The translations under genes were made by a program, and so were the position numbers. Source: Oxalobacteraceae bacterium (GTDB lineage: Bacteria; Pseudomonadota; Gammaproteobacteria; Burkholderiales; Burkholderiaceae_D). Taken from it: a DNA stretch of 64,000 nucleotides. Below the pieces are notes generated by a model, which worked only from the letters and a program-made list of their open reading frames with translations, made no database searches and had not been told where the DNA came from. Of the stretch, positions 1 to 64,000 are shown piece after piece; position 1 is the stretch's first letter, and each line of letters opens with the position of its first letter. The stretch spans positions 8,736-72,735 of the forward strand of contig JAIZVZ010000008.1 in the NCBI GenBank assembly GCA_021768485.1, written 5' to 3'.

Positions 1-588
1 CGCGGTTGGGCGGTCGACAACATCATTATCGGCAATACCGTGCTGTACGGTGCCATCGCCGGCGAAGCGTTCTTTAACGGCGTGGCCGGCGAACGCTTTG
101 CGGTGCGCAATTCCGGCGCCACGGCCGTGGTCGAAGGCAGCGGCGACCATGGTTGCGAGTACATGACTGGCGGCACGGTCGTGGTGCTTGGCGAGACCGG
201 CCGCAATTTCGCCGCCGGCATGTCGGGCGGGATTGCCTATGTCTACGATCCGGATGGCGACTTTGCCCAGCGCTGCAATCTGGCGATGGTCGCGCTCGAT
301 CCGGTCCTGAGCAGCGCCGAACAGAGCGCCGGCAGCGATCACGCCTTGTGGCATAGCGAACAGCGCGGCGGCGCCGGCGAGACCGATGAAGTCATCCTCA
401 AGCGCCTGATCGAACGCCATTTCAAATATACCGGCAGTACCCGGGCCCGGGCTTTGCTCGATGACTGGACTGTGGGGCGCAGCAAATTCGTCAAGGTTTT
501 CCCGACCGAATACAAGCGCGCCTTGAAAGAGATGCATGATGCCGCCCTGGCCGCCAGCGCCGCCAGCGCCGACAAAATTGCAGCCTGA
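1..588 (+). CDS. gltB: glutamate synthase large subunit, C-terminal fragment (5' end lies outside the window)
   Basis: The frame is open from base 1. [39 protein letters not shown] matches the conserved GltB C-terminal domain, and gltD follows. Confidence 0.85.
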
Positions 589-624
589 TTATAAATAATA
601 TGCACACAGTGACGGATATACACC

Positions 625-2088
625 ATGGGTAAAATGACGGGTTTTATGGAATTTGCGCGGCAGGAAGAAGGTCATCTGGCGCCCGAAGTGCGGGTAAAAA
701 ATTACAAGGAGTTTGTGCTGCATCTGAGCGAACCGGAAGCGACCATTCAGGGCGCGCGCTGCATGGATTGCGGGATCCCGTTTTGCACCAGCGGCTGCCC
801 GGTCAACAACATCATCCCCGACTGGAACGATCTGGTGTATCGCGGCAATTATCGCGATGCGCTCGATACCCTGCATTCGACCAATAATTTTCCTGAATTT
901 ACCGGCCGTATCTGTCCGGCGCCGTGCGAGGCATCGTGCACGCTCGGCATCCATGAATTGCCGGTCGGGATCAAGTCGATCGAGCATTTTATTATCGACA
1001 AGGGCTGGGAAAACGGCTGGGTCGTGCCGCAAATCGCGCCAGAAAAAACCGGCAAGAAAGTGGCGGTGGTCGGCTCCGGCCCGGCCGGCCTGGCGACGGC
1101 CCAGCAATTGGCGCGCGCCGGCCACGACGTCACCGTATTCGAGAAAAACGACCGCATCGGCGGTTTGCTGCGCTATGGCATTCCCGACTTCAAGATGGAA
1201 AAATCGCATATCGACCGCCGCGTGGCCCAGATGCAGGCCGAGGGCGTGACTTTCCGCACCGGCGTTTTGGTGGGCAAGGATTTTCCGAGCAACGTCAACA
1301 ACGGCGCCAAGGAAACCATTTCGCCGGCCGAACTCGATAAATTGTTCGATGCCGTCGTCATCGCCGGCGGCGCCGAGCAGCCGCGCGATCTGCCGGTGCC
1401 GGGCCGCGAATTGAAGGGCGTTCATTTTGCGATGGATTTTCTGCCGCTGCAAAACAAGGTTAATGCCGGCGACAAGATCAAGGATCAGATCAAGGCCGCC
1501 GGCAAGCATGTGGTCGTCATCGGTGGTGGCGATACCGGCTCCGATTGCGTCGGCACCTCCAACCGCCAGGGCGCCGCATCGGTGGCGCAATTCGAACTGA
1601 TGCCGCAACCGCCGGCACAGGAAAACAAGCCGCTGGTCTGGCCTTACTGGCCGACCAAATTGCGCACCTCGTCCTCGCATGAAGAGGGCTGCGAGCGCGA
1701 CTGGGCGGTGGCCACCAAGCGTTTCGAAGGCAAGGGCGGCAAGGTCGACAAGCTGATCGCCTGCCGCGTCGAATGGAAAGACGGCAAGATGAGCGAAGTG
1801 CCGGGCTCGGAATTCGAGATGAAGGCCGACCTCGTCTTCCTGGCCATGGGTTTCGTCTCGCCGGTGTCGCAGGTGCTCGATGCCTTCGGCGTCGACAAGG
1901 ATGCGCGCGGCAATGCCAAGGCGACCACCGATGGCGTCGATTGCTACCAGACTTCGGTGCCGAAAGTGTTTGCCGCCGGCGATATGCGGCGCGGTCAGTC
2001 GCTGGTCGTCTGGGCCATTCGCGAAGGGCGCCAGTGCGCGCGCGCGGTCGACCAGTTCCTGATGGGCAGTTCGGTCTTGCCGCGATAA
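625..2088 (+). CDS. gltD: glutamate synthase small subunit (NADPH)
   Basis: 487 aa. N-terminus [10 protein letters not shown], Fe-S cysteines CMDCGIPFC and CPAPCE, dinucleotide folds [10 protein letters not shown] and [12 protein letters not shown]. Confidence 0.93.
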
Positions 2089-2114
2089 CTCAGCTTACAC
2101 TGCGCACAGGAACG

Positions 2115-2151
2115 AAGGCCGGTCCGGCATTGCCGCCGCCGCGCCGGCCTT
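2115..2151. terminator. possible terminator hairpin between convergent gltD and the dgt-like gene
   Basis: AAGGCCGG (2115-2122) pairs with CCGGCCTT (2144-2151) and is followed by TGTGTTT. The loop is long, so this is weak. Confidence 0.3.
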
Positions 2152-2156
2152 TGTGT

Positions 2157-3458
2157 TTACATGCGCTCGAAGATCGATCCGCTCGACGGCGTAAACAGCT
2201 TGTGGAACAGGCGCGTGGCATATTCGTCGGTAGTGCCGGCCAGGTAATCGCAGACGATGCGCAGGTTTTTATCCTGCGCCTGATATTCGTCGTAATACCT
2301 TTTCGGCAGCAGCCGCGACGGATTGTTGGCGATCGCGTCGAACAGGCGCAAGATCATTTGCTGGCCCTTGTATTCCATGGTCTGCAGTTCCGGCGTCAGG
2401 ATCACATGCTCGAAGATGAAGTCTTTCAGGATTTGCAGTTGCCGGCCGGCGCCTTCAGTCATCTGGGCCTTGAGGTCGAATTGCGGATTTTGAAATTGGC
2501 CGCGGGCGACGATGCTGCAATTGGTCACGAAGTAATTGACGAGGCGGCTGATCGATTTTTTGCGGACCCGGTTTTTACCGGAAAACAGGTTTTCGCTGAG
2601 CGCGGCGATCTCGCCGGCCAGCGGCAGGGCCGCATGCTCGATCTGGCGGGCGACGTCTTCCTTCCATTGGCGCTCGCTGACCAGGCCCATGGCAATCGCG
2701 TCTTCGAGATCGTGCACGCCGTAAGCGATGTCGTCGGCATATTCCATGATCGACGAATCGAAGCTTTTGTGGGTGGTCTTGGCGTGCCGCGGCGGCATGC
2801 GCGGCGCCGGTGTTTCGGTCTGGCGAAATAGCGCCGCTTCGCTTGGCGACAGCGCTTGCGTGATCCATTGATAGGCCTGGGCGTCGGAATCGAAAATGCA
2901 CTTGGGCGGTTTGTAGCTGTCGATATTCGAGGGCGCACTGGCGGCATCATAGGCGCTGCGGTTGAGCGCATCGCTGTAGAGGATCGGGTATTTCAGCAAG
3001 CCGAGCAGCGAGCGGCGCGTCAGGTTCAAGCCCTTGGTGTCGGAATGCTCGCCCAGTTCGGTGCAGATGCGCAGCGTCTGGGCATTGCCTTCAAAGCCGC
3101 CGTCGTTGCGCATGGCGTAATTGAGGGCGACCTCGCCGCCGTGGCCGAACGGCGGATGGCCGATGTCGTGGGCCAGGCCGATCGTTTCGATCAGGTTTTG
3201 TTCGGGGAGTGCGCTGCGAAACTGCTCGAGCTGCGGATGCTTGCCGAGAAATTCGGTGATGCCGCCGGCAATTTGCGCCACTTCCAGCGAGTGGGTCAGA
3301 CGGGTGCGGTAGAAATCGCTCTCGCCGAGGTTTAATACTTGTGTTTTGCCTTGCAGGCGGCGAAAAAATGCAGAGTGAATCACGCGCGAGCGATCGCGGC
3401 CGTAATTATTGCGATCGCGCTCGTCGCCGAGCGCAGTTTCCATTCTGTCTTCCCACAT
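2157..3458 (-). CDS. dgt: deoxyguanosinetriphosphate triphosphohydrolase-like HD-domain protein
   Basis: 433 aa. RDRSRVIHSAFFRRLQGKTQV, HSLEVAQIAG and HDIGHPPFGHGGE are Dgt-family HD motifs. Confidence 0.85.
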   Translation of the reverse strand: MWEDRMETALGDERDRNNYGRDRSRVIHSAFFRRLQGKTQVLNLGESDFYRTRLTHSLEVAQIAGGITEFLGKHPQLEQFRSALPEQNLIETIGLAHDIGHPPFGHGGEVALNYAMRNDGGFEGNAQTLRICTELGEHSDTKGLNLTRRSLLGLLKYPILYSDALNRSAYDAASAPSNIDSYKPPKCIFDSDAQAYQWITQALSPSEAALFRQTETPAPRMPPRHAKTTHKSFDSSIMEYADDIAYGVHDLEDAIAMGLVSERQWKEDVARQIEHAALPLAGEIAALSENLFSGKNRVRKKSISRLVNYFVTNCSIVARGQFQNPQFDLKAQMTEGAGRQLQILKDFIFEHVILTPELQTMEYKGQQMILRLFDAIANNPSRLLPKRYYDEYQAQDKNLRIVCDYLAGTTDEYATRLFHKLFTPSSGSIFERM

Positions 3459-3582
3459 GATGTGCTCCGAAATCGGTATTGCCTACGCTGTCTGCCCGTT
3501 TCGCAGTGTAGCGTGACGGGGCCTGCTTGTCGCGGTGACTGTTAAAATGGCATTGTTGAATTTTTGTTGAAATTTAAAAAGT

Positions 3583-3843
3583 ATGGCCATTACCATTTCC
3601 AACGAAGCACGCACCGAAGTCATATCTTCCATGCAACGGTATTTTGCCGAGAATATGGATGAGCCCTTGGGCAATCTCGCGGCCGATTCTTTGCTGATTT
3701 TCATTTTGGCCGAAATTGGCCCCTTGATTTATAACAAGGCCGTCAACGATGTCCAGGATAACTTGCAATCTCGTATATCTGAACTCGATATCGAGGTCCA
3801 TGAGGCTGAATTCCAGTATTGGCGCGCGCGCAAGCCGAAATAA
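3583..3843 (+). CDS. small conserved protein, DUF2164-like
   Basis: 86 aa. The overall sequence (MAITISNEARTEVISSMQRYFAENMDEPLGNLAA...) resembles the DUF2164 family, recognised by eye. Confidence 0.55.
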   Translation: MAITISNEARTEVISSMQRYFAENMDEPLGNLAADSLLIFILAEIGPLIYNKAVNDVQDNLQSRISELDIEVHEAEFQYWRARKPK

Positions 3844-4154
3844 GACTGCAACAAGGCCGCGAATGCTTCTTGCGCCTGCCATGCGCGATGGTCTGTTTCG
3901 TCATATTTATCGTTGTAATACTTATATTTGTAACACTTATGTAACACCTATAGAGAACATTTATAGGTAGTATTTATAGATAACATTTGTCGATGAGGTG
4001 TGGGGCGCGAGTGCAAGGTCGGCCGCCTTATTTGCTAATTGCCTCAACTAGACTTAAAATATCTGACTCCCGGTTCATTAAAGGTGTATTCTTGTGTCTG
4101 GAAAACTGGCAGTCATTGCCTGCAGATCAAGGACTGGCCTTTCTGAACTACAAT

Positions 4155-4985
4155 ATGACATTGCATGATTCGAGTACATTCTTGACCAATCTCGTCGAAA
4201 TTCGCGATTTAAAATTCAGCTATGGAGAGCGGACGATCTTATCGGGCCTCCGCATGGATTTTCCGCGCCGTAAAGTCGTGGCTGTCATGGGCGGCTCCGG
4301 CTCTGGCAAGACGACAATTTTGCGTTTGATCGGCGGGCAGTTGAAGGCCCAGGGCGGTTCGATCAAGGTCGACGGCCAGGAAATTGCCACGATGTCTACC
4401 GACGCCTTGTACCAGACGCGGCGCAAGATGGGCATGTTGTTCCAGCACGGGGCCTTGTTTACCGATCTGTCGGTGTTCGACAACGTGGCCTTTCCACTGC
4501 GCGAGCATAGCGATTTGCCGGAAACGCTGATTCACGATCTGGTCTTGATGAAACTGCAAGCGGTCGGCCTGCGTAACGCGGCCGAACTGAAGCCGGCCGA
4601 GATTTCGGGCGGCATGGCGCGCCGCGTCGCGCTGGCCCGCGCCATCGCACTCGATCCGCAATTGATCATGTATGACGAGCCGTTTGCCGGCCTCGACCCG
4701 ATTTCGATGGGGGTGACGGCCAACCTGATCCGTCAGCTCAATGATGCGCTCGGTTCGACCTCGATTCTGGTGTCGCACGATGTGCACGAATCGTTTTCTA
4801 TCGCCGATTACGTTTATTTCTTGTCGCAAGGTAAGATCGTTGCCGAAGGCACGCCGGCGCAGATGGCGGCCTCGACTGATCCTTATGTGAAACAGTTCGT
4901 CAATGCCGAGGCCGATGGCCCGGTCCCCTTCCACTATCCCGGCAAAACATTGCAAGACGATTTGGGTTTGGGGGCGGCCGCATGA
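4155..4985 (+). CDS. mlaF: phospholipid ABC transporter ATP-binding protein MlaF
   Basis: Walker [10 protein letters not shown], signature [13 protein letters not shown], Walker B IMYDEP. I chose the internal ATG at 4155 because the upstream part of the ORF has no ABC similarity. Confidence 0.9.
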
Positions 4986-5764
4986 TTCTCGACTTTTTTT
5001 CCTGCATCGGCGGCTGGGTCCGCGAATTCCTGGCCCGCCTCGGTTATACGGCGGCCGCGTTTTGCACCATCTTGCGCGCCTGTGGCGGTTTGTGGCGCCG
5101 GCCGCGCCTGGTGACCGACCAGATTCATTTTATTGGTAATTATTCGCTGGTTATTATTGCGGTATCGGGCCTTTTTGTTGGTTTTGTGCTCGGTTTGCAG
5201 GGATATTACACGCTAAATAAATATGGTTCGGAGCAGGCGCTCGGTATGCTGGTAGCCTTGTCGCTGACGCGTGAACTGGGGCCGGTGGTAACGGCTTTGC
5301 TGTTTGCCGGACGTGCCGGCACCTCGCTGACCGCGGAAATCGGCTTGATGAAGGCTGGCGAGCAATTGGCGGCGATGGAAATGATGGCCGTCAATCCGAT
5401 TGCCCGTGTGCTGGCCCCGCGCTTTCTGGCCGGCGTGATCGCCATGCCGGTGCTGGCGGCCATTTTCAGCGCCGTCGGCATTTTTGGCGGCTATATCGTC
5501 GGGGTCGAACTGATCGGTGTCGACAACGGTGGCTTTTGGTCGCAGATGCAGGGCGGCGTCGATTTTTGGGCCGATATCGTCAATGGCGTCATCAAAAGTG
5601 TCATCTTTGGTTTTGCCGTCACTTTCATCGCTTTGTTTCAGGGCTATGAGGCGCAACCGACACCGGAAGGTGTCGCCCGGGCAACTACCCGGACCGTGGT
5701 CATTGCTTCGCTGATGGTGTTGTGGCTCGATTTCATGATGACAGCATTGATGTTCAATAAATAA
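4982..5764 (+). CDS. mlaE: phospholipid ABC transporter permease MlaE
   Basis: 260 aa polytopic membrane protein. Its start overlaps the mlaF stop by 4 nt, and the gene order is that of mla operons. Confidence 0.9.
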
Positions 5765-5861
5765 TCGATAATGCGTAAAGTGCGGCAAAGCGCGTGCCTG
5801 CCAAATTGAAATAAAATCAAAAAACAGGACACCGCGCGCGCTGCTGTCGTGATAATTAGGA

Positions 5862-6344
5862 ATGAATATGCAACGTAAATCTCTGGATGTATGGGTTGGT
5901 CTGTTTGTCGTGCTCGGCGCCGCAGCCTTGATGTTTTTGGCGCTCAAGGCCGGCAATATGAGCTCGATGTCGTTTGGCGGGCATACTTATGCAGTGATTA
6001 CCAAATTCGACAATATCGGCGGCTTGAAACCACAGGCTCCGGTCAAGAGCGCCGGCGTGGTCGTCGGTCGCGTCGACGACATCAAGTTTGACGACAAGAG
6101 TTTTCAGGCCATGGTGACGCTCAATATGGATGAACGTTACAAATTTCCCAAAGATAGCTCGGCAAAAATTCTGACGGCCGGTTTGCTCGGCGAACAATAT
6201 ATTGGTATCGAACCAGGTGGCGATACGAACAACCTGGTCAGCGGCGATAAAATCAAGATGACCCAGTCGGCCGTCGTCCTCGAGAATTTGATCAGTCAAT
6301 TTCTCTATAGCAAGGCAGCCGATGGAAAGGATGCGCCGAAATGA
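5862..6344 (+). CDS. mlaD: outer membrane lipid asymmetry protein MlaD (MCE domain)
   Basis: 160 aa. N-terminal anchor VWVGLFVVLGAAALMFLAL followed by an MCE-like region. Confidence 0.85.
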   Translation: MNMQRKSLDVWVGLFVVLGAAALMFLALKAGNMSSMSFGGHTYAVITKFDNIGGLKPQAPVKSAGVVVGRVDDIKFDDKSFQAMVTLNMDERYKFPKDSSAKILTAGLLGEQYIGIEPGGDTNNLVSGDKIKMTQSAVVLENLISQFLYSKAADGKDAPK

Positions 6345-7333
6345 CGTTTACTTTTCGTGGCCTCGCGCGGCCGTTCCTGCTGGCGCTGGTTTTGGTGGCG
6401 AGCGTGAGCGGCTGCGCGACCAGCTCTACGCCCGGCGATCCGCTCGAGCATTTCAACCGCGCCATGTTCAACTTTAACGACAAGATCGACCAGGTTGCCT
6501 TGAAACCGACGGCGAGCTTTTATCAGCGCGTGACGCCGACGGTGATACAGACAGGGATCAGCAACTTTTTCGGCAATCTCGGCGATGTCTGGACCGCAAT
6601 TAACAATCTGTTGCAAGGCAAGGGCGCCGATGGCATGTCGGACGTGATGCGGGTGGCGCTCAATTCGACCTTCGGCCTTGGCGGCATACTCGATATCGCA
6701 TCCGAAGCGGGTCTGGCCAAGCACAATGAAGATTTCGGCCAGACGCTGGGCACCTGGGGCGTCAAAGGCGGCCCGTATGTCGTCCTGCCTGGCTTCGGCT
6801 CGTATACCTTGCGCGACGCGATCGTGCTGCCGCTCGATTGGTTAGCCGATCCGTGGGGATACAAGAAGCCGGTGTATGTCCGCAATACCGGTATCGCGGT
6901 CCGCCTGGTCGACCAGCGCGCCAGTGTGCTTGAGGCTTCGCGCATGATCGAAGAGGCCGCGCTCGATAAATACGAATTCATCCGCGATGCCTATTTGCAG
7001 CGGCGCGAGAGCAAGATCAACGATGGCCGCGACAACCGCGACAATCCGCCGCAGACTCAGGTACAGCCGCAGCTGCAGGATCAGGCTGCAGCCAAGCTCG
7101 ACGGCGAGCAACCGCCGGCTGACAAGGCGGCGCCAGAGGTCGATAAAGCGGATAAAGCAGGCGCCGCGCAAGCGGCTACCGCCCCGGCGCCCGAGCCGGC
7201 CAAGGCGACGGAAGCCGGCAAAACGCCTGCCGCGGACGCTGACAGCACGCCGGCGCCAGACAAGACGGCCGCGCCGGCGGTCGACAGCGCCGAGCCGGCC
7301 AAGGCTTTGCCGGCCGCCGATGCAAAGAAATAA
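6341..7333 (+). CDS. mlaA: MlaA/VacJ family lipoprotein with a long Ala/Pro/Lys/Asp-rich C-terminal tail
   Basis: Lipobox VSGCATS, VacJ motifs DPLEHFNRAMFNFND and GPYVVLPGFG. About 100 residues of low complexity follow. Confidence 0.85.
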   Translation: MTFTFRGLARPFLLALVLVASVSGCATSSTPGDPLEHFNRAMFNFNDKIDQVALKPTASFYQRVTPTVIQTGISNFFGNLGDVWTAINNLLQGKGADGMSDVMRVALNSTFGLGGILDIASEAGLAKHNEDFGQTLGTWGVKGGPYVVLPGFGSYTLRDAIVLPLDWLADPWGYKKPVYVRNTGIAVRLVDQRASVLEASRMIEEAALDKYEFIRDAYLQRRESKINDGRDNRDNPPQTQVQPQLQDQAAAKLDGEQPPADKAAPEVDKADKAGAAQAATAPAPEPAKATEAGKTPAADADSTPAPDKTAAPAVDSAEPAKALPAADAKK

Positions 7334-7450
7334 CAGGATGATGCGCGACACCGGTTTTGACGGCGGCAACGAAGATTGCCAGGAAAGCAGCAAGCGCGGT
7401 AGTACAATGTGACTTGGCTAAACCCCAATACTTTACAGATAATTGAAACC

Positions 7451-8101
7451 ATGAAGATCTCTACTAAATTAATCACCACGCTATTCGCTGGCTTGATGCT
7501 GGCGTGCAATGCTATTGTCGCCTCGGCCGCTCCGGTCGCTGAAGCGCCCGATGCCCTTGTCAAGCGCATCAGCCTGGACGTCATCGATACCGTGAAAGCC
7601 GATAAGGAAATCCAGTCCGGCAATCAAAAGCGCGTGTTCGAGCTGGTGGAATCCAAAATCCTGCCTTTTGTTGATTCGCAACGCATGACGTCGCTGGCCG
7701 CCGGCCGTTTTTGGCGTGAAGCCTCGCCTGAACAGCAAAAGCAACTGGTGACTGAATTTCGCAATCTTTTGATTTACACCTATTCCGGTGCCTTGTCGTC
7801 GATTCGCGATCAAAAAGTCGATTTCAAACCGCTGCGCGCCAGCCCCGGCGATACCGAAGTCGAAGTGCGTTCGCAAGTGATCCAGCCACGCGGCGAACCG
7901 ATCCAGCTTAACTACCGCATGGAAAAAGTTGGCAATGGCTGGAAGATTTACGATATCAATGTGCTTGGTGCCTGGCTGGTTGAAACATATAAAGGCAATT
8001 TTGCCGCTGAAATCGGCCGTTCCGGCATCGATGGCCTGATCAAGGCGCTGGCTGAAAAAAACCAGAAACTGGCCAGCCGTCCGGCGGCTCGCGCCAAATA
8101 A
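7451..8101 (+). CDS. mlaC: phospholipid-binding periplasmic protein MlaC (Ttg2D family)
   Basis: Signal peptide MKISTKLITTLFAGLMLACNAIVASA, Ttg2D-like body, and its position in the mla operon. Confidence 0.85.
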   Translation: MKISTKLITTLFAGLMLACNAIVASAAPVAEAPDALVKRISLDVIDTVKADKEIQSGNQKRVFELVESKILPFVDSQRMTSLAAGRFWREASPEQQKQLVTEFRNLLIYTYSGALSSIRDQKVDFKPLRASPGDTEVEVRSQVIQPRGEPIQLNYRMEKVGNGWKIYDINVLGAWLVETYKGNFAAEIGRSGIDGLIKALAEKNQKLASRPAARAK

Positions 8102-8117
8102 AGCGATCGGGCACGTT

Positions 8118-8390
8118 TTGACTTTCACTCTCAGTCCTACCGTCACCTTCGCCAACGCCGCCACGGTGTTGGCGCAAGGCTTGACTGCGCTTGCAGCCGG
8201 ACAGACCACGCTTGATCTGGCGCCCTTGACCGACGTCGATTCGAGCATGGTCGCGGTCTTGCTGGCATGGGAACGCGCCGCCCGGCAGCGCGGCGCCAGC
8301 CTCGTGTTACAAAATATTCCTGAAAAATTGCACAGCCTGGCCGGTGTCTACGGCATCGCCGATTTGCTGCTCGCACCACACCGACATTGA
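8118..8390 (+). CDS. mlaB: STAS-domain protein MlaB (TTG start)
   Basis: 90 aa, last gene of the mla cluster. The DLAPLTDVDSSMVAVLLAW pattern is STAS-like. Confidence 0.7.
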   Translation: MTFTLSPTVTFANAATVLAQGLTALAAGQTTLDLAPLTDVDSSMVAVLLAWERAARQRGASLVLQNIPEKLHSLAGVYGIADLLLAPHRH

Positions 8391-8611
8391 TCCTGCTGCG
8401 GGTCTGAAGGCGGGCGCCTGGCGTCGGCCGTCACTGCCGGGCCCGGGCCATCGGTCCCGGGCGGGCAAAAATCCCCGATCCCCGGGAGCGGTAAAAATCC
8501 CCTATAATCAACGGTTTTTGCCATATTGCATCGTGCCTGCCAAGCGGCTCCCCTTTGATTTTCGTGTTTTAATTCTGACCGCTGTCACCATCCATCGATA
8601 TAGAAGTGAGT

Positions 8612-9550
8612 ATGACTGCCATCCAGATCCGCAATGTCGAAAAAAGCTATAAATCGCTCAAGGCATTGAACCAGGTTTCGCTCGATATCGAGCAAGGCGA
8701 ATTTTTCGGTTTGCTAGGCCCTAACGGTGCCGGCAAGACCACGTTGATTTCGATTATCTCCGGCCTGATCCGCGCCGATGCCGGCAGCGTGACCGTGCAT
8801 GGCCACGACGTCCAGCATGATTACCGCGCGGCCCGCCGCTTGCTCGGCGTCGTGCCGCAAGAGCTGGTGTTCGACCCATTTTTCACGGTGCGCGAAACGC
8901 TGCGCCTGCAATCGGGCTATTTCGGTTTGTCCGGTAACGATGACTGGATCGATGAAGTGATGGCCAATCTCGACCTGACCGGCAAGGCCGATACCAATAT
9001 GCGCGCGCTGTCGGGCGGCATGAAGCGCCGGGTGCTGGTGGCCCAGGCCCTCGTGCACAAACCGCCCGTCATCGTGCTCGACGAACCGACCGCCGGCGTC
9101 GACGTCGAATTGCGCCAGACATTGTGGAAATTCATCGCCCGCCTGAACCGCGAAGGCCATACGGTGGTGCTGACCACCCATTACCTCGAAGAAGCGCAAG
9201 CGCTGTGCAAACGCGTGGCCATGCTCAAGAGCGGCCAGATCGTCGCCCTCGATACGATGCGCGCGCTGATCGGCCGCATCTCGGGTTCGCAATTGGTGCT
9301 GAGCTTTAAGCACGGGGCCTTGCCGGCGGCGCTGGCGCCCTTGCTGTTGCCGGCGCAGATGCCCGCGCAGGTCTCAGCTTCCGGCCCGGCGCCGGCCAAT
9401 AAATATACCCTGCGCGTGACCGAATACGCGCAAGTCGAGCAAATCTTGCGGCAGGTGCGCGAGAGCGGCGCCGTGATCGATGAAATGCAATTGCAACAGG
9501 CCGATCTGGAAGACGTCTTCTTGCAGATCATGGGTGGAGGATTCAAATGA
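8612..9550 (+). CDS. ABC transporter ATP-binding protein (ABC-2 exporter type)
   Basis: Walker A GPNGAGKTT, signature SGGMKRRVLVAQA, Walker B IVLDEPTAG. A GTG at 8606 is an alternative start. Confidence 0.85.
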   Translation: MTAIQIRNVEKSYKSLKALNQVSLDIEQGEFFGLLGPNGAGKTTLISIISGLIRADAGSVTVHGHDVQHDYRAARRLLGVVPQELVFDPFFTVRETLRLQSGYFGLSGNDDWIDEVMANLDLTGKADTNMRALSGGMKRRVLVAQALVHKPPVIVLDEPTAGVDVELRQTLWKFIARLNREGHTVVLTTHYLEEAQALCKRVAMLKSGQIVALDTMRALIGRISGSQLVLSFKHGALPAALAPLLLPAQMPAQVSASGPAPANKYTLRVTEYAQVEQILRQVRESGAVIDEMQLQQADLEDVFLQIMGGGFK

Positions 9551-10332
9551 GGAGCAATACCGGCTTGAACCTGTTTTCCAAGGGTTTTCAGACCCTGCTG
9601 TACAAGGAGACGCTGCGCTTTTGGAAGGTCGCCACGCAAACGGTCGCCGCCCCCATTCTGACGGCCCTGCTGTATCTGCTCATCTTCGGCCATGTACTCG
9701 AAGACCATGTGCAAGTCTATCCGGGGGTGCGCTATACGGCCTTTCTGGTGCCGGGCCTGGTGATGATGAGCGTGCTGCAAAATGCCTTTGCCAACTCCTC
9801 ATCGTCGTTGATCCAGTCTAAAATAACCGGCAATCTGGTGTTTGTGCTGCTGACCCCCTTGTCGCACTGGGAGATTTTTTCTGCCTACGTGCTGGCCTCG
9901 GTGGTGCGCGGCGTGGCCGTCGGCAGCGGGGTCTTCCTGGCCACTGCCTGGTTTGCCCATCTGAGCTTTGTGGCGCCCTGGTGGATCGTCATTTTTGCCG
10001 TGCTGGGCGCGGCCATGCTGGGCACAATGGGCTTGATCGCCGGTATCTGGGCCGAGAAATTCGACCAGCTGGCCGCCTTTCAGAATTTCCTGATCATGCC
10101 GGCGACCTTTTTATCGGGAGTTTTCTACTCGCTCCATTCATTACCGCCTTTTTGGCTGACGGTCTCGCATTTCAATCCGTTTTTTTATATGATAGATGGC
10201 TTTCGCTATGGATTTTTTGGTCAGTCAGACGTCGATCCGCTGCTGAGCGTGACGATTGTGGCGGGTTTTTTCGTCATTTTGGCGGCAATTGCGGTGCGCC
10301 TGGTGGGCAGCGGTTACAAGCTGCGCCATTAA
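9547..10332 (+). CDS. ABC-2 type transporter permease
   Basis: 261 aa with six hydrophobic segments. Its start overlaps the stop of the preceding ATPase gene by 4 nt. Confidence 0.85.
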   Translation: MRSNTGLNLFSKGFQTLLYKETLRFWKVATQTVAAPILTALLYLLIFGHVLEDHVQVYPGVRYTAFLVPGLVMMSVLQNAFANSSSSLIQSKITGNLVFVLLTPLSHWEIFSAYVLASVVRGVAVGSGVFLATAWFAHLSFVAPWWIVIFAVLGAAMLGTMGLIAGIWAEKFDQLAAFQNFLIMPATFLSGVFYSLHSLPPFWLTVSHFNPFFYMIDGFRYGFFGQSDVDPLLSVTIVAGFFVILAAIAVRLVGSGYKLRH

Positions 10333-10416
10333 TATGCCAATAAGGTACCGATAAGGTGCAAATAAGCTGACAGCCCTGCGGGCCTCATACTCATACACTT
10401 TGCTACGAGGATTATC

Positions 10417-10653
10417 GTGACAACCACCCCCGAACTGATCAAAAGCTATATCGCCGCCGGCCTCGATTGCAGCCATCTGGAAGTCGATGGCGATGGCCAG
10501 CATTTTAATGCCTTGATCGTCTCCAGCGCCTTTGCCGGCAAACGGCCGATTGCGCGCCACCAGCTGGTCTACGCGGCGCTCGGCGACCGCATGCGCGAAG
10601 AAATTCATGCGCTCTCGATGAAGACGCTGACTCCTGAAGAATTTGGAAAGTAA
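10417..10653 (+). CDS. ibaG: BolA/IbaG family protein (GTG start)
   Basis: 78 aa. GDGQHFNALIVSSAFAGK and HALSMKTLTPEE are BolA-like, and it sits immediately upstream of murA as in the E. coli mla-ibaG-murA order. Confidence 0.8.
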   Translation: MTTTPELIKSYIAAGLDCSHLEVDGDGQHFNALIVSSAFAGKRPIARHQLVYAALGDRMREEIHALSMKTLTPEEFGK

Positions 10654-11907
<1,254 letters not shown>

Positions 11908-11931
11908 AAATCAAGTTGGAAAGCAAATGAG

Positions 11932-12645
11932 ATGACGGCTTCAGATCAGCAAGTTTCCTTACAGCGTGCGCCGGACGACCAGGGCCTGGTGCTGGCGCTG
12001 TCGAAAGGCCGCATTTTCGAAGACACGCTGCCTTTGCTGGCGGCGGCCGGGATCGTCGTCAAGGACGACCCCGAGACCTCGCGCAAACTGATCCTCGAGA
12101 CCAACGATCCGCATGTGCGCGTGATCATCGTGCGCGCCTCGGACGTGCCGACCTATGTCCAGTACGGCGCGGCCGATTTCGGCGTGGCCGGCAAGGATGT
12201 CTTGCTCGAGCACGGCGGCGAAGGCCTGTACCAGCCGATCGATCTCAATATCGCGCAGTGCCGGATGTCGGTGGCGGTAAAAGCCGGCTTCGACTATGCA
12301 AGCGCGGTCAAGCAGGGCGCGCGCCTGCGCGTGGCGACCAAGTTCGTGCATACGGCGCGCCTGCATTTCGCCTCCAAGGGCGTGCACGTCGACCTCATCA
12401 AATTGTACGGTTCGATGGAACTGGCGCCGCTGGTCGGACTGTCGGATGCGATTGTCGATCTGGTCTCGACCGGCAGCACGCTGCGCGCCAACAACCTGGT
12501 CGAGGTCGAACAGATCATGGATATCTCGTCGCGTCTGGTGGTCAATCAGGCCGCGCTGAAGCTCAAGCGCGCGCGCCTGCAGACGATTATCGAAGCGTTC
12601 CGCGTCGCCTCGGCCCAGCGCGCGCTGCAAAATTCACAGGTGTAG
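11932..12645 (+). CDS. hisG: ATP phosphoribosyltransferase
   Basis: 237 aa. [28 protein letters not shown]. Confidence 0.93.
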
Positions 12646-12646
12646 C

Positions 12647-13972
12647 ATGACAATTGAAATGCGCAAGCTCGATAGCCGCAATCCGCAATTTTCCCGGCAG
12701 CTTACTGCCTTGCTGGCCTTCGAGAGCAGTGCCGACGCCTTGCTGGAGTCGCGTGTGGCCGAGATCCTGGCCGACGTCAAATTGCGCGGCGACGCCGCCG
12801 TGCTCGATTACACGCGCCAGTTCGACCGCCTCGACGTCGGCGCCGCCACCACGCTTGAAGCCCTGACCATTCCGCCGGCGCGCCTGCAGGCCGCGCTCGA
12901 CGGCTTGAGTCCGGCCCGCCGCGCGGCGCTGCAGACGGCCGCCGACCGTGTGCGCCTGTATCACGAGCGGCAAAAGCAGGAATGCGGCTCGAACGGTTTT
13001 TCGTACACCGAGGCCGACGGCACCGTGCTGGGCCAGAAGGTGACGCCGCTCGACCGCGTCGGCCTGTATGTGCCGGGCGGCAAAGCGGCCTACCCGTCGT
13101 CGGTCCTGATGAATGCGATTCCGGCCAAAGTGGCCGGGGTGCGCGAAGTGGTGATGGTGGTGCCGACGCCGGACGGCGTGCAAAACGAGCTGGTGCTGGC
13201 GGCCGCCGCGATTGCCGGCGTCGACCGTGTGTTGACCATCGGCGGCGCGCAGGCGGTTGCCGCGCTGGCCTACGGCACGGCCAGCGTGGCCCAGGTCGAC
13301 AAGATCGTCGGCCCCGGCAATGCCTATGTGGCAGCCGCCAAGCGCCGCGTGTTCGGCACGGTCGGCATCGACATGATCGCCGGCCCGTCCGAAATCCTGA
13401 TTCTGTGCGACGGCAGTACCGATCCCGACTGGATCGCGATGGACCTGTTTTCGCAGGCCGAGCATGACGAGCTGGCGCAGTCTATCCTGCTGTGCCCCGA
13501 CGCCGCCTTTATCGCGCGGGTCGAGGCCAGTATCCAGAAACTGTTGCCGGACATGCCGCGCAAGGACGTCATTGCCAGCTCGCTGGGCGAGCGCGGGGCG
13601 CTGATCCAGGTGCGCGACATGGATGAGGCGTGCGCGATCGCCAACAGCATCGCCGCTGAACATCTGGAAATCTCGACCCTCGAGCCGCAGCAGTGGGCCG
13701 CCAAGATCCGGCACGCCGGCGCCATGTTCCTGGGCCGCTTTTCGTCGGAAGCGCTGGGCGACTATTGCTGCGGACCGAACCACGTGCTGCCGACTTCGCG
13801 CACGGCGCGCTTTTCCTCGCCGCTCGGGGTCTACGATTTCCAGAAGCGCTCGAGCGTGATCGAGGTCAGCGAAGCGGGTGCGCAGACGCTGGGCCGGGTT
13901 GCCGCCGAGCTGGCTTACGGCGAGGGGCTGCAGGCGCACGCGCGCAGCGCTGAAATGCGCCTGCGATCATGA
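12647..13972 (+). CDS. hisD: histidinol dehydrogenase
   Basis: 441 aa. [33 protein letters not shown]. Confidence 0.95.
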
Positions 13973-13988
13973 TTAGCGGCGGCCGGCG

Positions 13989-14858
13989 ATGAGCCAATCC
14001 TGGCGCAACCGCATTTTTTGCGAAGATGCGATAGCAGGCCTGGCGCGCATCCCGGACGCCTCGATCGATTTGATCTTGACCGATCCGCCCTACAACCTGG
14101 GCAAGGATTACGGCAACGATTCGGACAAGCAGGGCATCGCCGCCTATCTGCAATGGACCGAGCAATGGATCGATGCCGCGCTGCCCAAGCTCAAGGCCAA
14201 CGGCAGCCTGTATATTTTTTTGACCTGGCGCTTTTGCCCGGAGATTTTTGTCATGCTCAAGCAGCGCCTGACGATGATGAATGAAATTATCTGGGACCGC
14301 CGGGTGCCCTCGATGGGCGGCAGCACGCGCAGCTACAGCTCGGTGCACGACACGATCGGTTTCTTCGTCAAGCGCAAGGATTATTACTTCGATCTCGACG
14401 CCATCCGCGTGCCCTACGACGCCGCCACCAAAAAGGCGCGTTCGCGCTCCATTTTCGTCGGCGCCAAGTGGCTCGAGCTTGGCTACAATCCGAAAGATCT
14501 GTGGAGCGTCTCGCGCCTGCACCGCGAACATCGCGAGCGCGCCGATCATCCGACCCAAAAGCCGCTCGAAATCATCGAGCGCATGATCAAGGCCTCGTGT
14601 CCGCCCGGCGGCATCGTGCTCGACCCCTTCATGGGCAGCGGCACGACGGCGGTCGCGGCCCGCCGCTGCGGTCGCGATTATGTCGGTTTCGAATTGAATG
14701 CCCCTTATTGCGAGGTGATTGCCGGCCGCCTGGCCGCGCTTGCTTCGCCGTCCGCGCCGCCTGCGCCGACCGCTCTCGCTGCAGCTGTAGCTATAACTGA
14801 GCCGGACGAGCCGAGCGATACGACGCGGGCGCAACCCGGCCCGCTGAGCCACATTTAA
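13989..14858 (+). CDS. beta-class (N6-adenine/N4-cytosine) DNA methyltransferase with no adjacent endonuclease gene
   Basis: Motif IV ([14 protein letters not shown]) lies N-terminal and motif I ([14 protein letters not shown]) lies C-terminal, which is the beta-class order. [14 protein letters not shown] is also present. Confidence 0.85.
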
Positions 14859-14869
14859 CAGGGAAAGAC

Positions 14870-15955
14870 ATGTCATACCTCGATGCACTGCTAACCAAAA
14901 TCATTCGTCCCGAAGTGCGCGCCGTGGGCGCTTATCACGTGCCCGATGCCGCCGGCCTGGTCAAGCTCGATGCGATGGAAAATCCGTACACCTTGCCTCC
15001 GGCCTTGCGCGCCGAGCTTGGCGCGCGGCTGGCCGAGGTCGAGCTGAACCGCTATCCGGTGCCGTCTTACCGCGAGCTGAAAGCGCGCATCTGCGCCGGC
15101 TTCGAGGTGCCGGCCGGTTTTGACGTGGTGCTTGGCAATGGCTCGGATGAATTGATCTCGATGATTTCGATGGCTTGCGCGCGTCCCGGCGCGGTGGTGC
15201 TGGCGCCGTCGCCGGCCTTTGTCATGTATGGCGTCTCGGCCCAGTTTGCCGGCATGGAGTTTGTCGGCGTGCCGCTGCGCCAAGACTTCACGCTCGAGCT
15301 GCCGGCCATGCTGGCGGCGATCGCGCGCCATCAGCCGGCCGTGCTCTACCTGCCGTATCCGAACAACCCGACCGGCAATCTGTTCGACGCCGGCGAGATG
15401 GCCGCCATCATCGAGGCCATGGCCGGCATCGGCATTGTGGTGGTCGATGAAGCCTATCAACCGTTCGCGCTGGCGTCCTTCATGCCGCAACTGCCGCGTT
15501 ATCCTAACCTGGTCGTCATGCGCACGGTTTCGAAGATCGGCCTGGCCGGCATCCGCCTCGGTTATATGTCGGCGGCGCCGGCTTTGCTGGCCGAACTCGA
15601 CAAGATCCGGCCGCCCTATAATGTCAATGTGCTGACCCAGGCGGCGGCCTTGTTTGCGCTCGAGCACCTCGATGTGCTCAATGCGCAGGCGGCGCTGCTG
15701 CGCGAGGAGCGCACGCGGCTGGCGGCGCAGCTGGCCGAGATAGCCGGTGTCGAAGTTTTCCCATCGGCAGGCAATTTTTTCTTGCTGCGGGTGGCCAATG
15801 TCGATGCGGTTTGCGCAAAATTATTGGATCATCAAATCTTGGTCAAGAATTTCGGTAAAATGCATGCATTATTGGCAAATTGCCTGCGCGTGACAGTCAG
15901 CACGCCCGAGGAAAATGCCTTGTTTGTGGCGGCGCTGCGGCGCGCTGTCGGCTGA
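14870..15955 (+). CDS. hisC: histidinol-phosphate aminotransferase
   Basis: 361 aa. [16 protein letters not shown], and the PLP lysine context [15 protein letters not shown]. Confidence 0.93.
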
Positions 15956-16036
15956 AACGGCGGGCGGGCATGCTGAAGCCTGCTTGCAGGCTGCGGCGGC
16001 CGTTTGCCTGTGCTTTGCCGCATTGTCGTTCGGCCG

Positions 16037-16081
16037 CTGTTGTTTGCACTGTTGTTTGCGCTGTCGTTTGCGCTGTTGTTT
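16037..16081 (+). repeat. 12-nt tandem repeat CTGTTGTTTGCR, about 3.75 copies, in the hisC-hisB spacer
   Basis: Read directly: ctgttgtttgca / ctgttgtttgcg / ctgtcgtttgcg / ctgttgttt. Confidence 0.9.
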
Positions 16082-16163
16082 AAAATATCGTCGTCTGTAA
16101 CACCGTCGTTTGAAGCAAGGCCGCAGTCTATACCAATCGTACGCACTTATTGAACTGGTTCCC

Positions 16164-16760
16164 ATGAGCACGCCACGCACCGCACTCGTTTGCCGCAATA
16201 CCAACGAAACCCAGATCCGGGTCGCCATCAATCTTGACGGTACCGGCGTGCAGAAATTGCATACGGGCGTGCCGTTTCTCGACCATATGCTGGACCAGAT
16301 CGCGCGTCACGGCCTGATCGACATCGAAGTCGAGGCGGTCGGCGATTTGCATATCGATGCCCATCACACGGTGGAAGACGTCGGCATCACGCTCGGCCAG
16401 GCCTTTGCCCAGGCCCTCGGTGACAAGCGCGGCGTGCGCCGTTACGGCCATGCCTATGTGCCGCTCGACGAGGCATTGTCGCGGGTCGTGGTCGATTGTT
16501 CGGGGCGTCCCGGCCTGCAATTTCATGTCGCGTTCTCGCGGGCGATGATAGGCCAGTTCGATGTCGATCTGGTTCAGGAATTTTTTCAGGGTTTCGTCAA
16601 TCACGCCCTGGTTTCACTGCATATCGACAATCTGCGCGGCAGCAATGCCCATCACCAGTGCGAAACCGTGTTCAAGGCCTTTGGCCGGGCGCTGCGCATG
16701 GCGTGCGAAATGGACCCGCGCGCCGCGCACAGCATTCCATCGACCAAGGGCAGCCTGTAA
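16164..16760 (+). CDS. hisB: imidazoleglycerol-phosphate dehydratase
   Basis: [38 protein letters not shown] and [15 protein letters not shown]. The internal ATG at 16164 fits the family N-terminus. Confidence 0.93.
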
Positions 16761-16795
16761 AACGCGGACCAGTGCCACGAATGCGCGGCGCGCTG

Positions 16796-16860
16796 CAGTC
16801 ATGAATCACAATCATGAACCACAGTCATGAACCACAGTCATAAATTACAGTCATGAATAA
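16796..16860 (+). repeat. 13-nt tandem repeat CAGTCATGAACCA, 5 copies; the last copy contains the hisH start codon
   Basis: Units at 16796, 16809, 16822, 16835 and 16848. ATGs at 16801, 16814, 16827 and 16853; ATA at 16840. Confidence 0.9.
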
Positions 16861-17506
16861 AATAGTAGTAGTCGATTACGGCATGGGCAATCTGCGCTCG
16901 GTGGCCCAGGCCTTGCGGGCGGTTGCGCCCGAAGCCGACGTTCTGGTGTCTGCCGAGGTCGCCGATCTCGAGCGCGCCGACCGCATTGTCTTGCCGGGGC
17001 AGGGCGCCATGTTCGACTGCATGCGCTGTCTGCGCGAATCGGGCTTGCAGGAAGCCTTGCTGAAGGCGGCGCGCGCCAAACCCTTGCTGGGCGTCTGTAT
17101 CGGCGAGCAAATGCTGTTCGATTCCAGCGAGGAAGGCGTGGACGGCGCCGTGACGCCGGGGTTGGGTTTGCTCCCAGGAAAAGTTGTTCGTTTTCAACTT
17201 GAAGGCCAGTTGCAAGCCGACGGTTCGCGTTTCAAGGTGCCGCAAATGGGCTGGAACCAGGTGCAGCAAACGCAGCCTCACGTTTTGTGGGACAGTATCG
17301 ATAACGACAGCTATTTTTATTTCGTTCACAGTTATTATGCGCAACCCGAACAGCAGGCCCATACGGTAGGCTCGACCGTTTATGGCGCCGCGTTTTCGTG
17401 TGCGGTGGCGCGCGATAATATTTTTGCGACGCAGTTTCATCCCGAAAAAAGCGCCAGCGCCGGTTTGCAGTTATATAAGAATTTCGTGCACTGGAATCCG
17501 TCCTAA
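16853..17506 (+). CDS. hisH: imidazole glycerol phosphate synthase, glutamine amidotransferase subunit
   Basis: 217 aa. [24 protein letters not shown] (catalytic Cys), ATQFHPEKS. Confidence 0.93.
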
Positions 17507-17523
17507 CCCGGGACGGACTTTTT
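17497..17523 (+). terminator. terminator-like hairpin plus T-run spanning the hisH stop codon
   Basis: TCCGTCC (17497-17503), loop TAACCCG containing the TAA stop, GGACGGA (17511-17517), then CTTTTTA. Confidence 0.35.
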
Positions 17524-17604
17524 ACGACAGAAATTTGTACTTGTACTACTGGAATTTGCAATCTCTTTTGGCCCCCTTATCAACTTAACGCGACCACATC
17601 CATC

Positions 17605-18438
17605 ATGCTGCTAATTCCTGCCATTGACCTCAAAGACGGCCATTGCGTACGCCTCAAACAAGGCGACATGGACCTTGCGACCGTGTTTTCCGACGATCCG
17701 GCCGAGATGGCGCGATCGTGGCTGGCCCAGGGCGCGCGCCGCCTGCATCTGGTCGACTTGAACGGCGCGTTTGCCGGCAAGCCGAAAAACGAAGCGGCGG
17801 TCAAGGCCATTCTCAAGGTCGTGCAAGAATTTGCCGTGGCCAACGACATCGAGGAAATTCCGGTGCAACTGGGCGGCGGCATCCGCGATCTCGATACGAT
17901 CGAACGCTATCTCGATCTGGGGCTGTCCTACATCATCATCGGCACCGCCGCCGTCAAAAGCCCGGGCTTTCTGCACGATGCCTGCGGCGCTTTTCCCGGC
18001 CACATCATCGTCGGCCTCGACGCCAAGGACGGCAAGGTGGCCACCGATGGCTGGAGCAAATTGTCGGGCCACGAAGTGGTCGATCTGGCCAAAAAATTCG
18101 AAGCCTACGGGGTCGAGGCCATCATCTATACCGATATCGGCCGTGACGGCATGATGGGCGGCGTCAATATCGAGGCCACCGTCAAGCTGGCGCAGGCCGT
18201 CAAGATTCCGATCTTCGCCTCCGGCGGCGTGCACGACATCAAGGATGTCGAAGCATTGTGCGCGGTGCAGGATGAAGGCATTGCCGGCGTCATTTGCGGG
18301 CGTTCGATTTATGAAGGCACGCTCGATCTGGCCAGTGCCCAGCTGCGCGCCGACGAACTGAGCGGCGAACTCGGTGCTGACGCGCCTGGCGGCGCCGACG
18401 ACGAGGCCGACGACGGCGCCGCGCCGGCCGTGAAATAG
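17605..18438 (+). CDS. hisA: 1-(5-phosphoribosyl)-5-[(5-phosphoribosylamino)methylideneamino]imidazole-4-carboxamide isomerase, with an acidic C-terminal tail
   Basis: [37 protein letters not shown]. About 30 extra residues are rich in Asp, Glu, Ala and Gly. Confidence 0.93.
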
Positions 18439-18489
18439 AAGCAAAATAAAAAGCCGGCGCTGGTCCGGCATCCATTTTCGATTGAATTT

Positions 18490-19257
18490 ATGCTCGCAAA
18501 ACGCATCATCCCCTGCCTCGACGTGACCAACGGCCGCGTCGTCAAGGGCGTCAACTTCACCGAATTGCGCGACGCCGGCGATCCGGTCGAGATCGCCCGC
18601 CGCTACGACGAACAGGGCGCCGATGAAATCACTTTTCTCGACATTACGGCCTCGTCCGACAAGCGCGACCTGATTTTGCACATCATCGAGGCGGTGGCCT
18701 CGCAAGTATTCATTCCGCTGACCGTTGGCGGCGGCGTGCGCGTGGTCGACGATGTGCGCCGCCTGCTCAATGCCGGCGCCGACAAGGTCAGCATCAACAC
18801 CTCGGCCGTGACCAATCCGCAACTGGTGTTCGATTGCGCGCAAAAGCATGGTTCGCAGTGCATCGTGGTGGCGATCGATGCCAAGTGCGTGGCACCCGGC
18901 AAATGGGAAGTCTTTACGCATGGCGGGCGCACGGCGACCGGCCTCGATGCCGTCGAATGGGCGCAAAACATGCAGCGCCTGGGCGCCGGCGAGATCTTAT
19001 TGACCAGCATGGACCGCGACGGCACCAAGGTCGGCTTCGACCTCGACCTGACGCGCGCGGTCTCGGACGCGGTGATGATTCCGGTGATCGCCTCGGGCGG
19101 CGTCGGCAGCCTGCAGGATCTGGCCGACGGCATCAAGCTCGGCCATGCCGATGCGGTACTGGCCGCCAGCATCTTTCACTATGGCCAGCACACGGTGCAG
19201 GAAGCGAAACGCCATCTGGCCGCGCAAGGCATTCCGATGCGACTGGAGAAGGCATGA
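18490..19257 (+). CDS. hisF: imidazole glycerol phosphate synthase, cyclase subunit
   Basis: 255 aa. [40 protein letters not shown]. Confidence 0.95.
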
Positions 19258-19694
19258 CGACCGATAGCCATGGCGGCGCGCCCGGCAAATCAGGTACGGG
19301 CTTCAGCGATGCCTGGCTCGACGCCATCAAATGGGACCGCGATGGCCTGGTGCCGGTGATTGCGCAGGAAGCCGGCAGCGGCGACGTGGTCATGTTTGCC
19401 TGGATGAACCGCGAAGCGCTGCAGCAGACCGCCAGCCTGCGCCAGGCTGTGTATTGGAGCCGTTCGCGCAACAGGCTGTGGCACAAGGGGGAAGAATCGG
19501 GGCATATCCAGCAGGTGCAAGACATTGCCATCGATTGCGATGCCGATGTGGTCTTGCTGAAAATCGTGCAAGTGGGCGGCATCGCCTGCCATACCGGTCG
19601 CCATTCATGTTTTTTCCGCTCGCTCGACGCTGCCGGCAATTGGCAGGTGACGGCGCCGGTCTTGCAGGATCCGGCCACTATTTACAAAAAGTAA
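19254..19694 (+). CDS. hisI: phosphoribosyl-AMP cyclohydrolase
   Basis: [48 protein letters not shown]. Its ATG overlaps the hisF TGA (ATGA). Confidence 0.9.
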
Positions 19695-19753
19695 TGAGAT
19701 CACACCATGAAAAGAAGTAATCGGGACATGCGTCGACAATGGGGGCCGCGGCC

Positions 19754-20092
19754 ATGAGCGATACCTTGCAAAGGCTGGCCCAGATCATCGAATCGCGCAA
19801 GCTGGCCAATGGCGGCGATCCGGCGACCTCGTATGTCGCCAAATTGTTTGCCAAGGGCGATGATGCGATTTTGAAGAAGATCGGCGAAGAAGCGACTGAA
19901 ATGGTGATGGCGGCCAAGGATGCGCGCTATCAGGGCGAACGCGCCAAAGTCGTCTACGAATGCGCCGACCTGTGGTTTCATTCGATGGTCATGCTGGCCC
20001 AGCTCGACCTGTCGCCGCAAGACGTGCTCGATGAGCTGGCGCGGCGCGAAGGCTTGTCGGGGCTGGCCGAAAAAGCTGCCCGCCGCGAATGA
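19754..20092 (+). CDS. hisE: phosphoribosyl-ATP pyrophosphatase
   Basis: [24 protein letters not shown] and [13 protein letters not shown]. An ATG at 19739 is an alternative start. Confidence 0.88.
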
Positions 20093-20129
20093 ACAACGCC
20101 GAGTTTGTGTTTTTACAATAAGGAAAATC

Positions 20130-20510
20130 ATGACAGATTGTATTTTTTGCAAAATCGCAGCGAAACAAATTCCGTCCCAGGCGATCTATGAAGATGAGGA
20201 CGTGCTGGCGTTCAAGGACATCAATCCGGCCGCCCCCGTGCATTTCCTGATTATTCCGAAGCAGCATGTCGCCACGCTGTCGCAGTGCGATGCGAGCCAT
20301 ACGGCTATTTTGGGAAAAATGTTGTCTCTTGTGCCAAAATTGGCGCAGGAGCAGGGATGCGGCGTTGCCGTCGACGCTGCCGGCGCCGCCGCCGGCGGTT
20401 ATAAAACGCTGATCAATAGCGGGCCCGACGGCGGGCAAGAGGTGTACCATTTGCACTTGCATGTGATCGGCGGCCCGCATCCGTGGCGTGGGCAGCGCTC
20501 GCCGCTGTAA
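20130..20510 (+). CDS. HIT (histidine triad) family protein
   Basis: CIFCKIAAKQIPS and the triad HLHLHVIGG. The ATG at 20130 is preceded by AAGGAAA. Confidence 0.85.
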   Translation: MTDCIFCKIAAKQIPSQAIYEDEDVLAFKDINPAAPVHFLIIPKQHVATLSQCDASHTAILGKMLSLVPKLAQEQGCGVAVDAAGAAAGGYKTLINSGPDGGQEVYHLHLHVIGGPHPWRGQRSPL

Positions 20511-20671
20511 ATGGGCGACAGATCGGCAGGCAGATACGTTTGATCGATGCGTCTGATAGATGCACGGCAAGCAAAAAGCGGTAAGATGTCTTGCTAGGGT
20601 AGCGCTTTGGCGGCATGCATATGGCCGCAATTGAAATTCGGGACACAAGCTTGGTCCCCAAGGAGAAAATA

Positions 20672-20890
20672 ATGGGTTCACTCAGTATCTGGCACTGGTT
20701 AATTGTCTTGGTTATCGTGATGCTGGTATTTGGCACCAAGAAGCTCGGCAATATGGGCGAAGACATCGGCAAGGCCGTCAAGGGCTTCAAGGACGGCGTC
20801 AAGGGCGAGGATGAAAAAAAGCCGGCGCCGGCGAATCTGGCCGATAAGTCGACCATCGACGTCGAAACGAAAGAGAAGACCCGGCCTTGA
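20672..20890 (+). CDS. tatA: twin-arginine translocase subunit TatA
   Basis: [45 protein letters not shown] lies upstream of the ATG at 20672. Confidence 0.9.
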
Positions 20891-21390
20891 TCGATCTCGG
20901 CTTAACCAAGCTGGCGCTGATCGGCGTCGTTGCGCTGGTCGTCATCGGTCCGGAAAAGCTGCCGAAAGTGGCGCGTACGCTCGGTTCGCTGTATGGCCGG
21001 GCGCAGCGCTACATCAACGACGTCAAGTCCGAAGTAAGCCGCGACATGGAGCTCGACGAGTTGCGCAAGATGCAGCAGGATGTGCAAGACGCTGCGCACG
21101 ACCTCGGCAACACGATCGCCAAGAATCTCGAGCAGACGCGCGACGAATTGCATTCGGCGTGGGATGACGGCATGCCGGCGCGCAGCGAGGCGCACGTGGA
21201 CGGCTTTCGCGCCGACGGCCAGGCGCAGCGCGGCAAGGCGCGCGATTTTCGCCGCAAAAAACTGCTGCGCACGGCTGCCGTGCCAGTCTGGTACAAGCAA
21301 CAGCATGGCGGCAAGAGCCGCGTCATTTCGGCCGCCGCACGGGTCGCCCGCTATCGCCCCGGCAACAAGGCAAAGGCATCGTTTTTTTAG
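20887..21390 (+). CDS. tatB: twin-arginine translocase subunit TatB (TTG start overlapping the tatA stop)
   Basis: [33 protein letters not shown]. Confidence 0.85.
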
Positions 21391-21396
21391 ACCTCA

Positions 21397-22152
21397 ATGA
21401 GCGACCACGACTCCCCCCGACCGGAAGATAGCTTTATTTCGCATTTGATCGAGCTGCGCGACCGCCTGATGAAGGCGTGCATCGGCATCGGCGTCGTCTG
21501 CGTGATCCTGTTCATCTGGCCCGGTCCGCCGCGCATCTATGATTTTCTGGCCGCGCCGATGATGGCCTCGTTGCCGGCCGGCGCCAAAATGATCGCCACC
21601 GGCGTGACCTCGCCATTTCTGGTGCCGATGAAGGTCACGCTGCTGCTGGCCTTTATCCTGGCCCTGCCGTGGGTCCTGTACCAGATCTGGGCGTTCGTCG
21701 CGCCAGGCCTGTATGCGCATGAAAAACGGCTGGTGCTGCCGCTGGTGCTGTCGTCGTCGCTGCTGTTCGTCGGCGGCGTCGCCTTCAGCTATCTGCTGGT
21801 GTTTGGCCGGGTTTTCAAATTCATCAATGAATTCGCGCCGACCTCGATCACGGTCGCGCCCGACATCGAGAACTATCTCGATTTCGTCATCACCATGTGC
21901 CTGGCTTTCGGTACGGCCTTCGAGGTGCCGGTGGTGGTGGTGGTGCTGGTGCGCATTGGCGTGGTCAGCCTGGAAAAACTGAAGTCGGTCCGGCGCTATG
22001 TGATCGTGGGCGCTTTCGTGATCGCCGCCATCGTCACGCCGCCCGATGTCGTCAGCCAGTTTTCGCTGGCCGTGCCGATGTGCCTGCTGTATGAGCTGGG
22101 CCTGCTGCTGGCGCCGGTCTTTGTCAACGCGACCCGCAATCCCGAGGCCTGA
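21397..22152 (+). CDS. tatC: twin-arginine translocase subunit TatC
   Basis: 251 aa. HLIELRDRL, six transmembrane segments, VTPPDVVSQ. Confidence 0.93.
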   Translation: MSDHDSPRPEDSFISHLIELRDRLMKACIGIGVVCVILFIWPGPPRIYDFLAAPMMASLPAGAKMIATGVTSPFLVPMKVTLLLAFILALPWVLYQIWAFVAPGLYAHEKRLVLPLVLSSSLLFVGGVAFSYLLVFGRVFKFINEFAPTSITVAPDIENYLDFVITMCLAFGTAFEVPVVVVVLVRIGVVSLEKLKSVRRYVIVGAFVIAAIVTPPDVVSQFSLAVPMCLLYELGLLLAPVFVNATRNPEA

Positions 22153-22256
22153 GGCCGACCCGCGTGGGCGCTTGCCCGGCTGCTGCCGGGCCGCCCGCAG
22201 CGCCGGTTCGAGCGCTTTTTGCCCCCTTTGCGGGGCATTTCATTTTTAATTTTTCA

Positions 22257-23054
22257 ATGTCTAAAAAATCCGTCTTTCCTTCGGCCCAGGCCGGCGCCGA
22301 GACTGCGCCGACGGCAGATTGCGCGTTTCCTGTCGCTACCACGACCGAAGATGATGGCGTGCGTTTCCTGCATCTGGGCACACCCTGGGTGCAGGGGGCG
22401 ATGCGTCTGCGCAAACCGGACGCCATCGAACTCGAATATGTGCGCATGATGATGATGTGGCTGCTGTTCAAGGACAAGCCGCGGCACGTGGCGCAGCTGG
22501 GCCTTGGCAGTGCCGCGCTGACAAAATTCTGCCATCGCTATCTGCCCGAGACGCGCGTGACGGCCATCGAACTCAATCCCAACGTGATCGCGGTCTGCCG
22601 CGCGCAGTTTGCCTTGCCGGCCGACGATGAGCGCTTGCAGGTGCGCCAGATGAATGCGCTCGACTTCGTGCTGGACCCGGCCAATCACGGCACGCTCGAT
22701 ATCTTGCAAGTCGATTTATACGACGAAGAGGCGCGCGGGCCGGTGCTCGATACGCCGGAGTTTTATCAGGCCTGCGCCGACTGCCTGACGGCCGACGGCA
22801 TGCTGACGATTAATGTCTTCGGCGACTTTGCCAATTATGACAAGAATTTCCTGGCCATCGAACAGGCTTTCGACGCACTGGCCTGGCTGCCGGAGGTGCA
22901 TGACGCCAATGTGGTCGGGATCGCTTTCAAGCAGGCGCCGCAGGTCGACTTTGAGGTGCTGTTTGCGCGCGCCGCCGCCATCAAGAGCTCGCTCAACTTG
23001 CCGGCCCGCGCGTGGGTGATCGGCTTGAAGAAGTGGATGCGGGATCAGCAATAA
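22257..23054 (+). CDS. spermidine synthase-like methyltransferase-fold protein
   Basis: LGLGSAALTKF, VTAIELNPNVI and ILQVDLYD look like the spermine/spermidine synthase fold. I chose the internal ATG at 22257. Confidence 0.65.
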   Translation: MSKKSVFPSAQAGAETAPTADCAFPVATTTEDDGVRFLHLGTPWVQGAMRLRKPDAIELEYVRMMMMWLLFKDKPRHVAQLGLGSAALTKFCHRYLPETRVTAIELNPNVIAVCRAQFALPADDERLQVRQMNALDFVLDPANHGTLDILQVDLYDEEARGPVLDTPEFYQACADCLTADGMLTINVFGDFANYDKNFLAIEQAFDALAWLPEVHDANVVGIAFKQAPQVDFEVLFARAAAIKSSLNLPARAWVIGLKKWMRDQQ

Positions 23055-23072
23055 GGGCGGGCCGACAAATGG

Positions 23073-24074
23073 TCAGCCGTGGCCGACCAGTGCCGCCATA
23101 TCGTATCCCTTCAAGAACTCGGCGGCCGGCAAACGCTTGCCGCCCGGTTTTTGCAATTCGAGCAGGCGCAACGCCCCGCCGGCGCAGGCGACGATGACGC
23201 CGAACTCGCTGTCGGCGGCGATCAGCTCGCCCGGCAGCGCGCTAACGTCGCACGGCACCACTTCGGCGCGCCAGATCTTGATCGGCACGCCGTTGAACAC
23301 GGCATTGGCGCCGGGGAAGGGATTGAAGGCGCGCACCTTGCGCTCCAGGACCGGCGCCGCCAGCGACCAGTCGAGCGCCGCTTCTTCCTTGCCGATCTTG
23401 GCGGCGTAGGTCACGCCGGCCGCCGGTTGCGCCGTCGCCGGCAAGTCGCCATGCCGCAGTTGCTGCAGTTGCTGCATGGCGCGCACGATCAGCGTGCTGC
23501 CCAGTGCCGCCAGCTTGTCGTGCAGGCTGGCGGTGGTATCGTCGGCCGCGATCGGCAGTGCCTCTTCGAGCAGCATGGCGCCGGTGTCGAGGCCTTCATC
23601 CATGCGCATGATGGTGACCCCGGTTTGCGCATCGCCGGCCTCGATGGCGCGATGGATCGGCGCCGCCCCGCGCCAGCGCGGCAGGAGCGAGCCATGGATG
23701 TTGAAGCAGCCGCGCGCCGGCATCTCGAGCACCGCGCGCGGCAGAATCAGGCCGTAGGCGGCCACCACCATGGCGTCGTGCGGCGTGGCCAGCAGGCGGG
23801 CGTGGGCCTCCTGCGCCTGGCGCGCGCGCTCCGGGTCCTTGCTGTCGGTGCGCAGCGAGAGCGGCTGCAAGACCGGCATGCCGTGCGCCAGCGCGTACTG
23901 CTTGACGGCCGAGGCGTGCAATTGCAGGCCGCGGCCGGCGGGCCGGTCGGGCTGGGTCAGCACCAGCGGGATCTCGAAACCGGCTTCGTGCAGCGCCTTC
24001 AGGGCGACGGCGGCAAATTCGGGCGTGCCGGCAAAAATGATTTTCAATGGTGTCTGCAATGCTGCGCTGGTCAT
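23073..24074 (-). CDS. fmt: methionyl-tRNA formyltransferase
   Basis: 333 aa. [36 protein letters not shown]. Confidence 0.93.
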
Positions 24075-24082
24075 GAGGCGCC

Positions 24083-24631
24083 TTATCGTTTGCGGCGTGG
24101 ATAGCCGCTGTTACCTTGCAATTCGCGCTCGAGCTCGCGTTCTTCCTTGAGCATCTTGGCCTTGATCCTGTTGCGCTTGAGCGGCGACAGGTATTCGACA
24201 AAAATCTTGCCGCGCAAATGATCGATTTCGTGCTGGATGCAAACGGCCAGCAAGCCGTCGGCCTCGAGTTCGAAGCGCTTGCCGTCGAGGTCGAGGGCGG
24301 CGACCTTGACCCGCGCCGGGCGCTCGACATTATCGTAAATGCCCGGTACCGACAGGCAGCCCTCGTCGTAGACTTCTTTTTCGTCGCTGGCCCAAAGAAT
24401 CTCGGGATTGATAAACACGCGCAAATTATCGTGCGTCTCGGACGTGTCGATGATGAGCAATTGTTCGTGGACATCGACTTGCGGCGCCGCCAGGCCGACC
24501 CCGGGCGCGTCGTACATGGTGTCGGCCATGTCGGCAACCAGTTGTCGCAAGCGCGCATCGAAGACGGTGACCGGTTTGGCCACTTTGTTCAGTCGAGCAT
24601 CGGGATAACGCAATATTGGTAATAAAGACAT
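24083..24631 (-). CDS. def: peptide deformylase
   Basis: 182 aa. [24 protein letters not shown]. Confidence 0.95.
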
Positions 24632-24917
24632 AAATAGCTACAAAAACAATCGGGAAAATAAAAACCGGGAGTCAGGCGGTGCAAAACGGCAGGCCTTGCC
24701 ATCGTGCCCGCGCATTTTTCTTGCCGTGCGGCGGTTTAATCGGCAAAATTTAGTGCTACATTGCAAGTTTATGGCACGCAGCAAGGTCGTGCGCGCCGGG
24801 CGTGGTCGGTGGACCACACTATTTATCGCTGATTTGTCGAATTTCGTGCCGTGCGCCAAAACCTCGTGCCACACTGACGAGCAGATCGCTTGCAGCATTG
24901 CCCTCATCGGAAACAAC

Positions 24918-26048
24918 ATGAAAAATTTTAGCACAGTTGGCCGGGTTTTATCAGTAGCTGCGAGCCTGGCCTGCCTTGGCATGCCGCAGGCGAAGGCGCA
25001 ACAGGGCCGGCTTGCCAGCGAAATCGTCAGCCCGGCCCGCATGGCCGGGGTCAAGGCCGCGTGCCAGTTCCGCGCCGATGCGCCGGACCAGCATGCCGTC
25101 GTGCGCGGCGATACCTTGTGGGGTATTGCCGGCATGTTTTTGCAATATCCGTGGTGCTGGCCCGAGGTGTGGGGCTTGAACCGCGATCAAATTGCCAATC
25201 CGCACTGGATCTATCCGGGCCAGATCGTCTATTTCGATCGCGCCGCCGGCCGCTTGCGGCTCGGCACCCCGCTGGCCGAGCACGCTTCCGACATGCGCCT
25301 GGCGCCGCAAGTGCGGACTGAGGCGCTGGGCGCCGATGCCGTGCCCAGCATAAACAGCGCGGCCATCGAGCCGTGGCTGACGCAAGCGCTGATAATCGAG
25401 GAAGAACAATTGCGGGATGCGCCGCGCATTGTGGCAATTCAGGAAAACCGGGTCTATGTCGGCAGGGGCGATACCGCTTATGTTCGCGGTAATCTGCATG
25501 CCGATACCTTGTTCCAGGTGTTTCGTCCCGGCAAGCCGCTGACCGATCCGATGAGCGGCAATGTCGTCGCTTATGAGGCGGTCCATCTCGGCACGGCCAA
25601 ATTGACGCGGGCCGGCGCCGACGTGCAGACTGTCGTCATCGTCAATGCCAAGGAAGAAATCGGCGTCGGCGACCAGCTGTTGGCGATGCCGGCGCGCCCG
25701 CTGGTGAACTATGTGCCGCATCGGCCGTGGCGGCAGGTCGAGGCGGCCGTCATGTCGATCTACGGCGGGGTTGCCTATGCCGGGCAAAACCAGATCGTGA
25801 CCGTCAACCGCGGCCATGACGAGGGACTCGATACCGGCGCCGTGCTCAATCTGTACCGGCGCGGCGAGCAGATCGCCGATAAAACCGTGCAGACAGCCTG
25901 GTACCGCAGCGCGCCGATGGCCAGGTTGCCTGATGAGCAATATGGCAATTTGTTCATTTTCCGGGTTTTCCGCCATGTCTCCTACGGTCTCGTGATGCAG
26001 GTGCGCGACGCCGTGCAGGTCGGCGACGGCGCCCAATCGCCGCAATGA
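24918..26048 (+). CDS. LysM domain-containing periplasmic protein
   Basis: Signal peptide MKNFSTVGRVLSVAASLACLGMPQAKA and LysM-like HAVVRGDTLWGIAGMFLQYPWCWPEVW. It is divergent from def, as in other proteobacteria. Confidence 0.75.
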   Translation: MKNFSTVGRVLSVAASLACLGMPQAKAQQGRLASEIVSPARMAGVKAACQFRADAPDQHAVVRGDTLWGIAGMFLQYPWCWPEVWGLNRDQIANPHWIYPGQIVYFDRAAGRLRLGTPLAEHASDMRLAPQVRTEALGADAVPSINSAAIEPWLTQALIIEEEQLRDAPRIVAIQENRVYVGRGDTAYVRGNLHADTLFQVFRPGKPLTDPMSGNVVAYEAVHLGTAKLTRAGADVQTVVIVNAKEEIGVGDQLLAMPARPLVNYVPHRPWRQVEAAVMSIYGGVAYAGQNQIVTVNRGHDEGLDTGAVLNLYRRGEQIADKTVQTAWYRSAPMARLPDEQYGNLFIFRVFRHVSYGLVMQVRDAVQVGDGAQSPQ

Positions 26049-26049
26049 A

Positions 26050-27276
26050 ATGGCAGCCGCGCCCACGCCCGAGCGGAGCGCTGCGCCAGCGATAGCTTCG
26101 CGCGAACTCGAGGGCTGGTTGCGGCTGCAGCAGACGCCGGGCGTCGGCCCGGTTCTGGCGCGTAAATTATTGCGCGCATTCGGTTTGCCGCAGCAAATTT
26201 TTGCGGCCACCTTGCCGGCCTTGCAGGCCGTGCTGCCGGCGCAGCTGGCCGAGGCGTTGCGGGCGCCGCCGTCGCCGGCGATGCGGCAATTGCTTGCCCT
26301 TACGCGAGAATGGCTGGCCGAGCCCGGCAATACGCTGCTGACGCTGGCCGACGCCGCTTATCCTGCCGCCCTGTTATCGATTCCCGATCCTCCTCTATTG
26401 CTGTATATCAAAGGCCGCGTTGAATTACTGGCACGGCCAGCGCTGGCCATCGTCGGCAGCCGCCATGCCAGCGCCCAAGGCATGCAAAATGCCGAGGATT
26501 TCGCCGCGGCCTTGAGCGCGGCCGGCCTGACCATTGTGTCGGGACTGGCGCAGGGCATCGATGCCGGCGCGCATCTCGGCGCCTTGCGCCATGCCGCCGG
26601 CGCGTCGACGATTGCCGTCATCGGCACCGGTTGCGACCGGGTTTATCCGGCCAGCAATCGCGGCCTGGCGCAGCGCATTGCCGAACACGGCTGCATCATG
26701 TCCGAATATGCGCTTGGCACGGGGCCGGTCGCCGCCAATTTCCCGCGCCGCAATCGCCTCATTTCGGGTTTGGCGCGCGCGGTTCTGGTAATCGAGGCGG
26801 CGGCCCGATCGGGTTCGCTGATTACGGCCCGCATGGCCGCCGAGCAAGGCCGTGACGTGTTCGCCATTCCCGGCTCGATCCATGCGCCCCTGGCCAAGGG
26901 TTGCCATCATTTGATCAAGGAAGGGGCAAAACTGGTCGAGTCGGTCGACGATATCTTGCAAGAATTGAATTTTGTGCCACGGCATATCGATGCCGATGCC
27001 GATGCCGATGCCGATGCCGATGCTGATGCTGATGCTGATGCTGATGCCGATAGCCGCGCCGCGGGCGGGCCTGGTGCGGCCGCCAGCGAGGCTGCGGCGG
27101 CGTTCGAATCGCAGGTGCTGGCGCTGATGGGCTTCGAGCCGGTCGACTTCGATACGCTGGCGCTGCGTGTGCAGTTGCCGGCGGCGGCGCTGGGCGCGGT
27201 CCTGTTGACGCTCGAGTTGCATGGCCGTGTCGAGCGCCTGGCCGGCGGCCATTATCGGCGCCTGAATGGCGGCTAA
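26050..27276 (+). CDS. dprA: DNA-processing protein DprA (Smf)
   Basis: ALAIVGSRHAS, GLAQGIDAGAH, FPRRNRLISGL, SGSLITAR. It contains an internal (Asp-Ala)10 tract. Confidence 0.9.
   Translation: MAAAPTPERSAAPAIASRELEGWLRLQQTPGVGPVLARKLLRAFGLPQQIFAATLPALQAVLPAQLAEALRAPPSPAMRQLLALTREWLAEPGNTLLTLADAAYPAALLSIPDPPLLLYIKGRVELLARPALAIVGSRHASAQGMQNAEDFAAALSAAGLTIVSGLAQGIDAGAHLGALRHAAGASTIAVIGTGCDRVYPASNRGLAQRIAEHGCIMSEYALGTGPVAANFPRRNRLISGLARAVLVIEAAARSGSLITARMAAEQGRDVFAIPGSIHAPLAKGCHHLIKEGAKLVESVDDILQELNFVPRHIDADADADADADADADADADADSRAAGGPGAAASEAAAAFESQVLALMGFEPVDFDTLALRVQLPAAALGAVLLTLELHGRVERLAGGHYRRLNGG
26989..27051 (+). repeat. in-frame hexanucleotide microsatellite (GATGCC)5(GATGCT)4(GATGCC)1 GAT inside dprA
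   Basis: Read directly. It encodes DADADADADADADADADADAD. Confidence 0.95.
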
Positions 27277-27473
27277 TCGGGGCCCCAGTCATGGATCAGA
27301 GCGGGCCGCAGGAGCGCGCGTGAAATTGAAAAATAGCAAAAAAACAGGAAAAACCCTGGCAAATTGCTCTGAATTACGGTGTTTTTCGGTATTTTTAGCC
27401 AAAGTCAATTTTTTGAGTTAACTCATGCTCATTGCGCTTGTGCGGCGATGGCCTTAGCTGATAAAGTAGCGCC

Positions 27474-27950
27474 ATGTTCGATATCCTAGTCTATCTCTAC
27501 GAGACGTATTACCGCCCCGATGCCTGTCCGGAACCGGTCGCATTGGCGCAAAAGCTGTCGGATGTCGGCTTTGAGGAAGACGATATCTCCGACGCGCTGG
27601 ACTGGCTGAACGACCTCAGCACGATGACGCAAGACAGCCGTGCACTCGAGGCGGCCCCCGATGAAGCCTCGACCGGCTTGCGTTTTTATATCTCCGAAGA
27701 ACTCGACGAACTGGGCATGGCCGCCATCGGATTCATCCAGTTTCTCGAAAGCGCCAAAGTCATCAATTCCCTGCAACGCGAAATCGTGATCGAACGCGCA
27801 CTGGCCGTCAACGAATCGCCGATCTCGCTCGGCAAGCTGAAAGTCATCGTCTTGATGATGCTCTGGAGTCAGGGCAAGGAACCCGATGCGCTGATGTTCG
27901 ACGACCTGTTTTCGATCGACGAAGAAGCAACTCCGCGCCTGCTGCACTGA
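27474..27950 (+). CDS. smg: Smg protein (DUF494)
   Basis: [12 protein letters not shown]... and its position after dprA. Confidence 0.85.
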
Positions 27951-28490
27951 GTCCGCCAGGCGCCCGCCGGCAAGAGAGCCGGGCGCAGGCCATCCGCCCT
28001 GCTTTTTTTTGCTTCCCCCTGGCCGGCCATGATTGCGGCCCCATATTGTGTTCATTGCGTGCGGGCGGCATCGACGCCTGAAACGCCGTTTTCCCTGTGG
28101 TTTCAGGTGCTTGGCGACATTGGACGATGCGCCGCGGTCGCAGGATCGGCCTCGTCACGCCCCATTTTGGGGCGTATTCATGCGGCAAATGCATGCTCAG
28201 CGGGCAGGCGGATCGCAAATTGCCCGTTGACGCAATAATCACAATCCAATACAGTCGCGTCATCAGCGATCTGAATTCATGTTGCTCAAAATGCAAGCAT
28301 ACGATGTCAGCCTCGCTTTGGCCTGCGCACTTGCCCAATCGGCTGCATCGCGCTTATCATTGGCCGCAAATTACGAAATTCATCCTAATTTGATAGCGGG
28401 GCGAGCGGGAGCAGGCATTTGCGCTGTACTATGCACGCTATTTCCGAATTCTGATTATTTGCTATATGGCAATTGTCGCTGGCATGCTGA

Positions 28491-28555
28491 TTGGCATTCA
28501 TTGACATTAAATTGGCATTGAGTTGGCATTGAGTTGGCATTGAATTGGCACTATT
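28491..28555 (+). repeat. 11-nt tandem array TTGGCATTGAG, about 6 units, upstream of the topoisomerase gene
   Basis: ttggcattcat / tgacattaaa / ttggcattgag / ttggcattgag / ttggcattgaa / ttggcactatt. Confidence 0.9.
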
Positions 28556-28573
28556 AACTGCTTCACGCATACT
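28545..28573 (+). promoter_or_regulatory. candidate sigma-70 promoter of the topoisomerase gene; the -35 element is the last repeat unit
   Basis: TTGGCA (28545-28550), 17-nt spacer, CATACT (28568-28573). The ATG is at 28610. Confidence 0.3.
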
Positions 28574-28609
28574 GAGACCTAGAAGCCCTGTATTTATTGA
28601 GATGAAAAT

Positions 28610-31351
28610 ATGACGAAAACCCTCATCATCGCCGAAAAGCCCTCTGTCGCGAATGACATCGCGAAAACGCTGGGCGGCTTTACCAAGCACGATGAGTACT
28701 TTGAATCCGACGAATACGTGTTGTCGTCGGCAGTCGGTCATTTGCTCGAAATTGCCGTACCTGAAGAGCATGACGTCAAGCGCGGCAAATGGAGTTTTGC
28801 ACATTTGCCAATGATCCCCCCTTATTTTGCCCTCAATCCGATCGCCAAGACCGAGGCCCGGCTGAAAGTATTGAATCGTCTGATCAAGCGCAAAGATGTC
28901 ACCACCATCATCAATGCCTGCGATGCCGGGCGCGAAGGCGAGCTGATTTTCCGCCTGATCGTGCAAAATGCCAAGGTCAAGCAACCGGTCAAGCGCCTGT
29001 GGCTGCAATCGATGACGCCGGCCTCGATCCGCGATGGCTTCATGCATTTGCGTACCGACGAAGAAATGTTGCCGCTGGCCGATGCCGCGCGCTGCCGTTC
29101 CGAAGCCGACTGGCTGATCGGGATCAACGGCACCCGGGCGATGACGGCGTTTAACTCGAAAGAGGGCGGTTTTTACCTGACGACGGTGGGCCGGGTGCAA
29201 ACGCCGACGCTGTCGATCGTGGTCGAGCGTGAAGAAAAGATCAAGAAATTCGTGCCGCGCGACTTCTGGGAAGTGCGCGCCGAATTTGTCTGCGCGGCCG
29301 GCATCTATGAAGGCCGCTGGCTCGACAGCAACTTCAAGAAGGATGAAAGCGATCCCGAAAAACGCGCCGAACGCCTGTGGAGCCGCGCCGCCGCCGATTC
29401 CATCGTGGCCGCCTGCCGCGGCCGCATCGGCAACGTCACCGAAGAGTCGAAACCGACCACCTCGATGGCGCCGGCGCTGTTCGACCTGACCAGCCTGCAG
29501 CGCGAAGCGAACTCGCGTTTCGGCTTTTCGGCCAAAAACACCTTGGGCCTGGCGCAAGCGCTATATGAAAAGCACAAGGTCTTGACCTATCCGCGTACCG
29601 ATTCGCGCCATTTGCCGGAAGACTATCTGGCGACCGTCAAGGAAGCGCTCGGCGTGGTTGCTGAAAACAATAATTACCATCAGTTCGCCAAGCAAATTCT
29701 CGACAAGGGCTGGGTCAAGCCGAACAAGCGTATTTTCGACAATACCAAGATTTCGGATCACTTTGCGATCATCCCGACCACCATCGCACCGAAAAACCTG
29801 TCCGAACCCGAACAAAAGCTGTACGACCTCGTCACCCGCCGTTTCATGTCGGTGTTTTTCCCGCCGGCCGAATTCCAGGTCACGACGCGCTTTACCGAAG
29901 TCTCGGGCCATCAGTTCAAGACTGAAGGCCGGGTCATGACGAATGCCGGCTGGCTGGCCATTTACGGCAAGGAAGCGGCGGCCGACGAAGCCAAGAATGA
30001 CGCCACGGCCGGCAATCTGGTGCCGGTGGCCAAGGGCGAAAAAGTCAAGACCGAGACCGTCAGCGCCAATGGCCTGGTGACCAAGCCGCCGGCGCGCTAC
30101 ACGGAAGCGACGCTGCTGTCGGCCATGGAAGGTGCCGGCAAGCTGATCGACGACGACGAATTGCGCGACGCCATGGCCGGCAAGGGCCTGGGCACGCCGG
30201 CCACGCGGGCGGCCACCATCGAAGGCTTGCTGACCGAACGCTATCTGCTGCGCGAAGGGCGCGAACTGATTCCGACTGCCAAGGCGTTCCAGCTGATGAC
30301 TTTGCTGCGCGGCCTCGGCGTCAATGAATTGACGGCGCCGGAATTGACGGGCGAGTGGGAATACAAGCTGTCGCAAATGGAAAAGGGCAAGATCTCGCGC
30401 GAAGAATTCATGCGCGAAATTGCGCAAATGACGCAAATCATCGTCAAGCGTGCCAAGGAATACGATAACGCCACCATTCCCGGCGACTATGCGACGCTGA
30501 CGACGCCCTGTCCGAATTGCGGCGGCGTGGTCAAGGAAAACTACCGCCGGTTTGCCTGCAGCAAGTGTGAATTTAACATGAGCAAGACGCCGGGCAGCCG
30601 TCAGTTTGAAATTGCCGAAGTCGAAGACTTGCTGAAAAATCGCACCATCGGCCCGCTGCAAGGCTTCCGCTCGAAGATGGGCCGGCCGTTCGCCGCCATC
30701 TTGCGCATCGTGCGCGATGAAGAGATCAAGAATTGCAAACTCGAATTCGATTTCGGCCAGAACGACGATAGCGAGGATGCCGAACCGGTCGACTTTAGCG
30801 GCCAGACGGCGCTCGGCCCATGCCCGAAATGCCAGGGCGGCGTGTATGAAATGGGGCTGGCCTATGTGTGCGAACACAGCGTTGCCAAACCGAAGACATG
30901 CGATTTCCGCAGCGGCCGTATTATTTTGCAACAGGAAATTTTGCCTGAGCAAATGGCGAAGTTGCTCAACGATGGCAAGACTGATTTGTTGCCGGGGTTT
31001 ATTTCCCAACGTACGCGCCGGCCATTCAAGGCTTTCCTGGTCAAGGGCAAGGATGGCAAGGTCAGCTTCGAATTCGAAGAACGCAAGGCCAAGCTGCCAG
31101 CCAAGGGCAAGGCGGGCGCCAAGGCGGCTCCCGAGGCGGCCGCAGCGGTCGAGGCCGGCGACGGCGCAGAGGCCGCGTTGAGCGCGCCGAAGAAGGCGGC
31201 CGCCGCCAAGAAATCGCCGGTCAAGAAGGCGGCGGCCAAGACCGCGGTGCTCAAGCCGGCTGCAGCGGCGAAAAAGCCGGCAGTCAAAAAGGCGGCGGCC
31301 AAAAAGCCGGCCGTTAAAAAAACGGCAGTCAAGAAGGCGGAAGCGGCTTGA
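28610..31351 (+). CDS. type IA DNA topoisomerase with a topoisomerase III-like N-terminus, C-terminal zinc ribbons and a Lys/Ala/Pro-rich tail
   Basis: 913 aa. LIIAEKPSVANDIAKTLG and AVGHLLEI resemble TopB rather than TopA, and there are two CxxC...CxxC ribbons. Assignment to I versus III needs a profile search. Confidence 0.9.
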   Translation: MTKTLIIAEKPSVANDIAKTLGGFTKHDEYFESDEYVLSSAVGHLLEIAVPEEHDVKRGKWSFAHLPMIPPYFALNPIAKTEARLKVLNRLIKRKDVTTIINACDAGREGELIFRLIVQNAKVKQPVKRLWLQSMTPASIRDGFMHLRTDEEMLPLADAARCRSEADWLIGINGTRAMTAFNSKEGGFYLTTVGRVQTPTLSIVVEREEKIKKFVPRDFWEVRAEFVCAAGIYEGRWLDSNFKKDESDPEKRAERLWSRAAADSIVAACRGRIGNVTEESKPTTSMAPALFDLTSLQREANSRFGFSAKNTLGLAQALYEKHKVLTYPRTDSRHLPEDYLATVKEALGVVAENNNYHQFAKQILDKGWVKPNKRIFDNTKISDHFAIIPTTIAPKNLSEPEQKLYDLVTRRFMSVFFPPAEFQVTTRFTEVSGHQFKTEGRVMTNAGWLAIYGKEAAADEAKNDATAGNLVPVAKGEKVKTETVSANGLVTKPPARYTEATLLSAMEGAGKLIDDDELRDAMAGKGLGTPATRAATIEGLLTERYLLREGRELIPTAKAFQLMTLLRGLGVNELTAPELTGEWEYKLSQMEKGKISREEFMREIAQMTQIIVKRAKEYDNATIPGDYATLTTPCPNCGGVVKENYRRFACSKCEFNMSKTPGSRQFEIAEVEDLLKNRTIGPLQGFRSKMGRPFAAILRIVRDEEIKNCKLEFDFGQNDDSEDAEPVDFSGQTALGPCPKCQGGVYEMGLAYVCEHSVAKPKTCDFRSGRIILQQEILPEQMAKLLNDGKTDLLPGFISQRTRRPFKAFLVKGKDGKVSFEFEERKAKLPAKGKAGAKAAPEAAAAVEAGDGAEAALSAPKKAAAAKKSPVKKAAAKTAVLKPAAAAKKPAVKKAAAKKPAVKKTAVKKAEAA

Positions 31352-31370
31352 TGGTTTGATGGCCTGCCTC

Positions 31371-31414
31371 AAAACAAAAAAGCGTGCCACTTAAACGGCA
31401 CGCTTTTTTATTTT
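31371..31414. terminator. bidirectional rho-independent terminator between the topoisomerase gene (+) and the CDF gene (-)
   Basis: An A-run, then AGCGTGCC (31381-31388), loop ACTTAAAC, GGCACGCT (31397-31404), then TTTTTTATTTT. Confidence 0.7.
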
Positions 31415-31481
31415 CAGAATGGATTTTTTAGCGCTGCCGGCCGCGTTCGGCCAGCAGCAGGCGCGGTGCGCGTGGCTTGTT

Positions 31482-32402
31482 TCAGTCGGCGCTGGTGTCG
31501 ATATCGGGTTCGAAAAAACACCATTTCGCTTGCGGCCAGCGTTGCTGCAAGCCGGCTTCGACGACATTGATGGCATCGATCAATGCCAGGTCCGAGGCCT
31601 GGCGCTGCATTTTTGCCTGCACCGCAATCATCCATTGCTCGCCCCATTGCAGCGTAATCAAGTGTAATACCGCCTCGACTTCGGGGCTCGCTTCGATTTG
31701 GGCGCGGATGGCGGCCACCGTTTCGGGCGCCAGCGATTCGCCGGTAATCATGGCCTTGACTTCGCGCATGATGAAGATGGCGACCATCATCAGCAGGACG
31801 CCGACCGCGATCGAACCGCAGGCATCCCATAAACCGTTTCCGGTGAGGACAGTCAGGCCGACGGCAACAAAGGCGATTGCCAGGCCGAGCAGGGCGGCGA
31901 TATCTTCGCCGGCCACCACCAGCAATTCCGATTGCCGCGTTTCGCGAAACCAGCGGTAGAGCGATTTACCTTGCGCGATTTTATTGATTTCACGCATGGC
32001 ACCATGCAATGAAAATGCCTCGAGCACGACCGACACGCCTAATACCAGCAAGGCCACCACGGGATTGCTGATCGTTTGCGGATGTTTGAAATGCTCGATG
32101 CCTTCGATGACCGAAAATGCGCCGCCCATGAAAAACAGCAGCAGCGCCACCATCATGGCCCAGAAATAGACGACACGGCCATAGCCCATCGGATGGGCGG
32201 CATCCGGCTGTTTCTTGGTTTCCCTGATGCCGATGAGCAGAAAGATTTGATTGGTGCAATCGGCCAGCGAATGGATGGCCTCGGCCAGCATGGCATTCGA
32301 GCCGGTGAACAGGGCCGCGCCGAATTTGGCCAGCGCGATCGCGCCGTTTGCCCCCAGGGCATAAAAAATGGCCTTCAATGAACCGTCGGATGAGGTGGAC
32401 AT
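31482..32402 (-). CDS. cation diffusion facilitator family transporter
   Basis: GSNAMLAEAIHSLADC, six transmembrane segments and a C-terminal cytoplasmic domain. I chose the ATG at 32402 (MSTSSDGSLKAIFYAL). Confidence 0.85.
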   Translation of the reverse strand: MSTSSDGSLKAIFYALGANGAIALAKFGAALFTGSNAMLAEAIHSLADCTNQIFLLIGIRETKKQPDAAHPMGYGRVVYFWAMMVALLLFFMGGAFSVIEGIEHFKHPQTISNPVVALLVLGVSVVLEAFSLHGAMREINKIAQGKSLYRWFRETRQSELLVVAGEDIAALLGLAIAFVAVGLTVLTGNGLWDACGSIAVGVLLMMVAIFIMREVKAMITGESLAPETVAAIRAQIEASPEVEAVLHLITLQWGEQWMIAVQAKMQRQASDLALIDAINVVEAGLQQRWPQAKWCFFEPDIDTSAD

Positions 32403-32706
32403 GGCGCTATGGATTCTATGGATGAGTTGAAGTTGCCACCTTACCGGCTTCATGCGAACGGCGCAAGCAAATGGAACTTTTGATAATGTCGCGCTTCTAA
32501 TTATTGCAATTTCTTGGAAGTATGTCCTCCGCACAGATGGGCCGGCTCTTGCAAAGCCATCGCCATTGTCAGTCGCAACAAGGCCGCAAGCGCAGTGCAA
32601 GGGCGTGGTCAGCAGCGAGTCAGCGAGGCGTCGAATGAGGCGTCAGGCATTAATGATGCGGCAATGTTAAGCCCCCAACTTATTGGCCGATTTGCCGGGC
32701 AGGCAG

Positions 32707-32790
32707 TTGGGCACACTGATTTGGATAAACTGGGTTGGACAAACTGAGTTGGACAAACTGAGTTGGACAAACCGATTTGGACAAACTAAA
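32707..32790 (+). repeat. 14-nt tandem array TTGGACAAACTGAG, 6 units, ending at the ribosome-binding site of the lipoprotein gene
   Basis: ttgggcacactgat / ttggataaactggg / ttggacaaactgag / ttggacaaactgag / ttggacaaaccgat / ttggacaaactaaa. Confidence 0.92.
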
Positions 32791-32800
32791 GGAGCTGATA

Positions 32801-33109
32801 ATGAACATAAGCAAATGGACCGCTGCCGCCCTGTGTGCGGGCGCGCTTGCCGGTTGCGCATCCGGGTCAAGTTCGTCGTATGACAACCCGTCGTCGACGA
32901 CCACACCGAGCGACACCATGCCGTCATCGGACTCCACCTCTTCGCCGTCGGCGACGAGTCCTTCGACTTCGAGTCCGTCAAACAATTCAAGCAATCCCTC
33001 GAGCACTTATCCAAGCAATCCATCGACCCCGTCCACGGTCAATCCAACGACTGTGCCGCCGCCAAATCCATCGAGCCCGCCGACGAGCTCGCCATTGCCA
33101 CCGCAGTGA
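32801..33109 (+). CDS. small Ser/Thr/Pro-rich lipoprotein predicted to be disordered
   Basis: AAGGAG lies 6 nt upstream of the ATG. Signal peptide and lipobox MNISKWTAAALCAGALAGC. The mature part is almost entirely S/T/P/N. Confidence 0.65.
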   Translation: MNISKWTAAALCAGALAGCASGSSSSYDNPSSTTTPSDTMPSSDSTSSPSATSPSTSSPSNNSSNPSSTYPSNPSTPSTVNPTTVPPPNPSSPPTSSPLPPQ

Positions 33110-33626
33110 TAGCGGCCGCCGGCATCCGCACGGCCGCCGGCGCTTGTTCGAGCGCGAGCAGAAACCGTTTGCGCTCGAGTCCGCCCGCATAGCCGGTCAA
33201 ATCGCCATTGCTGCCAATGACGCGGTGGCAGGGAACGATGATCGACAGCGGATTGCGGCCATTGGCGGCGCCGACTGCGCGTATCGCGCCGGGCTTGCCG
33301 ATCGCCTGCGCCAGTTGCCGGTAGCTGCTGGTCGCGCCATAGGCGATGGCGCCCAAGGCGCGCCATACCTGACGCTGAAATGGCGTGCCTTGCGGATCGA
33401 GCGCGAGATCGAAGGCCTGACGTTTGCCATCGAAATACTCGTCCAACTGTATTTTCGCCAGTGCCAGCCATGGCTGGTGGTCGGCAGCCGACCAATCCGC
33501 CGTCGCCGCGCTGCCGAGGCCGGCAAAGTGTCTGTGCCCGTCGAAATAGATGCCGGCCATGCCTGCCTCCGTCGCCGCCAGCAGCAGGGGGCCGAGCGGA
33601 CTGCGATGTCTGGTATAAAAAATCAT
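33039..33626 (-). CDS. ogt: methylated-DNA-[protein]-cysteine S-methyltransferase
   Basis: Active site IIVPCHRVIGSNG. The ATG at 33626 has AAGGAG 8 nt upstream. The longer ORF would overlap the ada-alkA gene. Confidence 0.88.
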   Translation of the reverse strand: MIFYTRHRSPLGPLLLAATEAGMAGIYFDGHRHFAGLGSAATADWSAADHQPWLALAKIQLDEYFDGKRQAFDLALDPQGTPFQRQVWRALGAIAYGATSSYRQLAQAIGKPGAIRAVGAANGRNPLSIIVPCHRVIGSNGDLTGYAGGLERKRFLLALEQAPAAVRMPAAAITAVAMASSSAGSMDLAAAQSLD

Positions 33627-33648
33627 GTGCATACTCCTTGCCCTGTCA

Positions 33649-35124
33649 TCAATCGGGTGTTTGCCACAGGGCGAGCGCCGCATAGCCGCGCCACGGCGAC
33701 CAGGCCTGCGCGCGCGCCGCCAATTGTTTTTCGCTGAGCCGCACGCCGTCTGCGGCGGCCGCTTTTTGCAAACCGAGGTCGCCGGCCGGAAAGGCGTCCG
33801 GAAAGCGCAGCGCCCGCAGCGCAATATAATGCGCAGTCCAGTCGCCGATGCCGCGCACCGTTTTCAATGAGGCGATGGCCTCGTCCAAGCCGGTGCCGGG
33901 GCGCAGGTCGAGATTGCCGTTTGCCGCAAATTGCGCCAGTCCGACGATGGTCGCGGCGCGCGCGGCCGGCATGCCAAGCTGCGCAATGGCGGCGATGTCG
34001 GCCTGCGCAAGGTGCGCGGCGTCGGGGAAATAATGCGTGAGCGTGCCGTCGCCATTGCCGCCGGCATCGAGCGGCGAACCAAAGCGCGCCACCAGGCGGG
34101 CGGCGATGGTGGTGGCGCCGGCGACCGATACCTGCTGGCCGAGTACGGCGCGCACAGCCAGTTCGAAGGCATCGAACGCGCCCGGCACGCGCAGTCCCGG
34201 CGCGGCGTCGACGATCGCTCGCAGCAAGCGATCGTGGCGCAGATGGGCATGAATGAGGCCAGGATTGGCGTCGAGATCGAACTGCTGGCGGACCCGCGCC
34301 AGCAAAGGCATCAGGACCGGTGTCAGGCTCGCCGGCAGTGCCAGCTTCAGTTGCGCGCGCGCGTCGTCATGCGTGATGCGCAGCACGCCGCGGCATGCAC
34401 CGAGCAGCACGCTGCGCGTATAGCCCGGTTCATCGAGGTCGATGCGTTCGACGCCGGCGATCGCACGCGGCGCCAGGTAGCGCAGCAGCCGCAGCCAGTC
34501 GAACGGCGGCCGGTAGGCCAGCCGCAGCACGATCGTTTCGTCTTTCGTCAGCGCACTGGCTCCCGCGCTGGCCGTACTGCGACGCAGCGCGCCCGGCGCC
34601 ATCCGGTAGCGCGCGGCGAACAAGCTGTTAAAACGGCGCACGCTGCCAAAACCGGCGGCGAAGGCGATCTCGCTCACCGTCAGCGGCGTTTCCTGCAATA
34701 GTTTTTTTGCAAACAGCAAGCGTTGGGTTTGCGCCAGCTCGATGGGCGTGACGCCGAACTGCTGCAGCAAGACGCGCCGCAGTTGGCGCGACGACAGGCC
34801 GGCCGCTTGTGCCAGCTGTTCCACATTGCCATGGTTGAGGGCGCCGGCGGCAATCCGCTGCCACAGCGCATGGGCGAGATTGGCTTGCACGGCATACGGT
34901 GCCAATTCCGGGCGGCAGCGCAGACAGGGGCGGAAACCGGCCGCTTCGGCGCTGGCGGCGCAATTGAAAAATACGCAGGAAGCGGCACGCGGGGTCTTGG
35001 CCGGGCATACAGGGCGGCAATAAATGCCGGTGCTCTTGACGCCGGTAAAAAACACGCCGTCGAAGCGCGGGTCGCGCGCTTGCAGGGCGGCATAGCAACT
35101 GGCGTGGGCGGGAGCGGTATCCAT
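33649..35124 (-). CDS. Ada N-terminal (Zn/methylphosphotriester) domain, AraC HTH and AlkA-type DNA-3-methyladenine glycosylase II fusion
   Basis: YCRPVCPAK...FRPCLRC Cys cluster, an AraC-type HTH (TVSEIAFAAGFGSVRRFNSLF), and HhH-GPD (VRGIGDWTAHYIALRAL). Confidence 0.88.
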   Translation of the reverse strand: MDTAPAHASCYAALQARDPRFDGVFFTGVKSTGIYCRPVCPAKTPRAASCVFFNCAASAEAAGFRPCLRCRPELAPYAVQANLAHALWQRIAAGALNHGNVEQLAQAAGLSSRQLRRVLLQQFGVTPIELAQTQRLLFAKKLLQETPLTVSEIAFAAGFGSVRRFNSLFAARYRMAPGALRRSTASAGASALTKDETIVLRLAYRPPFDWLRLLRYLAPRAIAGVERIDLDEPGYTRSVLLGACRGVLRITHDDARAQLKLALPASLTPVLMPLLARVRQQFDLDANPGLIHAHLRHDRLLRAIVDAAPGLRVPGAFDAFELAVRAVLGQQVSVAGATTIAARLVARFGSPLDAGGNGDGTLTHYFPDAAHLAQADIAAIAQLGMPAARAATIVGLAQFAANGNLDLRPGTGLDEAIASLKTVRGIGDWTAHYIALRALRFPDAFPAGDLGLQKAAAADGVRLSEKQLAARAQAWSPWRGYAALALWQTPD

Positions 35125-35156
35125 GACGCCAATATAAGCTGGCGCGCAGCTCCGGT

Positions 35157-35975
35157 CTAGCCGTTTTCGGACATCCTTGTCGGGCGAGGCGCGCCGGTGC
35201 GGCCGGAGATGCGGCGCCGGCGCAGCAACTGGCGCACGATGCCGGCCGAGTAATGGCTGGCCACGCGGCGCAGGAATTCATCGAAGGCGACATGGGCGCT
35301 GTCGTCGGCCCGATCCGAGACGGTGCGCAAGACGGCGCACGGCACGCCGTATTCATGGCAAATCTGCGCCACTGCCGCGCCTTCCATTTCGACGGCGAGC
35401 AGATCGGGCAGCAGCGCGCGCAGGCGCGCCACTTCGCTGGCGCTGCCGATGAACTGGTCGCCGCTGGCGATCAGCCCCTGATGGAGCGCCGGTTGCGCGA
35501 TGCCGAACGCGGCCAGTGTTTCGGCGCCGACCGCCGACAGCAGATTGTTGGCGAAAAACGCCTCGGCGGCGTGCAGCAGTTCGCGGGTCAAGGTGTCGTC
35601 GGTGGCAAAGCGTTCGATCCCGAGCAGCGGTACCTGATGGCGCGGAAACAGCGGCCGCGCATCGAGGTCGTGCTGGATCAGGCTGGTGGCGACGACCACA
35701 TCGCCGACGTGGGTCTGCGCAGCGACGCCGCCGGCCAATCCCGTAAATACGATGGCATTGACGCCGAATTCGCGGATCAGCGTCACCGTCGTGGCCGCGG
35801 CGGCGACCTTGCCGAGACGGGCCAGCACCACGACCACCGGCTGGCCGTCGATCTCGCCGGCATAATAGTCGCGCATGCCGATCCGGCGGCACTGGGCGCC
35901 GCTTGTTTCATGCTGCATCAGCGCGATCAGGTCGGCGATTTCATCATGCATTGCCGCCAGTATTCCTAGTGTCAT
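35157..35975 (-). CDS. mtnN: 5'-methylthioadenosine/S-adenosylhomocysteine nucleosidase family protein
   Basis: LGILAAMHDE, FTGLAGG, VEMEGAAVAQIC, RTVSDRAD. A basic C-terminal extension is present. Confidence 0.8.
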   Translation of the reverse strand: MTLGILAAMHDEIADLIALMQHETSGAQCRRIGMRDYYAGEIDGQPVVVVLARLGKVAAAATTVTLIREFGVNAIVFTGLAGGVAAQTHVGDVVVATSLIQHDLDARPLFPRHQVPLLGIERFATDDTLTRELLHAAEAFFANNLLSAVGAETLAAFGIAQPALHQGLIASGDQFIGSASEVARLRALLPDLLAVEMEGAAVAQICHEYGVPCAVLRTVSDRADDSAHVAFDEFLRRVASHYSAGIVRQLLRRRRISGRTGAPRPTRMSENG

Positions 35976-35993
35976 GCGCGAATCTTCCTTTGC

Positions 35994-38900
35994 TTATTTG
36001 TCTTCAATGTCGACCTTGACCAGATTATCGTCTGGTTTGCGATCGATCAGCTTGTTATCGGGATCGATGCCGGCCTTGGCCGGTACACCCTTGACCACCA
36101 TGGTCCAGCTGGCATCGGCTTTGTTCATCCATTTCCGCTCGCGCAGCAAGGGCAGGCCCTGGGCATCGTCGGCGCCGATCTCGATATAGTCGTGCAAGGG
36201 CATTTCCTTTTCGGCGCCGAGGTTTCCGGCGCGCACTTTACTGGCATGCGCCGTCAGCGTCAAGTCGTAGTTGCCGTCGGCCCGCTTTCTGGCGCTGGCC
36301 TTGAGCGCGCGATTTTCATACAGGACGATCGATTCGAACAAATCGTCGATCAGGTAGCGCATCGGTTCCGGCGTGGCCCGGCGCAGGGCGTCGACCAGCA
36401 CGGTGGCGCTCGGATACGGTGCGCCGCGGTAAGCGTCGCGCTGCAGCAGCTCGCGCAGCACGGCGTTGACGGTTTGCTCGCCTATCATGTCTTGCAGCTG
36501 ATACATGACCAGGCTGCCCTTGTTGTAATGGATGTACCCCTGGTTTTCGTTTTGCGCCAGCGGTAATTCCTGCTTGTTCTCCATGCTGCGGCCACGCAGA
36601 TACTGATCGAGTTCATAGCGCAGGAAGCGCCGCATCCTGGCCGGGCCGTAGGTCTGTTTCATGACCATCAGGGCTGAGTACTGCGCCAGCGTCTCGCTGA
36701 GCAGCGTCGCCCCGCGCGTGTCGCCGGCCACCAGCTGATGGGCCCACCATTGATGCGCCACCTCGTGCGCGGTCACATAAAACGGGAAGTTGACGTCTTT
36801 CGGGTCGTTGGCGTCGACCTTGGCGATAAAGCCCAGGCTTTCCGAATATGGAATCGTGTTCGGGAACGACTGCGCAAAGGCGGCATAACGCGGAAATTCG
36901 ACGATGCGCACTTGCCGGTGCTGGTAGGGGCTGAAATTTTTCGTATCGTAATCGAGCGAGGCCTTGACCCCTTGGATCATGGTGGCGAGATTGTATTCGT
37001 GGCCGGGCTGGTAATAAATATCGATTGCCACGCCGTGCCAGGCGTCGTGCCTGACGGCATAGCGGGCTGACTGGAAGGCATAGAAATTGAGAATCGGCTT
37101 ATCCATCGTGTAATGGAAATAGCTGCGCCCGTTGGCCTGCCATTGCCTGTCGAGGTAGCCGGGCGCCAGCGCGATCTGGTCGGCGCTGGTGCTGACGGTG
37201 GCATCGAAGGTGATCCAGTCGGCATCGTTGCTGATGTAATTGTTGGCCAGGCCTTTCGGATCGTCGCGCGCCGCCACCACCTCTTTCGGCAGGCCGTTTT
37301 TTTTGCGGTCGCGGTCGTCATGCAATTCGAACTGCTTCTGATAGCCGATCTGCGGCATCAGGCCGCTGTTGAAAAAGGTGCCGTTTTCGCGCACCGGCGT
37401 CTCTTCGCCGAGGCCGAAGATGCCTTTCGGCGCGAAGCTCAACGTGAAATCCATTTGCATCTTGTCGCCGGCCGCCAGCGGCTGTTGCAGGCGATAGCTG
37501 TAAAAGCCCGATTTCTTGTCGATGATGGCGCTGGTGGTGGGCCGCGAAAACAGCACGCTGCTGCTGTTCGGGTCTTCGCTCAGCTGGATATACAGTTCGC
37601 GGATCGCCGCGCCGCTGCGGTTTTCGAGCTGGTAGTGGCCCTTGATGACGGCGCTGCGCGCGGCCGGATCGAGGTCGACCGCCAGTTTGACGTCGGTGAT
37701 GCGCGGCTGCGCCACGCCCTCATATTGCTTGTAGCGGCGCTCGTATTGCGCGCGCAATTCCTGTTTTGTCGAGGTGCTCTGGTAATCGTTGAGAATATTC
37801 ATGTTGTAGAACACGATCGCGCCGGCGCCGCAAAACACGAGCAGGCCGCCGCCCAGCGTTGCCAGCACGCCGCTGCTCAGGCGCCGCCGCGCCACCTGCC
37901 AGCGTGTGCGCCAGTCGGCATTCGTGCCGCGCGCCCACATTATCAGCGACAGCGCCACCAGCATCAGCGCCGCCCCGCTCCAGTAGATATCGAGCCAGGT
38001 TTCGCGCGCCAGATAATGCCCGTAGCCGTTCATGTCCGAATAGATGAAACCGGGCGTCGAACCGTATACCAGAAGCGGATGTTCGAGGCCGATCGAACTG
38101 GCGGCGATGCTGATGACGTAGTACACAATCATCGCAAAATAGGCCAGGTATTTTTGATTGATTAATACTTGCAAGGCGATTGCCAGGACGGCCAGCAGGG
38201 CATAGCTCGGCAGCTGGATCAGCAGCAGCTGTTGCGCATAGAGCAGCGGTTCCAGATGCGTATAGCCTTTGGCCAGCTGGATCGTCATGCCGCAGGCCAT
38301 GACGACCAGCAGCAACAGGGCCTGGATGATAATCAGGGAAAATAATTTGGCCAGCAAAGGCAGCCAGACCGGCGTCGGCAGCGCATCGAGCATCAGCGCA
38401 ATGCCGGCTTCGCGCTCGCGCCAGACCAGTTCGCCGGCATAGAAGGTGGTGATGATCAGCATGAATAGCGCAAAGCCGCCGCTGACCAGTTCCAGCACCT
38501 GATAGGTGACCGGATAGGTATTGGTGCCGTACATCTTGCCGAGCGAAGCGGCCATCGCGAACATGAACAGCACGCCGGCCAGCACGATGACAAAGAAATA
38601 AATGTTTTTTGCCGTCTCGCGCACATTGAGCCAGGTGGTGCGCAGCAGCAGCCGGCTCATGCCGGCGCGCGAAAATTGCGGCGCATAGCGCGGCGCGACA
38701 ACGGCGGCCGCGGTGTCGGCCGCAGTGCCGGCCCGGGCGCCGCGCGGCTTGTCGCCGCCGCCGTTGAAGGCCGCCGTAAAGCGGAAGCGCCAGTAGCCGA
38801 TGCACAGCACGATGACGCCGATGCTGCACCAGAGGATGCGGTTGAGCAGATAGACGCCGGTAAATGGAATCGGCCGCACATTTTTGTCGGCGATGGTCCA

Positions 38901-39575
38901 GTATTCGGTCAGGCGCGCAATGGCGCGTGAACCGAAGGGATCGATCAGCGCTGCCAGCGTCTTGTTGTCGATATCGCGCGAGAGCGGGCCGGCGATCAGA
39001 TAGCCGATCAGCAGCACCACGCTGGCGACATAGACCGGCAGCATGCGTCGCGTCAGCGCGGCGAGCACGAAGAAAATCGCGCCGAAAATGAACAGATTGG
39101 GCAGCAGATTGAACAGATAGGGCAGCAGATAGCTCGAGAGCGTGGCCTGGCCGAGGCGCTCGGCGTCGATGCCGGGCAATAGCGCGCCGAGCCAGGCGCC
39201 GAGCCCGATGCTCGAGAAAATCGCCAGCAGCGCCAGATAGGCGCCGAGGAAGCGGCCGAACAGGTATTGGCGCTTGCTGATCGGGGTGCTGTAAAAGAAG
39301 TGGTGCATGCCGTATTCGAAATCCTGCTGCACCGAACGGCCCATCATGGCCGCCACTTCGACCACGCCCAGATAGCCGAGCGTGGTAATCGTTATCGCCA
39401 GTGCGAATGGCGAATTGATGAAGATTTTGCTGCCGAAAGAAATATTGGCATCCTTGAACAGGCCGCCGGCGGCGGCCATCCACAACATGGCCAGGATGAA
39501 GAACATGCCGAAATAGACATAGGTCGACAGCATTTTCAGGCGCTGGCGCAGCTCGAAGCGAGCGATGGCGATCAT
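35994..39575 (-). CDS. ABC-2 type permease (about 13 hydrophobic helices) fused to a C-terminal M1-family (gluzincin) metallopeptidase domain
   Basis: 1193 aa. The N-terminal ~620 aa is polytopic. The C-terminal part has HEVAHQWW...LLSETLAQY (HExxH followed by Glu) and [14 protein letters not shown]. Confidence 0.85.
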
Positions 39576-39584
39576 GGCATTCCT

Positions 39585-40484
39585 TTACGCGAGGACGGCG
39601 GCCGGGCGGCGCGTGTCGCAACCGGCAATGGCCGCAAAATAGACGTCTTCGAGGTCGCCTGCCACCGGCTCGAAGCCGTCGCCGGGATGCTCGTCGCTAT
39701 AGACGTGAATCCGGGTGCGGCCGGCCAGCAGGCGGGTCGAGATCACGCTATGTTTTTGTCCGTACGCCGGCAGCTCGCTCTTGGCGATGAAGCGTGCCCA
39801 GATCTTGCCCTGGATTGCCGCCACCTGCTGCATTGGTTCGCCGGTCAGCAGCAACTGGCCCTGGTTGATGACGGCCATTTGCGAACAGAGGTCGGCGACG
39901 TCGCTGACGATATGGGTCGACAGGATGACGATCTTATCGTCGCCGATGTCGGACAGCAGGTTGTGAAAGCGGACCCGTTCTTCGGGATCGAGGCCGGCCG
40001 TCGGTTCGTCGACGATGATCAGCTTGGGGTCGCCCAGCAGCGCCTGGGCGATGCCGAAGCGCTGCCGCATGCCGCCCGAAAAGCCGCCGAGCTGCTTGTT
40101 GCGCACATCGTAGAGATTGGTCTGGTGCAGCAGGCCCAGCACCACTTCCTTGCGGCGGCGCTTGTCGCTCAAGCCCTTCAGTACGGCGAAATGGTCGAGC
40201 AATTCGTAAGGACTGACTTTCGGATACAGACCGAAATCTTGCGGCAGATAACCGAGCATGCGGCGCACCGCGTCTTTTTCGTCGAGCACATCGAGTTCAC
40301 CAAGAAACACCGAGCCGCTATCTGCTTCCTGCAAGGTCGCCAGCGTGCGCATCAAGGTCGATTTGCCGGCGCCATTGGGACCGAGCAAGCCGAACATCCC
40401 GGCCGGAATGGTCAGCGAAATATTTTTTAATGCCTCGACACCGTTGGCATAGGTCTTGGACAGATTGCTGATGCTTAATTTCAT
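39585..40484 (-). CDS. ABC transporter ATP-binding protein, partner of the permease-peptidase
   Basis: Walker A GPNGAGKST, signature SGGMRQRFGIAQA, Walker B IIVDEPTAG. I chose the ATG at 40484 (MKLSISNLSKTY). Its stop is 9 nt before the next start. Confidence 0.88.
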   Translation of the reverse strand: MKLSISNLSKTYANGVEALKNISLTIPAGMFGLLGPNGAGKSTLMRTLATLQEADSGSVFLGELDVLDEKDAVRRMLGYLPQDFGLYPKVSPYELLDHFAVLKGLSDKRRRKEVVLGLLHQTNLYDVRNKQLGGFSGGMRQRFGIAQALLGDPKLIIVDEPTAGLDPEERVRFHNLLSDIGDDKIVILSTHIVSDVADLCSQMAVINQGQLLLTGEPMQQVAAIQGKIWARFIAKSELPAYGQKHSVISTRLLAGRTRIHVYSDEHPGDGFEPVAGDLEDVYFAAIAGCDTRRPAAVLA

Positions 40485-40738
40485 GTACCGCTCCTGATGT
40501 ATGGGCGAATTTCTTGGTGGAAATATGCCATGCTTGCATGTTCTCACTGTAGCGCGCGCGACGGCGCTGCGCGCGCGCTGTGCGACAGGGTGCATTATTG
40601 CTGGTGCAGAATGCAAATTGTTGCGTTGAAAAGCCGTGCCGCACGCTCGCGTCGCTATTGATCATGGTTAAATTTGCATTGTGAAGAGTGGATCTACAAT
40701 ACCGATTTGTTGTTTCTTTACTTTAAATTTCCTGGGTT

Positions 40739-41929
40739 TTAATTTCTTAACAATACTTGTTCGCGCGAACACCACCAGCGGCAAAAACGCAGCAAGATGC
40801 CGGCGATCACTGTCGTCGATAAAAAAATCAATAAAAACATCCGGTAATCCATGGTGCCCTTGACCAGTTCGCGCATTGCCAGTGAAACATTGGTCAGTGG
40901 CACCAGGGCCCAGCCCCAGTTCAGCGTCACCCCCGGCAGCACCGCCAGCATGACGGGCAGCAGCACGACCAGCATCAGCGGCTGGATATAGCCTTGCGCT
41001 TCCTTAAAGCTTTTTGCATAGAGCGAAATCGAGAGCAAGAGCGCGGCAAAGATGGCGGCGGTCGGCAACAGCATCAGCGCCAGCATGGCCAAGTCGGCGC
41101 CGCCGATGCTGCGCATCATCTGCGCCAGACCGGGATCGATGGCATTGCCGAAAAATGTCACCAGCAGCGCAATGCTGATCACCATCAGCAGAGCCGAAGT
41201 CAGGCCGGCGGTGAAGATGACGCCGAATTTGGCCAGCACCAGCGCGCCGCGCGAAACCGGCGCCAGCAACAGCGATTCGAGCGTGCCGCGTTCCTTTTCG
41301 CCGGCGCCGATATCGATGGCCGGATACATGGCCGCGATCAGGCAAACGATGACGAGGATATAAGGCAGCACGCGGCCGACGATCTCGCCCATCTGTTCGC
41401 GCTGGTCGGCGCTCGAATGCTTTTCGAGCGCGATCGGGTTGAGCAAAAACGCCAGTTGCTGGTCGCTCAGGTGCATGGCCGGCAGCGCATTGCGCCGCAA
41501 GGCGCCATTTTCAGCATCGATGACGGTGCGCACGCGTTTGGCGACGACGTCGACTGCGGTCGCGGTGTTGTAGTGCAATTGCACACGTATGCCGCCGGCG
41601 CCGGCAGCGGCCGGCGCCGGGACGATGACCAGAGCAAAGCGGATCTTGTCGCTGTTGATGGCGCTGTTGATCTGGCTTTGGCTGGCGATCTCGACCAATT
41701 TGAAGGTTTTGTCGGCGGCGAAGCGGGCCGCCAGCGCCGGTGCGTTTTCCTGGCCGAAGACGGCATAGGACAGCTTGGCCTGGTAAGCATTGCGGCTCAT
41801 GACATAGGAAATATAACCGAAGCCGAAACTGAGCAGCGGCATTACCAGAATCGGGATGATGACCGTGAAGATCAGCGTCTTGCGGTCGCGCATCAACTCG
41901 CCGATCTCCTTCAGATAAATGGTCCACAT
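40739..41929 (-). CDS. ABC-2 family permease (NatB-like)
   Basis: 396 aa. One N-terminal transmembrane segment, a large extracytoplasmic loop, then about 5 C-terminal transmembrane segments. It lies 1 nt after the stop of the ATPase gene. Confidence 0.8.
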   Translation of the reverse strand: MWTIYLKEIGELMRDRKTLIFTVIIPILVMPLLSFGFGYISYVMSRNAYQAKLSYAVFGQENAPALAARFAADKTFKLVEIASQSQINSAINSDKIRFALVIVPAPAAAGAGGIRVQLHYNTATAVDVVAKRVRTVIDAENGALRRNALPAMHLSDQQLAFLLNPIALEKHSSADQREQMGEIVGRVLPYILVIVCLIAAMYPAIDIGAGEKERGTLESLLLAPVSRGALVLAKFGVIFTAGLTSALLMVISIALLVTFFGNAIDPGLAQMMRSIGGADLAMLALMLLPTAAIFAALLLSISLYAKSFKEAQGYIQPLMLVVLLPVMLAVLPGVTLNWGWALVPLTNVSLAMRELVKGTMDYRMFLLIFLSTTVIAGILLRFCRWWCSREQVLLRN

Positions 41930-41930
41930 C

Positions 41931-42734
41931 TTATTGTTCCTCTTCGATCACGCGCACGAAGGCATCGACGAGCTCGTGGCGGCCGGCGCGATGGCGCAGC
42001 TCGGCCAGACTGCCGAAAAACGCCGTCCGGCCGTGATTGATGATGCACACCCGGTCGCACAGTTTTTCAACCTCGTGCAAATGGTGGGTCGAAAATATCA
42101 GCGGTATGCCGAGCACTTTATAGCTGGCGATAAAATCGAGCAAAGTCTGGGCGGCCATCACGTCAAGGCCCGTGGTCGGCTCGTCGAGGATGACGACGGC
42201 CGGATGGTGAACCACGGCGCGCGCGATTGCGCATTTCTGTTTCATGCCGGTCGAGAGCTGGTCGGCGCGGCGTTCGGCGAAGTCGTGCATGTTCAGCAGG
42301 GTGAACAGGTCGTCGATCCGCGCTTTCAGCTGCGCCGGCGCCATGCGGTGCAGGCGGCCGAAATATTCGACGTTTTCGCGCGTCGACAGGCGGCCGTACA
42401 GGCCGGTGCTGCCGGACAGGAAACCGATTTTCTGGCGAGCCATCTGCGGCTCTTTCAGCAAATCGACGCCGTCGAGCATGACGCTGCCGCTGTCGGCCGC
42501 CAGCGCCGTCGACAGCAGGCGCAAGGTCGTGGTCTTGCCGGCGCCGTTAGGGCCGAGCAGGCCCAGCACTTCGCCGTTTTGACACGCAAAACCGACATCG
42601 CTGACGGCCTTAAACCAGCCGTCGTGCTGGCGGCGGTCGGCGGCCGCACTGTCGGCCGGCGGTGCGGCGCTTTTGCGGGCGGCGCGCGTGGAGGAAATAC
42701 GAAAACGCTTGCTCAGATTCTTTACTTCTATCAT
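41931..42734 (-). CDS. ABC transporter ATP-binding protein (NatA-like)
   Basis: Walker A GPNGAGKTT, signature STGMKQKCAIARA, Walker B VILDEPTTG. Confidence 0.88.
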   Translation of the reverse strand: MIEVKNLSKRFRISSTRAARKSAAPPADSAAADRRQHDGWFKAVSDVGFACQNGEVLGLLGPNGAGKTTTLRLLSTALAADSGSVMLDGVDLLKEPQMARQKIGFLSGSTGLYGRLSTRENVEYFGRLHRMAPAQLKARIDDLFTLLNMHDFAERRADQLSTGMKQKCAIARAVVHHPAVVILDEPTTGLDVMAAQTLLDFIASYKVLGIPLIFSTHHLHEVEKLCDRVCIINHGRTAFFGSLAELRHRAGRHELVDAFVRVIEEEQ

Positions 42735-42906
42735 GCCGACATCCGATATCGAGAAAAATCATGGGCGAAATAGGGAATTTACTCTATATAATCGGATAAG
42801 TGTTATATAAGCAATAAATTTTGGCGTGATGTACAGCAGTCCGCTCAATGTTCCGGCAATCTTTCTGCTGCCTGTCTGCCTTCTTTTTCATTTTCTTTCT
42901 TTTTCG

Positions 42907-43860
42907 ATGAGTAATACAGAGGCTTTGCCCCGCTCCGCCGATCTGCACGCCGGCGACTGCGCCAATTGCGGCGCCGCCCTGGGCGGTCCCTATTGTGCCC
43001 AATGCGGTCAGCACCACCATGTCGAGATGCCGACCTTATGGGAATTTGTGCATGAATATCTGCATCATTACGTCGCCCTCGAGGGCAAGCTCGGGCGCAC
43101 TCTAGGGCTGTTATTGTGCCGTCCCGGGCGCCTGAGCCTCGAATACCTGGCCGGGCGGCGCCAGCGCTATGTAAAGCCGCTGCAATTGTATTTCACGGTC
43201 AGCTTTTTATTCTTTATCGCGCTCAGCTTTCACGGCAGTACGCCGCCGGACGAAGCGGGCGCCGGGCCGCGCGGGCAGAAATATGCCGCCGTCTCGATTT
43301 TGCAGAAACAAGGCGAGCTTGTCGTGCTGAATAGAGCAGGCTCGGCGCCGGCCAGCGCGGCCAATGCCGGCGGCGCCGAAGGCCTCTCGTTCGATTTCGG
43401 TTTCGCGGCGCCGGCAATGCGGCGCTGGAATGCGCATCTGAATGCGCGCCTGGCTGAATTTTCGGCCGACCCCATGCCGGCCTTGCGCAAATTGGGCCGG
43501 CAAATGCTCGGCTATGCACCGTATGGCGTATTTTTTCTGGTGCCGGTGTTCGCCCTTTTCCTGTGGCTACTGTTTTATCGGCGGCGCTTGCGTTACGGCG
43601 CCCATCTGGTGTTTGCGCTGCATCTGCATGCGCTGAGCTTTTTATTGTTTTTGCTATTGTTATTGCTGCCTTTGCCATCCTGGGGCGGCTTTGCCGGTTT
43701 TTGTGCGCTGACGGCGTATTTTGTGCTGGCCATGCGGACCATGTATGGCGGGCGCTGGCGGTGGCTGCTGGCACGCCTGGGCCTGCTGTTTTCCGTGTAT
43801 GGGCTGTGCGCCGGCCTGGCCTTGCTGGCGCTGACCATGCTGGCCCTGAGCGCGGCATAG
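42907..43860 (+). CDS. DUF3667-like membrane protein with an N-terminal zinc ribbon
   Basis: CANCGAALGGPYCAQCGQ followed by FVHEYLHHYVALEGKLGRTL and several transmembrane segments. I chose the ATG at 42907. Confidence 0.6.
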   Translation: MSNTEALPRSADLHAGDCANCGAALGGPYCAQCGQHHHVEMPTLWEFVHEYLHHYVALEGKLGRTLGLLLCRPGRLSLEYLAGRRQRYVKPLQLYFTVSFLFFIALSFHGSTPPDEAGAGPRGQKYAAVSILQKQGELVVLNRAGSAPASAANAGGAEGLSFDFGFAAPAMRRWNAHLNARLAEFSADPMPALRKLGRQMLGYAPYGVFFLVPVFALFLWLLFYRRRLRYGAHLVFALHLHALSFLLFLLLLLLPLPSWGGFAGFCALTAYFVLAMRTMYGGRWRWLLARLGLLFSVYGLCAGLALLALTMLALSAA

Positions 43861-43881
43861 GGCGGGCCGGCAGGGTACAAT

Positions 43882-44100
43882 ATGCGCATGGAAATCACGC
43901 TGGCCGAGCTCGAGCAGGCGATCAATTACTGGCGTGCGCGACAGCCCTCGCAAGGCGTGGAGCGGGCGCTGTCGGCGCCGGTCGATGCGCTGGCCGAACT
44001 GTATGCGCGCATGATTTTCTACCGGCGCGCCAGCATCGCCGTGGCCGCGCTGGACAGCACCCTGCAGCAGCTGCTGCAGGTGGCGCGCGAGCAGAAATGA
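43882..44100 (+). CDS. small conserved protein, DUF3717-like
   Basis: 72 aa. MEITLAELEQAINYWRAR, recognised by eye. Confidence 0.45.
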   Translation: MRMEITLAELEQAINYWRARQPSQGVERALSAPVDALAELYARMIFYRRASIAVAALDSTLQQLLQVAREQK

Positions 44101-44150
44101 CGCCGGCAGGCCGGTTTTTGACTGCCCCCTATTTGACCCCTATTCCGAGG

Positions 44151-44648
44151 ATGACCTTGACCCCCGACTTTGAACACAAAATTGTCTCCCGCGCCGATTT
44201 CAAGGCCCGCCTGGCGACGCTGCCGCGACCGCTGGTGCTGACCAACGGCGTTTTCGACATCCTGCACCGCGGGCATGTCAGCTATCTGGCGGCCGCGCGC
44301 GCATTGGGCGGCGCCGGCGCTTCGCTGATCGTCGGCGTCAATACCGATGCCTCGGTCAAGCGCTTGGGCAAGGGCGACGATCGGCCGCTCAATAGCTGCG
44401 CCGACCGCATGGCGGTGATTGCCGCGCTCGAGGCGGTGACGCTGGTGGTGCCGTTCGACGAAGACACGGCGCTCGAACTGGTGCAGGAAGCGCGCGTCGA
44501 CCTGTACGTCAAGGGCGGCGATTACGACATGAATGCGATACCCGAAGGCATCGCCGTGCAATCGTACGGCGGCCGCGCGGTGGCGATCGCGTTCGAGCAC
44601 GACCGTTCGACCAGCAAATTGCTGGCCAAGGTGCGCGGCGCCCAGTAA
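44151..44648 (+). CDS. hldC: D-glycero-beta-D-manno-heptose 1-phosphate adenylyltransferase (RfaE domain II type)
   Basis: LTNGVFDILHRGHVSYL cytidylyltransferase motif. The upstream part of the long ORF overlaps other genes. Confidence 0.85.
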   Translation: MTLTPDFEHKIVSRADFKARLATLPRPLVLTNGVFDILHRGHVSYLAAARALGGAGASLIVGVNTDASVKRLGKGDDRPLNSCADRMAVIAALEAVTLVVPFDEDTALELVQEARVDLYVKGGDYDMNAIPEGIAVQSYGGRAVAIAFEHDRSTSKLLAKVRGAQ

Positions 44649-44709
44649 AGACCGGCAAAGCACGGTCCGGCAGAGTCTTGGGCCGGCCTGCGGTGCCTGG
44701 CCGCCGGGC

Positions 44710-45189
44710 TCAGCTGCCGCCCAGATAGCCGTTCTGGCGCCACGCTTCGTAGACCACCACGGCGACCGTATTGGACAGGTTCAGGCTGCGATTGTCGGGG
44801 CGCATCGGCAGGCGGATGCGCTGCGCCGGCGGGAAAAAGCCGTCGCGCAGCTCGGGCGCCATGCCTTTGGTTTCGGAACCGAACACGAAGACGTCGCCCG
44901 GCAAGAAGGCCTGGGCGGCGAACGGCTGCGAGCCGTGCGTGGTCAGCGCGAACATGCGGCGCTGATCGGGCTGGACGCGCTCGATGAAGGCTTGCCAGTT
45001 GGCATGCACCTGCATTGTCATATAGTCGCGGTAATCGAGGCCGGCACGGCGCATCTTGGCATCGTCGAGCGGAAAGCCGAGCGGTTCGATCAGGTGCAGC
45101 TGGGCGCCGGTGTTGGCGCACAGGCGGATGATGTTGCCCGTATTGGGCGGAATTTCTGGTTCGACCAGGACGACGTGAAACAAAAACAT
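44710..45189 (-). CDS. trmL: tRNA (cytidine/uridine-2'-O)-methyltransferase TrmL
   Basis: 159 aa SpoU-type. VVLVEPEIPPNTGNIIRLCANTG, FGSETKG. Confidence 0.9.
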   Translation of the reverse strand: MFLFHVVLVEPEIPPNTGNIIRLCANTGAQLHLIEPLGFPLDDAKMRRAGLDYRDYMTMQVHANWQAFIERVQPDQRRMFALTTHGSQPFAAQAFLPGDVFVFGSETKGMAPELRDGFFPPAQRIRLPMRPDNRSLNLSNTVAVVVYEAWRQNGYLGGS

Positions 45190-45194
45190 TCTCC

Positions 45195-45977
45195 TTAATA
45201 TTGCGGCGCCGCGGTGCGCGCAAAAACAAAATTACTGACACGTGCAGCGCCGAAGCGCTTGAGCATGGCCGCCATGTCGGCCAGCGTGTGGCCGGTGGTC
45301 ATGACATCGTCGACCACGCCCACATGCAGGCCGCGCACGGTCTGCAGTGCGTGCGGCGCCAGCACGAAGGCGCCGCCGGTATTGCGGGCGCGGGCGGCCG
45401 CAGGCAGCTGCGCCTGCGCCGCCGTCTCGCGCCGCCTGACGGTCAGCCGGGCGTCGAGCGCCAGCCCCAGTTCGCGCGCCAGCGGCCGGGCGATTTCGAG
45501 CGCCTGATTGAAGCCGCGCGCGGCCAGGCGGCGCGGCCCCAGCGGGACCGGACACAGCAGATCGGGCAGAGACCAGCCGTCGGCGGCCAGCGCCGCCTCG
45601 GCGCTCCGCGCCAGGGCGCCGGCCATCCACGGCGCAAGCGCCAGGCGGCCGCAAAACTTCAATTCCAGCAGCAGACGGTCGAGCGGTGCGCCATAGTCGC
45701 CGGCCGCGAGCGTGGCGTCAAATGGCGGCCGATCTGCCAGGCAGGCGCCGCAACGCTGGTGCGCCGCGGCGCCGGCGGCCAGCGCCAGCGCGCACTGCCG
45801 GCAGCGCCTCGTCGCAGCCGGCAGATAGCGCGCCTGGCATGCCTGGCACAGGGCCTGCTCACTGTGCTGCTCGCACAGCGCGCAGGAAAACGGCAGCCAT
45901 GCCGAGAGCGAGGGCAGGCCGGCGCGCAGCGTCCGGACCCAGGACCTGATTGCCAGCCTGTTTTGCGTACGTGTCAC
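45195..45977 (-). CDS. ComF family protein (phosphoribosyltransferase domain)
   Basis: N-terminal Cys pairs (CALCEQ...CQAC) and PRTase motif VGVVDDVMTTGHTL. Confidence 0.8.
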   Translation of the reverse strand: MTRTQNRLAIRSWVRTLRAGLPSLSAWLPFSCALCEQHSEQALCQACQARYLPAATRRCRQCALALAAGAAAHQRCGACLADRPPFDATLAAGDYGAPLDRLLLELKFCGRLALAPWMAGALARSAEAALAADGWSLPDLLCPVPLGPRRLAARGFNQALEIARPLARELGLALDARLTVRRRETAAQAQLPAAARARNTGGAFVLAPHALQTVRGLHVGVVDDVMTTGHTLADMAAMLKRFGAARVSNFVFARTAAPQY

Positions 45978-46057
45978 GAATGCGGCTCCGGCGGTTCCAG
46001 TGTAGACTAGCCATTATCGCATTTCCTGCGAATTCATTTCCCAACATTGTCAATTGA

Positions 46058-47041
46058 ATGTCCGAGCGTCCTGTCCATTCCAATTCCGCCGCAGCGGGCC
46101 AGCAAGCGAGCGCGTCGCCAGATGCGTCACTGAGTGCGTCACTGAGTGCGCCGATCGACATCGCGCTGGTGCGACGTCTGTTCTCGCGCCCGCAGCGGGT
46201 GGCCGAGGCCGATTTTTTGCGGCGTGAAATCGCCAACCGCATGCATGAGCGGCTGGCCTTGATCAAAATCGCGCCGCAGCACATGCTCGATGCCGGCTGC
46301 GGCGCCGGCGCCGATCTCGGCCTGTTGCATACGCAATTTCCGGCTGCCGCGCTGCTCGGGCTCGATCTGTCGCCGGCCATGCTGGCGCAGGCGGCGGCGC
46401 CGCGGCCGCCATCGGGCGTGCAGCGCTGGCTGAGCAAGTTGCTGCCGGGGCGCGCCGGAGCGGCGCTGGTCTGCGCCGATTTTTCTCAATTGCCGCTGGC
46501 CGCCAATTCGCTTGATCTGATCTGGTCGAATCTGGCGCTGCACTGGCATGCTCAGCCCGACCGCGTGTTTGCCGAATGGCGGCGCGTCTTGCGTCTGCAC
46601 GGCTTATTGATGTTTTCCTGTTTCGGCCCCGATACCTTTAAGGAATTGCGCAGCGCTTTCGCCGCCAGCGGCGTGGCGCAGGCGGCGCCGGTCTTGCCTT
46701 TCGTCGATATGCACGATTTTGGCGATATGCTGGTCGGCGCCGGCTTTGCCACGCCGGTGATGGATATGGAAACGCTGACCATTACCTACCCCAATGCCGA
46801 TAAACTGCTGGCCGATGTCAGGGCACTGGGCGGCAATCCCTTGCGCACGCGCGCCCGCGGCCTGGGCGGCCGGCGACGCTGGCAAGCGGTCAAGTCGGCG
46901 CTCGAGCGCATGCGCCGCGCCGACGGCACGATTGGATTGACGATTGAAGTCATTTACGGCCATGCTTTCCGGCCGGTGGCGCGCAGCACCGCGCAAGGCG
47001 AGGCAATCATCCGTTTCGATTTGCCGAAAAAACCACGCTGA
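46058..47041 (+). CDS. bioC: SAM-dependent methyltransferase, probably malonyl-ACP O-methyltransferase BioC
   Basis: SAM motif LDAGCGAGAD and LIWSNLALHW. The context (comF divergent) is typical. Confidence 0.7.
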   Translation: MSERPVHSNSAAAGQQASASPDASLSASLSAPIDIALVRRLFSRPQRVAEADFLRREIANRMHERLALIKIAPQHMLDAGCGAGADLGLLHTQFPAAALLGLDLSPAMLAQAAAPRPPSGVQRWLSKLLPGRAGAALVCADFSQLPLAANSLDLIWSNLALHWHAQPDRVFAEWRRVLRLHGLLMFSCFGPDTFKELRSAFAASGVAQAAPVLPFVDMHDFGDMLVGAGFATPVMDMETLTITYPNADKLLADVRALGGNPLRTRARGLGGRRRWQAVKSALERMRRADGTIGLTIEVIYGHAFRPVARSTAQGEAIIRFDLPKKPR

Positions 47042-47167
47042 AACGCTGCGCGCTGCCAGAAAAAAGCACGCGCCGGTTTTAACTTGATGAAATATGGCAT
47101 TATTGATTATAATCGCAGATGGTGTAATGGCAATCCAGGTTTCTTCCTGCGCGTCGCCAAATAAAAT

Positions 47168-47181
47168 TTGATCTACATCAG
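47168..47181. promoter_or_regulatory. FNR/Anr-like box upstream of coxB
   Basis: TTGATCTACATCAG matches the consensus TTGAT-N4-ATCAA at 9 of 10 positions. It lies 181 nt upstream of the coxB ATG. Confidence 0.3.
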
Positions 47182-47361
47182 GTATGATGCGTGCACTGAG
47201 ATGCATGTTTAAAATGCACATGCCGAGTGATTCATTCCTAGTCCTTGTTTCTTGTATTACGCAATCGTATCTATGACGCCGCAATCGGGGCGGAGGGGCG
47301 GCGCGGCTTCGCCCTTGTTCGATGTTAGAGAAATTCCTATTCTTGGCTGGCTGGAGAAAAC

Positions 47362-48561
47362 ATGAGAGATGCAAAGCGACTTCAATCGTTTCTGTTCGGC
47401 TTGTCGGCGCTGGCCGCTGCCGTGCCGGCGCGCGCTGCCGAGGCAGTCGTCGATATCGTCGGCGGGCCGGCTGTGCGCGAGATGAATCTGCAGCCGCCGG
47501 TGACGCAAATTGCGTCGCAAATTTATTCGCTGCACACCTGGGTCATGGTGGTGTGCCTGGTGATTTTCATCGCCGTCTTCGGCGTCATGTTTTATTCGAT
47601 TCTGAAACACCGCAAATCGCTGGGCCATAAGCCGGCCACCTTTCACGAAAGCACTGCGGTCGAGATTGCCTGGACTGTCGTGCCGTTTTTGATCGTGATC
47701 GGCATGGCCTTGCCGGCCACCAAGACGGTGGTGGCGATGAAAGATACGACGAATGCCGATATCACGATCAAGGCTACCGGCATGCAATGGAAATGGGGTT
47801 ACGATTATCTCAAGGGCGAGGGCGAAGGCATTGCTTTCCTGTCCAATCTGTCGACCCCGCGCAGCCAGGTCGGCGCGCCCGGCGTGGCGCCCACCGAGGC
47901 GCGCAGCCCGACTTACCTGATTGAGGTCGATAATCCGGTAGTGGTTCCGGTCAACAAGAAAATCCGTATCGTCACCACGGCCAACGATGTCATCCACGCC
48001 TGGTCGATTCCGGCTTTCGGCGTCAAGCAAGATGCGATTCCCGGCTTTGTGCGCGATACGTGGTTCAAGGCGGAAAAAATCGGCACGTACCGCGGCCAAT
48101 GCGCCGAGCTGTGCGGCAAGGAACACGCTTTCATGCCGATTGTCGTCAATGTCGTCTCCGATGCCGACTATAAGATCTGGGTCGAGGCCAAAAAGAAGGA
48201 AATGGCGGCCAATGCCGACGATCCGAGCAAGACCTGGACGCTTGACGAATTGAAGCAGCGCGGCGAAAAAGTCTATGCCGCCAATTGCGTGGTGTGCCAC
48301 CAAGCCACGGGCAAGGGCGTGCCGAGCGCGTTTGCGGCGCTCGACGGTTCGCCGGTGGTCAACGGGCCGAAGGCGGAACAGATCAAGGTTTTACTCAATG
48401 GTAAGAGCAGCGGCAAATTCCCGGCCCAGATGCCGGGCTGGAAGCAATTGTCCGATACCGAAATCGCCGCCGTGATCACTTACACGCGCAACAGCTGGTC
48501 GAACAAGGCCGCCGAAAACATCGTCCAGCCGGCTGAAGTGTCGGCCGCGCGCAAGCTATAA
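47362..48561 (+). CDS. coxB: cytochrome c oxidase subunit II with a C-terminal cytochrome c domain
   Basis: CuA site GQCAELCGKEHAFM and heme c motif CVVCHQ. Confidence 0.92.
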   Translation: MRDAKRLQSFLFGLSALAAAVPARAAEAVVDIVGGPAVREMNLQPPVTQIASQIYSLHTWVMVVCLVIFIAVFGVMFYSILKHRKSLGHKPATFHESTAVEIAWTVVPFLIVIGMALPATKTVVAMKDTTNADITIKATGMQWKWGYDYLKGEGEGIAFLSNLSTPRSQVGAPGVAPTEARSPTYLIEVDNPVVVPVNKKIRIVTTANDVIHAWSIPAFGVKQDAIPGFVRDTWFKAEKIGTYRGQCAELCGKEHAFMPIVVNVVSDADYKIWVEAKKKEMAANADDPSKTWTLDELKQRGEKVYAANCVVCHQATGKGVPSAFAALDGSPVVNGPKAEQIKVLLNGKSSGKFPAQMPGWKQLSDTEIAAVITYTRNSWSNKAAENIVQPAEVSAARKL

Positions 48562-48576
48562 ATTGAGGAGTTTGAG

Positions 48577-50196
48577 ATGAGCACAAACACAATCGAACAC
48601 GCGCACGGGATTGACGACGGTCACGGCCACGAGCACGCCCACGACGACCATCACGCGCAGCCGACCGGTTTCCGGCGCTGGCTGTTTGCCACCAATCACA
48701 AGGACATCGGCACGCTGTATCTGTGGTTCTCGATCGCCATGCTGATGTCGGGCGGCGTGCTGGCCTTATTGATCCGCGCCGAGCTGTTCCAGCCCGGTCT
48801 GCAGTTTTTCAATCCGGAGCTGTTCAATCAGCTGACCACCATGCACGGCCTGATGATGGTGTTCGGCGCCATCATGCCGGCCTTCGTCGGCTTTGCCAAC
48901 TGGATGATCCCGCTGCAGATCGGCGCGTCCGACATGGCTTTTGCGCGCATGAACAATTTTTCGTTCTGGCTGCTGCCGCCGGCGGCGATTTTGCTGGCGT
49001 CGTCCTTTCTGGCGCCGGGCGGCGCCACCGCGGCCGGCTGGACGCTGTATGCGCCGCTGTCGACCCAGATGGGGATCGGCATGGACATGGGCATTTTCGC
49101 GATCCATCTGATGGGCGCGTCGTCGATCATGGGCGCGATCAACATCATCACGACTATTTTGAACATGCGCGCGCCAGGCATGACCTTGATGAAAATGCCG
49201 ATGTTTTGCTGGACCTGGCTGATCACGGCCTACCTGCTGATTGCCGTCATGCCGGTGCTGGCCGGCGCCATCACGATGACGCTGACCGATCGCCATTTCG
49301 GCACCTCCTTCTTTAATGCGGCCGGCGGCGGCGACCCCATCATGTACCAGCATATCTTCTGGTTCTTCGGCCACCCCGAGGTCTACATCATGATCTTGCC
49401 GGCCTTCGGCATCATCTCGCAAATCATTCCGGCCTTTGCCCGCAAGCCGCTGTTCGGCTATGCCTCGATGGTCTATGCCACGGCCTCGATCGCGATCCTG
49501 TCCTTCATCGTCTGGGCCCATCACATGTTCACGACCGGCATGCCGGTGACCGGGCAATTGTTCTTCATGTATGCAACGATGCTGATCGCGGTGCCGACCG
49601 GGGTCAAGGTCTTCAACTGGATCGCCACCATGTGGCGCGGTTCGATGACGTTCGAGACGCCGATGCTGTTTGCGGTCGGCTTCATCTTCGTGTTCACCAT
49701 GGGCGGCTTTACCGGCCTGATGCTGGCCGTGACGCCGGTCGACATCCAGTTGCAAGACACCTATTATGTGGTGGCCCACTTCCATTACGTGCTGGTGGCC
49801 GGCTCCCTGTTTGCGATGTTCGCCGGTTTTTATTACTGGTCGCCGAAGTGGACCGGCTTCATGTATAGCGAAGGCCGCGGCAAGTTCCATTTCTGGGGCT
49901 CGCTCGTCACTTTCAACATCACGTTTTTCCCCATGCATTTCCTGGGCCTGGCCGGCATGCCGCGCCGTTATGCCGATTATCCGGCGCAATTTACGGACTT
50001 TAATATGCTGGCCTCGATCGGCGCCCTCGGCTTCGGCCTGATGCAGGCGTATTTCGTGCTGTTCATCGTGATTCCGACCATTCGTGGCGGCAAGAAGGCC
50101 GAGGCCAAACCGTGGGAAGGGGCTGAAGGCCTCGAATGGACGGTGCCCAGCCCGGCCCCGTTCCATACTTTTGAAACACCGCCGACCGTCAAGTGA
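48577..50196 (+). CDS. ctaD: cytochrome c oxidase subunit I
   Basis: 539 aa. [27 protein letters not shown]. Confidence 0.96.
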
Positions 50197-50246
50197 GCCG
50201 GCTGTATTTGCCGATAAATCCGATAAATGAAGCAATAGCGGAACCG

Positions 50247-50363
50247 ATGGATGAGATGACTGCACCGAAAAAGCCCAGCAACACGCGGACCGGATGGATA
50301 TTGGCCTCGGTGGCCTTGGTGTTTTTTGTCGGCATTTTTATCCGCCGGCTGTGGCTGGCCTGA
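50247..50363 (+). CDS. 38-aa single-transmembrane small protein (likely the cytochrome oxidase small assembly protein); absent from the supplied ORF track
   Basis: ATG at 50247 to TGA at 50361-50363 encodes MDEMTAPKKPSNTRTGWILASVALVFFVGIFIRRLWLA. It sits between ctaD and ctaG. Confidence 0.5.
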   Translation: MDEMTAPKKPSNTRTGWILASVALVFFVGIFIRRLWLA

Positions 50364-50369
50364 GCGGGC

Positions 50370-51011
50370 ATGGCTGACGACAAGGCAACCGACGATAAGG
50401 TAATTGGCGACAGGGCGCCCGGGTCGCCGCCGCCAGCGTCGAAAAATGCGACGCGCGGCCTGAATGGCAAGATGCTCGGCAAGCTGCTGGTGATTGCGGC
50501 ATTGATGTTTGGTTTCGGTTATGCCCTGGTTCCGATTTACAAGCAGATCTGTGAATTAACAGGCGTAAATGTGTTGACGCAAGCGGACGATACCGTGACG
50601 CGCGATCCGAACACGCAGGTCGACAAGAGCCGCACCATCACGGTCGAGTTCGACGCGAATGCGCGCGGGCCGTGGCGCTTCCGGCCCACCGTCGCCAGCT
50701 TGCAAGTGCATCCGGGCGAGATGGCGCAAGTGGTCTATGAAGTGGTCAATACCGAAGCGCGCAGCGTCAATGCGCAGGCGATACCGAGTTATGCGCCGAT
50801 GGAGGCGGGACAGTTTTTCAAGAAGCTCGAGTGCTTCTGTTTTCGGCAGCAGACGCTGGGACCGAACGAGGCGCGGCAAATGCCGGTCGTGTTCTTCATC
50901 GATCCGGCGCTGCCGAAAAACATCAGGCATCTGGTCTTGTCCTACACGTTTTTCGAAATTGCCGGCACGCCCGATGTCGCCAAACCGGCCGTACGGGCCA
51001 CGCCGACTTAG
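50370..51011 (+). CDS. ctaG: cytochrome c oxidase assembly protein CtaG/Cox11
   Basis: 213 aa. N-terminal transmembrane segment and the CFCF copper motif (KLECFCFRQQ). Confidence 0.9.
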   Translation: MADDKATDDKVIGDRAPGSPPPASKNATRGLNGKMLGKLLVIAALMFGFGYALVPIYKQICELTGVNVLTQADDTVTRDPNTQVDKSRTITVEFDANARGPWRFRPTVASLQVHPGEMAQVVYEVVNTEARSVNAQAIPSYAPMEAGQFFKKLECFCFRQQTLGPNEARQMPVVFFIDPALPKNIRHLVLSYTFFEIAGTPDVAKPAVRATPT

Positions 51012-51022
51012 GGGAGAAAGCG

Positions 51023-51250
51023 ATGTCCGAGCATAAAAGTGAGCCGCAGCTGGCGGTAACGCGGCGCAAGCTCTCGTTCGCCGCGACGATGAAGGCGGTG
51101 CTGTGGTCGTTCATCGGCATTCGCAAGCGCAGCGATTACGAACGCGATGCGGCCCAGCTCAATCCGCTGCACATCGTGATTGCCGCCATCCTCGGCGTCC
51201 TGGGGCTGATTGCGATACTGATCACGATCGTCAAGAGCGTGGTCGGCTGA
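51023..51250 (+). CDS. small membrane protein, DUF2970-like
   Basis: 75 aa. FAATMKAVLWSFIGIRK plus a C-terminal transmembrane segment. GGGGAG lies upstream of the ATG at 51023. Confidence 0.55.
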   Translation: MSEHKSEPQLAVTRRKLSFAATMKAVLWSFIGIRKRSDYERDAAQLNPLHIVIAAILGVLGLIAILITIVKSVVG

Positions 51251-51355
51251 ATGTTGATTCGGTGTCGACGCGGTGTCGCCCCGGTGCTGATGTCTTTAAA
51301 TGAAATCTGAAGCGGCGCCTGCCGTTTTGCTATACCTGCGATCTGGGAGATGAAG

Positions 51356-52216
51356 ATGAGTTCACGTGCTGGCAATGCCCCGTATTACTTCGTGCCGGGG
51401 CCGTCGAAATGGCCATTTCTGTGCGGCGCCTCGTTGCTGCTGACGATGGCCGGCGCGACCGCCTGGGTCAACGACCTGGCCTGGGGGCCGGCCGTCAACC
51501 TGGTCGGCATCGTGTGCGTGGTGGCGGTGCTCTACCGCTGGTTCGGCGACGCCATCGGCGAGTCCGAAGCGGGTCAGTATAGCGCCCGCATCGATGTCTC
51601 TTATCGCTGGAGCATGAGCTGGTTCATTTTTTCGGAAGTGATGTTTTTCGCGGCGTTTTTCGGCGCCCTGTTTTATGCGCGCAGCGTGAGCATGCCGTGG
51701 CTGGGCGACCTCGACAACAAGATATTGTGGCCCGATTTTTCTGCGCACTGGGGCAATACCGGTCCGGCCGGCACGGTCGAGAGCTTTAGCACCATGGGGC
51801 CATTTCCTATCCCGACCCTCAATACCGCCTTGCTGCTGACCTCGGGCGTGACGCTGACCTTGTCGCATCATGCGCTGCGTGCCGGCCACCGCGCCAGGAC
51901 GGCGGCCTGGCTGCTGGCGACGATTGTGCTGGGCGCGACCTTCATGGGTTTTCAAGTCTATGAATACATGCACGCCTATAGCGAGCTGAACTTGAAGCTG
52001 ACTTCGGGCATTTACGGTTCGACCTTTTTCATGCTGACCGGCTTTCACGGCTTTCACGTCACGATGGGGGCGATCATGCTGTCGGTGGTGCTGTACCGCG
52101 TCTTGAAAGGGCACTTTACGCCCGAGCATCACTTCGCCTTCGAAGGCGCCGCCTGGTACTGGCATTTTGTCGATGTCGTCTGGCTCGGCTTGTACGTCGT
52201 CGTCTATTGGCTGTAG
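51356..52216 (+). CDS. coxC: cytochrome c oxidase subunit III
   Basis: YYFVPGPSKWP, TGFHGFHVTMG, WYWHFVDVVWL. The ATG at 51356 is better spaced from GGGAG than the ATG at 51350. Confidence 0.92.
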   Translation: MSSRAGNAPYYFVPGPSKWPFLCGASLLLTMAGATAWVNDLAWGPAVNLVGIVCVVAVLYRWFGDAIGESEAGQYSARIDVSYRWSMSWFIFSEVMFFAAFFGALFYARSVSMPWLGDLDNKILWPDFSAHWGNTGPAGTVESFSTMGPFPIPTLNTALLLTSGVTLTLSHHALRAGHRARTAAWLLATIVLGATFMGFQVYEYMHAYSELNLKLTSGIYGSTFFMLTGFHGFHVTMGAIMLSVVLYRVLKGHFTPEHHFAFEGAAWYWHFVDVVWLGLYVVVYWL

Positions 52217-52262
52217 TTGCAGCCGCCGCTGGCGCTCCGCCCGGGCGCCTGCGGCCCGCCGG

Positions 52263-52463
52263 CTAGCGCAGCCCGGTCGGCGTGATCCAGCCCATCTTGT
52301 ATGACAGCAGCAAGAGCAGGAACAGGCAGATCGACAGGCCCACCCGCAGCGCCAGCGCATTGACGGTGCGGTTGCTGCGCCCCTTGTCGCGCATCAGGAA
52401 AAACAGGGCAAAGCCCAGACTGCCGAGAATAAAAATGAAACCGGTGGCAACAAAAATTTTCAT
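52263..52463 (-). CDS. twin transmembrane helix small protein (DUF2909-like)
   Basis: 66 aa, two hydrophobic helices: MKIFVATGFIFILGSLGFALFFL...LSICLFLLLLLSY. Confidence 0.55.
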   Translation of the reverse strand: MKIFVATGFIFILGSLGFALFFLMRDKGRSNRTVNALALRVGLSICLFLLLLLSYKMGWITPTGLR

Positions 52464-52578
52464 CGATGATCCGCGGTAAAATGGTGTGCACAGAGATGCC
52501 CGCGCGTGCTGCGCATGCGTGTTTGTGTGTACAGACGCCTGCTCATGCCTGCCCACTTTCGATCGTCATTCTATTGTA

Positions 52579-53376
52579 ATGCCAATTTTGCATCGACTAC
52601 AGCTTCGCGGCCGTCCCATCCCTCTGATTGCGACCCTGATCGCGGTCGCCATCGGTATCTCTCTGGGCAACTGGCAAACCGGGCGGGCCCGCGAAAAAAT
52701 TGCGCTTGAACAACGACTTGCCAGCCGTCAGCTGCAGCCGCCCGTGCTGCTCGACGACGCCGCGGCGCTGGCCTGGCCGGTCGAGGCCATCGAGTTTCGC
52801 CAGGTGCGGGCGCAGGGCCGTTTTCTGGCCGACTGGCCCGTCTATCTCGATAACCGCCCGCATGACGGCAAGGCCGGTTTTTATCTGTTGATGCCGTTCC
52901 AGCTGACGCACTCGCGGCGCGTGGTGTGGGTGGCGCGCGGCTGGCTGGCGCGCGACGCGCTCGACCGCACGCAAGAGCCCGCCTACGCCACCCCGCTGGG
53001 CGAGACCACGATCGCAGGCCTGGCGGTGGCCAGCCCCGGCCATGTGCTGCAACTGGGCGCGGCATCGCCGGTGCGGCCGCATGCCATGTTGCAAAACGCC
53101 GATCTGGCGGCCTTGAACCAGGCCCTGCAACGACCGGCGTTCGCGTTTTTTGTCGAGCAGACCGATGCCGGCGGCGCCATCGCCACCGCTGCGGGGCGCG
53201 CCGCACCGCGCATTGTTGCGCCGGCCGATGGCCTGGTGCGCGACTGGCCCAAGCCCTCGCTGGGTGTTGACAAGCATCGCGGCTATGCTTTGCAGTGGTA
53301 TGGTCTGGCTTTGACGGCCTTTTTATTTTTTATCGTCAGCGGCTTTCGGCGCAGCGCGGCCAGGCCCGAACACTAA
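52579..53376 (+). CDS. SURF1 family cytochrome oxidase biogenesis protein
   Basis: LGNWQTGRAREK, GFYLLMPF, HRGYALQWYGLA. I chose the ATG at 52579. Confidence 0.85.
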   Translation: MPILHRLQLRGRPIPLIATLIAVAIGISLGNWQTGRAREKIALEQRLASRQLQPPVLLDDAAALAWPVEAIEFRQVRAQGRFLADWPVYLDNRPHDGKAGFYLLMPFQLTHSRRVVWVARGWLARDALDRTQEPAYATPLGETTIAGLAVASPGHVLQLGAASPVRPHAMLQNADLAALNQALQRPAFAFFVEQTDAGGAIATAAGRAAPRIVAPADGLVRDWPKPSLGVDKHRGYALQWYGLALTAFLFFIVSGFRRSAARPEH

Positions 53377-53392
53377 GATATACCGGGACAAT

Positions 53393-54043
53393 ATGATGCA
53401 AGAGACCTTGGCGACTGTCGCCCCCAAGCCGTCCGCGGCAACGACGCGGCAGCGCGGCCGCTGGAAATTGCTGCTGGTGCTGGCCATTTGCGCCGCGCCT
53501 TTGCTGGCGTCTTACTTCATGTATTACGTCGTCAAGCCGGGCGGGCGCACCAATTACGGGGTCCTGATCGATCCGCGTTTGCATCCGATGCCGGGACTGG
53601 CGGCCAGCACCCTCGACGGTGCGCCGGCCAGCCTCGCCGCCTACAAGGGCAAATGGCTGATGCTGGTGGTCGACAGCGGCCAGTGCGCCGACGCCTGCCG
53701 TAAAAAATTGTTTGCCATGCGACAGCTGCGACTGATGCAGGGCAAGGAGATGGAGCGCATCGAGCGTCTGTGGCTCATTGACGACGGCGTTGAACCCGCA
53801 CCGGCGCTGCTGCGCCAATTCGAGGGCATGCGGGTGTTGCGGGTGGCGGCCGGGCCGGGTTCACAGAGTGGCTCTGGCGCGCTGCGCAACTGGCTGCCGG
53901 CCGATGCCGGCAGCAGCATCGACAAGCATCTGTATCTGATCGATCCGCTCGGTAATCTGATGATGCGTTTTCCGAAAGATGCCGATCCGGCCAAGGTCAA
54001 GAAAGACCTGGCAAAATTATTATATGCCTCAGCCATAGGATAA
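53393..54043 (+). CDS. membrane-anchored hypothetical protein, possibly a thioredoxin/SCO-like fold (CxxxC)
   Basis: N-terminal transmembrane segment, WLMLVVDSGQCADACRKKLF. It sits between SURF1 and ctaA. Confidence 0.45.
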   Translation: MMQETLATVAPKPSAATTRQRGRWKLLLVLAICAAPLLASYFMYYVVKPGGRTNYGVLIDPRLHPMPGLAASTLDGAPASLAAYKGKWLMLVVDSGQCADACRKKLFAMRQLRLMQGKEMERIERLWLIDDGVEPAPALLRQFEGMRVLRVAAGPGSQSGSGALRNWLPADAGSSIDKHLYLIDPLGNLMMRFPKDADPAKVKKDLAKLLYASAIG

Positions 54044-54047
54044 AACC

Positions 54048-55217
54048 ATGTTGATCAAACTGGCAGTGACAGGTTTGCTCGTTGCGTTGTTGCCCTTGAG
54101 TATGGTGTGGGTCTCGCGCGATGCCGATAAATATCGCAAGCTCGTATTGGTGACGGCGTTTCTGACGTTCGATCTGATCGTGTTCGGCGCCTTTACGCGC
54201 CTGACCGATTCCGGCCTTGGTTGTCCGGACTGGCCCGGCTGCTTTGCCGAAGCCAATCCTTTTCTGGCGCACAGTGCGATTCGCAGTGCCGAATCGCTGC
54301 TGCCGGGCGGGCCGGTGACCGTCTTGAAAGCCTGGATCGAAATGATTCATCGCTATGTCGCGATGGCGATCGGAGTCTTGATCATCGCCATCATGGCCCA
54401 GAGCTGGCGCAACTGGCGCCGGCCGCAGCGCCAGTTGCAGCGCCAGTTGCAGCCGTTGCGCCAGGCCGCTTTTGCGCCGGCCTTGCCGACCGTGTTGTTT
54501 TTGTTTGTCTGCCTGCAGGGCGCGTTCGGCGCCTGGACGGTGACGGAAAAGCTGCAGCCGGCCATCGTCAGCATCCATCTTTTGCTGGGCATGGGCTTGC
54601 TGGCCTTGCTGACCTGGCTTGCCTGCCAGACCGCGCCGCCCGCGGTGCCGGCGGTCCATGGCGCGGCCGGCCCGCTGCGCGCACTGGCGCTGGCGTCGGC
54701 CGTGCTGTTGCTGGTGCAGATAGGCCTGGGCGCGTGGGTCAGTACCAATTATGCGGCGCTGGCCTGCCAGCAATACCCGCTGTGTAATGGCGTGTTGTTG
54801 CCGGAAATGGATTTCAGGCATGGCTTCACCGTGACGCGCGAACTGGGCAAGACGGCCCAGGGCCAGTATGTGCCGTTCGCGGCGCTGGTGGCCATTCACT
54901 GGGTGCATCGCAATGTCGCCATCGTCTTGTCTGTGGTGCTCGGCTGGGCGGCGCTGGCAGCCTTGCGGGCGCCGCCTGAGGCTGCGCTGGCGCCGACTGC
55001 GCGCCGGATCTTGTTCGTGCTTGGCTTGCAATGGCTGACCGGGCTGGCGTCGATTTTTTTCGACTGGCCGCTGGCGGTGGCGGTGGCGCACAATGCGGGA
55101 GCGGCCGCGCTGACGTTTTTGCTGACCATGTTAAACTACAAAACGGCTGCTGCGACCACGGTATTTTTCGATCCGCGCAGCCGGCGCGGGCCGGCGCTGG
55201 CCGAAGGGGGGCGATAG
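54048..55217 (+). CDS. ctaA: heme A synthase (COX15/CtaA family)
   Basis: 389 aa. FTRLTDSGLGCPDWPGC and HRYVAM, eight transmembrane segments. Confidence 0.88.
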   Translation: MLIKLAVTGLLVALLPLSMVWVSRDADKYRKLVLVTAFLTFDLIVFGAFTRLTDSGLGCPDWPGCFAEANPFLAHSAIRSAESLLPGGPVTVLKAWIEMIHRYVAMAIGVLIIAIMAQSWRNWRRPQRQLQRQLQPLRQAAFAPALPTVLFLFVCLQGAFGAWTVTEKLQPAIVSIHLLLGMGLLALLTWLACQTAPPAVPAVHGAAGPLRALALASAVLLLVQIGLGAWVSTNYAALACQQYPLCNGVLLPEMDFRHGFTVTRELGKTAQGQYVPFAALVAIHWVHRNVAIVLSVVLGWAALAALRAPPEAALAPTARRILFVLGLQWLTGLASIFFDWPLAVAVAHNAGAAALTFLLTMLNYKTAAATTVFFDPRSRRGPALAEGGR

Positions 55218-55323
55218 TGGCCGTTCATGGTTTGTCCATGATGCGCTCATGACTGCCGCCATCGGCGCCGCTGATGCCTGCCCGGTTTTTTCATTCGTCC
55301 CTGTAAAATAAGCAGACCTTTCC

Positions 55324-56247
55324 ATGACCATCGCCTCCGAATCCGAGCCGCATAGCAAGCCCGCCAAGCCGGCCATGGTCGCTGGACGCCGTAGCAACCA
55401 GTACTGGGCCCTGACCAAGCCGCGGGTGACCCAGCTGGCCGTGTTTTGCGCCCTGATCGGCATGCTGCTGGCCTCGCCCGAGCTGCCCTCGTGGCGCGTG
55501 GTGCTGCCGGCCACGGCCGGCATCTGGCTGCTGGCCGGCGCCGCCTTTGCCGTCAACTGCCTGGTCGAGCGTGAAATCGACGCCCGCATGGCGCGCACCG
55601 CGCGCCGGCCGATGGCCTTGGGCGAGCTGAGCGTGACGCAGACGCTGTTGTTTTCGGCGCTGATCGGCGCCCTCGGCATGGCGATCCTGTATTTCTTCGT
55701 CAATGCGCTGACCATGTGGCTGACCCTGGTCACCTTCGTCGGCTACGCCGTCATCTACACCATGATATTGAAACCGGCGACGCCGCAAAACATCGTCATC
55801 GGCGGCCTGTCGGGCGCCATGCCGCCGGCGCTCGGCTGGGCGGCGGTGGCCAACGATGTGCCGATGCAGGCCTGGCTGCTGGTGCTGATCATCTTTGTCT
55901 GGACGCCGCCGCATTTCTGGGCGCTGGCCATGTACCGGCGCGACGATTATGCGCGTTCGGGCCTGCCGATGCTGCCGATCACGCACGGCCTGAAATTCAC
56001 GCAGTTTCATATCCTGCTGTACTCGATCGCCCTGGCGGCAACCACCATGCTGCCTTACGCGGTGGCGATGAGCGGCCTCATTTATGTCGCCTGCGCGCTG
56101 CTGCTCGACGCGCTGTTCATCTGGCATGCGTGGCAAATCTACCGCCGCTACAGCGACCAGGTGGCGCGCAAGGCGTTTACTTTTTCCATCGTCTATCTGG
56201 CGCTGCTGTTTGCGGCGCTGCTGGTCGATCACTATCTGCCATTTTGA
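55324..56247 (+). CDS. cyoE: protoheme IX farnesyltransferase (heme O synthase)
   Basis: [34 protein letters not shown]. Confidence 0.93.
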
Positions 56248-56249
56248 GG

Positions 56250-56837
56250 ATGTCCATGACTTGTTTGCGCACCTGGCTGGCCGTGCTGGCGCTGGCTTTG
56301 CTGGCGGCTTGCGGCAAGGCGCCGCCCGATTTCAGGAATACCGATCTGACCGGCGCCGACTATGCCGCCAATTTTGCGCTGACCGACTATAACGGCCGCG
56401 CGCGCACGCTGGCCGATTTCAAGGGCAAGGTCGTGGTGGTGTTCTTCGGCTATACGCAATGCCCCGATGTCTGCCCGACCACCATGGTCGAGATGGCAAA
56501 TGTGATGAAGCAGCTCGGGCCGCAGGCCGATCAGGTGCAAGTGCTGTTCGTCACGCTCGACCCCGAGCGCGACAAGCCGCAAATGCTGGCGCAATACGTG
56601 CCGACCTTCGACCGCCGTTTTCTCGGCTTGTACGGCGATCTGGCGGCAACGGCCAAAGTGGCCAGGGACTTCAAGGTGTTTTACCGCAAAGTGCCGGGCA
56701 GTACGCCCGACAGCTATACGATCGACCATACCGCCGGCAGTTATGTCTTCGACCGCAGCGGTCATCTGCGCCTGTTTTTGCGCCACGGCCAGGGCCTCGA
56801 GCCCATCGTCCACGATTTGAAATTGCTGCTGTCCTGA
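56250..56837 (+). CDS. SCO1/SenC family copper chaperone
   Basis: Lipoprotein-type signal LLAACG and copper motif FGYTQCPDVCP...DHT. The upstream part of the long ORF overlaps cyoE in another frame. Confidence 0.9.
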   Translation: MSMTCLRTWLAVLALALLAACGKAPPDFRNTDLTGADYAANFALTDYNGRARTLADFKGKVVVVFFGYTQCPDVCPTTMVEMANVMKQLGPQADQVQVLFVTLDPERDKPQMLAQYVPTFDRRFLGLYGDLAATAKVARDFKVFYRKVPGSTPDSYTIDHTAGSYVFDRSGHLRLFLRHGQGLEPIVHDLKLLLS

Positions 56838-56851
56838 TTGCGCTTGCGCGC

Positions 56852-57541
56852 CTACAGCTTTTCGTAGACGTCGGCGATGCGCTCGCCATCCCACAAATAA
56901 AGTAACTGGCTGGCATGCCGGCAATTCGCGAGCAGCCGTGGCTTGAAGGCGGCCACGCATTCGCCCGGCGTTTCGCGGCTTGTCTCGCGCACGCTCAGAT
57001 AAACGATGCCGGCCGCGCCGCGTTCGCGCAGCCGGCGCGCATAGGCTTGCGAGGCGGCGTAATTGTCGGGCGCCAGAATGGCGTCGTGCGGCGCCAGCGC
57101 GCGCGCATCGACCACGGCGCCGGCGACTTCGACGTGATACAGGCGCATGTCGAGCGTGATCGGCGCCTCGTTGGTGGCGCGCAAAAAGCGCGCGCTGTGG
57201 TAACGCGTCTCGGCAATCGCCGTCGATTTTTCGCGGGCCGCATAAAACACGCCGTAACTGCCGTCGGAAAAGCGGCTGCCCTCGGCATTGAGATGGGTAA
57301 AGGCGGCCATGATGGGACCGCTGCCGGGGCCGTAGCAGCGTTCTTCGGGCGCGACCAGCGCGATTTCGCCGAGTTCGTCGCGGATGCGTGCATTGGTCAT
57401 CGCTTCGAGCGCATACAGGGCGTCGAAGTCGGCGGCAGCGGCGATGCGGTCGAATAAATTGACCGTTGGAAAACGGCTCGGAATGATGCGGCAGGCCGGA
57501 TGCCAGCCGATGATCGATTGCTCAGGATGCATGGACTGCAT
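56852..57541 (-). CDS. RES domain toxin (RES-Xre type II TA; NAD+-degrading family)
   Basis: 229 aa. It has R (GSRFSDGSYGVFY), E (TAIAETRYH) and S (IVYLSVRE) in the order expected for RES. Confidence 0.85.
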   Translation of the reverse strand: MQSMHPEQSIIGWHPACRIIPSRFPTVNLFDRIAAAADFDALYALEAMTNARIRDELGEIALVAPEERCYGPGSGPIMAAFTHLNAEGSRFSDGSYGVFYAAREKSTAIAETRYHSARFLRATNEAPITLDMRLYHVEVAGAVVDARALAPHDAILAPDNYAASQAYARRLRERGAAGIVYLSVRETSRETPGECVAAFKPRLLANCRHASQLLYLWDGERIADVYEKL

Positions 57542-57553
57542 GTGCGCTCGCGC

Positions 57554-57979
57554 CTAGGCCCAGCCGCCGCGTGCGGCATCGAGATACTGGCGCACCACGT
57601 ACAGGTCGGCGACATTGCCGGACAACATGCGGCTCAGTGCGCTGCGGCCCTGAAATAGCGGCGCCGCATTCGGTCTTTTGATCCAGCCGTCGGCCGCCTT
57701 TGGCTCCGGTAATAAAATCGCCAGCGCCTTGTAAATGCCGAGCAGATAAGAGATGCGTTCGAGCGTGTCGCGGCTTAGCTGGGCGCTGTCGGGGTCTTTT
57801 TTCCAGCGGAAATAGCTGGAGCGGCCCGGATTGCCGAGCAGCGTCAGTTTTTCCGCCGGGCTCAATTGCCACAGCGTGGCGATTTGCTCGAAGGCGCGCA
57901 GCGCCGGCCCCGACAGATTGGCAGTCGGCGCAGGAGGCCGCTTATCGGCGGCGAGATGGATGTGGCGCGCAGCATGCAT
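57554..57979 (-). CDS. Xre/MbcA/ParS-like antitoxin (DUF2384 C-terminal domain)
   Basis: 141 aa. LSPAEKLTLLG HTH-like region, WIKRPNAAPLFQGRSALSRM. Its stop lies 12 nt upstream of the RES gene. Confidence 0.8.
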   Translation of the reverse strand: MHAARHIHLAADKRPPAPTANLSGPALRAFEQIATLWQLSPAEKLTLLGNPGRSSYFRWKKDPDSAQLSRDTLERISYLLGIYKALAILLPEPKAADGWIKRPNAAPLFQGRSALSRMLSGNVADLYVVRQYLDAARGGWA

Positions 57980-58013
57980 GAGGGGCTCTCAATTGGGATC
58001 CATGCAAATAGAT

Positions 58014-58031
58014 TAGTCCATTATGGGACTA
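58014..58031. promoter_or_regulatory. inverted repeat, candidate operator upstream of the Xre-RES operon
   Basis: TAGTCC-ATTATG-GGACTA, 35-52 nt upstream of the antitoxin start. Confidence 0.3.
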
Positions 58032-58111
58032 TTTACAAAAATATTCCAATCTCGCCTGAGCGATCCGGCGCGCAGCAGGGCCGTGCCGTGGAATTGCAAT
58101 TATCACAATAA

Positions 58112-59155
<1,044 letters not shown>

Positions 59156-59191
59156 ACTGCCGCGGCATTGCAGTTCATCTACGCATGAAAA

Positions 59192-59227
59192 AAGCCGCCC
59201 GGCGCATGCCTGGCGGCTTTCTCTTTG
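59192..59227. terminator. bidirectional terminator between the aldo/keto reductase gene (+) and rpoH (-)
   Basis: AAAAAA, then AAGCCGCC (59192-59199), a 12-nt loop, GGCGGCTT (59212-59219), then TCTCTTT. Confidence 0.55.
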
Positions 59228-59281
59228 ATCGCATGGGCGCGGGCATTACGCTCACGTGCGAGGTTCGCTGATTGCGCCAGC

Positions 59282-60181
59282 TTACATATACTCGACCAGC
59301 GCGCCCTTCATTTTCTTCAGCGCCGCGGTCTCGATCTGGCGAATGCGCTCGGCCGATACGCCGAACTCGTCGGCCAGCGTGTGCAGCGTGGCGCCGGAGC
59401 CGTCGTCATTGGCCAGCCAGCGCGCCTCGACGATGCGGCGCGAGCGCGCATCGAGTTTGCCGAGCGCGTTTTCGAGGCCTTCCGAGTGCAGGCGCGTCAC
59501 TTGCTGCGCCTCGATGACCTTGGTCGGTTCGCTCAAGTCCGACGACAGATAGGCGATCGGCGCAAATTTGTCGTCTTCGTCATCGGTCGGCGCTTCCAGC
59601 GCGATATCGCGGCCGCTCAGGCGGGTTTCCATCTCGATCACTTCTTCGCGCTTGACGTTGAGCGTCTTGGCCAGGGCATCGATTTGCTTGGGTGTCATCG
59701 CATCGAGACCGGCTTTATGGCTGCGCAAGTTGAAAAACAGTTTGCGTTGGGCCTTGGTCGTGGCGACCTTTACCAGGCGCCAGTTTTTCAAGATGTATTC
59801 ATGCATCTCGGCCTTGATCCAGTGCATCGCATACGATACCAGGCGCACGCCTTGATCGGGATCGAAGCGTTTGACGGCCTTCATCAGGCCGATATTGCCT
59901 TCTTGAATCAGGTCAGCATGCGGCAAGCCATAACCGAGATAGCCGCGCGCGATCGACACCACCAGGCGCAGGTGCGACAGCACGAGCTCCTGGGCGGCGC
60001 CCAGGTCATTATTGTTGCGCAAGCGCGTGGCCAGCGACACTTCTTCTTCATGGCTCAACATCGGCAGCCGGTTGACGGCCGAAATATAGGCGTCCAGATT
60101 GCCCAGGTTGCCGCTGAAGCCCAGGCCTAAGGCCGTGTTGTTGGTAGGAACCATTACCGACGGTGCGGATGCCAGATTCAT
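59282..60181 (-). CDS. rpoH: RNA polymerase sigma-32 factor
   Basis: 299 aa. The RpoB-box region QRKLFFNLR, sigma-70 region 2 (DLIQEGNIGLMKAVKRFD) and region 4. AAGGAG lies upstream. Confidence 0.95.
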   Translation of the reverse strand: MNLASAPSVMVPTNNTALGLGFSGNLGNLDAYISAVNRLPMLSHEEEVSLATRLRNNNDLGAAQELVLSHLRLVVSIARGYLGYGLPHADLIQEGNIGLMKAVKRFDPDQGVRLVSYAMHWIKAEMHEYILKNWRLVKVATTKAQRKLFFNLRSHKAGLDAMTPKQIDALAKTLNVKREEVIEMETRLSGRDIALEAPTDDEDDKFAPIAYLSSDLSEPTKVIEAQQVTRLHSEGLENALGKLDARSRRIVEARWLANDDGSGATLHTLADEFGVSAERIRQIETAALKKMKGALVEYM

Positions 60182-60600
60182 TTAATCTCCTTGGAGCCGA
60201 TTACTAAAATGTCCCGCTTGCGCCGGGTCGTGCGGGCTATGCGCCGCGGCCAATCACGCCGACAAGACAGGACAAAATGCGATTGCAGACTGCTTTACTG
60301 TATGGATAATATATTAGCACTCTCCGTACTTGAGTGCCAATATCCGTAACTATCGCTTACATAGATATTTGTTATCACTATGTAGCGTTCTTTTTTCATC
60401 GGGCCTTCTCTTCACTTTGATATGGAAATCTTACTCGGCTCTGTGCAAAATCAAATAGAGGTGAAATGCTGAGTGAAAAAGCGGGAATTTAATGCAATAA
60501 ATGCAATTAAATGTGTAAAAAACACAGTGCTTCCGCGTTGGTGCCGGCCCGACAGAAGCCTACTTTGCCCGATAATATGCGGCAATTCTGTTCGCCAACG

Positions 60601-60631
60601 TACAAAACAGGCTTGAACGGCCTGTTTTGTA
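60601..60631 (-). terminator. hairpin terminator downstream of ftsX
   Basis: TACAAAACAGGC-ttgaacg-GCCTGTTTTGTA. On the minus strand, the GC core of the stem is followed by TTTTGT. Confidence 0.5.
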
Positions 60632-60683
60632 TATTGCTAAAGGGAAAGAGTGGGGCGGGGCCGGGCGCCCCGCCGCATGGATG

Positions 60684-61610
60684 TCAGTTCAGGCGTGCCA
60701 GATGGCGGCGAACCGACAGCACGGCGCCGAGCAAGCCGAGGCCGCTGGCAATTGCCAGCAAGAGCACGGTCGACAGCGGCCCGAGCGGCGCCAGCTGGAA
60801 TTCGGACGCATACAGACGGGCAAACTCGGCCAGCGCGCCGTTGAGCGGACGCAGCGCCAGCGCCACCGCGCCGAGCGCCAGCGCGCCGGCCAGAAAGCCG
60901 AGCAAGGCGCCGGTGTAATAAAACGGCCGGTGGATGAAGGAATCGGTGGCGCCGATCAGCTTGGAGACGGCGATTTCATCGGTTTGCGTCATCACCTGCA
61001 GCCGCACGGTATTGAAGACTACCGCAATGACCACCACGCCCAGCGTCGCCGCCAGAATCAGCAGTGCCATGCGCAGCACGGCCAGCAATGCCGCCAGCCG
61101 CTTGACCCAGGCCGAATCGACTTGCACGTTTTCGACCCCCGGCAAGTCTTGCAATTGCTGGGCGATGGCATCGATGCGCGAGGCGTCGCCGACGGTTTGA
61201 AAGCCGCCGAGCTTGACGATGTAGCTGTCGGGCAGCGGGTTGCTGCCGAGCGTGGTCAGGACGTCGGACAGGCCGCTCTTGCTCTTGAGCGCTTCGAGCG
61301 CCTTTTCACGCGAGACGAAAATGATTTTTGCGGTTTGCTTGTTGCTGCCGAGCGCGCTGCGGATCGACGAGGCCAGGGCAACGGCATCGTCGTGCGGCGT
61401 CAGCTGGGCCAGGAAGACGCTGATCTCGGGTTCGACCGCCAGTTGATCGGCCAGCGGCCGGACGTTTTCGAGCACCGTCATGCCGGCAAACGGCAGGGCG
61501 AGCGCAATTGCCACCACGATCACATTGAACAAAAAGCTGCCGGGCGCCTTGCGCAGATTGCCGAGCGCCGCCTTCATGGCAAAACCGTGTTGCCGGAGCC
61601 AGGTATTCAT
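60684..61610 (-). CDS. ftsX: cell division ABC transporter permease FtsX
   Basis: 308 aa with four transmembrane segments. Its start overlaps the ftsE stop by 4 nt. Confidence 0.92.
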   Translation of the reverse strand: MNTWLRQHGFAMKAALGNLRKAPGSFLFNVIVVAIALALPFAGMTVLENVRPLADQLAVEPEISVFLAQLTPHDDAVALASSIRSALGSNKQTAKIIFVSREKALEALKSKSGLSDVLTTLGSNPLPDSYIVKLGGFQTVGDASRIDAIAQQLQDLPGVENVQVDSAWVKRLAALLAVLRMALLILAATLGVVVIAVVFNTVRLQVMTQTDEIAVSKLIGATDSFIHRPFYYTGALLGFLAGALALGAVALALRPLNGALAEFARLYASEFQLAPLGPLSTVLLLAIASGLGLLGAVLSVRRHLARLN

Positions 61611-62365
61611 GGCGCCTCCGGTGCAGGCGCGCTGGGCGCATCGTCGGGCGCAGCGTCGGGCTCGGCGCTGGCATTCGGCGCCGCGCCGCCGGCTTTGGTC
61701 GCCGCATTCGAGTAGGACGCCATGATGCTGCCGTGGCCGAGTACGATCAGGCGGTTGGCGCGGTCGAGGATTTGTTCGTCATGGCTGGAAATGAGGCAAG
61801 TGACGCCGGCGGCGTGAAAAATCTTCAGCGCGTCGAGCACCAGATTGGCGCTGGCGCGGTCGAGGTTGGCGGTCGGTTCGTCGGCCAGGATGATTTGCGG
61901 GCGGTTGACGATGGCGCGGGCAATGGCGACGCGCTGCTGTTCGCCGCCCGACAGGCTCAGCGGCTTGGCTTGCGCGCGGTCCAGCAGGCCGACCTTGTCG
62001 AGCGCGGCGCGGGCGCGCTTGTCGGCCTGCGCGCCGGAGGCGCCGGTCACCGTCAGCGGCAGCATCACATTGGCCAGAATCGAGCGGTCCAGCAGCAGGC
62101 ACGGTTGCTGGAAGACGATGCCCAGATTGCGGCGCAGGAAAGGGATGGCGCCGCGCTTGATCTTGCCGACGTCCTGGCCGAAAACGTGCAGGCTGCCCGC
62201 GGTCGGCCGCTCGATGGCGGCAATCAGTTTCAGGATGGTCGACTTGCCGGCGCCGGACGGTCCGGCCAGAAACACCAGTTCACCGCGCGCGACATCGAAA
62301 GAGACGTCGTTCAAGGCGCGCGTGTCGCGCCCGTACTGCTTGGAGATATGTTGAAATTGAATCAT
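61607..62365 (-). CDS. ftsE: cell division ATP-binding protein FtsE with an Ala/Pro-rich C-terminal tail
   Basis: [42 protein letters not shown]. Confidence 0.93.
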
Positions 62366-62410
62366 CGCTTTCGGGTCACCTCAATCATGCAATCGCGCCC
62401 GGGCCCGGTT

Positions 62411-63451
62411 TCAGCCCAGCAGCGCATCGACGAATTCTTCCGCATTAAAAGGCTGCAAATCCTCTATTTTTTCACCGACGCCGATGAAATACACCGGTAT
62501 CGGCCGTGTGCGCGCAATGGCGGCAATCACGCCGCCCTTGGCCGTGCCGTCAAGCTTGGTGATGACCAGTCCGGTCAATCCCAAGGCATCGTCGAAGGCT
62601 TTTACTTGCGCAAGTGCATTTTGCCCCGTATTGCCGTCAATGACCAGCAACACTTCGTGCGGCGCGCCTTCCAGGCCTTTGCCGAGCACGCGTTTGACCT
62701 TTTTTAATTCTTCCATCAGATGCAGCTGGGTCGGCAGACGGCCGGCGGTGTCGACCATCACCACATTGATGGCGCGCGCCTTGGCCGATTGCACGGCGTC
62801 GAAGGCGACGGCGGCCGGGTCGCCCGACTCCTGGGCGATGACGGTCACGTTGTTGCGCTGGCCCCAGACCGTCAATTGTTCGCGGGCGGCGGCGCGGAAG
62901 GTGTCGCCGGCGGCCAGCAGCACCGATTGCTGGTGCGCTTGCAAATGCTTGGCCAGCTTGCCGATGGTGGTGGTCTTGCCGGCACCGTTGACGCCGGCAA
63001 TCATCATCACCAGCGGCTGATGGCGGTTCAATTCGAACGGTTTTTGCAACGGCAGCAAAAGCGCGTGCAGCAATTGCTTCAGCGCCGCCTTGACTTCTTC
63101 GGCCGTCAGCAATTTTTCATTCCTGACTTTGGCCTTGAGCGTGTCGAGTAAAAAAGCGGTGGCCTCGATGCCGGCATCGGCCATCAGCAGCGCCGCCTCG
63201 AGCTCATCGAATAAGTCGTCGTCGATCTTGGCGCCGACAAACAAGACGCTCAGATTGGCCGAGGTCTTCGACAGCCCCGCTTTCAGGCGCGACAGCCAGC
63301 CGGCTTTGGCGCTTTGCTGGTCGGTCTCGGCGGCTGGCGCGGTCGTGCCGGCCAGCGTATCGCCCGGCGCAGCGTGGGCAGCAGGGGCGGCGTCCGGGGT
63401 GTCTGGCGGCAGCGTCGGTGGCGCGGGTTTTTTCTTAAAAAAACTAAACAT
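62411..63451 (-). CDS. ftsY: signal recognition particle receptor FtsY
   Basis: GVNGAGKTTTIGK, DTAGR, TKLDGTAKGG. The N-terminus is acidic and Ala/Pro-rich. Confidence 0.93.
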   Translation of the reverse strand: MFSFFKKKPAPPTLPPDTPDAAPAAHAAPGDTLAGTTAPAAETDQQSAKAGWLSRLKAGLSKTSANLSVLFVGAKIDDDLFDELEAALLMADAGIEATAFLLDTLKAKVRNEKLLTAEEVKAALKQLLHALLLPLQKPFELNRHQPLVMMIAGVNGAGKTTTIGKLAKHLQAHQQSVLLAAGDTFRAAAREQLTVWGQRNNVTVIAQESGDPAAVAFDAVQSAKARAINVVMVDTAGRLPTQLHLMEELKKVKRVLGKGLEGAPHEVLLVIDGNTGQNALAQVKAFDDALGLTGLVITKLDGTAKGGVIAAIARTRPIPVYFIGVGEKIEDLQPFNAEEFVDALLG

Positions 63452-63573
63452 GTATGTGTGGCAATCCTAACAAGCGGGTGACCGTGCGGCAGGCCGGAGA
63501 TGCCGGTATTTTAACAGAGGCCGGCGGGCAAACGACGGCAAATGACGGCCGGCGATGGCAAAGGCGGCAACGC

Positions 63574-64000
63574 TTATTTTCGCTTCTGCTGCGCCGCCGT
63601 GCGGATCGCTTCGAGCGTCAGGTTGGGCGTGATCAGATTGCCGTCGTAGCGCAACTCGATCAGGGCCGGCAATTGCCGGTCCTGCGCAAAAGCCAGCGCA
63701 CGCTGCAGCGCCGGCGCAAACTCGGCGGTGCAGCTGACCAGTTCGCCGTGGCCGCCGTAGGCCCGGGCCAGGGCGCCGAAATCGGGATTGTGCAGCTGGG
63801 TGCCCGAGACGCGTCCGGGATAGTCGCGTTCCTGGTGCATGCGGATGGTGCCGAACATCTGGTTGTTAAAGACGATGAGCACGACGCCGGCCCGGTACTG
63901 GACCGCGGTGGCCAGTTCCTGGCTATTCATCAGATAGTCGCCGTCGCCGCTGAAGGCGATCACGCAGCGCTCGGGGGCGACGATCTTGGCGGCGATCGCG
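63574..64000 (-). CDS. thiamine pyrophosphate-dependent enzyme (acetolactate synthase-like), C-terminal part; the 5' end lies outside the window
   Basis: TPP-binding motif GDGDYLMNSQELATA...NN. The frame stays open to the window edge. Confidence 0.75.
   Translation of the reverse strand, partial: AIAAKIVAPERCVIAFSGDGDYLMNSQELATAVQYRAGVVLIVFNNQMFGTIRMHQERDYPGRVSGTQLHNPDFGALARAYGGHGELVSCTAEFAPALQRALAFAQDRQLPALIELRYDGNLITPNLTLEAIRTAAQQKRK

Follow-up and report, generated by a model that had tools for sequence, protein, structure and literature searches.

A two-gene type V ABC system carrying a tethered, probably periplasmic M1-like peptidase in an Oxalobacteraceae bacterium

The gene pair and its family

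In the window, the whole 64,000-nucleotide stretch of Oxalobacteraceae DNA that was analysed, we observed two adjacent genes on the minus strand. One encodes an ABC ATPase, counted from its ATG, and the other a single long chain in which a membrane part is fused to an M1-like peptidase. The features discussed below are as follows, with the evidence for each in brackets.

40485..40738 (−): putative promoter and 5′ UTR of the pair (254 nt 5′ of the ATPase gene)
39585..40484 (−): ABC ATPase, the NBD partner, 299 aa (Pfam ABC_tran, 100 bits)
35994..39575 (−): fusion gene, TMD1–TMD2–TM13–M1-like peptidase, 1193 aa (ORF, Pfam, relatives, AlphaFold2 [AF2])
38787..39575 (−): TMD1, residues 1–263 (hydropathy, family conservation, AF2 helices)
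38670..38786 (−): Arg-rich disordered cytoplasmic linker between TMD1 and TMD2, residues 264–302 (pLDDT, K+R, conservation)
37941..38669 (−): TMD2, residues 303–545 (hhalign, ABC2_membrane_4, AF2)
37791..37940 (−): Arg-rich cytoplasmic loop and TM13, the latter at about residues 568–595 (hydropathy, family conservation, AF2)
36996..37790 (−): juxtamembrane helix (601–618) and M1 domain I (β domain, about 621–860) (AF2, Foldseek)
36333..36995 (−): M1 catalytic (thermolysin-like) domain II, residues 861–1081 (PF01433, PDB profile search)
36864..36878 (−): FAQSF, residues 900–904, at the GxMEN exopeptidase position (ERAP2 alignment, coordinates verified)
36693..36767 (−): HEVAH-x19-E zinc-binding and catalytic motif, H937, E938, H941 and E961 (coordinates verified)
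36525..36527 (−): Y1017, transition-state-stabilising Tyr, in YIHYNKG (family alignment, ERAP2 alignment)
35997..36332 (−): C-terminal β-sandwich, the equivalent of M1 domain III, residues 1082–1193 (AF2)

The TAA stop codon of the ATPase gene is followed by nine nucleotides, AGGAATGCC, and then by the ATG of the fusion gene; this spacer, which includes a Shine–Dalgarno-like AGGA, and the ORF coordinates agree with the 9-nt distance given in an earlier reading made from the letters alone (the sequence-only reading). The ATPase start at 40484 is backed by a conserved AGGAG and by the alignment of relatives. The 254 nt that precede the ATPase gene are probably where the pair has a promoter and 5′ UTR to itself; Oxalobacteraceae relatives have a TACAAT-like box and a TGCACyCTGGCG motif in common there, and no Rfam family matched within it. 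Another ABC-2 pair lies nearby in the window; its permease shows homology to the permease portion of NF041647.

Read from its translation, the ATPase carries the motif set of a functional NBD, with intact Walker A (GPNGAGKST), signature (FSGGMRQR), Walker B (LIIVDEPT) and H-loop (STH) motifs as well as a Q-loop, and about 75 residues extend it at the C terminus. Among NCBIfam models it comes nearest to GldA-like and DrrA-like ones, in both cases under the cut-off. We rejected a GldA/GldF/GldG gliding-motility transporter, the ATPase scoring 187.6 bits against the GldA model TIGR03522 (cut-off 402.6) and the fusion matching no NCBIfam GldF or GldG model. An anti-phage defence system was likewise rejected, as PADLOC models gave no match to the fusion and generic ABC/AAA similarity only to the ATPase.

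The fusion protein aligns over its full length to more than 250 family members at 34–70% identity, and its best named relatives (60–63% identity over the full length) are called 'ABC transporter permease/M1 family aminopeptidase' by NCBI, while JGI names several members with a NosY-type COG. The family statistics below refer to 144 representatives. A length of about 1170–1260 residues is retained in more than 140 clusters at 34–61% identity and in five phyla, and no unfused version occurs among the best 150 representatives, where shorter matches resemble contig-end fragments. In 69 of 70 loci, drawn from Proteobacteria, Bacteroidota, Acidobacteriota, Gemmatimonadota and Myxococcota, the gene immediately 5′ of the fusion encodes an orthologous ATPase (50–78% identity), the two genes forming a self-contained operon in which the median spacing is about 15 nt; the tblastn-confirmed relatives include loci of Myxococcales. 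Across the loci compared, no conserved neighbour was found besides the ATPase, no peptide-related neighbour gene and no hint of a substrate. A Myxococcus xanthus member, Q1D520, with 13 TMS of ABC-2 type and a C-terminal Peptidase M1, was assigned to TC 3.A.1.145.1 by Getsin et al. 2013 (PMC3924187), and the present protein shows the marks of TC 3.A.1.145: a chain of about 1200 residues, 13 helices, a C-terminal M1 domain and a separate, adjacent ATPase. The fusion is real, widespread and already catalogued, and this protein is a new Oxalobacteraceae orthologue. The sequence-only reading had taken such fusions to be annotated only generically, a view that the 2013 entry and the specific NCBI product name overturn; it was right that no member has been characterised, in that we found none in the literature with an experiment, substrate, phenotype or expression record.

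The membrane part and the side on which the peptidase lies

Hydropathy analysis gives 13 hydrophobic segments, which are kept in the 144 representatives and appear as helices in the AF2 model, in agreement with a count of about 13 made by eye. TMD1 comprises an N-terminal connecting helix (2–14), TM1–TM6 and external helices in the TM5–TM6 periplasmic loop, where a conserved DPFG...YWT...NT is found and AF2 places short helices at 202–233. TMD2 has a connecting helix (303–322), TM7–TM12, a cytoplasmic WRERE...P motif and a conserved periplasmic loop, YSDMNG. The linker between them has pLDDT values below 50 at residues 269–294, 11 K+R and a conservation of 0.21, the lowest of all segments. The Arg-rich stretch and the TM13 string quoted in the sequence-only reading are located at residues 556–590. 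Comparison of TMD1 (65–264) with TMD2 (367–547) by hhalign (probability 95.6%, E = 1.1e-8) points to an internal duplication of the membrane domain. In Pfam, ABC2_membrane_4 matches residues 327–488, at 22.3 bits and just under its cut-off of 27, and most relatives carry precomputed PF12730/PF12698 matches. The six-helix TMDs, which in the type V fold are not domain-swapped, the connecting helices before TM1 and TM7 and the external helices in the TM5–TM6 loop are those of the type V fold, and the membrane part consists of two homologous six-helix ABC-2 (type V) domains and a 13th helix.

In a Foldseek search with a membrane-only model, the closest match is Rv1217c (8k1m-p; about 620 aligned columns, TM-score 0.43–0.56 on the target), followed by NosY, PmtCD, CcmB, ABCG and ABCA, all of type V fold; the E-values are weak (4e-3 and worse), though the probabilities are 1.00. 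FtsEX and MacB, which had been proposed as the precedent, are of type VII and not the closest systems; the membrane domains here are type V, near Rv1217c and NosY. Periplasmic loops 3, 5 and 6 show conservation of 0.51–0.56, above that of most TM helices, and hold the invariant residues P213, Q433 and S513. The pLDDT of loop 6 is 82–89 with the peptidase domain and 46–62 without it, a comparison confounded by unequal alignment depth.

The charges of the loops fit an N-in/C-out topology: predicted cytoplasmic loops carry a total of 22.8 K+R versus 12.7 in periplasmic loops, and the cytoplasmic excess is seen in 143 of 144 relatives. The best-window hydropathy of TM13 averages 1.85, and 97% of sequences are hydrophobic in this segment; the preceding Arg-rich loop averages 5.2 K+R, and in the full-length AF2 model (pLDDT 90.4, pTM 0.89) residues 568–595 form one long helix following a short cytoplasmic helix. 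Together, hydropathy, positive-inside counts and the model place the peptidase in the periplasm, and its low cysteine content (0.19–0.24%, versus 0.51% in the partner ATPases) lends weak support to an oxidising compartment. An extracytoplasmic M1 domain, at the periplasmic surface of the inner membrane, is thus supported by sequence and model, in line with the placement first made by the positive-inside rule. C39 peptidase domains of bacteriocin ABC exporters (PCAT) process their peptide in the cytoplasm before export, and with this precedent an even number of helices, or a 13th segment that does not span the membrane, would leave the M1 domain in the cytoplasm to cut a peptide ahead of its export. 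Such an arrangement is very improbable given the 13 segments in all 144 representatives, the hydrophobicity of TM13, the Arg-rich loop, the near-universal charge bias, the long modelled helix and the cysteine-poor domain, and since in the type V fold every six-helix TMD begins and ends on the cytoplasmic side.

The peptidase domain and its active site

The M1 metallopeptidase assignment is supported by Pfam, in which Peptidase_M1 (PF01433) matches residues 874–1067 at 44 bits (gathering score 27.7; E = 2.5e-11), and by a PDB profile search that finds ERAP2 (E = 2.5e-16). Foldseek aligns about 600–650 columns to ERAP1/2, PSA and PepN at E ≈ 1e-17, the ERAP and PepN targets being 850–910 residues long. 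Conservation along the protein is highest in domain II (0.61), and the juxtamembrane helix holds an invariant glutamate, E612. In the AF2 model residues 1083–1187 are all β, and because the chain ends after this sandwich the helical domain IV is absent; as modelled, the peptidase is some 600 residues of M1 domains I–III.

The zinc-binding and catalytic residues are invariant (144/144): H937, E938 and H941 in HEVAH (937–941) and E961 within SETLA, as well as Y1017 and K1019, with Y1017 aligned to the catalytic tyrosine in the YNKG of ERAP2. All residues of the M1 signature described earlier are therefore present; its spacing is x19 family-wide and not x18, one residue over canonical M1. The sequence data strongly support an intact catalytic apparatus of an M1-derived zinc peptidase.

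At the position of the exopeptidase motif, a phmmer alignment to ERAP2 sets FAQSF exactly beneath GAMEN, with Ser903 in place of the glutamate that binds the substrate's amino terminus, as had been proposed by eye. The residue counts at the five positions (n = 144) are F 110, A 143, Q 120, S 104 plus A 35, and F 124. The motif [FY]AQ[SA]F is kept in about 140 of 144 representatives at 34–61% identity, beside the invariant catalytic apparatus. This conservation marks an alternative motif and not decay, so the label 'degenerate' does not hold; by its sequence pattern [FY]AQ[SA]F is family-defining and under selection, and the glutamate is absent family-wide. The loss of that glutamate and of the capping domain IV makes a strict aminopeptidase less likely, and we infer that the domain more likely works as an endo- or oligopeptidase or on peptides whose N terminus is blocked. 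A family-specific glutamate in EFPRY, E893 (143/144), lies seven residues ahead of the motif and could replace the missing one spatially, which would leave an aminopeptidase role possible.

A fusion by itself does not prove mechanistic coupling. The pump might export an unrelated compound that is no peptide, for instance a lipid or drug, as many type V exporters do, with the permease a mere membrane anchor for an independent M1 enzyme that, for example, trims nutrient peptides at the membrane surface. Eukaryotic M1 enzymes are often membrane-anchored ectoenzymes, and the lack of peptide-related neighbour genes in the loci compared fits such an arrangement. We nevertheless consider co-localisation alone decidedly unlikely: a single helix would be enough for anchoring, but the complete 13-helix fusion persists throughout the clusters and phyla described above, the ATPase consistently adjoins it, the best 150 representatives hold no unfused form, and the whole family has lost the aminopeptidase motif that nutrient trimming would call for.

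Proposed function and comparison with known systems

We propose, with a probability of roughly 0.5, that the pair is a self-contained, two-gene type V ABC machine that delivers a peptide-like substrate to a tethered periplasmic peptidase. Taken alone, the architecture and topology are highly probable; the delivery mechanism alone is tentative, at somewhat less than even odds. By analogy with Rv1217c, two copies of the ATPase should dock on the one subunit that holds both TMDs, and a position of the peptidase right above the pump's periplasmic side is strongly supported. Strong support exists as well for TM13 as the helix that takes the chain out of the cytoplasm to the tethered peptidase. ATP binding and hydrolysis would collapse an outer-leaflet cavity and open a periplasmic gate of the membrane domains, so that a peptide or peptide-like substrate, probably hydrophobic or membrane-associated, would be pushed straight into the peptidase and cleaved outside the cytoplasm ('extract/export and cleave'). 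The pump may present a peptide-like substrate to, or gate, the tethered endo- or oligopeptidase.

Gating might also proceed without any transport, with ATP-driven movements of the TMDs and loops opening and closing the peptidase in place of the missing domain IV lid and so controlling cleavage of a periplasmic or outer-leaflet substrate, as in NosDFY, itself of type V, or the type VII complexes FtsEX and LolCDE. NosY is among the closest matches to each membrane domain (TM-score 0.60–0.68 on the target, rmsd about 5 Å), and the 2022 structures of NosDFY (7O0Y and related) reportedly reveal conformational coupling to a periplasmic partner. Domain IV, the gate of canonical M1 enzymes, is missing here, the periplasmic loops are conserved, and the pTM of the full-length model suggests a fixed docking of the peptidase onto the membrane part. 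Against this, Rv1217c, which matches best over the whole chain, has been described as an exporter that contains a cavity for its substrate, and we regard mechanotransmission alone as rather unlikely. The gating and delivery models are not mutually exclusive.

Among known systems, TC 3.A.1.145.1 (Q1D520) shares the chain of about 1200 residues, the 13 putative TMS of ABC-2 type and the C-terminal zinc Peptidase M1, with no architectural difference from this protein; its entry in the catalogue gives neither a function nor an experiment on topology nor an analysis of the active site. Rv1217c of the Mycobacterium tuberculosis Rv1217c–Rv1218c system (PDB 8K1M–8K1P) is a single chain with two TMDs served by two copies of a separately encoded NBD, and it has a cavity in the outer leaflet and a gate on the periplasmic side (PMC11406275). 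It shares two non-identical, fused six-helix type V TMDs and the connecting helices before TM1 and TM7, but at about 14% identity there is no match at the sequence level. The actinobacterial protein, implicated in rifampicin and lipid efflux, ends after TM12, whereas the fusion adds TM13 and a periplasmic enzyme.

NosDFY (PDB 7O0Y and related) contains in NosY the best single-TMD structural match. It functions in copper-centre assembly, its NosD is a separate β-helix protein and not a fused peptidase, and NosY is a homodimer of separate chains. This system sets an example of a type V ABC module that acts on a protein domain in the periplasm. Canonical enzymes of MEROPS family M1, the gluzincin aminopeptidases (PepN, ERAP1/2, PSA and LTA4H), share the fold of domains I–III, the HExxH...E zinc site and the catalytic tyrosine. 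They have GxMEN, x18 spacing and domain IV, whereas the fusion has [FY]AQ[SA]F, x19 and no domain IV and is tethered to a 13-helix permease; the Pfam score is only the 44 bits given above, and NCBIfam PepN models are far below their cut-offs. The remaining systems share the theme of an ABC module controlling or joined to a hydrolase, and none has an M1 domain: in NF041647 ('ABC transporter permease subunit/CPBP intramembrane protease') the protease is a CPBP intramembrane enzyme, PCAT exporters have a type IV fold joined to a cytoplasmic C39 cysteine peptidase, and FtsEX and MacB have the type VII fold.

The gene pair and its conservation

The 1193-residue protein, in which ABC-2 membrane domains are followed by an M1-type zinc peptidase, is encoded next to an ABC ATPase in the following neighbourhood of the window.

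33649..35124 (-): 491-aa fusion of an Ada zinc-binding domain, an AraC-type HTH and an AlkA-type 3-methyladenine glycosylase
35157..35975 (-): MTA/SAH nucleosidase, directly downstream of the fusion gene (NF004079, 293 bits, above cut-off)
35994..39575 (-): permease–peptidase fusion ORF, 1193 aa
39585..40484 (-): ABC ATPase ORF, 299 aa, with its ATG at 40484
40739..41929 (-) and 41931..42734 (-): second ABC-2 pair, immediately upstream of the M1-fusion pair
42826..43860 (+): DUF3667 ORF (58.8 bits), divergent from the ABC cluster

The ORFs bear out the statement of the sequence-only reading that the ATPase gene ends 9 nt upstream of the fusion. The spacer, TAA-AGGAATGCC-ATG, contains an AGGA Shine-Dalgarno-like motif, and the ATPase start is backed by a conserved AGGAG as well as by alignment with relatives. 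The ATPase carries a complete set of nucleotide-binding domain (NBD) motifs and scores 100 bits against Pfam ABC_tran. Its top NCBIfam models are GldA-like and DrrA-like, each far under its cut-off, and membership of the GldA family was ruled out on this score.

An exhaustive representative search returned 7656 matches at E ≤ 1e-3 and 2219 clusters at E ≤ 1e-30; the best 150 of these representatives are nearly all full-length, at about 1170-1260 aa. A scan of species-representative genomes puts the number of confirmed loci at 422 or more, spread over Beta-, Gamma- and Alphaproteobacteria, Bacteroidota, Acidobacteriota, Gemmatimonadota and Myxococcota, all of them diderm, and the hosts include many soil, water and opportunistic-pathogen lineages such as Stenotrophomonas maltophilia. 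In 69 of the 70 loci with enough upstream DNA, the gene immediately preceding the fusion on its strand encodes an ATPase 50-78% identical to that of the window, at a median gap of ~15 nt. When all ORFs flanking the pair at 82 loci were clustered, no further family was conserved from phylum to phylum. Because the ATPase is the sole conserved partner and the second ABC-2 pair is local to Oxalobacteraceae, the two genes constitute a self-contained module, and the obligatory nature of their pairing is strongly supported. L029, a metagenome-assembled locus, has an orthologous ATPase (positions 4354-5307, 63% identity) on the downstream side of the fusion instead, beginning 3 nt beyond it; either the gene order is reversed there or a second pair begins in tandem.

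The second ABC-2 pair was considered as part of the system and rejected, since it is adjacent or nearby only in Oxalobacteraceae. Its ATPase is DrrA-like. Its 396-aa permease matches positions 5-400 of the 636 in NCBIfam NF041647 ('ABC transporter permease subunit/CPBP intramembrane protease') with 314 bits, below the cut-off of 435; from this partial match, it is homologous to the permease half of another permease–protease fusion family and is devoid of the protease half. Neither the nucleosidase nor the Ada/AlkA gene is conserved beside the fusion gene in other genomes. Rfam gave no match across the window at the gathering threshold or in the ATPase 5' region at a permissive threshold, tRNA scans found nothing, and the fusion protein matches no defence system in PADLOC.

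Upstream of the ATPase (window 40485..40738; about 250-300 nt), we observe blocks that are conserved among Oxalobacteraceae and weaker in the window itself. TGCACyCTGGCG comes first and TTCAATACAATGCCATCATGTGAAAAG, which includes a TACAAT-like -10 box, follows. The first block was also considered as a sigma-54-like element, an idea discarded on inspection by eye, as the GG-N10-GC spacing is not kept in every relative. The regions compared in loci of relatives were:

L001:6790-7115
L002:6810-7115
L003:5780-6100
L007:5790-6110
L056:5800-6110

Membrane domains and topology

A hydropathy scan of the fusion protein resolves 13 hydrophobic segments arranged 6 + 6 + 1, and across 144 aligned full-length representatives (34-61% identity) every segment is hydrophobic in at least 96% of the sequences. 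The AlphaFold2 model of the full-length protein, built from a 65-sequence alignment, is very confident (pLDDT 90.4, pTM 0.89) and likewise agrees with the approximately 13 helices counted previously by eye. In it, TM1 and TM7 are each preceded by an amphipathic helix, TM5 and TM6 are separated by short external helices, residues 269-294 form a disordered, Arg-rich linker, and a short cytoplasmic helix is followed by a long TM13 at residues 568-595. The two six-helix blocks are homologous to one another (hhalign 95.6%, E 1.1e-8), so one chain supplies the two membrane domains that an ABC transporter has.

At the sequence level, neither the membrane part alone nor the family profile retrieved from the PDB a solved permease relative or an entry belonging to the fusion family; matches came only from a fold search with residues 1-600 modelled separately (pLDDT 79.7). 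The nearest is Mycobacterium tuberculosis Rv1217c (8K1M-8K1P; ~620 aligned columns, TM-score ≤0.56 on the target), followed by NosY of NosDFY (TM-score 0.60-0.68 over one domain) and then by PmtCD, CcmB, ABCG25 and ABCA proteins. All are of the type V fold, which upholds the earlier designation as an ABC-2 permease; Pfam ABC2_membrane_4 itself falls slightly under threshold at residues 327-488 (22.3 bits against 27). Rv1217c combines two non-identical transmembrane domains (TMDs) in one polypeptide with two copies of a separate NBD, and is described as having a cavity in the outer leaflet and a gate on the periplasmic side (PMC11406275). The fusion shares this base plan, with two TMDs in one chain and a separately encoded NBD, and the architecture of a two-gene ABC machine is strongly supported.

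The type V fold keeps both ends of each six-helix domain cytoplasmic, and therefore the thirteenth helix must deliver the C-terminal domain to the periplasm. Charge is distributed accordingly, with a mean K+R of 22.8 in predicted cytoplasmic loops versus 12.7 in predicted periplasmic loops and a bias of the same sign in 143 of the 144 sequences. Cysteine makes up 0.19-0.24% of the peptidase domain versus 0.51% of the partner ATPases, and is missing altogether from the peptidase domain of the window protein; this depletion agrees weakly with a periplasmic location, while the parity of the cysteines is uninformative about disulfides (93 even, 51 odd). The extracytoplasmic placement proposed from sequence is thus strongly supported, and the alternative of a cytoplasmic peptidase is contradicted, every topology indicator being against it.

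Periplasmic loops 3, 5 and 6 of the membrane part are more conserved (0.51-0.56) than most helices and hold the invariant residues P213, Q433 and S513, which fits a functional periplasmic face. The permease might merely anchor the peptidase, but such a role fits poorly with how rigidly the entire 13-helix fusion and its ATPase are conserved.

The peptidase domain

Pfam Peptidase_M1 passes its threshold at residues 874-1067 (44 bits against 27.7), and PDB searches with the single sequence and the family profile match solely M1 aminopeptidases, with ERAP2 at E 1e-9 and 2.5e-16, respectively. With the full model, Foldseek aligns ~600-650 columns to ERAP1/2, PSA, IRAP and PepN at E ~1e-17. Secondary structure in the AlphaFold2 model delimits three domains:

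Residues ~621-860: beta domain
Residues 861-1081: catalytic domain, the most conserved region of the protein (0.61)
Residues 1083-1187: final beta sandwich

Canonical M1 enzymes have in addition a large helical domain IV, which the fusion protein lacks.

The residues H937, E938, H941, E961, Y1017 and K1019 are invariant in 144/144 representatives, and the domain is, with strong support, predicted to be catalytically competent. The M1 signature described previously is therefore present in its residues, but its spacing is HExxH-x19-E throughout the family, one residue more than the textbook M1 spacing of HExxH-x18-E.

Phmmer aligns FAQSF under the GAMEN of ERAP2, with Ser under Glu, so the by-eye alignment that had found the anchoring Glu missing was right. 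Across the 144 representatives, these positions are occupied by F (110) or Y (17), A (143), Q (120), S (104) or A (35), and F (124). 'Degenerate', the word used for this motif, is wrong: [FY]AQ[SA]F is conserved and family-defining, alongside strictly selected catalytic machinery. That GxMEN and domain IV have been lost throughout the family is strongly supported. Losing both the Glu that anchors the amino terminus and the capping domain points away from a strict aminopeptidase, and the motif sets the family apart as a separate branch of the M1 fold whose members are probably not aminopeptidases. A caveat is E893 in EFPRY, a family-specific Glu (143/144) on the strand preceding FAQSF, which may reach the space of the GxMEN Glu.

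The genus Janthinobacterium contains at least three deeply diverged paralogue lineages (L002, L023 and L068), which are 61%, 40% and 36% identical to the window protein and 34-39% identical among themselves. Copies from S. maltophilia (L046) and Burkholderiaceae fall with the 40% lineage (55-69%). All of these lineages keep EFP.Y..FAQSF, suggesting several specificities built on one mechanism.

Possible mechanism and relation to known systems

The same fusion was described in 2013 in Myxococcus xanthus Q1D520 (1200 aa, 13 TMS, ABC-2 and C-terminal Peptidase M1), which is catalogued as TC 3.A.1.145.1 with no function recorded (PMC3924187). Relatives carry the NCBI product name 'ABC transporter permease/M1 family aminopeptidase'. 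The fusion is therefore not new as an observation, and the window protein is a new Oxalobacteraceae member of an already catalogued family. Our literature search on the fusion found it described in the 2013 paper alone and found no characterised member, so that the earlier claim of novelty holds for function and was overstated for the architecture. The anatomy given by the sequence-only reading was largely right, and every string it quoted is present where it was placed. Our analysis adds, for the peptidase, that [FY]AQ[SA]F and the x19 spacing hold family-wide and that domain IV is absent; for the membrane part, its internal duplication and its assignment to type V, for which Rv1217c serves as a structural template; and, for the locus, that the whole conserved unit consists of two genes. 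The result is a sharper, testable description. The family is large and architecturally rigid yet lacks a characterised member in the literature searched, and we regard it as a good target for experiments, not as a discovery.

Two uses of the ATP cycle can be envisaged. In a delivery model ('extract/export and cleave'), the type V cycle would expel a peptide-like, probably membrane-associated, substrate from the outer-leaflet cavity into the tethered peptidase. In a gating model, the cycle would instead move the periplasmic loops, opening and closing the lid-less peptidase, much as NosFY acts on NosD. We favour delivery over pure gating, and the two are not exclusive.

As a tentative proposal, to which we give about one chance in five, the pair would act at the diderm inner membrane as a machine that uses ATP to 'extract and destroy' or 'extract and process' its substrates: the type V module would pull hydrophobic or N-blocked peptides from the outer leaflet and feed them to an M1-derived endopeptidase that dispenses with amino-terminus recognition. 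Candidate substrates would include signal-peptide remnants, lipopeptides and membrane-active antimicrobial peptides. The periplasm contains no ATP, and fusing a protease to an ABC engine would give a diderm cell one of its few ways of powering extracytoplasmic proteolysis with ATP from the cytoplasm. If the proposal is true, the pair would be the first periplasmic protease to depend on an ABC module, and an outer-face functional counterpart of ATP-dependent proteases such as FtsH.
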